This document shows positions 1 through 64,000 of a stretch of 64,000 nucleotides of DNA, piece by piece. The DNA is from Hyaloraphidium curvatum SAG 235-1 (taxonomy: Eukaryota > Fungi > Monoblepharomycota), in contig JAIVFI010000023.1 of assembly GCA_025558095.1 (NCBI GenBank), positions 496,001 through 560,000 on the forward strand, given 5' to 3'. How positions within the stretch are numbered: the first letter of the stretch is position 1; each line of letters begins with the position of its first letter. The notes under the pieces are model-generated. The model saw only the letters and a program-made list of their open reading frames with translations, was not told the DNA's origin and searched no databases. The position numbers were made by a program, and so were the translations under genes.

Positions 1-546
1 TGAGCTGCAGGCATTGGTTCTCGCGACCGCTGCGGCGGCGTTGGCTTCAGATCGCGAAGCAAATAGCCATTCGAAAGACCCACGTCAAGCAGAACTCGCA
101 GACTCCGCAGCCGTACGCCTGCCACTTCACGCCAACCCGCTCGCCGACCTTGCACACCGTGGGATCAACGTGACTCCCAACCTTGACCACGCAGCCAGCG
201 CCCTCGTGTCCACCGATGCAGGGAACGGCGAAAGGAAGATCGCCTTCGACGAAGTGCAAGTCGCTGTCTGCAGTTGGTGGAAAGACGGAGATGAGCTTTA
301 TGATGGACGCCCCTCATCGTCGGCCGCCCAGTCGGCAGAGAGGCGCTGCCACCACGACCTGGTCGCGCAGTTCATGGCAAACTCACGGCAGACGCCGGAC
401 ATGACCACCTTGACGAGCACCTCGTCCGGTCCCGGTTCTAGAACGGGCGCCTCCTTGATGACGACGCGTCCATTTGGCTTCGGATCCTCAAGAATGGCAA
501 TCTTCTGGGTCGCCGGAACGGCCTCCGCTGCCTCTCCGCTCGGCAT
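1..546 (-). CDS. Zn-dependent alcohol dehydrogenase (MDR family), 5' part; runs off the window
   Basis: Spliced translation gives EVLVKVVMSGVCHSDLH...GGHEGAG...VGERVGVKW...CGVCEFCLTGRENQC, containing the catalytic C-H, the GHE motif and structural-Zn cysteines. Two GT-AG introns. Confidence 0.9.
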
Positions 547-709
547 TTCACCACGAAAGAATGAACGAGAGAACGACTAGATGCGTAACTTTGGGCTCGC
601 GGCGTGCAGTTGGCGGAGGGAAGTGTCACGGAGGAGTTGTCTCCCAAGTCGAGTCGCGCGGGTCGCGCGCGGCGCGCGGTTGTGCTCGGACTCTCCTTGG
701 TCCACCTAG

Positions 710-1090
710 ATGCCAATACGAATTCAACTCATCGATGGCGAATTCTGCATATCGCGCCTTCCGCCGGACGCGTCGGTGCCAGCGTGGGCGGATTCCCGGA
801 GGTTCAGCTCCATCGCGCGAACCGCGGACGAGTTATCCATCTTGTGCCCAACGAACCAAGTCCCCGATGACGTGAAGAAGGAGCCGGACTGGAAACTGAT
901 GAAGCTCGTTGGACCGTTTGACTTCAACGAGATCGGGATCCTCTCTTCGCTGCTCCAACCCCTCGCCAAAGCCGGAATCTCGATCCTGGCGGTCTCTACC
1001 TTTGATACGGACTACATTCTCGTCAAGAAGGACAAGTTGGACGCGGCGATTGAGACTCTGAGCCCTCACGCAACAATTGAACGGGAGTAA
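710..1090 (+). CDS. Tandem ACT-domain protein (COG3603 / CASTOR-GATS-like), intronless
   Basis: Motifs SIARTADELSILC, W-x-LMKLVGPFDFNEIGILSSL, AGISILAVSTFDTDYILV are typical of the ~130 aa ACT_7 proteins. Confidence 0.88.
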   Translation: MPIRIQLIDGEFCISRLPPDASVPAWADSRRFSSIARTADELSILCPTNQVPDDVKKEPDWKLMKLVGPFDFNEIGILSSLLQPLAKAGISILAVSTFDTDYILVKKDKLDAAIETLSPHATIERE

Positions 1091-1603
1091 CCAAGGCGCG
1101 CTGATGCTACACGCTTGCCACGGGAATGCCTGGCGCAGACTGGGAGCTGGCGGTCATCCAGTCGTAGCTTCGTGCTTCTTGCAATACATTTCGCGCTCTG
1201 CCGAGGACGCAATCGAGGGTGATTTGAATTTGATCACGAGAGGGGTGCGCGGCTAGGCGCCGCCGCGTCGGAACCTCCACTTCCGATCCTTCTTTTCTGT
1301 CCTCTCCACGCGCTTGGGGGGCCTAGCGCGCCAGGTGAGGATCATGGTGCTTCACATCTTTCCCATTCGTCACGATTCGTGGGGCAATCTTGCCCACTTA
1401 TCGCTATTTGCGGGGCTCCGGGACGATGACAACGGATGGATAGGGGAGCGTAGAACTCGCCCTGCTGCTTCACGCGCGGGCGGCGATGACCGAGGAAAAT
1501 TACTTGATCTTATCTTGACCGGAGCCGGGATGGGCGCATGAGGCGGAGGATACCTCTTGGCGCCGAGCTACGCGTCCTGACACGCGTTTTCGCCCAGGGC
1601 ACC

Positions 1604-4600
1604 ATGGAGGTCGACCTCCTTTCGTCACCGCCGGCTGCCGACACGGCCATCGCAGCCCTCCCTCGACCTCCCCTATCTCTACTGGCACCCGTCATCCTCA
1701 TCTTTGCGCTACCCGTGGCAGCCCTTGTGTCACGGTGGAGCTCGAAGCCGCTGCCAAGGCCCACCGACTGGCCGGCATGGCTCGGTGCCCTGCCGCGTTA
1801 CGTGACGAAGGGGCCTCGATTGAACCGCGCATACATGGCTGTTGTGGCCCTTGTTATTGGCGTTTTGCTCGTGGACGCGGGGAGCTACCTCAACCGGAGC
1901 GGGTTCCTCGACAAGCCGTGGGTTGCTGATTCGCCTTTCCGGCGCCTGTTGCTTGCTGACGCGGAACCGGACCACGTGCCACTTTCTTTGCCGCGGCAGT
2001 TACGATCTGATCAAGGTCGTGCTGTACCTCTTGGCTTGGCTGGCCGCCTTCGGGATCTTTTTCTTGGAGCTGAGGGCAGTGGACGTGGCGAAGTACGAGG
2101 TCAGGATACGGAACGCTGCTCCGGCCGTCGCTGCAGATGCTGCCGGCGAATCCGCTGCTGCTGTCGACGAAGATAGCAATGGAGGGGTGGTCGAGGCCAA
2201 AAAGGAGGTGGTCGAGGCGGCAGAAGACGAAGCCGCCGGTCCGCCAATTTCATCGGCATGGAGGCGCAGCGTCGTAAGTAGGCCCGAGCTACAAGCTCTG
2301 CATGATTCGGGGCGACTCATGTGCCTCAAACCTCAGTTTCCTGCTTTCGTGCTTCTCGCTTTGCTCATTGACGCCCACGGCGTTGTGGCCCTTGCCCTGA
2401 AGCTCCTCCGCCCGAAACCTGACCAGCCGCTGGACTATTTCCACATCGTTCTCTACCTTCTCCGCTACGCCTTGGAGCTCCTTCTCGGAATCCTTATACT
2501 TTCGTCATACTTTGGCCGCGGCGCCGCCGGGTACTCGCGCCTGCCGGACGACGAGGCACCGTCGCCGAAGCCGGACGAACCTCAGGAGTACAGGGACTTT
2601 TGGGGTCGGATGGCTGTACTTTTGCCCTTCCTGTGGCCGTCTGAGTCGCTCTACCGTGGGTTTGCGTCGTCGCGCAGACTGACGCGCCGCTGAAGGCGCG
2701 CCAGTTCAATTCCTCGTCTTTTTCTGCTTCTTCCTCCTTCTGCTCGGTCGGGTCGTCAACGTGCTGGTCCCTCTTCAGTACAAGGTCGTCATCGATGCTC
2801 TGACGCCTGGGCAAGGATCGCCGGACACGCCAAAGACACCATACTTTTGCTGGCTCGCGATCCTGATCTACGTGTCCTTGAGGTTCCTCCAGGGCGGTGT
2901 GGGCCTCTTGTCGGCGACACAAAACTATTTCTGGATCCCCGTCGGGCAGTGGACGACTCGGAAGGTCTCGGTGGACGCGTTCGCGCACCTGCACTCGCTG
3001 GGAATGCAGTGGCACGTCCAGCGCAAGACGGGGGAGACGCTGCGCATCCTCGACCGCGGGACCTCTTCGATAGTATCGCTCCTGAGCTACATCCTCTTCA
3101 ACATCTTTCCCGTTTTCGGTTCGTTCCGCCGCAGCTGCTTAGAGGAATTCGGCTGACTTTCGTCTTGACCACCAGTCGACATCGGGATCGCGGTGATCTT
3201 CTTCGTGGTCCAATTCGACTGGGTGTTTGGCGTGATCGTGCTCTCCACCATGGTGCTCTACATCCTCTGCACCGTCATCGTCACCGAATGGCGGACGCAG
3301 TTCCGCAAGGACATGATCGACCTCGATAACGCGAGCCGGTCGCTCGCCGTGGACTCGCTGCTCAACTTCGAGACCGTCAAGTACTTCAACAACGAGGACT
3401 ACGAGGTCAAGCGCTTCGACGAGGCCATGCAGCGGTTCATGGTGGCAGATCGCAAGAGCCAGGCTAGCTTGAACGTGCTGAACCTGAGCCAGAATCTCGT
3501 CATCACTCTTGGGGTGTGTTCTATCGTCTTCCGCCAACCAGCCCTTACGTTCCTGACGCCCACACTTCTCAGCTGCTGGCCGGGAGCCTTCTCGCCGCCC
3601 GCGAAGTCGTCGACGGGACACTCACGACAGGGGATTTCGTCATGTTCTTGACGTACCTCACCCAGCTGTACGGCCCGCTCAACTTCATGGGAACCTACTA
3701 CCGGCTCATCCAGCAGAGCTTCATCGACATGTGCGTGCTCTGGTTGACGTCACGCAGTCGTAGTGTTGACGAGATCTTCCAGGGAGAAACTGATCGAGTT
3801 GTTCAAGGAAAGGCAGACAGTGAAGGACAAGCCGAACGCCAAGGAAATCAAGTTCGACAAGGGCGAGGTCGTTTTCGGTTGGTTCTGCCGAATCGAGGCT
3901 CTCCTGTTCAGTTGCCAATCACTCGTTCGTTTTCAGAGAACGTCTCCTTCTCCTACGATCCCCGCCATCCGGCCCTCAAGAACGTCTCCTTCCGGATACC
4001 GGCGGGCAAGACGGTCGCCCTCGTCGGGCACTCGGGCTCGGGCAAGACGTCCGTCACGCGGCTCCTGTTCCGCTTCTACGACGTCAACTCGGGCCGCGTC
4101 CTCGTCGACGGCGTCGACGTGCGCGACGTGACCCAGAAGAGCCTGCGGGCCGCGATCGGCGTCGTGCCGCAGGACACCGGTGAGCACATTGCGCGCAGAA
4201 CCGTCGGGTACGGGAGCTCATCGCCGGGCGCGCGCAGTGCTCTTCAACGACACCATCATGCACAACATCCGCTACGGCAAGCCGTCCGCGACGGACGAGG
4301 AGGTCATCGCCGCCGCCAAGGCCGCGCAGCTGCACGACCGGATCATGACCTTCCCGGACGGGTACAACACCAAGGTCGGGGAGCGCGGCCTGCGGCTCAG
4401 CGGCGGGGAGAAGCAGAGGGTGGCGATCGCGCGGACGATGCTAAAGGATCCCACCATCATCATCCTCGACGAGGTGCGGCCGGACCGCGATGGCTCTGCT
4501 TTGCGGGGTAATGATCATGGCACTCGGACAGGCGACCAGCGCGATGGATTCGATCACGGAGCGGGCGATCCAGGAGAGCTTCAAGGAGCTCTGCAAGGAT

Positions 4601-4940
4601 CGCTCGACGCTCGCGATCGCGGTGAGTTGCGCGCCCTTTCAACAACTCTGATGTGCTGCTCACGCGGTCACGACAGCATCGGCTCACGACGGTGCAGGAC
4701 GCGGACGTCATCATCGTGCTCAAGGAGGGCGAGATCGTGGAGCAGGGCCCGTTCGACGAGCTGATCAAGCGCGGGCCGGGAGGGCACTTTTACGAGCTCT
4801 GGGAGACGCGAAAGAAGGCCGAGGAAAGCGGGGCCGCCGACAAGCCCGAGGAGAAGAAGGAAGCGCGGACGGAGAGGATCGGCGGACACGGAGGCCACGG
4901 AGGCGGCCACGGAGGGCACGGAGGGGGCCACGGACGGTGA
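1604..4940 (+). CDS. HMT1: Half-size ABCB transporter, HMT1/ABCB6 type (heavy-metal tolerance), ~10 introns
   Basis: Extra N-terminal TM region, then [33 protein letters not shown], Walker A GHSGSGKT, signature [13 protein letters not shown], Walker B IIILDE. Ends in a GGH-repeat tail. Confidence 0.88.
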
Positions 4941-5009
4941 TTTCTGGTTGGAACTGTGTCAAAGAGTGCGGATAGATACCACGGTTATACGACTCCTTTC
5001 TGTGAACGC

Positions 5010-6390
5010 CTAGATCTTCTCCTTTGCCACGCGCCGGTCGTCCATCCTCGACAGGATCAGCTTCTTGGAGTTGTCCCCCGCCCCGATGGCCCACCAGTTG
5101 TCGCACTCCTCCCTCGAGCTCTGCCACAGCCTGTGCCCCTCTGCCCTCCTCAGCTTGTCGAACTCGGCGAACGCCTTCGACACGTCGTCCCCGCACGTCC
5201 TGACCAGGTTCCCCAGCACCGCCCCGTCCACCAGCGCCGTCACCGCGCCCCGCCCCAGGTACGGGTAGCACGCGTGCGCGGCGTCGCCGATGAGCAGGAT
5301 GCGCGGGTGCGGGTTGTAGCTGGGGATGGGGGCGATGTCGCGCAGCCGCCAGATGGGGTAGTTGTCCGTGGCGAACTCGAAGGCGCGGGCAAACTGCGGG
5401 AAGGCGGGGTGCTCCGTGCGGCAGCGCTCGATGCCGACCTTGAGGCGGTCGGCGGGGGGCATGTCCTCGATCTGGGCGTAGCCGGGGTGGTTGGCGCGGA
5501 ACCAGGCGTCTGGCGAAGGGGCGATCAGGGCCGTCGAAAGCAGCCGGATCGCGGAGAAACCCACCCCGGACCTCGAGGAAGATGCACAGCTCGCCGTCGA
5601 GCAGCGGGAAAATGCCCGCCACGCTGTCCTTGGCCAGGCTGGTCGTGCTCTGCCCGTACGCGACCATCTCCCGGATGTCCTGGACCAGCTTGTCGTCCGC
5701 GTCCGCGGGGATCTTGGCGATGCAGTAGATGGAGCAGATGTCCGACACCAGCGGCACGCTGTCCGGGAAGTATCGCTGCCTGAAGCTCGAGTTGTTGCCG
5801 TCCGCCGCCACGACGTAGTCGGCCTCGGTCTCGTGCCCGTTTGTGAACCTGAGCTTCACCACCTCCCTCCCGTCCGCGGCCTTCCCGAGCTCCCACGACG
5901 CCAGCGTGTGGTTCCACCTCACGAACCCCTCCGGCAGCCCCTTGCTGATGATGGACAGCAGGTCCCTCCGGCGCACCTGCGGGATGTACTGCCCGGCCGG
6001 CCCGCTCTCCCTCGACCAGACCACCGACCCGTCCCCCCCCCTGACGTACATGACGCGGTTGATGGGCCGCTTGACGGCGTCGACGAGCGCCTCGACGCCC
6101 ATCCCGCGGTCGCCAAACACCTCGGCCCACTTGGCCTTGTTCCCCAGCGAGAGCGAGTACTGCCCGCCGGGGGCCTGCTGCACCGACGCGCGGGCCTCGT
6201 AGCATTCGATGTCGAAGGAGGTGCCGCAGTGCCGCGTGAGGGAGAGGCCGGCGGCGAGGCCGCCTGGAAGTGGGGGAGGTGGCGGGAGACAGCGGGCGAC
6301 ACGGGGGTTAGGGGATGGACGGGGCGGAGGGGGAAGGGGGGACGCACCGGAGCCGGCGCCCATGATGACGATCTTGGGTTTCCTCGACAT
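5010..6390 (-). CDS. FAD-dependent monooxygenase (group A, salicylate hydroxylase/TetX-like), 2 introns
   Basis: After splicing: IMGAGSGGL (GxGxxG), DYVVAADGNNS (DG motif), ILLIGDAAHACYPYLGRG (GD motif). Confidence 0.88.
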
Positions 6391-6552
6391 TCTTGCGCGC
6401 TCGATGTCGCGACGGATCGGAGACGGGCGAGGACTTTTGCGGGAACTGGAGGCGGGGTCTGAGAGGTGGACTTGCCTCCGCTCGTCGTCCGGCCGGTTCT
6501 GCCGCGGATCAACCAGAGGGCGAAATCAGGGTCCTTCAGGGTGCCACACGAG

Positions 6553-7437
6553 ATGACCGACGGCACTGTCGCGCTGCCGGACGGGCGCACTGTCGGCTAC
6601 CGCGACTTCGGCCCCCCCGGCGGCGCCCCCGTCCTCGTCTGCCACGGCGGCCCCGGCAACCGCCTCCAAGCCGCGGTACTGGCCGCCGGCGCGGCCCCGC
6701 ACGGGATCCGCGTCGTCGGCATCGACCGGCCCGGCTATGGGCTCTCGTCGCCCCGGCCCGGCCGCACGATCGCGGACTTTGTCCCCGACGCGCTGGCCGC
6801 CGCCGACCGCCTCGGCATCCGCGCTTTCCACGCGCTGGGCGTGTCGACCGGCGGGGCCTACGCCTTGGCGCTCGCCGCGCTGGCCCCCGATCGCGTGCTC
6901 GGGGTGGTAACGCAGTGCGCCATGACCGACATGCGCGACCCGGCGTCGCGCGCGTCGATGGGGGAGGTCAACCACGCCGTCTGGGGGGCGGCATCGCGCG
7001 GGGCCGCGATCGCCGAGGCGGAGCGGGTGTTTGGTGCCGACGGATCGGGCATGCGCGGGCTGCTGTCGACGGTCCCGCTGGCGCCGGCCGACCTCGAGGC
7101 GCTGGCGGCCCTCGCCTCCGCCGATCCCGCGGCTCTGCAGGCCGACGCCGCGGCGTCCTTCGCCCACGGCGTGCAGGGGTACGTCGACGACCGCCTCGCC
7201 GACGGTCCCGGGTGGGTCTCGTTCGACGCCGCGGCGGTGCGGTGCCCCGTGGCGGTGGTCCACGGCGACGCGGACGCGATCGTGCCGCTGCTTCAGGCCG
7301 AGCACACCGCGGCGCTGGTCCCGCATGCGGAGCTCCGCGTGGTGCCGGGCGGGGGGCACTTTAGCGTCTCGGAGGGGGGGTTGGCGGCCCTGGTGGATCT
7401 GGTCCGGCAGCAGGCCGGGAGCGGGCGGGGTGCGTGA
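6553..7437 (+). CDS. Alpha/beta hydrolase, intronless, bacterial-like
   Basis: LPDGRTVGYRDFG, HGGPG, IDRPGYGLS, nucleophile GVSTGG, HGDADAIVP, GGGHFS. Confidence 0.9.
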   Translation: MTDGTVALPDGRTVGYRDFGPPGGAPVLVCHGGPGNRLQAAVLAAGAAPHGIRVVGIDRPGYGLSSPRPGRTIADFVPDALAAADRLGIRAFHALGVSTGGAYALALAALAPDRVLGVVTQCAMTDMRDPASRASMGEVNHAVWGAASRGAAIAEAERVFGADGSGMRGLLSTVPLAPADLEALAALASADPAALQADAAASFAHGVQGYVDDRLADGPGWVSFDAAAVRCPVAVVHGDADAIVPLLQAEHTAALVPHAELRVVPGGGHFSVSEGGLAALVDLVRQQAGSGRGA

Positions 7438-7631
7438 AGGCACGGCGGTGCCGGAGCAGCTGGAATCACGTTCGTCTTGGGTATCGTGCGTAGTTTACAT
7501 CATGGATCGTTTTTTCTCGTGTCGTGAGGAAGGCGCCCGTCTCCCGCCCATTCTCGGTCCGATCGCCCGTCTCCTTTCTGCCAGTCGTCCGATCCTCGCT
7601 ATCCGCCCTCCATCCGCCGGAAAACCAACCA

Positions 7632-8438
7632 TCAGCTCTGCACGGCACAATCAGTCACCCACCGCGCGGCCGGAAGCGCGGCGGAACCCACCCTCCCGCC
7701 CCAACCCCCCGAGATCCTCCGCAGCGAATCGCTGATCCTCCTCGCGTGCTTCGTCGCAACCCTCTTGAGCTGGCTCGTGGGGCTCCTCCTCTCATCCCTT
7801 CCCTCATCTCCAGCTTGCTGCCCCCGGGACCCGTGCGCGGCGATCTCGGAAGCCGGCTCGGTCGGCGGCGTCGACGCCTCCCACGCCGCCCTGACCTCCC
7901 CCCGCTCGAGCATCCCCTCGAGCCGCGCGGCGGCCGCGAGCAGCGTGCGCGAGGCGAGCGTGTCGGCGCTGCCGGGCTCTTCCTCTTCCTCGTCCTCCTC
8001 TTCGGCGGCGGGGTGCGAGGTGGCGGGCTTCTCGCCGGCGGCGGCGGTCCCCCCGTCCTCGGCGGCGCGCTCCTCCGACGCGCGCTCGGGAGACGTGGAG
8101 CCGCCGATGCCCCCGTCGATCGAGCCCGCCTTGCCCCGCAGCGCCCCCGCGCGTCCGTCGGCCCCCGGAGCGTCCTGCTTCGACTCGGGCGGCGCGGCGT
8201 CGGCCGGAGCCGAGAGATCCTCCACGCGCGCCCAGCGGAGCTCGAACGCCTTGACGCACACGCGCGTGCAAAAAGTGGTGGAACGAGGCGGGACGGGGCG
8301 GGTCAGCGGCGCGGCGCGGGAGGAGGGAAGCCGCGGGCGGGAAGTCACCTGCACGACCACCTGGGCGAAGCCGGCGGGCTCCGAGGGGTGCGCGGGGAGG
8401 CGCGGGAGGGGGGCGGTGGGCGAGGATGGGGCGGACAT
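7632..8438 (-). CDS. Hypothetical low-complexity protein; 3' end uncertain (possible further exon to ~7470-7500)
   Basis: ATG at 8438, plausible GTGACT...AAG intron, acidic stretch EEEDEEEEE, coding-like codon use. No recognisable domain. Confidence 0.5.
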   Translation of the reverse strand: MSAPSSPTAPLPRLPAHPSEPAGFAQVVVQVTSRPRLPSSRAAPLTRPVPPRSTTFCTRVCVKAFELRWARVEDLSAPADAAPPESKQDAPGADGRAGALRGKAGSIDGGIGGSTSPERASEERAAEDGGTAAAGEKPATSHPAAEEEDEEEEEPGSADTLASRTLLAAAARLEGMLERGEVRAAWEASTPPTEPASEIAAHGSRGQQAGDEGRDERRSPTSQLKRVATKHARRISDSLRRISGGWGGRVGSAALPAARWVTDCAVQS

Positions 8439-8634
8439 TGCGGGAGGGTGTGGGGAGTGGGGGGATGTTGGAGGTTGGTGGTGGGGCGAGTTTCGCACCG
8501 CTGATTCGGCCCGGCGATCGTCGCCCCGCAGAGCGAAAAAAGAGGACGCGCAGAACACGGAATGGATTCGTCCAACGGCACAAAGCGGCGCAAAACTGCA
8601 TCGAGATCCCCTCCCCGTCCTCCGATCAACCCAA

Positions 8635-10050
8635 TCACACCTCCTCTTCCGCCTCCCCGTCCTCCCGCTCGGGCAACCCCGCAAACAGGTCCTCCTCGTT
8701 CATCCCCTCGGGCAGCACCAGCGGGTCCTCGTGCTCGTGCATCGGCGACCCCGTGCGCGACCGCATCGGGGACGGGCTCCTGCCCGGGGACGGGAACCGC
8801 GCGGGGGACTGCGACGCCGTGCGCAGGCCGGCGGTGAGCTCCGGGGAGGGCGTCGCCGGGGGGCGGGGTTTGGGCGGGCGGCCGCGGCGTTTCGGCGCCG
8901 CGGAACCGGGGTCGGGGGAGGGGAGGGAGGGGCGGGGTTTGGGGGGGCGGCCGCGGCGCTTGGGCGCGTCCGCGGGGATGGGGGCGTCGCCGGCGGGCGC
9001 GAGGGAGGACTTGGGCGGGCGGCCGCGGCGTTTCGGGGCCAGTCCCGGGGGAACGAGCGACGCCTTGGGCGGGGACCGCCGCTCGAGGGGTTCCCTTTCC
9101 GAGGGAGGGGTCTTTTGGGGCTTCGGGGGGCGGCCGAGGCGGCGCCGCACGACCGCGAGGCCCTCCGGGGCGGGGGTGAGCCGCGTCGCGGAGCGGGGGG
9201 TCGGGGCGGCGGAGGCGTCCTTGCGGGGACGGCCGGGCTTGCGCTTGATCACGGCGGGGAGCTCCAGCGGGGGTGTGGGGGCGCGCGCGCGGGCGGGGGA
9301 GGCGGCGGGGCGGGGCTTTGGCGGGCGGCCGGGCTTGCGCTTGACCACGGGGGGTTCCTCCTCGATCTCCTCGTCCTCCGAGGCGGGCTCGGCGGGCTTG
9401 GCGGGCTTGGCTGCCTTTGGCGGGCGGCCGGGCTTGCGCTTTGGCGGGGCCGAGGCGGGGTCGGGGCTCGCGGTGCGCTCCGGGCTGGCCCTCTTGGGCG
9501 GCCTGCCCCTGCGCTTGGGCGGTGCGGGTGCGGGTGCGGGCGAGGGGTGCTCGATCTCCTCGGGCTCGGCAGAGGGGCTGCGGCGCGGCAGGCGGCCCCG
9601 GCGGGGCGGGGAGGCGGGGGCGGGCGCGTCGTCCTCGTCGGCGGGCGGGCTCCCCGGCTCCCGCGCGGCCCGCGGCGGCCGGCCCCGCCGCTTCTTTGCC
9701 GGCGGCACCTCGCGCGCGGCCTCCGCGGCGTCGGCGGCCCCGCGGCCCACGGCGGCGTCCAGCGCCCGCTTGACCCGCCCCGCCGCCCTCGCGGCGTGCA
9801 CCACGACGCCCCCGCCGCCCTCCCTCACCGCCCGCACCGCCGCCGCCAACGCGCTCGCGCCCGCCGCCGTCTTGCTGAACATGGCGTGGAAGTGCTCGCG
9901 CGCCTCGTCCACGAGGAACGCCGCGGCGTCGCCGTCGAGCCCCGCAGAGAGCATCGCGTCCGCCGCCGCACGCAGCTCCGCGTTGCCCGGCTGCTGCGAC
10001 ACGAGGAGCGCGTGCAGCGCGGGGGCGGTGAGGCCCCTGACACCGGACAT
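8635..10050 (-). CDS. Multi-AT-hook (HMGA-like) chromatin protein
   Basis: About 9-10 KRRGRPPK/KRKPGRPPK motifs in a Pro-rich spacer, a helical N-terminal region and an acidic C-terminus (EREDGEAEEEV). Confidence 0.8.
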   Translation of the reverse strand: MSGVRGLTAPALHALLVSQQPGNAELRAAADAMLSAGLDGDAAAFLVDEAREHFHAMFSKTAAGASALAAAVRAVREGGGGVVVHAARAAGRVKRALDAAVGRGAADAAEAAREVPPAKKRRGRPPRAAREPGSPPADEDDAPAPASPPRRGRLPRRSPSAEPEEIEHPSPAPAPAPPKRRGRPPKRASPERTASPDPASAPPKRKPGRPPKAAKPAKPAEPASEDEEIEEEPPVVKRKPGRPPKPRPAASPARARAPTPPLELPAVIKRKPGRPRKDASAAPTPRSATRLTPAPEGLAVVRRRLGRPPKPQKTPPSEREPLERRSPPKASLVPPGLAPKRRGRPPKSSLAPAGDAPIPADAPKRRGRPPKPRPSLPSPDPGSAAPKRRGRPPKPRPPATPSPELTAGLRTASQSPARFPSPGRSPSPMRSRTGSPMHEHEDPLVLPEGMNEEDLFAGLPEREDGEAEEEV

Positions 10051-10480
10051 GGCGGATATGTGGGGGGCACGGGGGCGAAGGGATGCAGCTGCCCTTCGAG
10101 ACAATCAAGCCCGCCCCCGCCGATGATACAGGCCAAATTGGCCAAATTGCTTGGATGCGGCAAGATAGGCATCTACGGATCAGAAGACGGCATCGCATCC
10201 GCGGCCTTTGTGGTCCGGGATCAAGACCTCTTTAGGGCCATGACGCGAAGGTGACCGGTCCCGGCGGCCACATCCGTGCCGCAGCGTACGCATCGCATCC
10301 ACATCGCCATCAACTTTGCATCGATGTCGATGATTAGCTACCCGAAACCCTGCCTGCTGATCGGCGCGAGGGAAGTCAGTCAGTGAAACGACCGCCACCA
10401 GCCCGTCTCCGTCAGGGCCGTTCTCTTGCGCGTGCCCTGGGGCGCGGACGGGCCCGTGGCCCGCTGGGGCAGAGAACGAT

Positions 10481-12571
10481 ATGTTCGAGAGTGCAGACGA
10501 GTGCTTTAGCCGGGGCGTCAAGTTCGCGACCGGCGATGGCATGGCCAAGAACTTTGTGGAGGCAGTCAAGTGGTTCCGCAGGGCGGCGGACAAGGGCCAC
10601 GCGGAGGCGCAGCTCAGCCTCGGATTCCTCTACGGCATCGAAGAGGATGTTACCCAGGACTACGCCGAGGCCGTGCGGTGGTACCGCAAGGCGGCCGATC
10701 AGGGAAACGCGACGGCGCAGAACAACCTCGGGCTCTGCTACCAGAACGGCTTGGGCATTGCCCAGAACTCTGCCGAGGCCGCGCGATGGTACCGCAAGGC
10801 GGCCGACCAGGACTATGTGCTCGGACAGTACAACCTCGCACTCTGCTACGAATACGGCACGGGCGCTCCCAAGGACCTGCCCCCATGGCGCTGGAGCTGT
10901 ACCGGAAGGCGTCGGCCCAAGGAGCAGAGGAAGCGACGGCCGGCCTCGAGAGGATGCAGGCAGCCATGGTCGCGGCGCAGGATGCGGAAGCCGAGGCCCG
11001 GCGCCGCCGGGAGGAGGAGCTGGCCCACGAGCGGGAGAAGCTCGAGCTCCAACGCCGGCGTGCGGAGGCGGAGGCGGCGAAGCGGGAGCGGGCGGCGGCC
11101 GACGCGCGGCGAAGGCTGGAAGCCGAGGCCGAGGCGCGCCGCCGTCGGGAGGAGGACCTGGCGCTCGAGCTCGAGAAGCTGGAGATCCAGCGGCGCAGGG
11201 CGGAGATCGAGAGCGAGGCCAAGGCGAGGGAGCTGGCGCAGCTGGCCGAGAGGTTGAAGCTGGAGCAGCAGCTGGCGGCGCTCAAGGTCGACGGCACCCG
11301 AATGCCGGGCGACGGATCGGCCCGAACCGCTGTTCCCAGCCCTCCTGGAAGCGCGGGCACGGATCGCACGCGGGTCGAGGACACCAAGGGCAACAAGGCC
11401 TACCAGTACCGCGGGCTGGGCGGGGCGACGATCCGCTACGCGCCGCCCGAGTTCTTCGAGGACGAGCCGCAGCGCAAGGCATCGGACGTGTGGACTTTTG
11501 CGATGATGTGCTACCCAGTATTCTCGCGTGGACGGGATCCGTACGACCACCTCAATTCCGCGCCAGCAGTCGGTGGCCGCGCATCCAGCCCGTCAGTCGC
11601 CTCTAATCGAGAGCCCCCCAGATCATGAAGGCCATATTCCGTGAGGAGCGGCCGCCGCGGCCGAATGGGGTCCCCGACCCCGTGTGGGAGCTGATGGTTT
11701 CGTGCTGGGCCGAGGAGATTGGTCGCGGTCGCGACGGCCCTGAAGCGCGCTGCGGAGCAGCCCGCCGTGCAGAAGCCTGCATCGGTCGCCGACCAGGCAT
11801 CCGACTTGGACCCCTCGTCCCCGTACCGCAAGTACGTCGGCAAGGACCTGACGGCGACCCGGCCGCACGCCGCTGCGAAGGGAACAGAGCTCGCCGTGAC
11901 CGTGGGCGATGTGATCCGCCTCATCGATATCAACAGGGACCTCTGGGCCCGGGGCCGCAACGTCAGGACCTGGGCGACCGGGTGGTTTCCCCTCACTTGC
12001 TTCGCCGCCGACACCGGTGCCGCCAAGTCGGACGCCGGGCCCGACCCGTCCTTGCCGTACAAGAAGTACGAGGGCAAGAACCTGACGGTCACCAAGCCGT
12101 ACACGGCCAGCAAGGCGTCGGAGTTGTCGGTTGCCAAGGGCGACGTCGGTGGGTACCATATTGGACGGGCGCGGTGTCACGGCTAGGGCGCTGGCCCGAG
12201 CCGGAGCTGCGTACGACTGGAGGGGAAGGCATAGCTGCTGCAGGACTCTGTCTATGGGCGTGACGGAATGGTGACTACAATGCTTGGAGCCGTCCCCATA
12301 TCCTCTGCGGCAGCGTCCCTCTGACGTAGCCTGCATCCTCTCTGTCCCCTGCATCCTCTCCATCCCTCTCACTCCCGCTGACTCATGCCCATCCTGGTCC
12401 CGAACGGGCGGTGCAGTCCGTCCGTTCACACGCGGGTTTGCTCAAGCCGATCACCCCGCACCCGCAGTCACCATCAACGAGATCAACCGCGACCTCTGGA
12501 CATACGGCACCAACGTCAAGACCCAGCGGTCCGGAAGATTCCCCTTGACCTCGTTCTCGGCCACCAAATGA
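10481..12571 (+). pseudogene. Disrupted SEL1-repeat / coiled-coil / TKL-kinase C-lobe / 2xSH3 gene
   Basis: SEL1 repeats (AVRWYRKAADQGNATAQNNLG); frameshift in a C-run at ~10880; kinase subdomains VIII-XI only (TIRYAPPE, SDVWTFAM, VWELMVSCWAE); second frameshift ~11715; two SH3-like repeats (ELAVTVGDVI...RDLWARG...GWFP), the second split by intron 12149-12467. Confidence 0.75.
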
Positions 12572-12734
12572 GCAAGAGACCGGGGTGTATTGGACGAGCG
12601 GGCATTCGAGAGCATACTAGACGACCACGCTGTATGCGCACTGTACGCAAGTAGGACATCGCGGCTGTTCCGCGTGCACGACCCAGCCTGAATTTCATCC
12701 CGTGCAGCGCAACCGAGGGCCCGCGGCGTCCGTC

Positions 12735-13220
12735 TAATGCCCTCGTGCTCTATCGCTCTATTAGCATCAAGACACACATCGCATCTACCCCGCGATGCTG
12801 CAGTAGTACAGCGCGTCGACCGGCTGCGCAGGGTACTGCTTCCCCCCCGACGAGAGAGCCTTCTTCGCACGATCACGACTAGCGAACCAGCAATGCGCCC
12901 AATGATCCATCACGGGCACACGGTCTCCAGCGTCACCACCACCCCGAATCCGTTCAGCACCGAAAACAGCGCCACCGAGAGCGTCACCAGGGTCACGTCC
13001 TGATGACGCCGTACGACACGACGACCCCCAGGAACCTGGCGCTGTACCTCCCCGCATCCAGGTACGTCGCGAGCAGGTCCGCGTCGGCGGCCGCGGCGTC
13101 GATCAGCCCGCCTGGGGCGCCGGCGGTGAGCGCCTAGCGGGGGGCCTCGCGCAGGGCGAGCGCGGCGTCGCCGACCAGCCCGCGGATCGAGGACACCTGC
13201 GCGTTGGCCGCCGCAACGTT
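12735..13220. repeat. Copy 1 of a ~485 bp direct duplication (copy 2 at 14522-15007)
   Basis: Near-identical to 14522-15007 (offset 1787). Weaker similarity extends ~90 bp further left. Confidence 0.95.
12910..13220 (-). pseudogene. 3' fragment of the 7TM (GR-like) family gene
   Basis: Encodes VAAANAQVSSIRG...VTLETVCP. Has an added TAG (GAG>TAG, ~13135) and the same frameshift as the 14.7 kb copy. Confidence 0.85.
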
Positions 13221-13373
13221 CAAGGTTGGAGCAGAGCGCTTCGTGAATTGGGTCGACATTAGAAGGAATCTCATGACTAACACTCGAGTACATGCACCAT
13301 GCAGCAGTAGCCCACAACTGGAGCCGAAAACTGGAAGAGCCTATCGTTCATTCTTTGACGTTGGCCTGCACCG

Positions 13374-14132
13374 CTACAAGCTCAACTGAGCGAAGTTGAG
13401 CTGAGACTTTGAGATCCCCAAGTGCTTCGCAAGGCGAAGCCGACGGTTTCGGGACCGAGCTGAATGTTCCCCATCTTCTGCTTCCGAATCGCTAGGATCG
13501 TCCTGGTAGAACTGGAGAGCCTTTTTCGATTTGTCCGAGTTCCAGATGTTGACGGTCCCATTCGGCAGCGTCTCGTTTCCGGCCACGAGCAAGTTTGCAA
13601 TTGCGATGCTCTCTGCCCACGGCTGGTCAAGAGCGTTGCGCCCTCCCGCGTCCTTCGGCCACACGATTCGATCATCGCGGCCCAGCAAACTGTTCGCGTG
13701 GAGGACTCGAAGGCGATCGAAGCCAATGTCGAGTGCTCCGACCTTGGTGTCCAGGGCCACGACCTTGGTGTCCAGGGCCGCGACCTTGTCTTCCAGGGCC
13801 GCGACCTTGGTTTCCAGCGCCGCGACCTTGGTTTCCAGCGCCGCGATCTTGGTTTCCAGCGCCGCAACCCTCGTGCCCAACTCTCCGACCTTGGCCTCAA
13901 GTGTACCGAGCTTGGAGCCGACCCGTGCCTCGAGTTCGTTGAGGGCGGTCTTCAGCCGAGCGTCGCTCCTCGCTTCAGACTCTTTCAGCGCGGTGTCCAG
14001 CCGGGCGTCGGTCCTCGCTTCGAGTTCCTGGAGGCGGTCTCCGAATCTCGTCTCAAGCGCAGCGAGGGCGGCCGTGAACCACGCCGGCGCCACGGCGTCC
14101 AGCGCAGCCAACGGCACATTTGCTGCCTCCAT
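13374..14132 (-). CDS. Coiled-coil protein with Mug135-like C-terminal domain, intronless
   Basis: Heptads (KVAALET)n, then RVLHANS...ALQFY...RRLRLAKHLGI, which resembles the fungal Mug135_C/DUF1773 pattern. Recognised from memory, not searched. Confidence 0.65.
   Translation of the reverse strand: MEAANVPLAALDAVAPAWFTAALAALETRFGDRLQELEARTDARLDTALKESEARSDARLKTALNELEARVGSKLGTLEAKVGELGTRVAALETKIAALETKVAALETKVAALEDKVAALDTKVVALDTKVGALDIGFDRLRVLHANSLLGRDDRIVWPKDAGGRNALDQPWAESIAIANLLVAGNETLPNGTVNIWNSDKSKKALQFYQDDPSDSEAEDGEHSARSRNRRLRLAKHLGISKSQLNFAQLSL
13740..13865. repeat. 21-bp tandem repeat x6 (coding heptads)
   Basis: Units GACCTTGG(T/G)TTCCAG(C/G)GCCGC; degenerate continuation to ~13930. Confidence 0.92.
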
Positions 14133-14521
14133 GTCTGCAGAACGACAAGTGGTCGCCGCGGCGCGAAAGGAGGGGACGTGTTAGTCCGGCAGAGTGTAGC
14201 GAGCGACCGGGCGCGGGTCCGCGTGAGGCAGAAGCACCCGCTACTCACCGAACTGCGCCGTCCTAACCGCGGTCTTCGCTCGTCTTTGCCGTAGTCGGTC
14301 TCCTGCCTTTGGTTCCTGCGCGGGCTCGGCGCAATGGCGACCGGACCGCGGGACTGCACCGCCACCAGACTCAAATCAACCTGCACTCCTTAGCCGGTAT
14401 AGAAATGTGGATCCAATTCGTAGGGTCGAAGCAAGCGCAAAGAAGAACAGCGACCACCGAGAACAATACGTAAGGAGGGACGTCGCGACCGCAGCCTGAC
14501 TTCCATCCCGTGCAGTCCCTC

Positions 14522-15007
14522 CAATGCCCTCGTGCTCTATCGCTCTATTAGCATCAAGACACACATCGCATCTACCCCGCGATGCTGCAGTAGTACAGCG
14601 CGTCGACCGGCTGCGCAGGGTACTGCTTCCCCCCCGACGAGAGAGCCTTCTTCGCACGATCACGACTCGCGAACCAGCAATGCGCCCAATGATCCATCAC
14701 GGGCACACGGTCTCCAGCGTCACCACCACCCCGAATCCGTTCAGCACCGAAAACAGCGCCACCGAGAGCGTCACCAGGGTCACGTCCTGATGACGCCGTA
14801 CGACACGACGACCCCCAGGAACCTGGCGCTGTACCTCCCCGCATCCAGGTACGTCGCGAGCAGGTCCGCGTCGGCGGCCGCGGCGTCGATCAGCCCGCCT
14901 GGGGCGCCGGCGGCGAGCGCCTCGCGGGGGGCCTCGCGCAGGGCGAGCGCGGCGTCGCCGACCAGCCCGCGGATCGAGGACACCTGTGCGTTGGCCGCCG
15001 CGACGTT
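14522..15007. repeat. Copy 2 of the ~485 bp direct duplication
   Basis: Matches 12735-13220. Confidence 0.95.
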
Positions 15008-16149
15008 GACCAGGTCCACCAGCGCAACTGCGGCGACGTAGAGGGGGTACACGACGTAGACCGCGGGGAGGCAGGAGAATGCGAGGACGTTGGCGAGGCC
15101 GCAGGCCACCGCGACGCCGGCCGAGATCAGCTGCGACCGCGCCGTGTTGAACCATCCGATGCGGCCGCGCCAGGCGGTGGCGAGGTGCGCGTGCAGGTCC
15201 ATGAAGAGATCCCGCCGCCGCGGGTTGCGGGAGAAGGGGGAGCCCGAGTCCAGGGCGGCACGGTACCGGTCCACGATCTCATCGAGCGCGCGCTTCATCG
15301 CTCGGTGCGCTACGCGGTGCGAGACGTCGAGCAGGGGCACGTTGGTGGAGAAGCGGACGACGCTGACCGTGAGTGTGTAGGACGTGATCGCGAGGAGGAG
15401 CAGGGCGGCGGAGGCGGCGGACCAGGGCGTTCCCCACGCGGCGGCAGCGGTGGCGGGGGAGACCAGCGGGGTCCAGTAGTGCAGCAGGCCGCAGAACACG
15501 ATCACGGCGAGTTTCGACGCGGCCTCCAGAACGCGGAGGAGGCCCGCGCGCCGCGCGATGCCGCTGGCGCAGCGATCGGCCGCGCACGGGCACAGGGGGT
15601 CCTTGGCGTCGTGATCGAGGAGGGGATGAATTTCGCCGAGCTGCCCGTCGACGAGCTGGATCCAGCGGGCCAGGACCGCCGCGCCGTGCCTGGAGAAGTC
15701 GTCGCCGCCACCCGCCGCTGCCACCGGGTCGTGGCGTACGCCGCAAACAGCGCCACGCCAAAGGTGGCCGAGAACATGCTGGAAAAAACGGTTGCGGTGC
15801 CCACGGCGAGCTGCGCGGTGCCGAAGCGCGCGCGGCTGAGGACCCACGGGATCGCGAGCACGGCCGGCTGCGCGACGTTGATGAGCGCGCCGCGGAGGAG
15901 CACGGGGCGCGCCCACGGCTCGAATGCGACCTGCAGCGCAAACATCCGCGCCAGCAGCCGGGACCGCGCAGCCAGCGCCGAGGTGAAGGCGGACAGCGTG
16001 AGGGGCGACGCGGCGCGGGCAGCATCGGCGGGGTCGGGACCGGCCCCGGGACGCGCGGGCAGCAGGAGCAGCCACTCCTCGGGAGACAGTGATAGGGCCC
16101 TGGCGGGGGCCGGAATGTCCACCGAGGTGGAGTCCTTGGCGGCCTCCAT
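14697..16149 (-). pseudogene. 7-TM protein, gustatory-receptor-like/DUF3537-like, paralog A; two frameshifts
   Basis: Collinear with 30179-31724 (RFGTAQLAVGTAT, DFSRHGAAVLARWIQ, LCPC, VRFSTNV, VDLVNVAAANAQ, VTLETVC). Frame changes at ~15720 (deletion relative to paralog B) and ~14785. Confidence 0.75.
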
Positions 16150-16414
16150 TGGATCGACGACTCGACGAGGCGATGGAATTCTCAGGAAGCTTCCGCCGCC
16201 AAGAACCAACGACGGGCGGGAGACGGTCCTTCATCTACAGATAAAATGCACTGGCGGACTGCCGCGAACCAAAGTAACAGGAGCGGCCGATCGTTTCTCT
16301 GGTGATAGCAATATGCTTGGCATGCACACCTGTGTTCCACCAGATCGACTCCTGTAGCAGTCCCAGTACGGACTGCTGACCTCAGACTTCACGGTCCAGT
16401 GATCCCCGTACTCT

Positions 16415-17654
16415 CTAGCCCGCAATGCTGCAGTAGTCCAGCGCGTTGATCGGCGCAGCCGGGTACTGCTTCGCCTCGCCCCCCGTGCCCGAGACGACCC
16501 AGCACGTGCCCCGGCACTTCTCGTCGTCCTCGATGGTCATGATGTACGCGTCGATGAGCTTGTCCATCGGGGTCCTGCGGCGGGATCGGGTCAGGGATCG
16601 GTGCGGAGTGAGGCGTCGCGTCGGGGGCAGCGATTCGACCGCCGTCGGCGTGCCGACGCCGCCGATCTGGGTACCCACCATCCGCCGAGGGTCTTGACGG
16701 CGTTGGCAAAGAACGGGTCCTTCTCGACGAGATCCTCGGCCGTCTTGATCCCCTTCTGCGGACGGGAGCGGGGGCTCAGCTTCTTGCCTTCGGTTCCGTG
16801 CACCGCCGAAGCCGCACCTCGGCGAACCGTCCTTTCGTGAATATGGGGGTGAAGGTCATCCCTGGGAGCTGCAGAAATCCACCGTACATGAGGTCCTTTG
16901 TTCGAAGTGTCGATTTGCACCCACAATTGCGTTGTACCGCGCCTTGCTCTTGCCGCGCGCGCGCTGGTCCATCAGAAACTGGGAGTTCGTCGTGAACATG
17001 AGCTGCGCGGCCTTGGTCGTCGCGTCTAAAAGGCCCCCATCAGTGAACCCGCTCCTCCTGCCCATGGCGCGCCTCACAGCTCATGCACGGGTGGTTCGTG
17101 ATGGCCGCCAGCGACGACGTCACGACAAACACCCCCGCCTTGTCCTCTTTGAGCCAGTGCGTGCTCGCCAGCCTCCCCAAGACCATCGTCCCGACCAGGT
17201 TGCCCTGGATCCCCCTCTCCCACTCCCCGTCGTCGGGCTTGTCCAAAAGCCGGAGCCAAGCCTGACACGAGAAGCCGGCGTTCGCGACGACGATGTCCAG
17301 ACCGCCCAGCCGCTCCGCCGCCTCCGCGAACGCGGCCTTGACCTCGTCCTCCTTCCCGGCGTCCATCTTGACGAACGACAGCGCGTCCTCGCCCGCGCCG
17401 AGCTCCGTGCGGAGCTGGGAGAGGACCTCCGACGCGAGCTCCGCGTTCCTGTTGGCCACGACGACGCGGGCGCCTTTCTCGAGGAGGCGGCGGGTCAGCG
17501 CGAGGCCGATGCCCTGGAATCGAGGTATTCGGGCCGGGAGCAGAGGCGTGGAGCGGAGAGCACGTCAGCGCTCCGGACGGCCCGGGCACGCGCGGGAGGG
17601 GCGAACCTCGGTGCCGCCCGTCACCAGCGCGGATTTGCCCTTGATCTCGAACAT
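16415..17654 (-). CDS. Short-chain dehydrogenase/reductase (15-PGDH-like), several introns
   Basis: ALVTGGTE|GIG, LDIVVANAG, VVTSSLAA, (Y)ATTKAA; C-terminus KQYPAAPINALDYCSIAG*. Confidence 0.85.
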
Positions 17655-18009
17655 TATCGCGGTCTTTCGCGGGCAGATGAGGGGAATGCGCCGGTGCAGG
17701 AGATGGGTGTGGATGTTTGGTCGGGCCGCCGCGGCGCCGCCACCGTCGCGTCACTTTGGGCCACCCACCCGGCGAGTCAGACTCCGCGGATCAGGAGATT
17801 CGCGAGGGGACGTTGCGGGACTGCGTTGAGGAAGCGACGAGCGGGATTCGACCGGCGCCGTAGCGGGGCGTAGCGCCCTCTTGGCGTGTCTCCCACCCGG
17901 ACCCCCGTGTCTCGCCTCCTTCCCTCCCTCTCCGAGGACACCGTCCCGGCCACTCGGCCCTCCGTCGCTTGCCTATCCTATCCCCTTTCCTCCGCACGCA
18001 CATCCCACC

Positions 18010-19228
18010 ATGCCCTCCGGGGACCCTCCCGCCTCCGTCGAGGTCCCCTGGAACGACGCCCTGCCCACCGCCTCCCTCCCCCGCGTCGACTTCTCCCTCC
18101 TCAGCTCCCCGGACCCCTCCATCCGCGCCCCCGAGCTCGCGAAGCTGGGGGAGGCCGCGAAGACGGTGGGGTTCTTCCTGCTGGCCAACCCGCCGTTTGG
18201 CAGGGGCGAGGTGGCGGAGCAGTTTGACCTGGCGGAGGGGCTGTTCAAGCTGCCGGCTGAGGAAAAGGAGCCTTACAACATGGGCGTAAAGGGCGAGTTT
18301 GCGGGGTACAAGACGCAGGGTCAGATGCTGCTGGGGCCCGACGGGAGGAAGGACATTAACGAGAGCTATCAGGTTCGTCGTCAGCGGGGGTACTGCCCCA
18401 GTCCTTTGTGCTGACGCACCGCTTTTCAAGATCCGCAAGTTCGTCAACGGCGACGGCGGCGACCAGCCCGCCTTCCTCGAGGAGAACAAGGAGAGCATCG
18501 AGCGCTTCCAGCGCAAGTGCCACTCGACGTGCCTCTCCCTCCTCCGCTCCCTCGCCGCCGTCCTCGGCATCCCCGAGGACCACTTCGACCCGCTGCACCG
18601 GTACGAGGCCAAGTGCGGCTCCGTGCTGCGGTACGTCCGGTACCCCGCGCCGCCGCCGGAATCGGAGGACGATCCCGAGGGGAGGAGGATGGCGCAGCAC
18701 ACGGATCTGGGGACCATCACGCTGCTGTGGAGCACCGAGGGGGTGGGGGGGCTGCAGGTGCTGAGCCCGCAGGGGGAGTGGGAGTGGGTCAAGCCGCAGC
18801 CGGGGTGCGCTATTGGTGGGTTGTCCGCGGCGGTTGCGGCCATGCGACTGACGGGGAGGCTCTGACAGTCAACCTGGGGGACTCGATCGCCGCGTGGACG
18901 GGCGGCGCGCTCAAGAGCAACCTGCATCGCGTGGTCAGGCCGCCACCGGGGACGCCGCAGGTGGGCAGGTACACGGTTGTCTACTTCGTCCGGCCAGAGG
19001 TAGGCTTGCAATTCGTCGATGGCCGGCCCGTTGCTGATCGCCGGGCAGGACGACGTCCCCATGTCGCCGATCCCCGGGTTCGGCGAAACGGACCCGGCGC
19101 AGCCGGTCAAGACGGCCAAGGAGTGGATCAGCAACCGGGTCAAGAACCTGATGGTCAAGAACGACGGGGGCAACTGGAAGGAGTTCGAGAAGGGGGCCAA
19201 GTGGGCGGGGCAGGAGGCCAAGAACTGA
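18010..19228 (+). CDS. 2-oxoglutarate/Fe(II) dioxygenase (IPNS/DIOX family), 3 introns
   Basis: LPRVDFS, VGFFLLAN, HTDLGTITLL, GGLQV, VNLGD, KSNLHRV, RYTVVYFVRP. Confidence 0.92.
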
Positions 19229-19286
19229 ACGGGCATTCGAATGAGTTTTGTTATCCTCCGAGCGCACAACATGCTGCTCCTGGCAA

Positions 19287-19890
19287 TCATCCGTGAACCT
19301 GGCTTCGGCCCCCTCCGTGCGGCATCGTCGCAGCGCCGGTCCCACGCGCTGTTGCGCGGCATCGATCAGTGCCAATCGCCGAAAGAACCGACCGGGACCA
19401 ACATTGGTTGACCATGCCCGGCGCCGCCCTGTCTTTCGGGTTGTTCTTCGACGCTTTTGTAAGCGGCTGCACTTCGCCTTCCTTCAGGATGAACTCGATG
19501 ACGTCCGTGGAGTTGCTGGTGCCGAAGACGCTGTCGAGGACGGCCTTGGAGGGCCGGGTCGCGATGCCTTCGGCGCCTCCGGTCGCATGCTCGAAGACGT
19601 CAAAGACTGGGGGCGGAAGATGAGGTCGAGAAGCGCGTTAGCCGGCGAGACGGTCCCACGCTGCACGACCTCGACCATCGGAATGCTCTTGTCCTTGCGC
19701 CACTTTTCCACCATTCCGCGGTTCACCAGCACCTCGAAGAGCGGCATGTTGCCCTCCTTTCCTCCTTCCGTCTGCTTCGGCTTCCAGATGACTGGACGAA
19801 CGCGAGCGCGGCATAATGAGCCCGGGCCCTTTGGCGGCCGTGGAGCACGCTCAACCGACCGCGCTCGATGTCTTCTCCACGGTTGGTCAT
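19287..19890 (-). CDS. RTC3: SBDS N-terminal (FYSH) domain protein, Rtc3-like, 3 introns
   Basis: Spliced: FEVLVNRGMVEKWRKDKSIPMVEVVQ|SFDVFEHATGGAEGIATRPSKAVLDSVFGTSNSTDVIEFILKEGE. Confidence 0.75.
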
Positions 19891-20129
19891 GTTGACGACG
19901 TGTGGCAACGACGCAGCTCGGCGGAGTGGAGCGAAGGTGTTCGGGAAGTTTGCGTCCGATGACGTGGCTAAGCAAGCCTCCCGTTGGCGGCGCGCCAGAA
20001 AATGCTCGTTGGTGATCGCTTAGATTGCACGTCAAATCATCTTCTCTCATTCATGCCAGCCAAGTAGGTATCGTACACATAAAGCCAGCGCCCGTGTCCG
20101 CCATGCCCGAGCTCCCCTCCCACGCTCCA

Positions 20130-23100
20130 CTACGGCCCCTTGCCGGCCCAACCGGCCCAAAACTCCAACAGCTGCTCCAGCCTCGTCGGATCCTTCATAA
20201 TATGGCTCGCCTGCGCCGGCTGTAGCGCCTTGACTTCCCGCGGCGGGGCGCCGTCGACGACGGCCAGCAGGCTCACGGAGTTCCCGTTCCCGACGGGCAG
20301 GAGAAAGTACTGCACGTCCTTGACCGTCCCGACGTACTTGGTCTCCACCTTCGGCTTGTCCGCCGGCGACTGCTGAGCAGCCACGGGGTTCGCCGCCTGG
20401 GCCGGTTGCTGCGCGACCTGGTGCGAGACCGGCATGACCTGCTGCGGCTGCACCGGCGAAGCCGACCCCGCCGCTGGCACCCTGGCGGCACTTTGTTGGC
20501 TGGGTGCCGCAGTCTGCTGGGTGGCGACGGCGGCCGAGGAAGAAGAAGCCGGCGCGGCCTGCGGAGCGGGGAGCACGCTCGCGGTTGCAGCGCGCACGGC
20601 GTTGGGCAGATGGTTCCTGTTGGGCGAGCTCTGCAGCGGGGCAGGGAAAGATACCGGCGCCGAGTCCACGCGCGTGAGCTGTTTCCCGACCCCGGCGGCC
20701 TGCCCGCCTAGCTGTGCAGGCGCCACCTGTGTCGGGGCGGGGAAAGTCTCCGATGCACGCCGCTGGATGGCAGCGTGGGCCTGCGCGGCGGCCTGCGCGG
20801 CAGGCTGCGCGGCGACCGGCGCCGTTTGCGCGCCGCCGACCTGTCCGCGCGCCGTAAGCTCGGCGTTGAGCTGCGCGTTCTTTTCCCTTGCCTGCTGCAG
20901 CATCCCCTTGAGCCTCTCCGCGACCGTTCGGAGCTCGCCGTTGTCCTTCACGAGATCGTTGATCCTGCCGCTGTAATCCAGGATCGTCGCGTTGGCCTTG
21001 TCCAGGTCGGCAGTGAGCGACTCGATCCTCGTGACCGTGCCGTCCCGGTTCAAAGCCTGCAGCAGCTCGACCGCCCGATCCCGCTGCTTCTCGGCCTTCT
21101 CGCGCTCGGTCGCCGCCGCCGATAGCTCCGCTTCCTTCTGCACCAGCTGCGCCACCGCCTCGGCCAGCTTCTTCTCGGCCGCCTCCGCCGTGGTCTCCGC
21201 CACGTCGAGGCGCCGGTCGAATTCGCGCTTGTCCGCCTTGTACTGCGCCGACTCTTCCGTCCACAGGTCAATGGCCTGCATCAGCTTGGCGCGAAGCTCG
21301 GAGTTCTCCCCGTCCAGCTCCGCCTTCTGGGCCGTCGCGGCCTCGAGCTCGCGCCGCGACTCCTCCAGCGCGGCGCTGATGTCCACGACGGAGCTGTGCA
21401 GCGCGGCATTGCGCTTGCGCTCCGCGTCCACGGTGCTCTCCGCGTGCTTGAGGTCCTTCTTCGCCTTGGCGAGGTCGAACCGGGCCGAATGGAGCTCGTG
21501 CTGGAGCTGCGCAACGTCGGCCTGCAGCGCCCTGTGCGACGCCCCGTCGGCCTGCGAGGGCTGCGCGTCGGCGGCGGGCGGGGCGCCCGGATGCAGCGCC
21601 CTCTGCGCCAGCACCTCCTTCTCCGCCTCGGCCTGCCTCGCCCGGTCCTCCAGCACCGCGTTGTTCCCCTCGGCCTCCTTGAGCTTCCTGTCCAGGGCGC
21701 CGCAGCGCACCTCGAGCTGCTTCATGTGTTCCGCCCCCTTGCGGGCCGCCTCGACCGCCGCCCGGGCCGCAGCCGCCGCCTGGATCGCCCTCTTGTCCGC
21801 GGCCACGACGTCGGCTTCGGCCCGCTCGGCGCGCTCCCTCGCCCGCACGAGCTCCGCCTCGAGCTGCTCCCTCTCTTGCCCGCCCCCGCCCTCGCCCAGC
21901 TCCCCCTCGAGCCTCTCCGCCCGCGCCCTTTCCCTTTCCAGCTCCCCCCTCAGGCTCTCGACCGTCCTGGCCGCCTTGCGCAGCATCGCCGCCTGGCTCT
22001 CCACCATCCCCTTCATCTCGGCGTCGCCGTTGCCGCCGTTGGCGGTCATGTGCCGCTCCGCGACCTCGGCCCTCACCCTCCGCCGCGACTCGGCGAGCTC
22101 CCCGCGCAGCTCCGCGTTCTCGGCCCGCAGCCGGTTCACCAGCGCGTCGAACGCCTCGACCGCGCTGCGCGGCGGGCGGGCACCGTCCCACGTCCATCCC
22201 GCCTCCTCGAAAAGCCGGCGGTCCGCCGCGTCGGGGGCCGGGCCGTCGGCGGGGCCGGCCCCGCGGTGGTACGCGCACAGCTCGCCCGGCTGCGAGACGG
22301 GGAGCTTGCACGGGGGGCGGCCGCGGTTGCGGGGGGAGCCACAGACGTGCGGGGCGGCGGGGTGGCTGTGCGGGGTGGGGGTGGGGGGGACGGGGGGCGA
22401 GTCGGCGCGGGGGAAGTAGAGGGGTTCGGGTTTGAGCGGGAAGGGGGAGGCGGGAGGGTCCAAAGGCGACGTTGGGGGGCCGGGAGCGGGAGCGGGCGGG
22501 TTCGTGAGGACGGTGGTGGCGGGCGAGACGGGCGACTGGGGCTCGGGTGGCGGTGCGAGGTCCGGAGGGAGGGGGGGAGTTGTTAGCCGAGGAGGCGCCT
22601 GGGCCGGCGGGGTTGTCCGTGCGGGCGGCGGGGTCAGCGCCTCCACCAGCGCCGACGCAGCGGCCGCGAGCGAAGCCGTCGGTGCCGCCGGCGGGGCAAC
22701 CGAGGTCCCGGGGTTCGGAACGTGCGCCGGCGTCGGCGGCAGGATGAGCACCGGGCTGCTGCCCGTCGAGGAAGGCCTCTGTGCCGGCAGCGCGGGCAGC
22801 GGCGGTGCGCCGAGCGACGCGCTCGACGGGCGCTGGTTTGCGATGGGCGGCCGCGGGGTAATCGGCGCCGCGGCGGGGGGCGAGGTGTCCACGACGAGCA
22901 CCGGGCGCGGTTTCGCGGGCCCGGCGGCCGATGCGCCGTCCGGTTTCCCGGGCTGCGCGTCCGCAGATGCCGGCCCGTCCAGTTTCGGCTTCTTCGGCAC
23001 GGTTTTGTCCGCGTCGCCCGCGGGGGCAGGCCTCTTCGCGCCGAGCACGGTCAATGCCTCCCCCGCATCCCCCCCGCCCCTGTCCGGCTCGGGCGACGGC

Positions 23101-23480
23101 GGGTCGAGGTCGATGACGACCGGGGGCGGCCGTTTGGCGGGTGCATTCGGGAGCGGCGCCGCCCCGCCGCCCGCCTTGGGAGCAGACGGCCCCGCGCTGC
23201 CCGCCCGGCTGCTCCCCGCCGTCCCGCCCGCCGGCGGGTTCGAAACCGCCCGGACCTCCGCCTTGGCCGCGTTCACGGGCGCGCTGAGAGCGCCATTCTT
23301 CGCGTCGGGCGCCCCGCGCAGCGCATTCTCCGCCGTCGCGCGCTCCGCCGTGTCGAGCGCCCCCGTCTGCTCCCCGCCGCGGTCCTTCACGCCGACGACC
23401 GACGGCGTGCGCCGCGCGAGGAACGCCGCGTTCGACGCATCGGACGCGTCGAGCGCCGCCGCGAGGCCGCCGGGCGCCAT
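20130..23480 (-). CDS. ~1116 aa intronless protein: Pro-rich region, CCCH-type Zn motif, long coiled coil
   Basis: Long ORF with CGSPRNRGRPPCKLPVSQPGELCAYH, ~420 aa of heptad-rich sequence and a small globular C-terminus. Confidence 0.8.
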   Translation of the reverse strand: MAPGGLAAALDASDASNAAFLARRTPSVVGVKDRGGEQTGALDTAERATAENALRGAPDAKNGALSAPVNAAKAEVRAVSNPPAGGTAGSSRAGSAGPSAPKAGGGAAPLPNAPAKRPPPVVIDLDPPSPEPDRGGGDAGEALTVLGAKRPAPAGDADKTVPKKPKLDGPASADAQPGKPDGASAAGPAKPRPVLVVDTSPPAAAPITPRPPIANQRPSSASLGAPPLPALPAQRPSSTGSSPVLILPPTPAHVPNPGTSVAPPAAPTASLAAAASALVEALTPPPARTTPPAQAPPRLTTPPLPPDLAPPPEPQSPVSPATTVLTNPPAPAPGPPTSPLDPPASPFPLKPEPLYFPRADSPPVPPTPTPHSHPAAPHVCGSPRNRGRPPCKLPVSQPGELCAYHRGAGPADGPAPDAADRRLFEEAGWTWDGARPPRSAVEAFDALVNRLRAENAELRGELAESRRRVRAEVAERHMTANGGNGDAEMKGMVESQAAMLRKAARTVESLRGELERERARAERLEGELGEGGGGQEREQLEAELVRARERAERAEADVVAADKRAIQAAAAARAAVEAARKGAEHMKQLEVRCGALDRKLKEAEGNNAVLEDRARQAEAEKEVLAQRALHPGAPPAADAQPSQADGASHRALQADVAQLQHELHSARFDLAKAKKDLKHAESTVDAERKRNAALHSSVVDISAALEESRRELEAATAQKAELDGENSELRAKLMQAIDLWTEESAQYKADKREFDRRLDVAETTAEAAEKKLAEAVAQLVQKEAELSAAATEREKAEKQRDRAVELLQALNRDGTVTRIESLTADLDKANATILDYSGRINDLVKDNGELRTVAERLKGMLQQAREKNAQLNAELTARGQVGGAQTAPVAAQPAAQAAAQAHAAIQRRASETFPAPTQVAPAQLGGQAAGVGKQLTRVDSAPVSFPAPLQSSPNRNHLPNAVRAATASVLPAPQAAPASSSSAAVATQQTAAPSQQSAARVPAAGSASPVQPQQVMPVSHQVAQQPAQAANPVAAQQSPADKPKVETKYVGTVKDVQYFLLPVGNGNSVSLLAVVDGAPPREVKALQPAQASHIMKDPTRLEQLLEFWAGWAGKGP

Positions 23481-23908
23481 CGCATTGCAGGCCGCGGGGG
23501 AGTGGATTGGCGCGATTCTGGGAGCGAGGTGCGCGCTGTTGAATCCCGCTGATGTACCTCGAATCAGACCCCTGCAAACACCGTCGCCGAGAGCCAACCA
23601 GCATTCGCACGCAAAGAAAACGGCAAATCTTTAGAAGAGAGTTCATTCGTGGTGGCCGTCGTTGTCGGCGGGCGGGAACTGGACGCACTCCCCGCGCCCC
23701 GAAGCACCGATCTCTTTCCGACCCCTCAGGGCATCCATCGGGCGGACTTTGCGCGAGGAGGAAGAAAATCACGTCAATCATCCGCAAGATATTGCTATGC
23801 TACTGACTAGCTACCCCGACGCACCGCCGCCCAAAGAGCGTCCGCCGACGCCTCCAAAATCAGCCCCACCCGAACGGCCCAAGACGCCTCGTACCGCCGA
23901 CGCGCCGC

Positions 23909-24363
23909 TCAGGGAGGGGGACACTTGCTGCCCTGCGCACGGCATCAGCCCCGACCGACGGCTCCCCCGGGGCGGTGCTACCCACCGTGCAGCACCTGAG
24001 CACGTACGACACCTCGGCGGTGCACCTCCCCCCCGGGCCCCTAGGCACCGCCCCGCATCAGCGCCCCGCGTGGGGCAGAAGGGGCGGCGAGGACCTACCC
24101 GGTGCAAGTCGTGCCGACCTGGGTGCACGGGTTGCCGGGGGTGCCGCCGGAGCAGGTGACCACGGCCTCGCGGCCGCACTCGTTGGTGAAGGGGGGGTTG
24201 CACGAGGTCTGGCTGGGGTGGGGACGGGCGCGTCGGCGGTGCCCGTGCGACGGGAGGGGAAGCCGGGGGAGTACCCGGTAACGCATTGCTGGGCGTGGGC
24301 GCCGGCGACCAGGGCGACGAGGAGGAAGAGGGCGAAGAGGAGGGGGAAGGTGGCGCGGGGCAT
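23909..24363 (-). CDS. Small secreted cysteine-rich protein (93 aa, 10 Cys, 3 introns)
   Basis: Signal peptide MPRATFPLLFALFLLVALVAGAHA. Removing three GT-AG introns gives one continuous frame ending LRCCTGSKCPPP*. Confidence 0.75.
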
Positions 24364-25039
24364 GGTTGCTTGCGTGGTCAGGTGCGGGCGGGTAGGTCGG
24401 TGGGCTCCTCCGGGAACCAGGGGGTTTTATGGTGCTGCTGTGGTGGTGGTGATCCTGGATCGCATGACGTCGTCGCGCCGGTAACCTCCAAACTTGCATG
24501 TGGGAAATATAAACGAGAGATCCTCGCGAGCATCGTATTATCGTCGAGTGGCGTCGCTCGTGCGGTGCGGGGGGAGTCAACCCGTGGCATGCTCCGATCG
24601 ACTCGTCACCGAATCTGGATCTTCCGCTGCTGCGAAGCCCCAAAACCCCCCGTACCTCCATTAATCCGACGCGCGAAGTAGTTGGTCTTGAACTGTCGAT
24701 GTCCGGACATTGCTCGGTCCGGCAGATCCCAGTTCTCGGCGCGGGCAAGGCCGCACGATGACATTGCGCCGGAACTGATCGACGAGCCGGAGAACTGCAG
24801 TCGAACAAATCTATGGTCTAGTGGCTCTACAGGTCTAGAATCTATGCCAACGAAACCGCGGTCGGCGTCCGCAACCGGCACCGGGCTCGGCGCGTTCCAA
24901 ATTGTCAACAGGTGCACGAAAAATGCCCGCAAAATCCCCTGCTCGAGTCCATCCGGGGCCCTCTCCGGCCAGCCTCCCACGAGTCCGTCGTGAGAGCAAA
25001 CCAGGGTCAAGTCCGGTCCTGATCATCTCCAGCGACGCT

Positions 25040-25735
25040 TCAAAGCTCGTCGTCCAGCCCGGCCACCATCCTCTCGCACCACCGCTCCACCGCATGCCAC
25101 ACGAACCACACCGCCCTGCACGCCCCCACAAGGGGCAGCAGCGCTGCCGCGAACCCCATCCTGCGGGCGAAAAGCGCCCACCCCCTCGCGCGGTCCCACA
25201 GCGGCTCGCTCCGCTGCTTCCTGCCGCCGCCCACGGGGTACGGCGGCGGCGGGATGGCGAACGGCGCGAGGCCGACAAAGTCGCGGATGAGGAGCAGCGT
25301 GCCGGCGAGCACGAACAGCGCGGCGCCGGCGGGGGCGGCGGCGGCGTGCGTCTTGGCTGCCAGCCCGGCCAGGGGCGCCGGGGAGAGGAGCGACGACAGC
25401 AGGGAGAGCAGCAGGGCGACGGGGTAGCCCGCCAGCAGCACCGCCAGGACGACGGCGGCGGCGGCGAGCGCCGTGCGCGCGGTCGGCGACGCGGCCAGTC
25501 GGAGGCGCGGATCCCTGCCCGCCCACGGCTGCAGGCACACCTCGCAGCGCAGGCGCGCGGCGGGCGACGAGCGGCGCCATGCCGACAGGCAGGAGCGGTG
25601 CACGGAGGACAGCGAGCCGCGGCAGCCGCACGGCGTCAGCAGGGGGTCGGCGGGGGAGGGCTCGTCGTCGCGGCAGATGCGGCACGCCGCGGCCTGGTCC
25701 GCACCCGGCGGTGGCGGTACGGTCCACACGAGCAT
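25040..25735 (-). CDS. RING-CH (RINGv/MARCH-type) membrane E3 ligase
   Basis: CRIC...PCGCRGS...VHRSCL..W...CEVC (C4HC3), followed by ~3 hydrophobic helices. Confidence 0.85.
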   Translation of the reverse strand: MLVWTVPPPPGADQAAACRICRDDEPSPADPLLTPCGCRGSLSSVHRSCLSAWRRSSPAARLRCEVCLQPWAGRDPRLRLAASPTARTALAAAAVVLAVLLAGYPVALLLSLLSSLLSPAPLAGLAAKTHAAAAPAGAALFVLAGTLLLIRDFVGLAPFAIPPPPYPVGGGRKQRSEPLWDRARGWALFARRMGFAAALLPLVGACRAVWFVWHAVERWCERMVAGLDDEL

Positions 25736-26292
25736 GGCGGCGGCGGGGAGCGGAGCGGAATCTCCGTGCGCCGGGGGTTGGGGTGTGGCGCGGAGGCAAG
25801 CTCGCGCAATCTCCGGGCCATCCCGCATCAACCGCGTCCCGGATGACGTGTCCACGTCCCTCACGGCGGGCACCGAAATGATATCTGGTGGAAGCTCCGG
25901 AACCTGATTTGCATCTCGCTTGGTTTTCCGTCTCGAAAATGGTCACCCGGTGGGGACCAGAGCTGGCGCCCTCTTGAAGCCGACACCGGAACCTTCAGCT
26001 CGTCCTCCATTCCCGCGAATCTCGAAGACCGCGTGCATGAAAAGAACTCAGGAAGCTATCCGTTCGTTTTCCATAAGATTGGCGAGCCGGCGAGCGGGAT
26101 GCGGCGATCGCCAGACGCGGGCCGGAGTTCGGCCGATTCCGCCGCTTGCCGCAACACACGCCTCCCACACATCGAATCGCGGCAGTCGCCGCTCGTCCGC
26201 GTACGCTGGAACAGCGCACTCTAAGGCAAACGAGGCCGCGCGATTGAAGGGCCATTGAGCGGGGCAGGCCCTCGAATCCTTACGGCGCCGCG

Positions 26293-27306
26293 ATGGACGG
26301 CCCGACGGACCTCTTCAACGCCCCCTTCTCCCCCGCGACCCGCGCCGCCATCTCCTCGGGGTTGGAGCTCCTGGACACGTACCTCGCCCACTTCAACTCG
26401 CGCCGCCCCGCCGGGCAGACCTCGACCCTCGCCTTCCCCCTCCTCCTCCCGCCCCCCGCCCCGGCCCTCCTGGTCCCCTCCGTGCAGGCCTACGCCGACG
26501 CCGACGCCAAGGCCCTCGCGCACCTCACCTCCCGCGGCTGGGGCTACTCCCTGTGGCACTCGCGCCGCATCGTCTGCGCCGGACCGCACAGGGTCGCGCT
26601 GGACATCGAGTTCGGGAGGTACGCCCCCGACGGGGAGTGCTTCGGCGCCGCGAGGTCGCTTTACGTTGCTTCGAGGAGGGAGACGCCCGGGGAGGGGGAG
26701 TGGGGCATCCAGCTCCGCGGGACGACGGCGGGGGGCGCGATATGGGGCACCGCGGCGCCCGAGGCCGATTCGGAGATCGCGAGGAGGGTGCGGGAGAGGT
26801 TTCCGGACAATGCGGTCACGGTTCCGGAGCGCGTGCGCGGCGGGGGGCCCACCGACCCGACGGAACCGCAGCTGCACCCTTCGTACCCCGCCGCGGACCC
26901 GGAGATCCAAGCGTGCGTGCGCGCGCTGGTGGATTTCGCCATCTCGGGGCGGGGGGAGCCCTCGCTTTTTGCGGAGCGCGAATCGCGCCTCCTCCCCCCG
27001 CGCGGCCAGCTCGTCACCCTCTCCCATACGGACTTCCCGCCCCCTCCCAGATCCGAATCCAACGTGCCGTACGATCTCGCGGTGCGCGTGCCCTTCCCCG
27101 GGCCGGACTCGGCCTTCGTCGACGTCGCGCTGCGCCATTCCGCCCCGCGCGCGGTGCTCGGTTATCCGCTCGGCGGGGAGGACGGGGTCGGGGGGAGGAC
27201 GGAGAGGGCGGTGCTGGTGCTGAGGAAGGGGAAGGAGGGGTGGAGGGTTGCGGCGCGGTGCGTGGTGGATGGGGGTGCGGAGGGCACGGGCGAGGGAAAG
27301 CTCTGA
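26293..27306 (+). CDS. Tandem NTF2-like domain protein (DUF6841-like), intronless
   Basis: YLAHFN...LAFP...GWGYSLWHSRRIV...RVALDIEFGRY...SLYVA...WGIQLR; a degenerate second copy ends AVLVLRKGKEGWRVAARC. Confidence 0.6.
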   Translation: MDGPTDLFNAPFSPATRAAISSGLELLDTYLAHFNSRRPAGQTSTLAFPLLLPPPAPALLVPSVQAYADADAKALAHLTSRGWGYSLWHSRRIVCAGPHRVALDIEFGRYAPDGECFGAARSLYVASRRETPGEGEWGIQLRGTTAGGAIWGTAAPEADSEIARRVRERFPDNAVTVPERVRGGGPTDPTEPQLHPSYPAADPEIQACVRALVDFAISGRGEPSLFAERESRLLPPRGQLVTLSHTDFPPPPRSESNVPYDLAVRVPFPGPDSAFVDVALRHSAPRAVLGYPLGGEDGVGGRTERAVLVLRKGKEGWRVAARCVVDGGAEGTGEGKL

Positions 27307-27613
27307 TCTGGCCGAACGAATGACTGAGGAATGCATGACGAGCTAGCCCGCACAAAACTCTTCCGAGACCTGATGCCGAATCCCGCGGCATCCTGGTTTG
27401 CGGAGCTCGTCCGCCGCGGCGTCGGCGCGCGCGAGGCCCGCGACGGCCTCGTCCTCTGCGGGGGCGGGATCGGGGCGTCAAAATGGCGAGGAGCTCCCGC
27501 GCAGAGAGCCTGAAGAGCTCCGGCGCCCGACGAGGCCATGGCGGGAGCTGCGGGAGGTGCAGAGCACCTGAGTTTCTGGGAGACGCCAGGAAACACGCGT
27601 TCGCTCGAAGAGC

Positions 27614-28858
27614 ATGTCCTTGCCGAGCACGGTCGCGGCCCTTACCGCGTCTCTGCTTCATCTATCCGACTCCGCGGCGAACCCGGTGCGGAGCGCCTCT
27701 CTCGCTGCGCTCATTCTGGACAAGGCCGGGAACGAAGCCGCGCGAGCGTCGGGAGCGGCAGGCATCCTCCGCGGGGCAGAGGGCACCGCGGAGCAGATGC
27801 GATCCGATGCGGGGATCCACATCGCGAGCGTGGCAAAGACGATGACCGCCGTGCTGGTGTTCCAAGCGGCCGAGGAGGGGAGGCTCGGGGACGCGGGCAT
27901 TAATGCGACGCTTGCGTCCACCTTCGTACTTTCTCCGGACATTCTGAAGAAGCTCTATGCGGACAACTGGGATATCGTGACGGTCCGCCATCTGCTGACG
28001 CACACGAGCGGGCTCCGGGACGGGCAGACGGACGACAGCGCCCACACGGCCGTGGAGCTCGGTTCGGCTGCGCCAAACTCGCTCATCGGACGCCGGAACG
28101 CCGACATGGCCGCGCACATGGCCGCGCTCGCGGCGGGTAGCGTTCCGGACCCGGGCTTGAGGACGAAAAAGGCATGGCGGGTGTGGGATCCCGAGTGCAT
28201 TGAGGATGCCGAGGCGGGGATTCTCAACCATTTCCTCGTTCACGCGGCGCCGGGCGGTCCTATGTTCCCGGCAGGGCAGGGATTCCACTACTCGGACACG
28301 GCCTTTGCGATCCTCGCGCTCCTCGTCGAGAAACTACTCGGCGAACGGTACGCGCGGCTCCTCCGAACCCGAATCTTCGCACCCCTCGGCATGCATTCCA
28401 CATTTCTCGACGAAACGTCTCCACCCGACCCTCTTGACGCTGATGCCGTTATTTCCGACCCGTGGGTCGGATCCGTGCCCGTTCTCACCTCCGGAATCAG
28501 CCTCTCGAACGACTGGGGAGGCGGCGGGGTGGTCTCAACCCCGGAAGACCTGTGCCTCTTCATCTCTGGCCTACTCAACGGGAAGCTCTTCTGGCGCCGC
28601 GAAACCCTGGACCTGATGCTCGCCCCCGCGACGCCCCCCGGGCTCCCCGCGCGGTTCTCCGCGGTCGGCTGCGGGATCTTCCGGTTCGCGAACGGCAGGG
28701 GGCTGGAGATCCTGGGCCATACGGGGGCGTGGGGTGCCGCGATGCTGGGCTTGCCGGCGCTGGGGCTCTACATTGCGGGAACGGTCAACCTCAGGGCGGT
28801 GGGGGATTGGGCGGTCCGCGTCGCGGAGGAGCTTGCGGACCTTGTGGATCCCCGGTAG
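27614..28858 (+). CDS. Serine hydrolase, beta-lactamase/DD-peptidase family, intronless
   Basis: SxxK (IASVAKT), LLTHTSGL, FHYSDTAF (YxN variant), GGGGVVST, GHTG. Confidence 0.9.
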   Translation: MSLPSTVAALTASLLHLSDSAANPVRSASLAALILDKAGNEAARASGAAGILRGAEGTAEQMRSDAGIHIASVAKTMTAVLVFQAAEEGRLGDAGINATLASTFVLSPDILKKLYADNWDIVTVRHLLTHTSGLRDGQTDDSAHTAVELGSAAPNSLIGRRNADMAAHMAALAAGSVPDPGLRTKKAWRVWDPECIEDAEAGILNHFLVHAAPGGPMFPAGQGFHYSDTAFAILALLVEKLLGERYARLLRTRIFAPLGMHSTFLDETSPPDPLDADAVISDPWVGSVPVLTSGISLSNDWGGGGVVSTPEDLCLFISGLLNGKLFWRRETLDLMLAPATPPGLPARFSAVGCGIFRFANGRGLEILGHTGAWGAAMLGLPALGLYIAGTVNLRAVGDWAVRVAEELADLVDPR

Positions 28859-29379
28859 AAGGACACACCTTGTTACGCCCGTTAGATGCCCGGCAGTGTC
28901 CACTGCTCCTTTGTCGGCCATTCAGGCGTAAGCTGACAAGCAACCTGTTACTTGCTTCGGATGTTGCGGCATTGGCCCGGGGCCAATAGCGGCCACCCTT
29001 CCAACCCCAAATCCGGGAATCAAAGCACGTCGACGGCAAATAGAGCGCGAAAAGTAACGACGCACGAACCGCACCTCGTCGCTCGAGACGATACGCAGGT
29101 TCCCTGCGAATGAACGAAGGTGTGGCAAGCGGGCTGTGCCCGCGCGGCCGGCCAGGCCCGATCATCGCGAATGCGCGCACCTGTACTTGCCAGGGGACCT
29201 CTAAAGGGTGGATGCAGATCACGACTGCTTCTTCGGGGCGGAGTTAGGCAACCTCGCCGGAGCCGTGAAGACGATTGGCCGCTTTGTAATCACTGGACCC
29301 ATCGTGAACCCGCCCGGGCAGGTGCGCTCTCGAAAACCCCCGACTGATCATCCCCCAGAGAACGCTCCTCGCACCCACG

Positions 29380-30018
29380 ATGGCCCCCGTTCTCCGCTCC
29401 CCGGTGCTCGCCTCCCTTTTCCTGCTCGCCCTCGCGGCGCTCGCGTTGGTGCCCTCCGCGCGGAGCTTCCGCTGAAGCTAACCCCGGCCGCTTTCTCCCT
29501 CGGTCACTACTCCCCGCCAGTTGGGCCGCACCGGGTCCCGCCGGCGCCGAGCTCACCGAGCGCGCCAGCTGCGCCGAGTGCGAGGTGGACGAGTATTGTG
29601 CGCCTTTCCCGCAGCTGGCCGGCTCGTCCCTGACCCTCCGTACCCCGCAGGCGAGTTCGGGGAATCCGGCGGCGTCTCCTGCGTCCGCTACCTCGACTCG
29701 CACTCTCTCTACAAGCGCTATCCGGCGCCCTCCTGCGGCTCCCTCGGCGAACCATGCTGCCCCGGCGTCACGAAGTGCAACTCCGGCCTCGGGTGCACCA
29801 ACTCGATATACAGCTCGGGCGTCTGCAGCTGCGGCGGATATCTCGAGGTTTGCTGCGGTGGCTCCACCTGCAATGAGGGCGCATGCGTGGTCGGCAGCAC
29901 CTGCTATTGCGGGGAGAAGGATTTTGCGTGCTGCACGCCGGGCCAACCGTGGAGCAGCGGGCCGTATTGGGACTTTGGGTGCTACAACAGCACTTGCGTG
30001 GACCACCTTTGCAACTAG
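29380..30018 (+). CDS. Secreted Cys-rich repeat protein (3 x 6-Cys modules), 2 coding introns plus a probable 5'UTR intron (29312-29358)
   Basis: Signal peptide MAPVLRSPVLASLFLLALAALAWA; LYKR dibasic site; three CG-x5-CC...C...C...C repeats. Confidence 0.78.
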
Positions 30019-30178
30019 CCCGATACTCCGTGATTCGTGTCTGTTCCTGTTGTTTGTTTCCGTGAGTTATGTATTGTCGGAGGGACCTTTTCGTGGTTTG
30101 CAGGGGTCTGGGCAAGAATGGAGGCCGGTCACAAGTCAGGCTTTGGTGTATTTACGTCGTGAAGGAAAACAACGTTCA

Positions 30179-31724
30179 TCAAAAGTCCTTGATCGTGCAG
30201 ATGGTTTCCATCGTCACAAACACCCCGAGCCCGCGGAGCACGGACCACAGCCCAACCGTGAGCGTGACGACCGCGATGCCCAGGCTACGCAGCGCCCCAA
30301 AAGTGACAACGAAGCCCAGCACCCTCGCGCGGAACCGGTCCACGTCCGCGTAGATGCCAAGCACCGTGAGGTCGCCGTCCATGGCGCTCAGCATGGCAGC
30401 CGAGCCGGGGACGGCTACGGCACGCCGGCGGAGCTCGCCGAGCTCTCTCGCTGCGTCGAGGTATAGGGATCGCAGGGATTCTATCTGCGCGTTGGCAGCG
30501 GCAACGTTGATCAGGTCCACGCCGATGACGACGCTCAGGATGTAGGCGAAGACAACGAGGTAGATGGCAGGGATGCAGGAACAGGCAAAGACGTTGATGA
30601 CCGCCAGAAGAGCCGTCGCACCGGCAAGAATCGCGTGCGAAACCGACACGTTGTACGTGCGGATCCGAGTTCGCCACGCCAAGGTGTAGAGTAGGTGGAG
30701 GTCCATATACGGTGCTGCAGCCGATCCATTGGGATCGGTCCATATTCCGTTGCCGTCCACGGCACTGCGGTACCGCGCGAGCACGTCCGAAAGCGAAATG
30801 CTCATGGCGCGACGTCCGACGCGGCGCGAAAGCTCTAGCAGAGCTACGTTGGTGGAAAAGCGGACGAGTGAATAGATAACATGAAACAGAATAGCACAGA
30901 CGGCGAGGGCGGCGAAGGGAGCCGACCACGGAGTCGTCCACGTTCGCCACGAAATCCCCGGGGATGCAAGCGGCGTCCAAAAGTACGTAAATGATCCGAA
31001 CGTCGAGATGACAAACTTGTAGACGGCTTCGGCGATGCGCTGGATCCCAGCGCGCCGCGGAAGATTACCGGCGCAGCTCGACGCCGGACAGGGGCACAGT
31101 TCGTCGCCGGGCACGTGCTCGAGCAACTTGCTTTTCGTTGGACCGAGGATCCCCGAGGTCCTTTGGATCCAGCGGGCCAATCCGGCGGCGCCGTGATTCG
31201 AAAAGTCTCCCGCCGGCTTTCGCGGTGGTGCCTGGGGCCCCGGAACGGCCTTGGCCGCGGCGGGCGCGCGTCCGATGGAAAGAGACGACAGGTAACTGGC
31301 AAACAAGGTGATCCCGACCGTGGCGACGAAGAAATCCAAGGTGAGGGTCGCCGTTCCGACGGCCAGCTGCAGCGTACCGAAACGGCCGTCGTTGAACAAC
31401 CAAGGCACAGGCAGCAGCGCGACGAACGAGCAGAAGAGCACGACGCCGCGCAAAAGGGCGCGCCGGGCCAGAGGCTCCAGCGCGACCTGCAACTTGACCG
31501 ACAGGGCAAATGGCGGCGATTCGGAAGCCAGCGCCGCCGTGAAGGCGTCCAAGTCGAGCGGCGTGGCACCATCGTCGCGGAGGCTCGCGGGCAGGATCCG
31601 CCGGCGGCGCCGCACCGGACAGCGAGGGCTGCTGCAACGGCCGAGCTGGCAGCACGACCAGCCAATCTGCAGCGCTGAGCAGCGGCGCTGGACCGCCGGT
31701 GTCTTTGTCCCCTGGTGGGTCCAT
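30179..31724 (-). CDS. 7-TM protein, gustatory-receptor-like/DUF3537-like, paralog B; one N-terminal frame break (~31590-31620)
   Basis: Seven hydrophobic segments in one ~470-codon frame. The ATG-initiated N-terminus (LSAADWLVVLPARP, matching paralog A) is in a different frame. Confidence 0.7.
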
Positions 31725-31865
31725 TTCCGTGCCTTGGGAGACAGGGAGGAGAGACCCAAAGTCAGAGTTCACCGCGGACTCCACACACTGCGATTGCACC
31801 AATCCACCAAATCGATGATGCATTCAGTGTCGCGATAAGGATACGTTGATGTCGACAGACTATAG

Positions 31866-33909
31866 CTACTGTGCCATCCTCCCCAAATCCCCTCTCAATC
31901 CTTCGGCATCCGCGGCAACCGAGAAGACGAACCGATCCGGCCTGATGACGAGGAACCTCGCCCGCGCGGGCCTGCTCCCCGCAGCCCAGCTCCACCAGGC
32001 TGCAGGAGACAGCCACGACCACCATCCACGCGGCGCGAGCAGTCCCAGCTCGGCATGCACCCGCGCGGGATCGTAGCCTTCCTTAGCGGCGCCCGCGGGA
32101 AGCTGCTGGGGATCCTGCACCACCGGGAGCACGCCGTCCACGTTGGGATCAGGCCCGAGGGCCAGGCCCGCGACGGTGACCTCGGCTTGCTTCCAGTGCG
32201 GAGCCGAGGATGCGAGCGCGGCTCGGGCGTCCTCGATCGTCTTGCGCACGAAGCCCGCGTCCCCTTCCCCCTCGGCGAACACCGCCAGCACCACGAACCG
32301 CACCCTCTCCCCCTCCCCCGACAGGCCAAACAGCGCATCGTCCAGCCTCTCCGCCTTGCCGGCGCATGCCACCCAGACCTGCGGCACCATCCAACCACCT
32401 TTCCCGTCCACGAACCACCCCTTCCCCCCGGCGCCGATCCCCGGCGTGGCCGCGTTCCCGTCCTTGCCGTCGTACCGCGGCAGCGGCTTGAACCGCATGT
32501 GCTCCAGGAACTCCCCCGCGGGGGATACGAACCGCACTAAGGACGCGATCGCGGCGTCGCGGACCGCCGCCAGCAGCGGTTGGCGCAGGGTGAAGAAGGT
32601 GCCCATGGCCGCCGAGACGGCCATCATGGAGCGGGTGTGCGGGCCGCGCTCGGCGGCGTAGCTGTCGAGGAGGTCCGCGGGGGAGTCGGGGGTGGAGAGG
32701 GCGAGGGAGAGCTTCCATGCGAGGTTGAAGGCGTCGCGGATGCCAGAGTTCATGCCCTGGCCCACTGTTCGAAGGTCAGAAGACGTGCAATGCGACCGTT
32801 GCAAGAGACCCACTGAACGGGCCCATGGTGTGGGCAGCGTCGCCGGCAAGGAACAGGCGTCCGAACCTCCACTCCCTGGCGATGCGCATGTCGAACCTGT
32901 ACAGCTGGCTCCGCAGCACGTCCAGCGACGACCACGGGTACTCGAACTCCTCCCCCTTGTAGCGCAGCCTGAGCATCCCGTGGCGGTCCACGATTTGCTT
33001 GACGAGCTCGATCGAAGCTTCGGGGTACGGCACGTCGTCCGCCTTGTCGCCGAGCAGCTTGCGGGCTTCTTCGGCGTCGCCGGGGGGGATGAGCCATTCC
33101 CAGCGGTACTGTCGGTCCGAGGGCGGTCCGACGCGGGAGGCGATCGACGGGCGGGACGGGTCGCAGATGAAGCGGAACTCGGGGGGAAAGAAGAGGTCGT
33201 GCACTTCGGAGGGCGAGAGGGTGTGCGGCGAGTGAAGGAGGGGAAAGTCGGGCGGGGGCGGGCGCACGGTCACCGAGATGGTGATCCACGCCTCCGGGTA
33301 GCGGGCGCCTTCCATCTCGACAAGCCCCTTGAGCACCTGATTCCTCACGGTGCCGGTCTTTCCATCCGACCCGACGACGAACTTGCACCTGACGACGCGC
33401 TCCTCCGCATCCGGCGCATCCGTCGGCCTGAAGTAGACCCGGCAAGGGTGCTCTTCGCCCGCTGCACCGCCGTCCGAGAAGCCCTCGATGCGAGTCACCT
33501 GCTGGCCGCGGAGAAACGCCCCCTTCCCCCCCGCGCGCGCCGCGAACTCGTCCGCCAGGATCCTCTCCAGTATCGGCTGGTGGAAAAACTGCAGCGCCCC
33601 GTGCCCGTTTCCCAAATCGCGCGTCGACTTGAGCCTCAGGAACTCTGGTTCCCCCGGCGCCGCCCGCGCGTGGTACGTGACCGCCGCGGGCTCGTGGCAC
33701 GCGTTTGCCACGACGGTGTCGCGCAGCCCGAACGCCTGGTACAGCCGCATCGCCTCGTCGTCGAAGGAGAAGGCGCGGGGGACGGTGGGTATTTCGGCAT
33801 CGCGCTCCAGGACCAGCGTGCTCACGCCGTGCGACGCGAGGAACACGGCGAGGGTGGCGCCGACGGGGCCGCCGCCGACAATGACGACGTCGTAGGCCTC
33901 GGCGGACAT
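31866..33909 (-). CDS. FAD-dependent aromatic hydroxylase (MhpA/PheA family), 1 intron
   Basis: VVIVGGGPVG, PRAFSFDDEAMR, FVVGSDG, LAGDAAHTMGPF|xGQGMNSGIRDAFNLAWKL, C-terminal VIRPDRFV. Confidence 0.92.
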
Positions 33910-34110
33910 GGCTTTCAAGGCTTCGGGTGGGAGGAGACGCACCGAAGCGCTCAACACGACCATGCAACACAGCCAAGCGCGCCAATCGAGGTTCTTCCGC
34001 CGGCCACCAAAACGGACGTCCGACGTCCGACATGCGGCGGTGCCACATCCGTTACAACACCAATTTGATTGACACTACTCGGCACACGCGGCCGGATGCT
34101 TCGGTACCCT

Positions 34111-35436
34111 TTACAGGACCGACCTGACCTTGGCCAGGATCTGCTCCTGCTCCTCCAGGATGTTCCTCCTGATCTTGCCGTCCTTGCCCACCGTCAGGCG
34201 CGCGTTGGGGATGAACTTGGGGTCCGCGGGGTCGATCTCCTCCTCGTCGACTGCGATGCCCGCGGGGTCAGCATCCCGAAACTCGCGGCGGCAAGCCGCG
34301 GGGGACCCACGGAAGTCGGCCTCGCGCTTGAGCAGGTTGTGGAAGTAGGGCTGGAAGTTGAGCCACCCCGCGAACCTGGACCCGACCACCTCGCGCGTGA
34401 CGCACGCGGTGTGGTGGTCCAGCTTGATGGTGGAGCCGCCGGCCTCGGCGAGGATCTGGCTCTGGGCGCAGTTCTCGGCCGACATGAACCACCTCCCCGC
34501 GGCGTCAGCCGCGGCCGCAATCGACAACGGGGCGGCCGACCCACCAGACCATCTCGTCCACGGTCTCGCCGACGGTCAGCAGCCCGTGGTTCTGCAGGAT
34601 CGCGAGGTTGCAGTCCTTGCCCAGCGTCTTTGCGATCTGCTTCCCCTCGTTCGAGTCCAGCACCACGCCGTCGTACTGGTTGTGCAGCCGCTGGCGCTCG
34701 TAGAAGGCGCACGCGTCCTGCGAGATGGGGTCGATGGTCCTGCCCTGCGCGGAGAGGGTCTTGCCGTACATGCTGTGCGTGTGGACGATGGCGTTGACGC
34801 GCTCGAGAGAGGCGTAGATGCCGGCGTCTGGGGTGGGGGTTAGGTTACGGAGGGGGGGAGGCGGCGGGGGGGGACGTACGGATGGCGAACCCGGCCGAGT
34901 TGATGGGCCTCGACCCGTGGATCACCTCGCCCGACTGGTTGAGCAGGCAGAGAGATCCTACAGTGATGTCGGTGAAGTGAAGCGCGAACGGGTTGATCCA
35001 GAAGCAGTCCGTGAACTCCGGGTCCCTCGCGCTCATGTGCCCCGCGACCCCCACGTCCATCCCCGCGTGCCCCAGGACCCTCAGGCCGGCCGCCAGGCGC
35101 TGCTTGATGTGCAGGCGCTTGTCCTCCACCGTGGGGAAGAACCGCGCGGGCTCGTCCCACGGGTACTGCAGCTGCTCCTTGAGGAGGGTGGCCTGGTCGG
35201 TGGCGCTGCGGGAGACGTAGCCCGGGTTGGCCTGTGCGCGGGGTGGGGGGAAAGTGCCGGAAGAAGCGAGGGGAGGGGCGTGGGTGCGGGCAGGCGGCGG
35301 GAAGCGGGCGTGGGAGAGGTGCCGGTGCGGAAAGGGGAAGGTGTCGGCCCGTGCCCGGGGGAGCAACGGCGGCCGGGCGAGCGGGACGGACCTTCTTCCG
35401 GGCGGCTTCGGGGAGGTGGCCGCCGTGCTTCTTCAT
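34111..35436 (-). CDS. Class II aldolase/adducin-domain protein, ~4 introns
   Basis: GVAGHMSARDP, FWINPF, NSAGFAIH, IVHTHSMYG, ILQNHGLLTVG. Confidence 0.9.
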
Positions 35437-36235
35437 GGCTGCGGGCGCTCGAGGGGCGTGGGGGGCAGTCTCTTAGGTTGGAAGCGTGCCTGGAAAAATA
35501 GCCGGGCGCCGGTGGCGGAGGAGAGATACCCAGGACAGGAGAGAGCGGCCACAGTTCCCGGCGGACTTACGCGGCAAGAATTGCTGGGCAGCTAGTATGG
35601 AGCGTAATCCGCTTTCGTTGGACGGGATTCGCGCTGGCCGACGGTCCGACCTTCCTTATCACGCCTGAAGGCCGCAGTCCTTCCTCACTCGGCGACTCTG
35701 CATTGCGGTTTCCATCCGGACGCTCCAAGAACGGCGTATCTTCGAGGTAGTGGCCTTACCGAAGCGTCCTACCCTACGGATGTCAACTGGGGATAGCAGG
35801 GTTACATGACGAGGATCCGCGATGACTCAACGGCGCGCGGGTCCCTGTCCCCAACCCTTCCTCCGTCCCCGATCCCCGGGCCTCCGGCGCGGCAAAACGG
35901 CCCGGCCGGTGCGGTAGCTGCTGTTCGGTGATCAGACGAGGCGACCGGCGCCCCGCCCGGCTATTGAGGCGCCGGCCAGGCGAGGGCCCTTGCCCTGGTC
36001 CGGCTAGGGACCTCCCCCACTCCTCCAGCGATTGGAGGTGAAGCGGGGCCTCGGACGCGCCGCGGCCACCGGGACGTTGGCATTGGAGGCGGCATCCGCC
36101 GATCCCCGGCACGACCGGCCCCGGCGGCGTTGGTGACCTGGCACAGCCCGTGTCGTCAACGCGGGGGCATTTTGGTGCGGGGCTGAAGGAGGACGCGATC
36201 CCTCTCCCTCTGCCCGCCCCCGCGACACCGCGGGC

Positions 36236-39232
36236 ATGGCGGCCGCGCCCGGGTCGCCGCAGATGGCGCCGCTCGGCGCGGGGTTCGCGGGGCTGCACGT
36301 GTCGGGGCCGCCGACGCCGCCCGGGGAGGGGCACGCGGGGGGGCCGCCCGCCCTCGCCCCGCCGCCCCCGCAGTTCGGCGCCGCGTCGATGCCCGCCGGC
36401 AACGCCGCCGCCATCGCGCAGATGGCCGCCGCGCGCATCGCCGCGCAGCAGGCGCAGAACGCGCAGAACGCCGCCGCCCCGCCCGCAGCCGCCGCGCAGA
36501 GGCACCAGCAGGCAATCAAGGACCGCATCCTGCAGGAGGTGCTCACAGGCAGCGCAAACAAGGCCGCCATGGGCGCCGCAGCCGCCGCAGTGGCGCAGGG
36601 CGACGCCGGGCCCAACCTGCAGCACCGCGTGTTCTCCACGCCCGGCCAGCTGCAGCCGTCGCTCAAGAAGAACCAGAACGAGATGGTCGGCAACTGGGTC
36701 CTGGGCAAGGTGGGATGCCATGCCCGCGCACGGCCGGGGCTCGCTTCTGACGGCGATTTCCCCCCCGGGACGCAGACCATCGGCCGCGGCTCCTTCGCCG
36801 AGGTCCGCCTCGCCCGCAACATAAAGACCGCCACGCCCGCGCAGCTCGGCAACCCGTCCGCGCCCTACACCGCCGTCGTCAAGATCACCAACCTGCTGCA
36901 GCTCCACGACCCGCAGATCCAGCGCGTGCAGCTGCAGCGCGAGATCGCCACCCTCATGGAGCTCGGGGACCACCCGCACATCGTCAAGGGTGATTGGATG
37001 GCGTGTGCCGGGGTGTTGGCCTTTCTGACGCGTACTCCCCCTCCCCCGCTTGCTTTGCGCCGCCGCCGTTCGCCTCGTGCCGCTTCGGACGTTCTCGCTG
37101 CGCTCGCCTGCTCGCTGCCGCCCGCGCAGTCCTCGACGTCATGCAGTCCCCCTCCCGCACCTACCTCTTCCTCGAATACGTCGACGGCATGGAGCTCTAC
37201 GACTTCCTCAAGGGCCAGCCCAGCGGCCACGTGCCCGAGGACATCGTGCGCCTCGTCACGTGGCAGCTCCTGGGCGCGCTCGAGTACATGGCGGGCAAGA
37301 ACGTTCTGCACAGGGACATCAAGCTGGACAACGTGCTGCTGAACAAGAAGGGGGACGTCAAGATCATCGACTTTAACCTGGCGACGTTCGTGGAGAAGGG
37401 GAAGACGAACCTGACCGAGGCCGTCGGCTGCGTGGTAAGCATCGTTGGCGGTGCCCGGGCAACAACTTGTGGCTCACCGCGACCGATTGGCAGCACTATG
37501 CCGCGCCGACGATCCTCGCGTGCGCCATCACCAAGCAGCCGTACGCCGACGAAGGCGGCTGGCCGGACGTATGGTCGCTCGGCGTCGCCGTGGGTCCCTC
37601 GCTTGCCGCCGGACCGAACCGACTTGACGGCCACCCCGTCGTCAGATCTTTTCCCTCCTCCAGGGCGTCTTCCCCTTCCGCTCCACCAACGCCCTGCGGC
37701 TCCTCCAGGAGATCAAGGCCATGGCCGATTCTGGCGGCCTCCTCTACCCCGTCCCCCTCTCCCGCCCCTGCCGCGACTTTGTCTCGACGATGCTGAACCC
37801 GCGCGCCCGCCCCACCGCATCCGACATGATGCGCCATCCCTGGATGGCGGGCCTCTCCAAGGCCCCCGAACCCGCGCCGCCCTCCCCGGCGCTGCAGCCC
37901 GTCCCCACCCCGGCACCGCAGCCCGCCGCGCAGCCTGCAGAGTTCAAGCGCCCCGCGCTCCTCCGGCCCTCCCTCGGCGGCCGCACCGCGACGTCGAGCG
38001 CGGTGCCCACGCTCGCCTCGTTCAAGAACCAGCCGCAGCCCGCCGGCCCCGCGCAGGTGCAGCCCTCTGCGGACGCCCGCATCGCCTACGCCACGGGCCA
38101 GGCGCAGGCCGCGCAGCCGCAGAACGGCGGCTACCCGACCGCCCCGGGCGCCGTCCGCCCCAGGCTGCAGCCGCGGGCAAACACCTCCTCCGCCGTGCCG
38201 ACCCTGCGCACCTTTGCCGCCAACGCGGGCGAGTTCAACGACCCCGCGGACGGGACCATCGCCGCCGAGGCGGAGCAGCGCCGCGCCGCGGCGCAGGGGC
38301 TCCCCGCGCCGCCGCCGCAGCAGCAGCAGCAGCAGTACTCGCTCGTGCGGCAGCAGTACGGCACCGTGGACCGGCCGCAGCTGGGGCAGAGGGCAAACAC
38401 GACGAGCAACGTGCCCACGGTGGCGGGGTACGGCGCGCGGGGCAACACGGCGCGCATGTCGGGCGGGATCACGGCGATGGACCTCGTCGCGCCGTCAAAG
38501 AGGCCGTCGGGGAGCCTGGCGATGGACGTGGCGCCCGCGCAGGCGCAGGCGGCGGTGATCGGGGTCGTGCCCGCCCCCGGGGCGCCGTCGCCCGCGGGCG
38601 TGCCGGGGCAGCAGGGGGGGAACAGGATGGCGGTGGACTTCCTCGTCGGCGCAGAGGCGCAGCGCGCCTACGGCGCCCCGAACCCCGAGATCGCCGTGTT
38701 CCCCCCCGGCGGCTCCTTCAACCCCACGCACCGCCCCCCCGCCCCCGCGCCGCACCCGGTCTCGTTCCAGCCCGTCCCGCACCCGCAGAGCAAGCAGCCC
38801 CTGCACCTGCAGCCCCCGCGCCCGCAGCTCCAGCCGCGGAGCATCAGCAGCAACGCCGTGCCCACCCTGCGCAGCTTCCTGGCCAAGGCGTCCGCGGCGG
38901 CGCTCGACACGGACAGCATGGACACGTCGTCGGCGACGGATTCGGACTCGGAGGTGGCCGGGGACGAGGCGCCCGCCCCCGCGCAGAGGCCCAACCCGCT
39001 CAGGAGGAGCAACACCACCTACGCGGCGGCCCCCGCGGCGAGGCGCGACGAGTTCTTCTACTCGCAGCCGCCCGCGCGCAACGATTCGGGGTACGGGGCG
39101 AGCAACGGGTCGCTGCCCAAGGGGGGGTACGGGTTCCCGCCGCAGGCGCCCGCGCAGGGGCAGCCGCCCGCGCAGGAGGGGCAGCAGCAGCGGCCGGGGA
39201 CGCCGGGGTCGGAGGATATGATGGAGTTCTGA
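36236..39232 (+). CDS. CAMK-group Ser/Thr kinase with atypical motifs and a long disordered tail, 4 introns
   Basis: TIGRGSFAEV, AVVK, REIATL, HPHIV, HRDIKLDN, KIIDFN, YAAPT, DVWSLG, HPWM. Confidence 0.9.
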
Positions 39233-39418
39233 GGGTGTATACTAGGAGAGTAACTTGCGGAATGATTATGCGCGTGGAACGCGAAAGGAGGGGTTGCGAA
39301 AGAGTGGCGCTTCTATCCTGGCCCGTCGAGTCCAGCAGTATCACACGAAGATCAGCACGTGCCCTACGTTGCCCTCCAGCGTCTCCATGTCTTTGCGTCC
39401 GCGCGTCCGATTGGGTGC

Positions 39419-39844
39419 TCACACCTCCTTCGCGGCCTCGACCGCGGCCCCCGTCGCCGCGACCAGCGCGTGGAACTGCGCTTCGGTCAGGCTGATCCCC
39501 TTCTTCCCCGGCATCTCGTTGCCCGACGCCTTGTCCTGGTAGTACTTTGGCCGGGGGTCAGCGGCATCGGGGGCCAGCGCCGGCGGCGGTCGGACCTCGC
39601 GGATGTCGAACAGGAGCGTCCCTTTGTACCTCCGCACGGAAAGCCGCTTGCGGTCTCCGAGCGAGAAGTACGCGCCGTCCGCGTCCTTCTTGGGCGTCGG
39701 CGTCGCGCTCCCCGGCTTGGGTTCGGCCGACTCGGACTTTGCGCGCGCCTTTTTCGGGGGCGGCGCCTCGTCGGCCTCGGGGTCCTCGTCGTCGGGCTCG
39801 GGAGACTCGGCTTTGGCGCGCTTCGGCGGGATTTTGGGGGCCAT
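39419..39844 (-). CDS. SUB1: PC4/Sub1 transcriptional coactivator (ssDNA-binding), 1 intron
   Basis: FSLGDRKRLSVRRYKGTLLFDIRE|YYQDKASGNEMPGKKGISLTEAQF. Confidence 0.93.
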   Translation of the reverse strand: MAPKIPPKRAKAESPEPDDEDPEADEAPPPKKARAKSESAEPKPGSATPTPKKDADGAYFSLGDRKRLSVRRYKGTLLFDIREVRPPPALAPDAADPRPKYYQDKASGNEMPGKKGISLTEAQFHALVAATGAAVEAAKEV

Positions 39845-40384
39845 CGCGGGTGGAGAACGCGTTGCTGGCGAAGGGGTCGCGCGTCCCGGCAGGACGCGGG
39901 CTGATCTCCTGTCCGGCGTCAAGGCCGGAAAAAGGATCGACCAAAGATATGGATGCAGACGACGAAGGGCAGAACATCTGACACGCGTTTGATGCCGTCA
40001 ACTTCAACTCGGGATTGGACCAAGCCACACTTCGGCATCCCAATCCGAGCGAACAACAGCGAACAGCGGCGATCAAGCCCTCCTACCACCAGCTACATGA
40101 TTGATCAACGCTACCTTCTAGCACACGTGGATAGCTTGCCGGAGGGACGCGTCGCGAATCCAGTGGGCGATCTTGCATGACTTCGGGCCGCCGCAGCTTG
40201 GCTGATTCTGGGCGTCGTGGCAACCTTCAAAGCAGAGCTGCGTTGCTGAGCGTTGACCTACTGTCTACAATGATAACGCCGAGCCGTTGATGAACGACAA
40301 ACATTGGATCTTTCGATCGAATCCCCGACGTCTCCCGCACCAGCCTCAACTGCCACATCCCTCACACCGACTCGACTTGCAACG

Positions 40385-41181
40385 ATGTCGGACGAGTTCA
40401 AGGCTCCCGCGCGCCAGGTTGTCGATGACACCGACGAGTTCATGAAGGAGTTTGCCAAGACCGTGGCGGGGAAGCCGGCGGCGAAACCCGCACCTGACGC
40501 TGGAGCACTTCCCCCCGGGGTCGGCCAGCCCCGCCAGGTCGTCGACGACACCGAGCAGTTCATGAAGGACTTTGCCCGGACCGCCGGCGGGAGGCCCGCT
40601 GCCCCTGCCGCTGCCCCAGCCGAGCCTCTTCCCGCTGGCGTGGGCCAACCGCGCCAGGTCAAGGACGACACTGAGGAGTTCTTGAGGTGACCGGACGCCA
40701 TGCAACCCGTGGGGACCATCGTTTACGCCGTCCAATACGCAGGGAGATTGGCCGCTTCACCGGCAGCAAACCCGTCTCGGCCGCCGCCGCGCCCGCCCAA
40801 ACCCCCGAAGAGCAGGAAGCGTTTCTCCGCCAGCTGGCCAAGGAGACCGGCGTGCGGGTGTCGCTCCCCACCGCCGGGGCCGAGGTGCCCAAGGCCGCCG
40901 AGCCGGCAAAGCACGGCGCGCTGGACGGGCTGCTGGGCAAGTTCAAGCACTCGGGGCCCGTGACGGACGCGTCCGAGCTGGGTCTGTCGGGGGCCAAGGC
41001 AGCTCAGGCGGCGCCGATCGGCGCCGAGGCGGGGCACGCCGCCGCTCCGGCCACTCAGGCCAAAGCGCCCGCGGCAAAAGAGCACAAGGGGCTCTTCGGA
41101 GGCATGTTCAGTGGGTCGTCGCACGTCGCGGACGACCCGGCGAAGCTCCTTGCCGAGGCAAGGCGCGGCGGCGCGAGCTGA
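40385..41181 (+). CDS. Hypothetical repeat protein (RQVxDDTxxFMxxF repeats), 1 intron
   Basis: Three clear repeats; the third is completed across the intron starting at 40687. Ala/Pro/Gly-rich. Confidence 0.75.
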
Positions 41182-41757
41182 GGGTGCCTGCGGGGTGTCG
41201 GATGGATGGATTCGGTCGTCGACGGGGAAAACATGTGGGCGATGTTATGGGAAATCGTTGAGGAGCGGTGTGTAATGGAGCAATGTTAATAGGTATCAGC
41301 GTGCTTCGCTTCGGGCTTTGTGGAGACTTCATTTCTGCCTAAGCAATCGTGAAGATGTGTCTACAATCTAGTGAATCAGCCCGATTAGGTTTTCCGCCCA
41401 GGCGGAAGACTTCGCGCCAACAGTGTTGGCGGTGGTGCAGCACGCGCCGCGTGTACGACGTTCATCACAGCGGTCCGCGGGCCGAATCCAGCAGGAAAGG
41501 GTGCGGAGAAAACGGCAACACTTCTCGGCCCTTTGGCAGCTACAATTGCTGAAATTGGCGCTTTTGGGATCGAGGACGGCTCGACTCTCTGGTCGTGGTG
41601 TCCCCAGGCGCTGCTCCTTTTGCCGACCGCAGCCGCACGCCGCACGCCGCTGTGGTGGACGGCCAGCCCAACAGTCGTCCTCGCAGCCGACCAATCCTCA
41701 AACATCACGCGCCGTGATTTGGACTAGCCGGCGCAGGTGTGGCACACCCGAGACAGA

Positions 41758-43671
41758 ATGCCGCTCGCAGCGCGCCCCTTGCTGGCCACTGGATTTCCCC
41801 GCATCCCTTCCATCCGCCGCACATCGACGCTGCAAATTGCCCGGCACGCCGTGGTCTTGCCCGAAAATGCCTCCCCGGACGAAGAGTTCGACGTTGTCGT
41901 CGTCGGCTCCGGTGCAGCCGGCAGCGCTGCCGCCCTCGCGGCCAAACACTCCTCGCCCGACGCGTCGGTGCTCGTCCTTGAAGCCCTTGCGAAGCCGGGC
42001 GGCACCACCGCCAAGTCGGGCGGCGTGGCATGGCTTCCGGACAACGCGCTCATGCGGGAAAAGATGCTCGCGGGCGGCCGCGAGGACAGGGCGGCCGCTC
42101 TCAGGCTCATGGCGCAGCTCGCCTTTCCGGACCGCTACCGAGCCGACGCCCCCGACCTCGGAATCGGCGCCCGCGCGCACGAGGGGCTCGAGGCTTTCTA
42201 CGACGCCGCCGGTTCGATGAGCACTGCCCTCGCGTCCGACGGTACCCTGCCGCACATGGACATCATGCCTGCACGGGATTATTCGGCGCACCTGCCCGAC
42301 AACCTGCAGCCCCTCGGGAGGTCGCTCATGCCCGGACGGCCGCCGCTGGAGCGCCGGATGGTGGAGGCCGTGTTCGCCGCCCTCAAGCTGCTCCGGGGGC
42401 CCGTGGAGGGCTGGCTCGGCCGCGCTGTGCCTGCGACCAAGATCATGAACTTCGCTTGGGCACCCGCGGCCCGGTTTGTCGCGGGAGGGACGGGGCAGGA
42501 CCTTATCAAGCAGCTCCACGCGGCCCTGCGCAGGAAGGGCGTCGAGGTGCGCACCTCCGCCCCCGCCGACGCGCTCTTGGTCGCACCAGGCACACCGGTC
42601 TCCACCCCACCGACCGTCGTGGGAGTGCGCACGGCAAACGGCTGCACAATCGCCGCCAGGGGTGGGGTGGTCCTCGCCACGGGCGGCTACGCTCACGATC
42701 GCGCCCTCCTCGACGCCCACGGCATCGCAGCCGACGCGACCTGCGCATCTCCCGGCTCCGTCGGCTCCGCGGTGCGCCTTGCATCTGCGGCGGGGGCGGA
42801 AATGGGGCTGATGGGCGAGGCGTGGTGGGCGCAGTCTATCCTCGAGCGCGCGCTGGAGCGGTCCAATGGGGAGCGCGGACCGGCCGGGATGGAGGCAACC
42901 GGGACGATCTTCTTCATGCGGGGGAGCAGCATGCTGCTCGCGGATGCGGAGGGGAAGAGGGTGGTGAACGAGAAGGCGCCCTACCACGACCGATCCCGTG
43001 TGCACGCGTCGGGGCCGGGCAGGAGGCTGCTGCTGCTCGTTGCGGATCGCGCGGCGGTGGACGAGGTCGGGAGCGATGGGCTGCTGACGCTGCCGCAGGA
43101 TCCGGCTGATCCGGTCTACCTGCATGGGCAAACCGTTGGCGAGATCGCTTCCGCCGCCGACGCCCGCCTGGCCGAGCTGGCGGCGAGGTACCCTGCTTCC
43201 CCCGCAGCCACCTTCAGCTTCTCGCCCGACTTCGCGACCAACCTCGCGGCTACCGTTGAGCGATTCAACGCCATGGCCGCCGCTGGCCGCGACGCCGACT
43301 TTGCCCGTGGCGAAACCCCCGCGGAACAAGACTGGGAAGGGGTCGCCGTCGACACCGCCCGCGGGATCAACCCCACCATGCACCCCCTCGTCCCGCCCTA
43401 CGTCGCGCTGTTCGTTTGCCCCGCGATCCTCGACACCAAGGGCGGCCCTGCGACGGACGCCTCGGGGAGGGTGATCCACGCGGCTTCCGGGGAGCCAGTT
43501 GTGGGGCTGTATGCCGCTGGGAACGCGGCGGCATCGAGGGCGGGGGAGGCGTATTGGCAGGCTGGGACGACGATCGGGCTGGCCATGGTGACGGGCTGGA
43601 TAGCAGGAGGACACGCGGCGGGGCTGGCTGCGGGGGCGCGGGAGAGGGGGCCAACCGGGGAAAGGAGGTAA
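41758..43671 (+). CDS. FAD-binding dehydrogenase, 3-ketosteroid dehydrogenase (KstD)-like, intronless
   Basis: FDVVVVGSGAAG, GGTTAKSGGVAWLP, GVVLATGGY, LDTKGGP, GLYAAGN, YWQAGTTIG. Confidence 0.85.
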   Translation: MPLAARPLLATGFPRIPSIRRTSTLQIARHAVVLPENASPDEEFDVVVVGSGAAGSAAALAAKHSSPDASVLVLEALAKPGGTTAKSGGVAWLPDNALMREKMLAGGREDRAAALRLMAQLAFPDRYRADAPDLGIGARAHEGLEAFYDAAGSMSTALASDGTLPHMDIMPARDYSAHLPDNLQPLGRSLMPGRPPLERRMVEAVFAALKLLRGPVEGWLGRAVPATKIMNFAWAPAARFVAGGTGQDLIKQLHAALRRKGVEVRTSAPADALLVAPGTPVSTPPTVVGVRTANGCTIAARGGVVLATGGYAHDRALLDAHGIAADATCASPGSVGSAVRLASAAGAEMGLMGEAWWAQSILERALERSNGERGPAGMEATGTIFFMRGSSMLLADAEGKRVVNEKAPYHDRSRVHASGPGRRLLLLVADRAAVDEVGSDGLLTLPQDPADPVYLHGQTVGEIASAADARLAELAARYPASPAATFSFSPDFATNLAATVERFNAMAAAGRDADFARGETPAEQDWEGVAVDTARGINPTMHPLVPPYVALFVCPAILDTKGGPATDASGRVIHAASGEPVVGLYAAGNAAASRAGEAYWQAGTTIGLAMVTGWIAGGHAAGLAAGARERGPTGERR

Positions 43672-43893
43672 ACAGTCTGATGCGTAGACCAATACAAGCT
43701 GTGCGTTTCCCTTCAGGGATTCGTGAATCAATATCCTTACGCGACAGGCTTGTTGGGTGCCCGGCGCAGGCTCGGATCGCGGCCGCGTGCGGGGCCCGTC
43801 TCTTGTCCGCAGGACCCCGCCCGCAACTCCCCCTCTAAAACTGCGCCCCTCGAGCGTCCTCCCCTGTATTGCTCCACTGATTTCGATTTCCTC

Positions 43894-44892
43894 ATGGCCG
43901 CGCCTGCAGACGACGCGCCCGCGCTCGTCGGCGGCGTCCACCCCGAGCTTACCTCCGCCGCCAATATCGCGTGGACCTTCGAGTGGCTCCTGTGGCCGAT
44001 GACGCTGTGGATGCAGCGCCGCTTCATGGGTGCCATGGAGAGCGCCCTCGCAGGCTCCATTGCGCGCTCGGAGCCCGCGGTCGAGCTCTCGGAGGTCGAG
44101 ATTGCAGGCCCCGCCGGGCCGCTGAAGGTGCTCGTCGCGCGGCCGGCCGGTGCCTCGGGCCCGCTCGTTCCGGCAATGTGGATCCACGGCGGAGGCTTGG
44201 TGCTCGGCACAACGAACCAGGCCGCGATGCGCTTGATTTCCCTCGCCAAGACCTATGGCTGCTTGGTAGCTTCGCCGGACTACCGCTTGGCGCCGGAACA
44301 CAAGGCCCCAGCCGCACACGACGACTGCTGGGCGACGTTTCGCTGGCTCGCCGAAGGCGCCGGCGGCCTTTGCAAACCCGGTCGTGTCGCACTGGTCGGG
44401 GGCGAAAGCGCCGGCGGGGGCCTCGCCACGTCGGTGACCCTCCACGCAAAGGACGCCGGCATCCCCCTCGGCGCCCAGATACTCGTTTACCCCATGCTCG
44501 ACGACCGCACGTCGCTCCCGGGCGGGAAGGATCCGGAGGGGTGCCGCCTGGTTTTCAACTCCCACGCCCGCTTCGGTTGGACCGCTTACCTCGGCGAAGC
44601 GGCGGGCAAAGCGGACGGCGTGGATGCCTACGCTGTCCCCGCGAGACGGACCGACTTCTCCGGCCTGCCGCCGACATGGATCGGGGTTGGCACTGCCGAT
44701 TTCTTCTGCGAGGAGAGCGTGGCGTACGCCCGCAAGCTCGAGGCCGTGGACGTGCACGTCGAGCTGAGGGTCGTGTCCGGCGCGTTCCACGGCTTCGACG
44801 GCCTGGCACAGGAGGCCGCGGTGTCCAAGGAGTTTACTGCCAGTCTCACGGGAAGTACGCCTTTCCGAAGGCATAGGAGGAGGTCGACTTGA
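43894..44892 (+). CDS. HSL-family esterase/lipase (alpha/beta hydrolase); a last intron near 44855 is possible
   Basis: WIHGGG, DYRLAPEH, GESAGGGL, YPMLDDR, GAFHGFD. Confidence 0.92.
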   Translation: MAAPADDAPALVGGVHPELTSAANIAWTFEWLLWPMTLWMQRRFMGAMESALAGSIARSEPAVELSEVEIAGPAGPLKVLVARPAGASGPLVPAMWIHGGGLVLGTTNQAAMRLISLAKTYGCLVASPDYRLAPEHKAPAAHDDCWATFRWLAEGAGGLCKPGRVALVGGESAGGGLATSVTLHAKDAGIPLGAQILVYPMLDDRTSLPGGKDPEGCRLVFNSHARFGWTAYLGEAAGKADGVDAYAVPARRTDFSGLPPTWIGVGTADFFCEESVAYARKLEAVDVHVELRVVSGAFHGFDGLAQEAAVSKEFTASLTGSTPFRRHRRRST

Positions 44893-45129
44893 ATTGTCGG
44901 GGTACCGCCATGCTTTCGGGCTTTGCGGAGACTCCGCGTCGATTCAGGCCCAAACGTATGTGGAGACATATTTAACATCTTTGCTTTGTAAGGAGACATT
45001 CCAGCTATGTCTTGCAGCCTGAGCTTCTTTGGGCAGTTGGTTTGGGGTCCCTCATCGGCGGCGTCAAGCTGCACCGCCACCACCTCCAAATTCCGTTTGT
45101 GAATCACACCGAACACGCACCTTCGAAAA

Positions 45130-45820
45130 ATGTCAGCTGAGTCCGTTACTGCTCCTGCTCCGACCGTCGGTGCCGCGGAAGCACCGGGCGCCGGCAAGCC
45201 GCGGACCATCGTGCTCGCCCTCGACGGCAGCGCACACTCTACGTGAGCAGGGATCCCGCCCGCTCCGCGCCGGAAACAGCCTGACGTCCGCTCCCCGCCT
45301 CCGAAAACATCGTCACCGTGCTTCTGCGTGTGCCCTCTGCGCGGCAGCTACGCCCTGCACTGGGTCCTCGAGAACCTCCTCCGCCCCGGAGACAGGCTCG
45401 TCCTCTTCAGCGCCTACGAGGCCGTCTTCCGCGGCCACCGCGGCTCCGACGGCGGCTTCGCCGACGACCTCGAGCGCGAGCACAAGGCCGAGGCGATGAA
45501 GATGCTCGAGGGGATCAAGGCCGAGCTGCACGCCCAGGGGATCGAGGCCGCGGTCGTCGCGCACATGGGCGACCCGCGCGAGGCCATCCTCAGGACGTGC
45601 GAGGAGGCGAAAGCCGACCATCTCGTTGTGGGATCCAAGGGGAAGGGGGCAATCAAGAGGTGCGTCGTTCCGCTGCCGCTGCCCGCGATTCGCTCCTCTG
45701 ATCCTCCCCGCCAGGGCCCTGATGGGGAGCGTCTCGACGTTCGTGGTCACCCACGCGCACTGCGCGGTCACGGTCGTGCGCACTCCCGAGGGCTGGAATC
45801 CCCCTGTCAAGGCACATTAG
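45130..45820 (+). CDS. Universal stress protein (USP), 2 introns
   Basis: IVLALDGSAHS|YALHWV, GDPREAI, LVVGSKGKGAIKR|ALMGSVSTFVVTHAHCAVTVV. Confidence 0.93.
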
Positions 45821-45901
45821 TGGAATCGACCAAAGGTCTCGGGCGGAAGCTAATATCTTTGTCTCTAATGATCCAGCAAATCGAAAACACTTGCTGCCAA
45901 T

Positions 45902-47308
45902 TTAAAGCCACGCTCCAGGTTTGCACGGCGGCGGCCTGCTGCACGGTGTGCCGAAGTCCTTGGGCAGCTTGTGCGCCGGTCCGTCCTTCTCCGCCACGCA
46001 CGCCACCTTGTGCTTGGCCCAGTCCTTGGTTTGGCACTCCTTGCTGCAGTACCGCGCCACCATGCACCAGGAGCAGCGCAGGAACTTGACCTTCGTGAAG
46101 GGCGAACCCGGTTTCTTCACGGCCACAGCACTGCATCTGTTGTCGCACAAGTCGAAGTAGTCAAACATGTCCAATTCGTTAGCCGAGACGTCCGCAAACT
46201 CGGCGTCGCCCTCCTGCGAGCCAAAAGCTTCCGGTTCCAGGCCAGCGAGGTCGAGCAGATAGCGCGCCGACTGATCCCTGTAGTTGCACAGCTTGTCCCG
46301 CGAGCGCAGCGCCAACACGGCGGAGGGCGGACGGTCGTTTCGCAGCTTGGCGGCCGAGCGGAGCTCCCGGACGTAGTCCTCGAAAGGCACCGCGAGACCC
46401 TGGCTCTGCTGCACCTTGAGGTGCTCCACCCAGTGCTTCGGCCTTGGGCGGATGACGTCGTCCAGGATCTTTGCAACCCTCGTGAAAGTGCTCAGAGCCT
46501 GCAAAACTTCCTCCGGCATCCGATTGGAGAGATCCTCCTGGGAGCGAACTCGCATCCAGTCAGGCGAGAGGGCAGCGAACAGTGCGATGGCATCAAGCAG
46601 CTCGGGATCCTCCGAGAGGCGGCGCCGCACGCCTCCGCTCATGGTCATCAATGCCAGTATTGCCACGGCGTCCGCGGCGGTCATCCCGAACAAGGCCCCG
46701 TAGACTTCGGTCGCCCACCGTCGCGAGTGTGCATCCGGATGGTCGACGCCGGGGAGCACCGCGCCCTACGCCTCCCTCCTTCCCCGGTCCACAAACACCA
46801 TGATGACCCTGCGCAAGACCGGGCCGGCATCCCGGAACAGGTTGTGGACGACAATGTTCTGTATCTCCTCGGGCACATCGACCTTCTCCTCGGCGGGTGC
46901 CTGAGTCCCGGGCGGCAGGAACCGCTTGAGCAGCCCCCAGTTCCCCCAGTCTTTCCCGTGCAGCACGACGTGGAGGGCCGCGAGCACGTCGCCGAGACAT
47001 CTCTTGGTGACGTGCACATCGTGCTGCGGGACGGCCTCGTAAGGGTGCAGGTGGCCTCCGGATGTGCCGTGCCGCGCCATGACGGCTCCCCCCGGCGCCA
47101 GTGCGGCCGGCGGCGTGCGGGTTCCGTCCAGGAACGCGTAGTATGCCGGCGCGAACTTGCGGCAGGCGTGCGCCGCCAGCGAGTTGGCGAACTTGCCGGC
47201 ATCGAAGGTCCTCCAGAAGTCCGGGCGGCCTTCGTATCCCGGCCCGTACCTCCGCGGCTGCGATTCGGGGCCACTGGATCCCGATGAGCCCGCGACTTGG
47301 CCAGACAT
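45902..47308 (-). pseudogene. MYND zinc-finger protein interrupted by an in-frame TAG at 46766-46768
   Basis: ORFs 46766-47308 and 45902-46759 share one frame. C-terminal RCSWCMVARYCSKECQTKDWAKHKVAC. Confidence 0.7.
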
Positions 47309-47608
47309 TGCCCCTGGCGAGCGATCCCAAGCCGGAGCCGTGCTTGTTGTTTACCGAAGCGCGTCGAGCGGCCAATGAACCCGCCGCCGCTGCAGGCGCG
47401 CCCAGTTGCAAAGGACGTTGGAATCTGCCTCGGAAAAGGTGCTTTCTTGGCACCTGGAGGTTCTGTTTCGCCAGGAGCTGGCGGGTCGCGGGTCGGGCTT
47501 TGATGGACCTGTTCGAGGACCGACACGTCACCATCCGACTCCCCATCGACTCCCCACTCCACCAACTTCCACCGCTCCGCGCCCCTGCTTCCTTCCCTTC
47601 CCATCAAA

Positions 47609-48143
47609 ATGGCCCTGCAGGCGGAACACTACGCCAAGGCCGGCTCCTCCTCCTTCCCCGCCAAGATCTCCGACGTCCCGCACGCCGCGGCACTCGCCGA
47701 GATCCGCATCCTCAACGCCTGCATCGCCGCGTGCACCGCCTGCGCCGATAGGGCCGTCGAGGTGCCCTTTTCTTGTCCTCGCGGTTTTCCGCGCCGGGGG
47801 GAGGGACGAGCTGACCCACCCTCGAACGGCAATGCAGGAAGGAATGAACTGCTGGCGCGACTGCCGCCGCTGCACCGCCGCGTGCCGCGCCATGGCCGAG
47901 TTCGTCAGTCTCAACGCGCCGCAGCAGGTCGCGATGGCCAGGATCGTCGCCGAGTGCTGCGAGGCGTGCGCCGAGGTTTGCGGGGAGGTGGGTGGCTTCT
48001 CCCCCTCCCGGCCCCGGGAACGGTGCTGATGGACCGCCGGACGCCTGGAAAAGCACGCCAAGCACGGGTCGGAGCACTGCAGGGATTGCGCCGAGGCGTG
48101 CAGGAAGTGCGTGGAGGTGTTTGGAGGCAGGAGCATGGTCTGA
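47609..48143 (+). CDS. Four-helix-bundle copper-binding protein (Csp/DUF326-like), copy 1; 130 aa, 15 Cys
   Basis: Exons 47609-47761, 47838-47987, 48054-48143. Motifs CIAACTAC, CWRDCRRCTAAC, CCEACAEVC, HCRDCAEACRKC. Confidence 0.85.
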
Positions 48144-48315
48144 AGCGGGGTCGCGGACTGGAGAAGATGGAGGCGTCTTTGGATTCCAGGGGCCAGGAGA
48201 CGATCGGGGCGGTTGGACAATTGCAATAGCTTGTCGATCAATGCATTTCAATCTGATTCTTCAAAAGAAAAGGCCTGCCCACGGACCCACCGAAAACTAC
48301 CTCATCGTCGTGTGT

Positions 48316-49137
48316 TCATCTCTTTTTGGAGCCGCATACGGCCTTGTGGCGCTTCCAGTCGTTCCTCTGGCACGCCGCGTCGCAGTACCTTGCGCTGGGC
48401 TTGCATGTGCCCGCGCATTTCAGCAGCGCCAGGTCCTTTTTGCCGCACGCGTCGCACGTTTCGCGCTCCACGGGCTTCGGGGCGCCCGACCCGTCGGCAG
48501 CCGTCGGGTAGATCGTCGCGTACTTGCTCTCCCCCGGGCGCTCGACGGTTATCGGCTTCCCGGGCGGTGGTTGCTCCTCCCTGAACACGACCGCAACCCC
48601 CATGTCGGCCATGCTCCCGAGGTTGTCCCGCGCCAGCGCCAGGTACTCCGCCGCATGGCTCCCCAGCGCGACTCCCGTCTCGGCGGCCACAGTCCCGAAC
48701 CGCACGGCTTCCCTGTATTGCGCGGCCGCGTCGTCCCTCTTTTGCGCCACGTAGTACGCCCGGGCCAGGGTGCAGGCGGCGAGGATCCCCGCCTCGGGGT
48801 CCGAAGTCCTCCTCGCCGCCCGCAGCGCGGCCTTGACGGCGTCGTGCGCTGCAGGCGCGGTCCCAAGCGTGATCTCCTCGTGCGAGAAGGCGCTCCCGAG
48901 CGCGTGCAGCGAGTCGAGGTACATCGCCCGCATGGTCAGCGAGCCGTGGGACGACCCGAGGCCGGCGTCGGCGATGGTCATCTCCGACTGCGTGAGGCCC
49001 TTGGCGACGAAGGCGTCGACGGCCTTGGCGTACGCCTCGGCCGCGCCGCGCGGGTCGCGGTCCAGGATGTAATTCTGCCCGGCGAGCGAGAAGTGCCGCA
49101 GCGCGTCGCGCGCGGCCTGCTTCTGCGCGGCCGTCAT
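48316..49137 (-). CDS. Helical (TPR-like) protein with C-terminal MYND finger, intronless
   Basis: CDACGK...LLKCAGTCK...RYCDAACQRNDWKRHKAVC. Confidence 0.85.
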   Translation of the reverse strand: MTAAQKQAARDALRHFSLAGQNYILDRDPRGAAEAYAKAVDAFVAKGLTQSEMTIADAGLGSSHGSLTMRAMYLDSLHALGSAFSHEEITLGTAPAAHDAVKAALRAARRTSDPEAGILAACTLARAYYVAQKRDDAAAQYREAVRFGTVAAETGVALGSHAAEYLALARDNLGSMADMGVAVVFREEQPPPGKPITVERPGESKYATIYPTAADGSGAPKPVERETCDACGKKDLALLKCAGTCKPSARYCDAACQRNDWKRHKAVCGSKKR

Positions 49138-49288
49138 GAGCGCGGCGGCAAAGGCAAGGGCGGGAACGAGGCGTGGCCTGAAACCGGGGTTGGTTGCGAG
49201 TTTGCGGTTGGGGCGGAGTTGGCGAGTCGCGACCGCGTTTCGCGTTCACCAGTTCCCGGGAAAGGTCACTTCTCGCCGCGGCAGAACG

Positions 49289-49981
49289 ATGGCCAAATCG
49301 AAACGCGCGAAGGCCGCACCCTCGCGGCGCGTCGGCCAGCCGCGGGCCCCGAAAGACGGGGATGCGACGCTCGTCCCGCTCCCCCCGGAGCTGCTCCTCG
49401 CGGTCATGGAGATCCTGGAAGGCCAGGGACACAAGCGCACTTTGCTGGAGTTCCTTTGGGCGTTCAAGGATATGCTCGCGCTCGGGATGGGCCTGCTTGT
49501 CCGGAGCCTCCACCTGCTTGTCGCGACGCTGAGCGAGCTCGACCCCGACCGCCTCCTCGACAAGTTCCGCGGCCTCCTTTCCGTCGAGCTGACACCTTGG
49601 AAGCTTTCGCGCGTCGAGAAGCTCTCCGTGGCGATCTGGGAGCTGGACCCTTTCCACGCGGAGCTCCTGCGGGAGATTGCGCCGCCGCTGAAGGTCCTCG
49701 AGATCCGGGCGACGAGCCGTCCCGGGGTCGAGCGCTTCCTGGATTCCATAGGCACTGCGCCTGGCCGAAGCCTGGCAAGACGAAGAGGAATTCTGAATGG
49801 AGACCGAGGGCGTCGGCATGGTCCCGTTTGGACGGTGGGACATCTCTTTGGACGAGCTGCGGGAGGAGAAGGAGGAGAACGAGGGGGGGTGAGGGGGGAA
49901 GAAGGGGGGAGGGGAGAGGAGGGATCCGCAGATGTAGGGGCTGCGGAGTCCCATTCCTTTTCTGTCAATGTTGAGTTTTGA
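49289..49981 (+). pseudogene. F-box-like protein, apparently truncated or internally deleted
   Basis: LVPLPPELLLAVMEIL at the N-terminus. Coding-like sequence after ~49770 moves to another frame that contains a TGA. Confidence 0.5.
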
Positions 49982-50093
49982 GGCGATCTGAGGTTGCTGC
50001 AGGTCCTCGAACGGGCAGGGCGGGTCCGCGAGATTGCGTGCATGACGCTTCCTCCCAGGCCGCCACCCGCTGTCACCCAACAAACAGAGCGCA

Positions 50094-52140
50094 ATGGGGG
50101 ACGCCGCGGAGGCGCCCAAGCTGGCCACGCTGCCGCACGATGCGCTGTTCCTGATCTCCGCGTTCCTGCCGCCGCCGGACCTGCTCGTGCTGGGCGCGGC
50201 GGGCCGCGTGCTGCGGCAGCGGGTCGGCGCCGACGCGCAGCTGTGGCGGTCGGCGCTGCGGCGGCACTTCCAGCTCGACGCCGCGTTCCGCTCCCTCGAT
50301 TCACTGCTGCCGGGCGGCGAGACGCGGCGGCCATTTTCCGCGACGGCGGGCGACAACTGGTTCCGCTGCCTGTATCTGAAGGTGCTCGCCCGCGCAGGCC
50401 GCTGCCTCGGCTGGTGGATCAGCGACCGCCCGTTCCTCGGCGAGCTGCTGCGCGTGTCGCTGCTGGTGGGCCCCGGCGAGGGCGGCGAGCCGAGCGTGCG
50501 CATCGCCTACAGGCGGGCGCTGGTCGAGAACCTCGCCGCTCCCACCTTCGTCACCTGCGGATCGGTCGTCGTGGGCGCAGACGGCCTGCCGCTGTTTTCC
50601 ACTGGGGGCACGTCAAACCAGGCGCCCATCGGCGTGGCCGGCACATGGACCGCGCTGGTGCCCGTGACCGTCAACGTGCTCAAGGAGCGGCTGTCGTACG
50701 CCGAGATCTTTTCGCTCGTCGTGCCCGACGGCCTGCTGCCAAGGTGGAAAACCGATCCTGCGGTTGCTGATCGTGAGCACGAGACGGCGACATCGGCTGC
50801 GGACGGCAAGGGCAAGACCGTCGTCCGCGCCTCCCCGCCAGACGACGACCCAGCCCTCAAGCCCTTCATGATCTGCCGCGGCACCGCGGCCGCCCGCATG
50901 GCCCGCGCTCCCTCCGTCGCCGACGACGGCGGCGACGACCTCGCCGGGCGCCTCAAGGCCCTGTCGCTGGCCTCGGCAGGCCTGCTCGACCGCGACGAGG
51001 TGCTCCTCAGCCACGGGCCGGACCACCTCGCCGAGCTGCGGTGGTACAAGGAGCTGCACGACAGCGGACGGCCCGGAAGCGGGCGCCTCCCCGGTGCGCG
51101 AGACCGCTCCTTCTGCCCGCACATCTTCTAACCTCGGCGTCGGCCTTCCAGCGACCGACCTCTACAACCCCTCCTTCATCCTGTCCCCCTCCCATTTCGC
51201 CGTGGACTGCCCCCGTTCGTGCCACTCGTACATATCCCACCACCAGGCCTCCGCCGCGGCCGTGCACGGGGTCCGCCCCGGCGACGTCGGCCTCATGTTC
51301 GACCCCTCCTCGCTCCCCATGCACCGGCAGCAGCAGCACCAAGGAGGGGAAGGCGAACTGCTGGAAGACCTGGAGTACGACAGCGGGGAGGAGGAAGGCG
51401 GGGCCGGCGGGGAGAGCCGGGCGGCGCAGCAGGCGGCGGGGCAGCACGTGCCCCATGCGCCGCTGAGCACCGCGAGGGGGCCGGTGTTCCCGGCGAGGTA
51501 CTTCCGGCTGAGGGTGGAGAGGCCGATGTGGCACGGGGCAGGGGAGATGCCGGCACCGGGGGAGATGGGGTGGGAGCCGGAGCTGCTGCAGGGCCTCTGG
51601 GTATCCACCTACAGGTTCTTTTGCCCGCGCTGCCGTTCTTTCCCCGCTGACCGTTCCTCCCCTCGATTGCAGAACCCGCCCCCCCGCCTTCCTCTCCGTC
51701 GTCATCCACCGTTCCCCGTACCCCCACCCCCCGGAGCTCCGCGCCTACAAGCTCACCGGCAACCCCAACGTCCCCCGCGGCGCGCTCTCCTTCACCGCAT
51801 CCATGGACCCCCTGCCCCCGGGCGCCGGCAGCCCCGTGGCGGACGAGGACGAGGAGCTGCCGGACCAGGTGGTGTACCAGCACCTTCCGCCGCCGGGGGT
51901 GAGGGAGAGGGTGAGGATAAGGGGGGTGAGGGCGCGGTTCCCGGCGAGGAAGCAGTTCGCCACGCCCGCGGTACGTTGCCCTCGCAGCCGCGGGGCATGC
52001 GGTGCTGACGTTCGGTGCAGTACCGAAACAGCTACTTCAGCCCGTCGGAGCTGCTGGTCGTGGGCAACGACGAGTTCGTGGTGTTCAGCTACAAGCACGC
52101 GCACATCACTCGGTACAGGAAGATGCCCGCGGACCCTTGA
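50094..52140 (+). CDS. F-box protein, FBXO31/DUF3506-like, ~3 introns
   Basis: LATLPHDALFLISAFLPPPDL (F-box), LGWWISDRPFLGELL, LQGLWVSTY, AYKLTGNPNVPRG. Confidence 0.78.
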
Positions 52141-52280
52141 GACGGGGGCGGGCCTTTTCACTTTGCATTTGGAGTTGGATTGATAGATTCGTTGCTCGGC
52201 AAGATGCTGATGCTGCTAGGCCCGCCCGAACGTCGCATAGGCCACGGGCAATCCCAAGACGCCCCTCGTCTCCCACCGCC

Positions 52281-52809
52281 TCAGACCATGCTCCGGCCCC
52301 CGAAAACCTCCACGCACTTCCTGCACGCCTCGGCGCAATCCCTGCAGTGCTCCGACCCGTGCTTGGCGTGCTGTTTCGCCCGTTCGGTCCGTGAGCACCG
52401 TTCATCTCCGAGTGGAGAAAGCCACCCACCTCCTCGCACACCTCGGCGCACGACTCGCAGCACTCCGCCACGATCTTTGCCATCGCGACCTTCTGCGGGG
52501 CGTTGAGCGAGACGAACTCGGCCATGGCGCGGCACGCGGCGGCGCAGCGGCGGCAGTCGCGCCAACAGTTCATGCCCTCCTGCCGTGCGGGCGGGATCAG
52601 CCTCCGGCTTCCGGACACCATGCGGGAGGGAGAAGGCAGGGTACCTCGACGGCCCTGTCGGCGCACGCAATGCATGCCGCGACGCACTCCTGGAGGATCC
52701 TGATTTCGGCGAGCGCGGCGGCGTGCGGGACGTCGGATATCTTGGCGGGGAAGGCGGAGGCGGGGGCGGCGGCGGGCGCGTGGCCCGCGTGGCCCGCGTG
52801 CGAGGACAT
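52281..52809 (-). CDS. Four-helix-bundle copper-binding protein (Csp/DUF326-like), copy 2; ~134 aa, 15 Cys
   Basis: Same two intron positions and near-identical exons to 47609-48143; N-terminus MSSHAGHAGHA. Confidence 0.85.
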
Positions 52810-53063
52810 GTCGGCGGAGAAAAGGCGGGCAATGGGGCGCGGCGCAGGGGTTGCGGGGTTGGGGAGCGATTTGGGCACGTGCGGCCGCCCCGCCCCGCCC
52901 GGAACATCTTCGGGAGATCCTGGGTGCACCCGGGTCGGCCGCCTCTCCAAATCTTTGAAGCGCGTCCTTCAGACAGAGCTTCGTTCGACAGAGATCGGCA
53001 TCGCGCCGCTACAATACATTAACTTAGCCCCTGGCGCCCCGGGGCCGGGTATCGACCACCGCC

Positions 53064-56000
53064 TCACTTCCCCCCCGCCGCCTCCGCCGCCTCCCCGGCC
53101 TGCCCGTGCACCTCCGCCCCCTTCTGCGCAGCCAGCGCCTCCCACCCCTCCGGTATCCTCCTGCACGCCCTGATGGCCGCCGCCAGCGCGTTCATGTCGA
53201 TCGGCTTGGAGATGTAGGCGTCCATCCCCGCCTGGAGGCACGCCTCGCGCTCGTTCAGCAGCGCGTTGGCGGTCAGCGCGATGATGGTCGGCTGCCGCGC
53301 CTTGGGGATCTCGTCGCGGATGCGCTTGGTGGCCTCGAAGCCGTCGAGGATCGCTGGCATGGGAGGAATGAGGTCGGGCAGGGCATGTACCTGCGGCGAG
53401 CTGGTACTCACGCATCTGCACGTCCATGAGCACGCAGTCGTACACCTTGTCCGTGATGGCGTTGACACCCTCCAGGCCGTTGTTGGCCACGTCGGCCGAG
53501 AACCCGGCGCGCTTGAGCATCCGCAGCGCGATCTGCTGGTTGATCAAATTGTCCTCCACCAGCAGGATCCGCAGGCCCACGTCGGCCTGCCAGTCCGTCG
53601 AGGGGGTGCGGCTGACGTCGGCGGCGGGCTGAGGGGCGGCGAGCTTGTCGGGGGATGCGTGGTTGGAGCGCGGAGGGAAAGGGGCGGGCTGGGAAGCCGA
53701 GACGGCCTCCCAGGTCTGGTTGGAGCGGGTAGAGGTGGGGCCCGTGCGCACGCCGCGGGCGGTGTCCCAGGCTGCCAGCGCGGCGATCGACGCGGGGTTC
53801 ACGGTGCCGTTCATTGGGGCTGGGCGTGAAACGGGACCGGTCAGCGGCGAACTGGTCCCAAACGGCCGAGGAAGCCTACCGCTCGGCTGCCGCTTCTGCT
53901 TCCTCCCCGCGCTGTCCCTGCTCTGCCTCGCCGGCTCCACCACAAGCACGTCCACCAGCACGTCGAACATCCTGCTCGCGCGCACTGGCTTGGTCAGGAT
54001 CCGCGTAAAGTTGGCCTTGCGCGGGTCGTGCATGTCCAGGTCCTTGCCCAGCGAGGTGAGCATGATGAGCGGGATCCCGGGGTCGATCTTGCGGATCTCG
54101 TCCGAGAGCTCCAGCCCGTCCTGGTCCGGCATCGCCATGTCCAGGATGCACACGTCGAACCGCTTGTTGCTGTGCGCCAGCAGGTCCAGCGCTTCGAGCG
54201 CGTTCGAGACCGCGACCGTGTCCGTCTTCCATCCCAGCAGCTGCAGCGTGAGCACCCTCCTGTTCGTCGACACGTCGTCGACGCAGAGGATCCGCTTGCC
54301 CGACAGCAGCGTGTTCTCCTCCATGTGCTTTGGCCGCGAGATCTCGCTCTCGAGGGCACCCGGTGCGTCGAGCGTGAAGTGGAACGTAGACCCCACCCCG
54401 ACCTTGCTCTCGACCCATATCCGCCCGTTCATCTTCTCCACCAGCCGCTTGGATATGGCCAGGCCCAGGCCGGTGCCCCCGTACCGCCGCGTCGTGGAGG
54501 CGTCCACCTGCGAGAAGCTCTTGAACAGCCTGTCGATCCGCTCGGCGGGGATGCCGATGCCCGTGTCGCGCACGTAGAAGTGCAGCGCGTAGTTCCGCCG
54601 CCGGAGCGGCTGGTCCGACACGGCGAGCGAGGCGGGGCCGTCCTCGGGCTTCTTGGCAAAGTCCGCGAGCACGGGCACCTTCGACATGGTCGCGCTCGCG
54701 CGCTGCAGCCCGGGCCGCTTGGGGGCGCCGTCGGCCGCCGCCGGGGGCGAGGAAGACACCCCGCTCCGGGGGATCGTGAGCGCCTTGGGCGGCGGCGCCC
54801 GCTCCTTGGGCACTGCGACGACGCCAGACTGCAGGGTCTGCGTGGCGGTGTCGCTCCGCCGCCGCTCCAGCTTGGCCGGCCGGTCCAAGGAGTCCTTGTC
54901 GTCAGTCATGCTGATGAGCTCCACGCCCACGACCACCTCCCCGGCCGGGGTGAACTTGACGGCTGGCAAACACTCATCAGCAAACGCAAAGTTGATCCGT
55001 GACAGTCGCCCACCATTGTTCATCAAATTCAGCAGGATCTGCCTCAGCCTCCCCACATCCCCCACGATCCCCAGCGGCAGGTTGGGCTCGAACACGCACA
55101 TGACCTCGATCCGCTTCTCGGCAGCCTTGGCCGAGACCAGGTCCAGCGCCTCCTCAACGCACTCGCGGAGGTTGAAGGGGGCCATTTCGAGCTCCAGGTG
55201 GCCGGATTCGAGCTTGCTGAAGTCTGAGGGGGGTGCGGGGATCAGCCGATGTGGGAGCGGTCCGAGGGGTAGGCCCACCGAGGATCTCGTCAATGATCCG
55301 CAGCAGCGCGTTGCCAGAGTTCTTGATTACGCTGGCAAACTCGCGCTGGTTCGAATTCAGATCCGTTTCCAGAAGAAGATCAGTCTGTGGGTTGGGTGGA
55401 TCAATCAAAGGAGCTTCTTTCCCGGCGACACCATCCCTTCCCAACCCACCATCCCAATGACGCCGTTCATCGGCGTCCTGATCTCGTGCGACACTGGAGA
55501 CAAAAGGGTCAGGCCGTTCCCCAAGGCCGCCAAGCCCCACCCACTGGTCGCCAGGAACGCCGACTTTGCCTGGTTCGCCAGCTCCGCGCTAGCCTTGGCG
55601 CGAATCAGGTCCCGTTCAAACTTCTTCATCGGCGTCACGTCCCGCAGCACCAGCAGGCTGCCGCGGGACTTGCTCTCGTACAAGTCGATCGTCCGCTGCG
55701 AGCGGTGCGGCACAACCAGCTCCATGGGGCCGTTGCCGGTGCCGCTCGGGCCGGGGACGACCAGCTCGGGGCGCAAGGACCGCCGCCGGAGCTCGTTCCC
55801 CGCCGCGTCGCGCGCCTTGGCCTGCTCGACCATGCTCGCGAACGAGGAGCTGATGTGCGTCACGGCGGGGTCCCCGGCCTGCGCCGCACTGCGCTTGTCC
55901 CCCGCGATGAAGAAGTCGTCCTCGTCGTCGTCCGGGCCCGAGAGCGACGGCGACGTCTCCTGCGCCAGCAGCGTCGTCACCGAGACCAGGTAGATCCTGG

Positions 56001-57291
56001 TCCGCTCCGATGTGTCCCGCCCGACCTCGTCCGGGTTCTCGCCCTCCATCGCCCCGCCCATCTCGAGGCGGCCGAGCCACACCCGCCCGCTCTCGGAGAC
56101 GGTGATCTCCTCCGAGGCCGTCTGCCCCGCGTACCGCGATGAGAGAGGGCTCATGGCCTCGAACCGGTCGATGATGCGCTCCAGCGCGCCGTTGAGCAGC
56201 TTCTTGACCGGCTGCCCGATGAACTCGGTGCGGAGCATTTTCAAACGTTCGCTCCGCGCGCGGCGGCGCTCCACCCGCGACGCCATTCGCTCGTCCGGCG
56301 GCGTCGGCGCCGCGGCGGGGGACGGCGACGCCGGCGACGCGGCCTCCGCGGCCGCCGCCGCCCCGTGCGCGAAGCAGATCCTGGTCGCCGCCACGTTCCA
56401 CTCCACGATCCGGTTGGACTTGTCCAGCACGATCACGCCCTCGGGGATGCTCTCGAACACCGTCACGTGGGCGACGGGGACGATGTCCAGCAGGCGCCAG
56501 CGGAAGAGCGCCCAGGCGTACAGCGGGCCCGCGACGGCGAAGCCGATGGGGGCGAGCTCCATGCCAGGGAGGGGCCGGAACAGGCCGAAGTTGTGGAGGA
56601 GGTTGGCCATGAAGGGGATGATGGAGCCGACGACAATGAAGCGGCTCTGCTGGACGTAGATGGAGGGCGCGCGGAAGAAGGTGTAGCGCAGTACCAGGAA
56701 GAGGGCGATCACGACGAGGATGTAGCCGTCTGGAACGGGGACGGTGAGCCGGCGCAACACAACCCACGCGGCAACCCACAAATCGACATGGCGTAGAAAA
56801 CCGGGCCGTATGTCGCCGCCCAGCCCGAGTAGACCAGCTCCCCGTCGACCTGGACCACCTCCAGCGTGATCCAGCACAGGTGGTGCCACTCGTTGGTCCA
56901 GACCAGCAGCAGCGCTACGACCATGGGCGCCGCAATCAGCATCTTGCTGCGGTCCGACAGCACGTTGCCGCTCTCCTGGAGCATGAAGAAGAACCAGGCT
57001 ATGGGTACGCCGGCCACGCCGATGTACTCGAACTGGGGCGGCCGTGCCGACTTAGCAGGCCGACCAGAGGGGCGGACGGCGACCCACCTTGGTCCAGAGG
57101 ATCTTTGTCTCCAGGTCCGGGTAGAAGAGGAACGGCACGATGCCCCAGCACCACGCGCCGGCGAACAGCATCATCCACAGGAACGGCCACGCGCCGGGCG
57201 TGCCCACGCGGAAGCGGTAGGCGAAGACCGCCAGCGCGCAGGCCAAAGTGCCCGACGCGGCGGTCAGCACGATGTACGAGGGATAGAGCAT
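53064..57291 (-). CDS. Hybrid histidine kinase: HisKA_7TM sensor - PAS - HisKA - HATPase - REC - REC, ~7 introns
   Basis: Sensor [10 protein letters not shown] and [26 protein letters not shown]; H-box [15 protein letters not shown]; N-box [14 protein letters not shown]; DTGIGI; GGTGLGLAI; receivers ILDMAMP and LMDVQMP. Confidence 0.93.
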
Positions 57292-57915
57292 GGCGGGAGG
57301 GGGCTGTCAGGCGGGGGGCGCGCTGCGGCGGCGGGGCATTCCGGGGACGGCAGCGCGCGGCGTCCCGGCGGCGGAGTCCGGCCCGCGCAGTAGAGGAGGA
57401 GAAGCTTCAAGAGCCGCGACGGCGTCCGGCAGAGGCCGCGCTCAGGTGAAGCGACCGCTGACTCGAGAGTTGGCTGTACGGCCAGGTGGCGTCCGCGCCG
57501 CCGTCGCCAGTCGGCCCTTCGTCATTCGGCGAAGTGGACAACACTGACCGGCTAGCCGGCCGCACTGGCGACAAAATGCACCTTTTGATGTGACTTACAT
57601 TGCTGCTTTCGCCTGCTCTCGAGGTGTCCCGACCGGGTGATTCATCTACTGAAGCTCTCTATGTTCTTGCCCAATCACTGGCCAGAGCTGCCGAGCTACG
57701 GCACCGTCCATCGTATGCCGAGCCCATCCATTGCAGTCAGGCTCCCCTGAACACGCTCGTTTCGCTCCCTGCGGGAGGCTAGGTCCCTGCTGCGGAGCTC
57801 CGACCCAGTCCCTTGAAGTTCGCGCCGCTTCCCGTTTCCGGCCCGCCTCTCGCTTCCTGCGGCCTCATCCTACCCCTTCTTGGCTGTCCGGACGCGCTTT
57901 CAGATCATTTGCGCG

Positions 57916-58962
57916 ATGGACGGCGCCGGCTCGTCGTCGGGCGGCCCGCCGGCGCTCATCGACCTCCAGACGCTCCTCCACGTCGCCTCGTCGTACCAGA
58001 AGCTCGCCGACGAGGCTCTGGCCGCCGGAAACGTGGAACTGGCGGCGCAGTACCTCGGCAACGCGCAGCAGGTCAACCAGATCCAGCACCTGATCTCGGG
58101 CACGGGCGGCGGGCTCGCGGGGCTCGAGGGGCTGTTCGAGGGGTTCGACAGCCAGCCGCCGCCCGAAAACGCGTACCTGCAGCCCCCCGAGCAACCGACT
58201 TCGGCCAGCAAGGGCAAACGCCGCGCCGAGGAGCCGACGGAGGCGTCCCTGCTCCGCGTGCCGCCCTCCCCGTCCCGCGGCTCGGACTCGGCGTCGGACG
58301 GCGAATCACGCGCGAAGAAGCAGCGCCTCGACGCTTCCGGCTCCTCCGCCTTCACGGACCGCTCGCGGTCCGCGTCTCCGGGGGGCACGCCGTCCGGCCG
58401 CAGGATCAAGGTCGTCGCGGTCGCTTCGGGCGCCGCCACCTACCCCGTCCCCGGCTCCGAAGGCCAGACCACCGCGGACCTGCTCGCCCGGCAGCGTGCC
58501 GCCATCGCGCAGATGCAGGCGGCGATGATGGCACACCGCGCCGCCCTCGCGGCCGCGGGCGGGGCGGAGAGGCCGCCGACGTACGTGAACCCGAAGCAGT
58601 ACGCTAGGATACTCAAGCGGCGGGAAGCGAGGAAGAAGTGGGAGAAGATGGGGGCGGGGGGGATGGTGGGCGCCGACGGGGTGGTGCTGGGGGTACTGCA
58701 GGGGAGGGTGGGGAGGGACAAGGTGCGTCATCTGTGCTCGCCAGGGCTTCCGTTTGCTGATTGCGTGCTGCCATGCTAGACGTACATCCACGAATCGAGG
58801 CACCGCCACGCTGTCACCCGCCCGCGCGGGCCTGGGGGGCGGTTCCTCACGGCCGAGGAGATGGAGCAGCTCGAACGGGAAAAGTCCGTATCGGGGGACG
58901 ACGACGCGGACGGGGATCCGCCGACGCCGCCGCCGAAGCGCAAGCGGCGGGGCGGCGGGTAG
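57916..58962 (+). CDS. HAP2: CCAAT-binding factor subunit NF-YA/Hap2, 1 intron
   Basis: YVNPKQYARILKRREAR and YIHESRHRHAVTRPRGPGGRFLT. Confidence 0.93.
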
Positions 58963-59111
58963 ATGATGGGAAGGTATTTGTATTGCTCTCGCGAAATGAT
59001 GTTTGGTTCTTGCGCAAGAAGCGCCAATCCTGTTGCTGATCCCGCTCTGCATTGTCCGTAGCGCTCGCGGTTTGCAAATGGGATATACCATTGGTCATAT
59101 GCTTACGTTCT

Positions 59112-60240
59112 CTACATAGCAACCACCATTTTCCCCACATTCTTTCCGGCAAAAAGATCCTGCAGAGCGGCGGGCAGGTTCTCGAACCCCTTGCGGCTCT
59201 GGTCGATCTCCAGCACCAGCTTTCCGTCCGCCACCATCTTGGTCAGCGTGCCGATGTGCTTCTCGTTGTTCTCAGGGTTGTCGAGGACCAGAAAGCCCTG
59301 GAACCGGATCCGCTTCATGAGGATGAGGGAGAAGTTGGGGGGGCCGGCGAGGCGCCCCGGGTCACCGCTCTCGTAGCTGCTGATGTTGCCGCAGTAGAGG
59401 ATGCGGCCGTGGAGGTTCATGAGATCCAGGGCGATCTCGAGCGTCTTGCCCCCGACGCTGCGAATCACGTCAGCTTGACTGTACACGGTCGATCAGATCA
59501 CGTACTTTTCAAAGTACTCCTGGATCCCGTTGGGGCAGGCTGCCTTGAGCTTGGCCTCGAAATCGGGGTCCTTGTAATCGACGCACTCGTCGAACCCGAA
59601 CTTCTCCTTGACGAGCTTGCACTTTGCCGGCCCGCCGGCGGTGCCGACCACCCGGCATCCCAGGCTCTTGTACAGCTGGCCCGCGACCGACCCCGTGGCA
59701 CCCGCCGCGCCGGAGACAAGCACCGTCGTCCCGGGCTCGAACTTGCCGGCGCCCTGGTCGAACACGCCCTTGGCGGCCGTCAGGCCGGTTCCGGAAAGCG
59801 TGAGCATCACGGCATCTGTGACCGGGCCGCTGCCGGTGCCGGGTCATCAGTAATTGATCCCAGCATCGCCCCATCGCAGAGGAGGACACCCACTCGACCT
59901 TGGCAAACAGCCGCCAATCGTCGTCCTTGATGACGAACTGGTCCGCCCACCCGAACAGGGCCTGGATCCGGTCACCCCGCTGGTACTTGCTGCTTTTGCT
60001 GTCGACGACTTCGACGATGTGCACCGCCCTGACGACGTCACCCACGGGGACGGCGGGCATGTAACCGTCGCCCGAGATCCAGATGCGCTGCGTGGGGTCC
60101 ACGGAGAACGTCGTCGACTTGACGAGCAGCTCGCCGTCGCCGAGGGCGGGCAGCTCCTCCTCCACGAGCTCAAAGTCCCGCGCCGGGTCGAGCGGGCCCT
60201 CGGGGCGGGCCTTTAGGATGAATTTGCGGCCTTTGACCAT
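59112..60240 (-). CDS. NADP-dependent alkenal/prostaglandin reductase-like oxidoreductase (MDR), 2 introns
   Basis: FSVDPTQRIW, TGLTA, VLVSGAAGATGSVAGQ, GTAGGPAKC, CGNISSY, GKNVGKMVV. Confidence 0.92.
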
Positions 60241-60901
60241 CGCTGGGGCGCTGCAGCGGCGCGATTCGGGGCGTGGGGGGGCGCTGATTTCGGCGGCGGG
60301 TGGCGCCGGCGGGGGACAGTTCCAAAAGAATGTTCTCCTGTTCCGACGCGAGAACCCTAGAAAACGCGAAGCGGCTCATCCAATGTTCCGGCGCACCCGC
60401 AGGCGAAAACCGAGGAGAACGATCCGGAGATTCGGAATCCGGACCGGTACATGCAGCGCGCGAAAGAAGGAAGGAAAAGTGCGACGTCATCATCTCCCAC
60501 TTGACCCGAGTGAATACCGGCAAGTTCTTCGCCTGAGAACCCCTCCGTTCCGCGATCGACCACCACAAGCAACTTCTCCGGGCTCCTTCACCCGCCTAGC
60601 GCAAGAGTGGCATCCGCGCTGCATCAGACGCCCATCTTGCGCACCGTGACAAACTACGATATACTTCTGGTCACATTACGAGCCTACAGTACACCTCTAC
60701 ATTACAGGTATTCGGTTCTCCCTTGCTCGAGATCCACCGCATTATACTTGGCGGCACGGCGCCAGACAGATCCATCCACTTGAATGTTCGGTCATCAGAA
60801 ACCATTCAACCCATAACCTTTGATGCCTCTCTCCTTGATGCTCTGCTCTCTCAGTGTTCTTTTTCTCTCCGATCCAATGCTCGGTCCTCGATCCGGGCCG
60901 G

Positions 60902-62667
60902 TCATCCGAACCGCGGCACCCCCGGCGGCAGCGGCACCACCGCCAGGCTCCCCGGCGGCGGCCTCGCCCCCTGCCCCGGCCCAGCGTACGGATAGGGCAC
61001 CGCCACCGTGTACGCCGCGTTGCCCGCGAACCGGTTCTCCCCCGGGCTCGCCGAGCGGAACGGCTTGTCCGGCGTCGGCGCCCAGTACACCCCGCTGTCC
61101 CGCAGCCGCGGCGCGGCGGGGATGGGGGCGCCGGCGGGGTACGCATGCAGCGGCAGGGAGGGGGTGTGGAACGAAGGGGGGGTTCCGCCCCGCATGGCGG
61201 GCGACGGCATGCGAAGGTCCAGGGGGGGCGGGGTGCCGGTGAGCGGGGATGCGGGGTCGAACGCGTGTGCACGGGGGGCGAAGGGTTCGCCCGTGCCGCC
61301 GTACAGCTGCGGCGCGGGGAAGGGGCCGACGATGGCGGTCATCCCGGGGTGGGGGGCGGGGAACTCGCCTGCGGGGGTCTGCCCGCGCACGTGCACGAGG
61401 CCGTGCTTGTCGACGTAGCCCAGAAGGTTGCCCGGGGTGGCGGGGCGGGATGACCAGGGGCCCGGGGGAGGGGGACGGGGGTAAAGGGGATGGGGTGCGT
61501 GCACCGGTGCATGCGTGGAAAGCTGCTCCATGCGTGGTACGAGGTTGGGCGACTGGCAAAACAGGGAAAGGATGTAAGGAGCGCGGAAGGCGATGCATAT
61601 GCGTGCCAACAAACCTCGTGCTCCGCGCTCTGGCTCGCCGACTCGCTCGGGCTCGGACTCGGCAGCCTCGCCATGGAGCTCACCGAGAAGTTCGACGCCG
61701 CGCGGTCGAGAGGGTGCACCAGCGGCGGTAGTCCCGACTCCAGGGCGGGCGACGCCGAGCTCATGTCGCTTTCCGCCCGCGCGCGGGACTGCGCTGCCCG
61801 GAAGGCAGCGAGCGAGCCGTAGTCGGCGTACGGCGGCACCGACGCCTCGAGCCCGTGGTGCGACGGATCGGGGTGCGAGCGGGGGGGAATCGAGTTGGCC
61901 GAGGACCCTGCCGACCGCACGGATGCGCTCGACCCGTTGCGGCGGTGCCGCGACGCGGCCTCGTCCCCGGCGTACGGGCCGTACCGGTCCGCCGCGCGGT
62001 TCTGGGCAACGCGGGCCGACCGGCGGGAGGAGGACCGCCGGTCGTCGTACGAGTCCGAGTCGTCGTCCGTGCGTGTGCGGGACTGCCGGCCCTTGCGGGG
62101 GCCCGAGGCCGACGCAGGGCCCGCGCTCCGCGGGGGTTCGTCGGGGGGGGATCCGTGCTCGGGCTCGGCGTCGTCGCTGTGGGACGCATCCTCCTTGCCG
62201 CCCTGTCCCGCATCGTCGCCGGTGGCGAGCACCGCGCTGCGGATGAGGGAAGCGGTCTCCTTGTGCCAGTTGCGCAGGTACTCCCCCGGCAGGTTGTCGA
62301 GGTTGGTCATGTTCTTCTTCTTGCGCGTGTGCTGGAACCACGAGTTGATCTGCTTGAGCGTGCAGCCCGTTTCCCTGGAGACGGCGGCCTTTTCCTCGCG
62401 CGTTGGGAACGGGTTCTTCGCAAAGAGGCGCTCCAGCGCGGCCACCTGGTCCGGGTGCTTCTTTGCGGCGCGTGCCTCGCCCGCCTCGCGTCGCTTGCGA
62501 GCAGAGAACCATCTGCCGACGTTCTGCGGGCTCACGTGCAGCTCCAGCGCGAGCGCCATCTTCGCGTTGGAAGATGGGTTCGGGTTCTCCGCGAAGCGAG
62601 CCTCGAGCACGGCCTCCTCCTCCTCGCCAATCGCTCTCCACTCGTGAAGCACGTTGCTGGCTGACAT
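60902..62667 (-). CDS. Tandem double-homeodomain protein with Pro-rich C-terminus, 1 intron (~61555-61614)
   Basis: HD1 LEARFAENPNPS...LALELHVSPQNVGRWFSARKRR; HD2 LERLFAKNPFPTREEK...TGCTLKQINSWFQHTRKK. Confidence 0.82.
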
Positions 62668-64000
62668 TTCGGCTTCAAAAATAGCTTAAAGGCACGGAGA
62701 GATGAATTTCGGTGCGGTGTAGCGGCTTGCGCCAAGCAGAGGGGGGATTGCGTCGGGGTGCGCCGTCGAGGGCGAGCGGGGCGAACGACTCCTCCTTGGA
62801 GCGTCCACAAAAGTTGATTCGCAGCAGCTGAGGCGTCGGCAGCGATGGCAGGTGGTGGGCGGCCGGTGCCGATTTCGCGGCCCGCTTCGGTAGCGTCGGC
62901 CGCGACTGCCCCCCGCGCCTCGGCGCCTCCGCCCCGCCCCGCCGGCCTCAGCGCCTCACGCGGCGTGTGCGGCGGTCGCCATCGCGGTCGTTCCTGCGGG
63001 ATGCGGCGAGCGGTGAGCAACGGCGCCGGCGATCCGCGGGCGCCCGCCCGCCCCGACGCGGCCGCGCATCGCCGCGCACGCCGCCGCCGGGGCCGCGGGG
63101 AGCTCCTACCTTTTTTCATTCACGGGTTTCGGAGCGATCCGGCGCCCGGTGGGCCGCCGAGGCCGCAGAGAATAGAATGGAGCAGCCCCGGCCCGCGGGC
63201 TGAGTTCGTTTTTTCTGTCGGTTGCTCTTCATGTGAAACCTCGATTGCGCAGGCATGAAGGGCCATCAGGCGGCGGCACCGCGAGAGACGGAAGCAGTGC
63301 TGGCCGCTGCCTTCGGCGGGCGGTTTTGGGGGTTCTTCTCGTCCCGGGGACGCCGGTAATGCTCGCGAACCCGAACGGCAAGACCGCTGCCGGTCGGCGG
63401 CCGCACAGCCCGACTCCATTTTTTCGCACATTCAGCGAGGCGATCCGCTAGCTGACGGCGATCGGCGGGTGGAGAGGGCCCAATCTTTGCCCGACCGTGG
63501 CCGCGGTCGCGCCGGATGCATCCTTTCGATGACCTGGTGACCCGGGGAGACCGGGCCTTCCCTACCCCGCCGCTCGTTGGACCCTGGCCGTCGGACCGCC
63601 AAGCTCCGGCAGCGGCGCCCGCCCAGCATCACTTGTTCCAATGATCTCACCTATGTCCGCCGTCCATCCACCCTGGCGTGCCCTGGGGGACTTCGGGGAT
63701 GCGGATACTGCGGCACCGCCATAGTCAGGGACGGATGCCGCCGCTCCTCTATACGGCCCTCTCTCCCGCCACCGTACGACCCGCGAGCGGCAGGGTTGGG
63801 ACCTGCCCCTCGTTCCGGCGGCGATCCGGCAACGGGATAGCTCCCCGCCGCAGATGGCGCCCCCGGCGCGCGCCCGATTCGGGGGCCGCGATCCCACCGG
63901 TCCGGACCCTCCGGCCAGGCCTCGGACCGGTATCGACGCCGGGCGTCGGGCTTCACAGATCTGGGGTGCCAATCAGTCCTTTGGTGCTCTCAGGAATGGA

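Follow-up and report, generated by a model that had tools for sequence, protein, structure and literature searches.

A broken, transcribed member of a large gene family with a predicted insect receptor-like seven-helix fold in the fungus Hyaloraphidium curvatum

RESULTS

Three broken gene copies in the window

The stretch of DNA analyzed here (the window; 64,000 nucleotides of contig JAIVFI010000023.1 of H. curvatum) contains the following copies of one gene family, whose predicted fold is that of the 7TM ion channels (7TMICs), with the parts of copy 1 listed in the order of translation.

30179..31724, minus strand: copy 1, an intronless, transcribed gene of predicted 7TMIC fold with one +1 frameshift near its 5' end (ORFs, RNA contig, model, paralog comparison)
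31570..31600, minus strand: +1 frame change between the frame of ATG-31724, which carries the family's N-terminal motif, and the seven-helix ORF (ORFs and paralogs; same in the RNA contig)
31295..31453, minus strand: TM1 and TM2 with a short outer loop (family hydropathy, AF2, loop counts)
31073..31117, minus strand: the motif His-x6-Cys-x-Cys-x4-Cys, within loop 2-3, which is long and cytosolic (invariant in 68/68 members, present in 121-122/123 sequences, kept in environmental relatives)
30863..31030, minus strand: TM3 and TM4, TM4 being followed in the cytosol by a long helical extension (residues 247-278 of the modelled ORF; hydropathy, AF2)
30503..30643, minus strand: TM5 and TM6, joined on the outer face by 3 residues that include an invariant Cys (codon 30575-30577); the TM6 helix runs to residue 389 and is anchor-domain-like (alignment, AF2)
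30308..30400, minus strand: TM7a-like cytosolic helix and, after it, a short beta-hairpin that includes the Gly of the GF element, near-invariant in the family (DSSP: helix 396-412, strands 421-422 and 425-426)
30230..30301, minus strand: TM7b, the predicted pore helix, with near-invariant Arg433 and Thr441, Val449 at the gate position and Arg451 just outside (models, alignment)
30197..30199, minus strand: near-invariant C-terminal Cys (alignment, loop counts)
14697..16149, minus strand: copy 2, a paralog and pseudogene with two frameshifts, near 15710 and 14783 (ORFs, paralog comparison, dN/dS)
12913..13219, minus strand: copy 3, a partial relic, 98.8% identical to the 3' end of copy 2 and sharing its frameshift

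The initial annotation had placed a gene at 30179-31724, and a gene is indeed present there on the minus strand, but it is not a single reading frame. The open frame at 30179-31759 carries every motif quoted in that annotation, and the frame of ATG-31724 terminates at a stop at 31065. An RNA contig spans 30186-31729 with zero indels, mismatches or splices relative to the genome, in a run that we take to be RNA because it shows a spliced 49-nt intron in a neighboring gene. Since genome and RNA contig are identical, the frameshift is real and the gene is transcribed, and an assembly error was ruled out on the same ground. Rescue by splicing was also rejected. Removal of a GT-AG stretch of 55 or 37 nt would bring back the reading frame, but it would require non-consensus splice sites and cost the gene a conserved motif, and the RNA contig shows no splice at this place, with the limit that such contigs drop rare variants and could miss minor splice forms. 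The dN/dS of copy 1 against its nearest paralogs (0.23-0.30) suggests a recent break, although dS is high, and copy 1 is probably a young transcribed pseudogene.

The two loci described earlier as collinear paralogs, copies 1 and 2, lie on the same strand and share 44% identity over 279 codons, and all motifs quoted for them were found. The frameshifts in both had gone unmentioned, and with the relic, all three copies in the window are broken. They were searched as separate pieces. Pairs that include copy 2 have dN/dS values of 0.46-0.67, compared to 0.23-0.41 in other pairs; on this sequence evidence, the constraint on copy 2 is relaxed and it is a pseudogene. A 62-nt repeat occurs three times (12784-12845, 14571-14632 and 16414-16475; 1787 and 1843 bp apart), on either side of copy 2 and of the relic, and its spacing and position point to local tandem duplication.

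A 252-aa ORF (13374-14132, minus strand) separates copy 2 from the duplicate of its 3' end. It contains a tandem repeat of 21 bp (heptad) at 13727-13915, and Pfam gives only a coiled coil for it. Convergent with copy 1 is a Cys-rich 165-aa ORF (29521-30018, plus strand) with its own low-depth RNA contig (29391-30139) and no Pfam match, which may be the 3' part of a gene for a secreted protein. Other neighbors are a beta-lactamase-family (serine hydrolase) gene (27614-28858, plus strand), part of an FAD-binding monooxygenase (31866-32849, minus strand) and a hybrid histidine kinase with two receiver domains (52969-55293, minus strand).

Topology and fold

Hydropathy averaged over 68 family members gives seven hydrophobic segments, in agreement with the helices of the AF2 model and with the initial annotation. 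Loops 2-3, 4-5 and 6-7 have median lengths of 82, 74 and 70 aa and, in the 15 residues next to the membrane, 3.5-4.4 Lys/Arg, compared to 9, 13 and 3 aa and 0-1.0 Lys/Arg for loops 1-2, 3-4 and 5-6. The contrast between long Arg-rich and short loops read from two loci is seen again in these values for 68 members. The segment before TM1 has 2.2 Lys/Arg and the C terminus 0.5. This distribution of charges over loops and termini indicates, computationally, the N-in/C-out topology that had been proposed, which is the reverse of that of GPCRs.

TM4, TM5 and TM6 reach into the cytosol in the AF2 model (helices 221-240 and 247-278, 292-311 and 314-335, and 340-389), and the second model is alike. TM6 continues through AAANAQI as one long helix, as described before, up to residue 389. 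TM7 is split into helix 396-412, a hairpin and helix 429-452 (AF2/DSSP); the split TM7 of BmGr9 comprises S7a (395-409) and S7b (424-444) (PMC11100771). The GF element had been placed before the split TM7 but actually lies between TM7a and TM7b. Helices 12-22 and 24-40 precede TM1 and align with OR/GR N termini in the model, and they may correspond to the N-terminal re-entrant loop TM0, which the Himmel/Benton definition of the superfamily does not require.

For both high-confidence models, of the window ORF 30182-31585 and of the family member P0001, the only full-length structural matches among the matches listed were OR, GR and Orco proteins, as the comparison suggested in the initial annotation had anticipated. 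In both models, the alignments with seven different OR/GR/Orco chains extend from TM0/TM1 to TM7b and comprise ~300-340 residues, while matches to unrelated proteins mostly cover the cytosolic bundle. Seven TMs, short outer loops, N-in/C-out topology, an anchor domain and a split TM7, the structural marks of the 7TMIC superfamily according to Himmel/Benton, are all present. A GPCR fold was rejected on the opposite charge bias and the absence of natural GPCRs from the best 50 structural matches of either model, and a transporter fold on the absence of full-length transporter matches for either model; neither an N-out topology nor a helix number other than seven was found. Together, the two models and the positive-inside counts make it very probable that the family has the 7TMIC (insect OR/GR) fold, in line with the kinship first suggested.

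Sequence profiles give no such link. Pfam scans of single proteins and of the 68 members returned nothing relevant, a PDB sequence search gave nothing significant, and PF08395, PF12056 and PF10271 had no match in the H. curvatum genome, a weak negative given that the controls gave none either. Known 7TMICs such as PHTF likewise have no pairwise similarity to Orco.

Uncharacterized giant-virus proteins of ~440 aa in BFVD also match the model: A0A3G4ZRZ0 (Edafosvirus) and A0A1V0SCD1 (Catovirus CTV1), with Foldseek probabilities of 1.00 and 0.94 and E values of 0.005 and 0.15. The third row of the Atlas search is a mostly Nucleocytoviricota cluster (TM 0.48/0.67). Judged from these models, they may be viral proteins of 7TMIC fold; the text of the Himmel preprint does not mention viruses.

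Pore helix and family-specific residues

The strict GR motif TYhhhhhQF was found in none of 153 proteins, so the absence noted for the window holds throughout this set. The animal GR/GRL motif (T/S)Yhhhhh(Q/K/E)(F/L/M) is also unmatched, with only the Thr kept in structural register and Val/Ile at the gate. At the end of the structural alignments of both models, Val449 (Ile495 in P0001) lies on Phe444 of BmGr9; the same residue also falls on Val468 of MhOr5, one residue before the alignment end point, and Phe444 and Val468 are the gate residues of these channels (BmGr9: PMC11100771). Eight residues back from the gate, the near-invariant Thr441 (118/123 sequences) falls on Thr436 of BmGr9, which is the T of TYhhhhhQF; another seven residues back, a position occupied mostly by Thr falls on BmGr9 Thr429. 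This register is read from alignment end points only and assumes a gap-free helix. The Tyr and Gln of the GR motif are replaced, Gly stands at the position of BmGr9 Ile440, and each end of TM7b carries a near-invariant Arg/Lys. A pore is plausible, and its selectivity may differ from that of the insect cation channels.

From its spacing and invariance in the sequences, the His/Cys3 motif of loop 2-3 is a candidate cytosolic metal (zinc) site. The C-terminal Cys and the Cys of loop 5-6, both on the outer face, probably form a disulfide; short strands adjoin both residues in the model.

Family size and distribution

H. curvatum is a small, non-swimming freshwater fungus, a non-flagellated member of Monoblepharidomycota (PMC8371127), with an assembly of 31.9 Mb in 55 contigs, and its homologs of the family are annotated as "hypothetical protein". 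A single-protein query against the genome gave 90 loci (from 91 scored candidates among 757), of which ~67 keep the membrane core in one open frame by hand count. Six such queries, pooled and counted by hand, gave at least 207 distinct loci, a lower bound since the last queries still brought new loci; all these counts rest on single-protein queries only, and we estimate a true size of 300-450. The family had been described as locally multi-copy, which is right as to the multiple copies, but the loci are spread genome-wide and number in the hundreds, so that its size was understated. Among 1.84 billion representative sequences (50% identity clusters), a profile search detected 474 proteins, 427 of them with an E value of <1e-10, and 18 of the 20 proteins looked up among the best 150 were from H. 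curvatum.

Paralogs are ~30% identical and branch deeply, with pairwise dN/dS values of 0.23-0.41 and GC3 of 0.66-0.92; purifying selection acts on the family. The conserved 3' introns of animal GR/GRL genes are absent, with single open frames at most loci and an unspliced RNA contig. In a P0151-like subfamily, three loci (G000:C16:601576-603136, C7:575689-577256 and C6:185522-187028) are split at the same place near residue 370, which suggests that they have a short intron in common, in a family that otherwise lacks introns.

The homologs retrieved by word-based searches were all from H. curvatum except for one ENA protein, encoded on a metagenome scaffold and 50% identical to a close H. curvatum paralog; no Spizellomyces proteins were among the results, and a JGI metagenome scan with P0001 gave no match. 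Two contigs of run SRR26194948 (54% GC) carry members, one of them as a tandem pair. The gene beside the family member on these contigs is 65-73% identical to its H. curvatum counterpart, and the contigs probably come from related fungi. Frameshifted copies occur on contigs of relatives as well, as the second copy of the tandem (L072:2163-5656) and a split copy (L071:1-1219), so copy decay is not confined to H. curvatum.

DISCUSSION

Compared to the insect structures (MhOR5 7LIC, AaegOR10 8V02, ApOR5-Orco 8Z9Z/8Z9A, DmGr43a 8JM9 and BmGr9 8VC1), the family shares seven helices, N-in/C-out topology, long cytosolic TM4-6, a split TM7, a Thr and an aliphatic gate residue in register and a large birth-and-death repertoire. 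It differs in its 7-13% identity, its length (~480-540 aa), the 80-aa loop 2-3 with the His/Cys3 motif, a probable outer disulfide with a small outer beta-sheet, Arg at both ends of TM7b, the lack of the Y and Q of TYhhhhhQF and mostly intronless genes. By structure the family fits the 7TMIC superfamily, it falls outside the animal GRLs, and it could belong to either class A or class B.

The chytrid GRLs SpunGRL1 and SpalGRL1 are single genes in two Spizellomyces species (PMC7746228). Like them, the family is a 7TMIC of an early-diverging fungus that keeps one of four TM7 motif positions, but H. curvatum has hundreds of genes instead of one. Plant DUF3537 proteins, which form families of 4-12 members (PMC7746228), also combine 7TMIC topology with a largely lost TM7 motif and score 0.90 by language-model features, but the family has no PF12056 match. 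The long intracellular loop 1 (loop 2-3) of the PHTF-like Class-B 7TMICs is present here too, whereas PHTFs are conserved, low-copy and detected by Pfam, and no member has a PHTF match. For both P0001 and the window ORF 30182-31585, the nearest named cluster by language-model features is TMEM39B (PF10271), and TMEM39 may be an unrecognized relative of the 7TMIC fold; our literature searches found no paper linking the two.

The best explanation of copy 1, in which we have about even confidence, is that it belongs to a large intronless birth-and-death family of 7TMIC fold with OR/GR-like channel function, that it broke recently and that it is still transcribed. The family would be common to Hyaloraphidium and its environmental relatives and would evolve by gene birth and death, and the three broken copies in the window illustrate this constant gain and loss. 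By analogy with insect OR/GR, intact members would assemble as tetramers through the cytosolic TM4-TM7a bundle, TM7b would line a central pore bearing an aliphatic gate and a ring of Thr residues, and the variable TM1-TM6 bundle would take small molecules from outside, the binding of which would open the channel. Given the fold, this analogy makes it fairly likely that intact members are ion channels and, given a channel, likely that diverse outside ligands gate it. Intact members may thus be ligand-gated chemoreceptors, as the initial annotation had suggested, and the repertoire would serve the cell as a broad chemosensory array.

The same fold could also belong to a non-chemosensory ER or organelle membrane protein, a scaffold or a ligand-independent conductance resembling PHTF or TMEM39, a reading that we consider unlikely but serious. 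The long loop 2-3 marks PHTF-like Class-B proteins, PHTF1 is ER localized and of unknown function, TMEM39B is the nearest named cluster (0.94, 202/256 shared) and the pore helix deviates from the GR motif. PHTFs are nevertheless conserved and low-copy, whereas hundreds of ~30%-identical paralogs with pseudogenes better suit ligand-diversified receptors, and no PHTF or Tmp39 Pfam match was found in the 68 members; the Cys pair on the non-cytosolic face is equally compatible with cell surface and lumen. Large, fast-turnover families are typical of recognition systems, and the family could instead consist of surface receptors or pores of 7TMIC fold for non-self recognition or defense rather than for the sensing of nutrients or odors; they would detect microbes, parasites or kin, and the ion flux would signal alarm or cell death. 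The rapid turnover, the non-motile host and the giant-virus proteins of similar fold agree with this, but no linked NLR, effector or toxin gene was seen among the window genes scanned and pairwise dN/dS is well below 1, and we regard it as improbable.

That the OR/GR match reflects convergence of a helical membrane bundle in an unrelated seven-helix protein is very improbable, since the alignments of the seven OR/GR/Orco chains extend from TM0/TM1 to TM7b in both models, beyond the cytosolic bundle to which unrelated matches are mostly limited, and split TM7, topology and gate register all concur. Passive spread by a mobile element or segmental duplication, with most copies non-functional, would fit the intronless, dispersed genes, the three broken copies in the window and the birth of one copy by the duplication with 1787-bp spacing. 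We give it very little credence, as the membrane core is open in most loci of the single-query set, dN/dS and GC3 indicate maintained coding sequence, the paralogs are deeply diverged and the family is kept in other genomes.

Among fungi, 7TMICs have been described before, but in two Spizellomyces species with one gene each (PMC7746228). A tree-of-life 7TMIC screen does not mention Hyaloraphidium, and our literature searches found no paper on the family and none tying H. curvatum to such receptors. Reported non-animal repertoires comprise 1 gene in Spizellomyces, 6 in Thecamonas and Vitrella and 4-12 in plants (PMC7746228); the at least 207 loci of H. curvatum outnumber the GRs of Drosophila (68) and of Helicoverpa armigera (197) (PMC12635824). 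Whether non-animal 7TMICs are ligand-gated channels is an open question (PMC12635824), and it can be tested directly in an organism that is in culture and whose hundreds of paralogs, being intronless, are easy to clone.

We tentatively propose, at somewhat less than even chances, that this non-flagellated monoblepharid and its relatives possess an independent, insect-scale set of several hundred ligand-gated 7TMICs with their own cytosolic His/Cys3 metal site, outer disulfide and Arg-flanked pore. Such a second large radiation of the fold would provide material for studying ligand pockets and pore selectivity, and it poses the question of what a non-motile fungus senses. If the proposal is true, a single-celled fungus would have ionotropic chemosensation on the scale of an animal.

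What the first reader, a model, noticed from the sequence alone, without database searches (positions are those of the whole stretch)
47609..52809. Intron-containing eukaryotic homologues of bacterial copper storage proteins, as a pair
SEEN: no single ORF shows them. Splicing two introns gives 130 and ~134 aa proteins, each with 15 Cys in CxxxC/CxxC spacing on four predicted helices, H-x2-H-x3-HC before helix 4, and no signal peptide. Copy 2 begins HAGHAGHA. KNOWN: Csp/DUF326 (YhjQ-type) proteins are four-helix bundles with a Cys-lined core that stores Cu(I); they are mainly prokaryotic, and fungi typically use metallothioneins. INFERENCE: a domesticated cytosolic Csp3-like copper store. Exons are near-identical while introns have diverged, which suggests purifying selection on both copies.
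Basis: partly seen in the sequence, partly recalled or inferred. Interest (0 to 1): 0.8.

Follow-up and report, generated by a model that had tools for sequence, protein, structure and literature searches.

The report
Fungal pair of copper-storage-like genes
A water fungus (Hyaloraphidium curvatum) carries two intron-containing genes for small cysteine-lined four-helix proteins of the copper storage (Csp) family, so far described only in bacteria, and they belong to an old eukaryotic branch of that family shared with other early fungi and an amoeba.

Summary
Two convergent three-exon genes (47609-48143 +, 52809-52281 -) encode 130 and 134 aa proteins with 15 Cys each. Copy 2 is missing from the protein collections searched, but contigs of an RNA-type run skip both its introns at the predicted bases. 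Copy 1's splices are not shown in that run.

Csp membership is well supported:
- phmmer to S. lividans Csp3 gives E 4e-6.
- The AlphaFold2 model has pLDDT 89, and about the first 40 Foldseek PDB matches are almost all Csp1/Csp3.
- A homotetramer model scores 0.94 against 0.00 for the best control.

The copies differ with dN/dS 0.14, and every Cys and His in the shared part is kept.

New here: the nearest relatives are eukaryotic (Spizellomyces, Paraphysoderma, Diversispora, Phalansterium and metagenomic eukaryotes). They sit on one side of a tree branch with 94/98 support. The phase-0 intron before the conserved loop His is shared by four fungal lineages. This is therefore an old eukaryotic Csp branch, not contamination or recent transfer.

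Cu(I) binding is inferred, not tested. The scan had already noted this same stretch (s1-714599).

The parts
47609..47761 (+). Copy 1 exon 1 (51 codons): disordered N-terminal tail plus helix 1 with C38, C42, C45
   Evidence: Translation; identical to residues 1-51 of P0001; sub-threshold PF03860 hit
47762..47837 (+). Copy 1 intron 1 (76 nt, GT..AG, phase 0, CTGAC branch-site-like motif)
   Evidence: Sequence; removing it reproduces P0001. Retained in the only RNA-type contig covering it. Same position in L003, L004 and the P0027/P0002 contig
47838..47987 (+). Copy 1 exon 2 (50 codons): helix 1-2 loop, helix 2 and most of helix 3; 8 Cys
47988..48053 (+). Copy 1 intron 2 (66 nt, GT..AG, phase 0), directly before the conserved His102
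   Evidence: Position shared with Spizellomyces, Paraphysoderma, Diversispora and L004
48054..48143 (+). Copy 1 exon 3 (29 codons plus stop): His motif H-x2-H-x3-HC and helix 4 with 4 Cys
   Evidence: PF03860 22.9 bits, above the 20.4 cut-off
52645..52809 (-). Copy 2 exon 1 (55 codons): His-rich start MSS-HAGHAGHA, tail and helix 1
   Evidence: covered by RNA-type contig record 5
52580..52644 (-). Copy 2 intron 1 (65 nt, GT..AG on the minus strand)
   Evidence: Skipped in an RNA-type contig: joint 52578/52644, cut +1, CT..AC
52430..52579 (-). Copy 2 exon 2 (50 codons, 45/50 aa identical to copy 1)
52371..52429 (-). Copy 2 intron 2 (59 nt)
   Evidence: Skipped exactly in an RNA-type contig: joint 52370/52430, CT..AC
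52281..52370 (-). Copy 2 exon 3 (29 codons plus stop; protein identical to copy 1 exon 3)
48144..52280 (.). Unrelated 4.1-kb block between the convergent copies: MYND-finger gene (48316-49137, -), an unnamed + gene from about 49291, and a spliced F-box-like gene (50094-52140, +)
   Evidence: Pfam hits; F-box gene introns skipped in RNA-type contigs; no similarity between the flanks of the two copies

Best explanation
The two genes are paralogues from an old inverted duplication (dS about 0.4). They encode cytosolic members of the Csp (copper storage protein, PF03860) family. Each monomer is a four-helix bundle. Fifteen cysteine thiols line the upper two thirds of its core, and three histidines in the helix 3-4 loop (H102, H105, H109) sit at the open 'mouth', as in classical bacterial Csp3s. 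By analogy the protein would assemble as a tetramer and fill its core with Cu(I) through the mouth. From the Cys count (Csp1 has 13 Cys and classical Csp3s 16-19), the capacity is probably in the low to mid teens per monomer. This would buffer or store cytosolic copper for detoxification or for later supply to copper enzymes. Shown here: gene structure, family membership by sequence and predicted fold, selection, expression and splicing of copy 2, and the eukaryotic clade with a shared intron. Inferred: tetramer, Cu(I) binding, capacity and physiological role.
For: Gene models. Homology: phmmer against PDB sequences finds only Csp proteins at the top (6q6b S. lividans Csp3 E 4.4e-6, BsCsp3, MtCsp1). 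TIGR04401 scores 44 bits, E 2.5e-11. PF03860 on exon 3 scores 22.9 bits, above the 20.4 cut-off. ESM Atlas: all 30 hits are PF03860 clusters. Fold: AF2 pLDDT 89.4, four helices. Foldseek PDB matches down to about rank 40 are almost all Csp1/Csp3/Ccsp or structural-genomics relatives, TM 0.75-0.91 by target and rmsd 1.3-3 A. Cys lie on one face of each helix (resultant 0.79-0.93). C56, C99, C110 and C113 are invariant, and C45, C95, C117, H102 and H109 are kept in at least 90% of 49 homologues. Homotetramer model: ipSAE 0.94 in three runs against 0.00 for the best of 3 controls; partner pLDDT at least 89; contacts agree at least 93%. That mark was reached by 21 of 30 proteins solved as pairs of one chain and by 0 of 23 solved as single chains. 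Selection: dN 0.054, dS 0.394, ratio 0.14, Fisher p 1.5e-8. Native to the host: GC3 0.92-0.94 in a 67.7% GC window, spliceosomal introns, and RNA-type contigs splicing copy 2. Family properties come from PMC10155185: Csps are tetramers, all Cys point into the core without disulfides, three His in the alpha3-loop-alpha4 region define classical Csp3s, and about 18 Cu(I) bind per monomer with 16-19 Cys.
Against: No metal-binding data exist for any eukaryotic member. The whole-protein PF03860 score of P0001 in the local Pfam copy is 18.9 bits, just below the 20.4 cut-off. The TIGR04401 score is far below its 100-bit subfamily cut-off. Helix 1 lacks three Cys present in S. lividans Csp3 (alignment), so the Cu core would be shorter. 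The tetramer pass may reflect memory of solved Csp tetramers. Copy 1 is not shown to be expressed or spliced in the one RNA-type run available. No known fungal copper-responsive promoter motif was found upstream of either copy.
Confidence: 0.7

Rival explanations
1. Same fold and family, but the physiological ligand is not copper. The protein would be a general soft-metal (Zn, Cd, Ag) or thiol-redox buffer, acting like a structured metallothionein.
For: The evidence here is sequence and predicted fold only. A DUF326 protein was reported among cadmium-binding proteins of Enterobacter cloacae (PMC6727835; listed, title and abstract only, paper not read). Only one physiological role is known for any Csp3.
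Against: All biochemically characterised Csps bind Cu(I) with about 1e17 M-1 affinity. The classical His motif at the mouth is retained.
Confidence: 0.15
2. The Cys-rich helices form structural disulfides in an oxidising compartment (mitochondrial intermembrane space or secretory pathway), and the protein is not a metal store.
For: CxxxC motifs also occur in IMS proteins imported by Mia40 (general knowledge). Localisation was not tested.
Against: There is no signal peptide or presequence-like N-terminus. Cys point into the bundle core, as in Csps, which do not form disulfides. Homology is to the whole Csp bundle, including the His motif.
Confidence: 0.05
3. The genes are bacterial contamination, or a recent bacterial transfer specific to Hyaloraphidium.
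For: The family is overwhelmingly bacterial in the databases.
Against: Two spliceosomal introns per gene, with copy 2 spliced in RNA-type contigs. Host-like GC3. Eukaryotic neighbours on a 699-kb contig. The nearest relatives are eukaryotic and lie on one side of a branch supported 94/98, or SH-aLRT 98 without the long-branch row. The phase-0 intron before the loop His is shared with Spizellomyces, Paraphysoderma and Diversispora.
Confidence: 0.03

Closest known systems
Streptomyces lividans cytosolic copper storage protein (SlCsp3/Ccsp; PDB 6EI0, 6EK9, 6Q6B)
   Same: Best sequence match among solved structures (E 4.4e-6 over residues 15-122). Four-helix bundle (TM 0.73-0.77 by target). No signal peptide. 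The N-terminal extension has a similar aromatic-Pro start (FPAK against YPAD). His motif in the helix 3-4 loop. All four helix-4 Cys are conserved.
   Different: 15 Cys instead of 18: three helix-1 Cys are absent and one is added on helix 2. The helix 1-2 loop is 5 residues shorter. By my count of the alignment (chain numbering assumed 3 below the native), the position of the non-Cys ligand Asp61 is Cys60 here. The His spacing is H-x2-H-x3-H instead of H-x3-H-x-H. The genes are eukaryotic and carry introns.
Bacillus subtilis Csp3 (YhjQ; PDB 5FIG, 6WKT) and Methylosinus trichosporium Csp3 (5ARM/5ARN)
   Same: Cytosolic Cys-lined four-helix bundle with the 'classical' three-His mouth motif. Predicted homotetramer.
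   Different: Only 27-30% identity over the structural alignment. Fewer Cys (15 against 18-19). BsCsp3's known role, supplying Cu to the spore-coat oxidase CotA, has no evident counterpart here.
Methylosinus trichosporium Csp1 (PDB 5FJD/5FJE; TIGR04401 subfamily)
   Same: Top Foldseek matches (TM 0.80-0.91 by target). Similar Cys number (13 in Csp1, general knowledge).
   Different: Csp1 is exported through a Tat signal peptide; these proteins have none. The TIGR04401 score of 44 bits is far below the 100-bit cut-off.
Uncharacterised eukaryotic homologues: Spizellomyces punctatus SPPG_09489 (UniRef name 'Four-helix bundle copper-binding protein'), Paraphysoderma sedebokerense BKA69DRAFT_840025, Diversispora eburnea CAG8436693, Phalansterium solitarium transcript
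   Same: Same clade in the tree. Short helix 1-2 loop with the E-x-G-x-x-C-W/Y motif. The three genomic fungal homologues share the phase-0 intron before the loop His.
   Different: 27-37% identity. The other fungi have a phase-1 intron in helix 2 instead of Hyaloraphidium's intron 1. Some members have fewer Cys (about 10-13). Only Hyaloraphidium is shown here to have two copies. None has been studied experimentally, as far as the paper library shows.
Fungal copper metallothioneins (e.g. yeast Cup1/Crs5)
   Same: Likely the same cellular job: thiolate-based cytosolic Cu(I) sequestration in a fungus.
   Different: Metallothioneins are unstructured without metal and fold around Cu clusters. Csps are preformed helical bundles filled through a mouth. 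There is no sequence or fold relationship.

Membership tests
Csp family (Pfam PF03860, Csp/DUF326) | Significant sequence match to the family | tested here: met
   Exon 3 of each copy scores 22.9 bits against a 20.4 cut-off. Two loci in the genome are over the cut-off. P0001 carries a precomputed PF03860.22 hit. PDB phmmer gives E 4.4e-6 to SlCsp3. Caveat: whole-protein P0001 scores 18.9 bits in the local Pfam copy, just under the cut-off; the model is a 21-position repeat.
Csp family (Pfam PF03860, Csp/DUF326) | Four-helix bundle monomer | tested here: met
   AF2 model with pLDDT 89.4, helices 25-51, 57-75, 81-103 and 108-129. Foldseek matches down to about rank 40 are almost all Csp-type structures. 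This is a predicted structure, not a solved one.
Csp family (Pfam PF03860, Csp/DUF326) | Many Cys at i+3/i+4 spacing, all facing the bundle core | tested here: met
   15 Cys lie on one face of each helix. 10 Cys/His columns are conserved across 49 homologues. The orientation into the core is inferred from helical periodicity and homology; I could not read the model's coordinates.
Classical Csp3 subgroup | Cytosolic: no Tat or Sec signal peptide | tested here: met
   The N-terminus is polar and predicted disordered, with no twin-Arg motif and no hydrophobic stretch. No dedicated signal-peptide predictor was available.
Classical Csp3 subgroup | Three-His motif in the alpha3-loop-alpha4 region at the mouth (PMC10155185) | tested here: met
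   H102, H105 and H109 are present in both copies. H102 and H109 are kept in at least 90% of homologues. The spacing differs from SlCsp3.
Classical Csp3 subgroup | Homotetramer | tested here: inconclusive
   Four-copy model: ipSAE 0.94 against 0.00 for the best control, pLDDT at least 89, contacts agree at least 93%. The mark was reached by 21/30 proteins solved as pairs of one chain and 0/23 solved as single chains. The pass may come from memory of solved Csp tetramers, and a model is not a measurement.
Classical Csp3 subgroup | Binds many Cu(I) ions per monomer with about 1e17 M-1 affinity | not testable with these tools
   Requires protein chemistry.
Csp1 subfamily (NCBIfam TIGR04401) | Score above the subfamily cut-off, and a Tat signal | tested here: not met
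   44 bits against a 100-bit cut-off; no signal peptide.

The most novel reading that the evidence does not exclude
Csp-type copper stores are an ancient, vertically inherited eukaryotic system. They survive in zoosporic and other early-diverging fungi (Monoblepharidomycetes, Chytridiomycota, Blastocladiomycota, Glomeromycotina) and in at least one amoebozoan, and were replaced by metallothioneins in Dikarya. In Hyaloraphidium the two paralogues would have split roles: copy 2, with its His-rich tail, expressed under standard conditions, and copy 1 silent until induced, for example by copper.
Probability: 0.3. Interest if true: 0.7.

Novelty: new member of a known kind. Interest (0 to 1): 0.55.

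Why it matters
The papers I read on copper storage proteins present Csps as a bacterial invention and metallothioneins as the eukaryotic answer to cytosolic copper. I found no paper in the held library that describes a eukaryotic Csp. Here is an intron-bearing eukaryotic branch of the family under purifying selection, with one of the two copies shown to be expressed and spliced. One intron position is shared across four fungal lineages. This gives a concrete, testable case that some eukaryotes use preformed Cys-lined bundles instead of, or beside, metallothioneins. It also gives a marker for tracing when that system was lost in fungal evolution. In addition, copy 2 (52281-52809, minus strand) appears to be missing from public protein sets despite RNA support.

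Tried and rejected
- **Copy 2 not joined.** Copy 2 was searched exon by exon by reference. Whole-protein work used P0001, the database protein identical to copy 1's three exons.
- **Word-index searches.** Searches with exon 2 and with P0001 found almost nothing, so the exhaustive search was needed. A word-index profile search with the eukaryotic alignment added no named eukaryotes.
- **Locus look-up.** The look-up of encoding contigs for P0001 returned nothing because the window's own genome is withheld.
- **More copies in the genome.** None was found by the family model, the protein or the profile.
- **Conserved Csp-MYND synteny.** L004 also has a MYND gene near its Csp gene, but the similarity is confined to the zinc finger. 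I treat this as coincidence.
- **Copper-responsive promoter elements.** Mac1 CuRE and the Ace1 site are absent upstream of both copies. The animal MRE is absent upstream of copy 1 and gives only single consensus matches upstream of copy 2. The two promoters share only a 10-mer (GAAGCGCGTC), roughly as chance allows (the chance estimate is mine).
- **Long-branch row P0074.** It fell next to the eukaryotic group in the first tree, but it lies in a bacterial context (TatC) on a branch of length 5. Leaving it out gives a clean split.
- **Literature.** Searches for eukaryotic, fungal or chytrid Csp gave no relevant paper. The JBC 2018 Csp review is not held.
Full report
**What is there**

The window is G000:C23:496001-560000 of a 31.9-Mb, 55-contig genome. 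The name attached to the database protein encoded here identifies it as Hyaloraphidium curvatum, a monoblepharid fungus.

Two small genes lie on opposite strands and point towards each other.

| | Strand | Exon 1 | Exon 2 | Exon 3 (with stop) | Introns | Protein |
|---|---|---|---|---|---|---|
| Copy 1 | + | 47609-47761 | 47838-47987 | 48054-48143 | 76 and 66 nt | 51+50+29 = 130 aa |
| Copy 2 | - | 52809-52645 | 52579-52430 | 52370-52281 | 65 and 59 nt | 55+50+29 = 134 aa |

All four introns are GT..AG and phase 0. Copy 1's three exon translations placed end to end are identical to P0001, [quoted passage not shown].

Copy 2 was examined exon by exon by reference. All whole-protein analyses used P0001.

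Each protein has 15 Cys (3+8+4). The motif H102-x2-H105-x3-H109-C110 precedes the last helix, and copy 2 starts MSS-HAGHAGHA.

**The duplication**

- Only the coding body is duplicated: 47646-48148 against 52760-52276, 81.8% identity. The flanks are unrelated.
- Exon DNA identities are 82, 89 and 96%. Intron 2 is 89% alike apart from indels, and intron 1 only 57%. 'Near-identical exons, diverged introns' is therefore only partly true.
- The codon-level test is clear. Nei-Gojobori counts summed over the three exon alignments give dS 0.39, dN 0.054 and a ratio of 0.14 (Fisher p 1.5e-8). Every Cys and every His of the shared part is retained.
- GC3 is 0.92-0.94 in a 67.7% GC window, so the genes look native to the host.
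- No further copy exists in the genome.
- About 4.1 kb of unrelated genes lies between the copies: a MYND-finger gene, an unnamed gene and a spliced F-box-like gene.

**RNA evidence**

One public run holds the stretch. It is recorded only as 'RNA?'. Its Logan contigs skip GT..AG introns and leave part of an intergenic stretch uncovered, so it behaves as RNA.

- **Copy 2.** Both introns are skipped at exactly the predicted bases: 52371-52429 and 52580-52644, with CT..AC ends on the plus strand.
- **Copy 1.** The picture is different.
  - The only contig covering it is a 3.9-kb contig that also spans the upstream genes. It runs 47300-47904 with intron 1 retained.
  - It ends at a 32-nt stretch shared with copy 2. 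That length is my reading of the sequences.
  - Positions 47905-48242 are not covered at all.
- **Limits.** Contigs cannot give strand or local depth, so this does not disprove the copy 1 model. I have no RNA support for copy 1's splices, and copy 1 seems little expressed in that sample.
- **Copy 2 in protein collections.** Copy 2's protein did not appear in either word-index search, although it shares long exact words with the query. It seems to be missing from the public protein sets searched.

**What it is**

- **Sequence.**
  - phmmer of P0001 against all PDB chain sequences puts copper storage proteins at the top: S. lividans cytosolic Csp (6q6b) at E 4.4e-6 over residues 15-122, then BsCsp3, MtCsp1 and RkCsp3.
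  - NCBIfam TIGR04401 (Csp1 family) gives E 2.5e-11 but only 44 bits against a 100-bit subfamily cut-off.
  - The short PF03860 repeat model scores 22.9 bits on exon 3 alone (cut-off 20.4) and 18.9 bits on the whole protein.
- **Fold.**
  - An AlphaFold2 model built on 49 homologues has mean pLDDT 89.4 (core about 98). Its four helices are 25-51, 57-75, 81-103 and 108-129.
  - Foldseek against the PDB returns almost only Csp1, Csp3, Ccsp or their structural-genomics relatives down to about rank 40. TM by target is 0.75-0.91 and rmsd 1.3-3 A.
- **Cysteines and histidines.**
  - The Cys lie on one face of each helix (resultant 0.79-0.93).
  - They occupy the half to two thirds of the bundle nearest the helix 1-2 and 3-4 loops.
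  - That is the end where the three His sit, as at the 'mouth' of classical Csp3s (PMC10155185).
- **Differences from S. lividans Csp3** (alignment).
  - Three Cys on helix 1 are missing.
  - The position of its non-Cys ligand Asp61 is Cys60 here. This assumes the PDB chain is numbered 3 below the native protein.
  - The helix 1-2 loop is five residues shorter.
- **Oligomer.**
  - A four-copy model passes the tool's test: ipSAE 0.94 in three runs against 0.00 for the best of 3 controls. Partner pLDDT is at least 89, and the runs agree in at least 93% of contacts.
  - The mark was reached by 21 of 30 proteins solved as pairs of one chain and by 0 of 23 solved as single chains.
  - Because Csp tetramers are solved, the pass may be from memory. 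It shows likeness, not binding.

**Relatives and origin**

The exhaustive search found only 78 proteins at E up to 1e-3, and the closest are eukaryotic.

- **Named homologues.** These are Phalansterium solitarium (Amoebozoa, transcript), Paraphysoderma sedebokerense (Blastocladiomycota), Spizellomyces punctatus and S. 'palustris' (Chytridiomycota), and Diversispora eburnea (Glomeromycotina). For the S. punctatus protein, UniRef already gives the automatic name 'Four-helix bundle copper-binding protein'.
- **Metagenomic homologues.** Three lie among plainly eukaryotic genes such as gelsolin, PDS5, WD40, mS41 and muHD.
- **Exon fragments.** Several short 'proteins' in the hit list are single exons of still closer relatives, read into the intron by prokaryotic gene callers.
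  - L003 has intron 1 at the same codon boundary and no intron 2.
  - L004 has both introns at the same places and a His-rich start, QHAGHGH.
  - A 991-bp JGI contig has both introns as well.
- **Tree.**
  - In a maximum-likelihood tree of 65 full-length hits, every sequence of eukaryotic provenance lies on one side of a branch supported 94/98.
  - On the same side are two sequences of unknown origin from about 1-kb contigs and one very long-branched bacterial row.
  - Leaving that row out (bacterial context) gives a split of exactly those 10 sequences from 54 bacterial-type ones, with SH-aLRT 98.
- **Intron map** (NCBI gene models mapped onto their DNA).
  - The phase-0 intron immediately before the conserved loop His (Hyaloraphidium intron 2) falls in the same alignment column in Hyaloraphidium, Spizellomyces, Paraphysoderma and Diversispora.
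  - A phase-1 intron in helix 2 is shared by the latter three and absent from Hyaloraphidium.
  - Hyaloraphidium's intron 1 is shared only with its closest relatives.

Shared intron positions across four fungal lineages make contamination or a recent, lineage-specific bacterial transfer very unlikely. The gene was probably present, with that intron, in an early fungal ancestor. A 100-residue protein and an unrooted tree cannot tell whether the eukaryotic branch goes back to one ancient transfer or further.

**Mechanism, and what is inferred**

By homology, each monomer is a preformed bundle whose reduced thiols bind Cu(I) in clusters. The ions would enter through the His-lined mouth, and monomers would pack as a tetramer. 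The role would be to buffer or store cytosolic copper.

- **Capacity.** It is probably lower than the roughly 18 Cu(I) of 16-19-Cys Csp3s, given 15 Cys and a hydrophobic lower third. This is my inference.
- **His-rich tails.** His-rich N-terminal tails recur in copy 2, L004 and P0012. This fits a metal-handling role but proves nothing.
- **Not tested.** Metal specificity, oligomeric state, localisation and regulation are all untested. No known fungal copper-response element was found upstream of either copy.

**Novelty**

The family and fold are known, and databases already tag some eukaryotic members automatically. I found no paper describing a eukaryotic Csp. The Csp papers I read treat the family as bacterial and metallothioneins as the eukaryotic counterpart. 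I therefore file this as a new member (a eukaryotic branch) of a known kind. The added value is the intron-based evidence for its age in fungi and an apparently unannotated, expressed second copy.

An earlier first-stage note of this scan, s1-714599, describes the same convergent pair.

Noticed in passing
window 47300-48242: The only RNA-type contig over copy 1 is a 3.9-kb contig that also spans the upstream genes. It retains copy 1's intron 1 and stops at 47904, at a 32-nt stretch shared with copy 2. Positions 47905-48242 have no contig at all. Possible readings are an antisense or read-through transcript, or a silent copy 1; the strand cannot be told from contigs.
   Followed up: partly
window 50094-52370: The F-box-like gene (+) has three introns skipped in RNA-type contigs (about 51093-51150, 51612-51669 and 51970-52019). 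Its stop (52140) is only 140 nt from copy 2's stop (52281) on the other strand. One contig runs across both genes, so their 3' ends probably overlap or abut.
   Followed up: partly
window 46766-47308 (-), 48316-49137 (-); L004 10075-11616: A MYND-finger gene lies just downstream of copy 1. A MYND gene also lies 3.7 kb from the Csp homologue on L004. Similarity between the MYND genes is limited to the zinc finger, so this is probably chance in a genome rich in MYND genes.
   Followed up: yes
window 52781-52800 (-); L004 6194-6211; P0012: His-rich N-terminal tails (HAGHAGH, HAGHGH, HEHHGKG) recur in copy 2 and in two close homologues but not in copy 1. They may be a metal-capturing tail.
   Followed up: no
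window 45328-46086 (+): An open frame with a universal stress protein (Usp) domain (E 4.6e-13) lies upstream. It is included in the same high-depth RNA-type contig as copy 1's first exon.
   Followed up: no
window 52969-55293 (-): A long open frame with histidine-kinase and response-regulator-like sequence ends about 160 nt upstream of copy 2's start codon, on the same strand. An RNA-type contig runs across the gap.
   Followed up: no
window 47355-47368 and 52953-52968: The two otherwise unrelated promoters share the 10-mer GAAGCGCGTC, in opposite orientation relative to the genes. My estimate is that this is about what chance allows.
   Followed up: partly
L007 6001-6558: A 185-aa bacterial Csp-like protein (P0074; TatC and GMP synthase nearby) sits on an extremely long branch. 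It was drawn next to the eukaryotic group until it was left out of the tree.
   Followed up: partly
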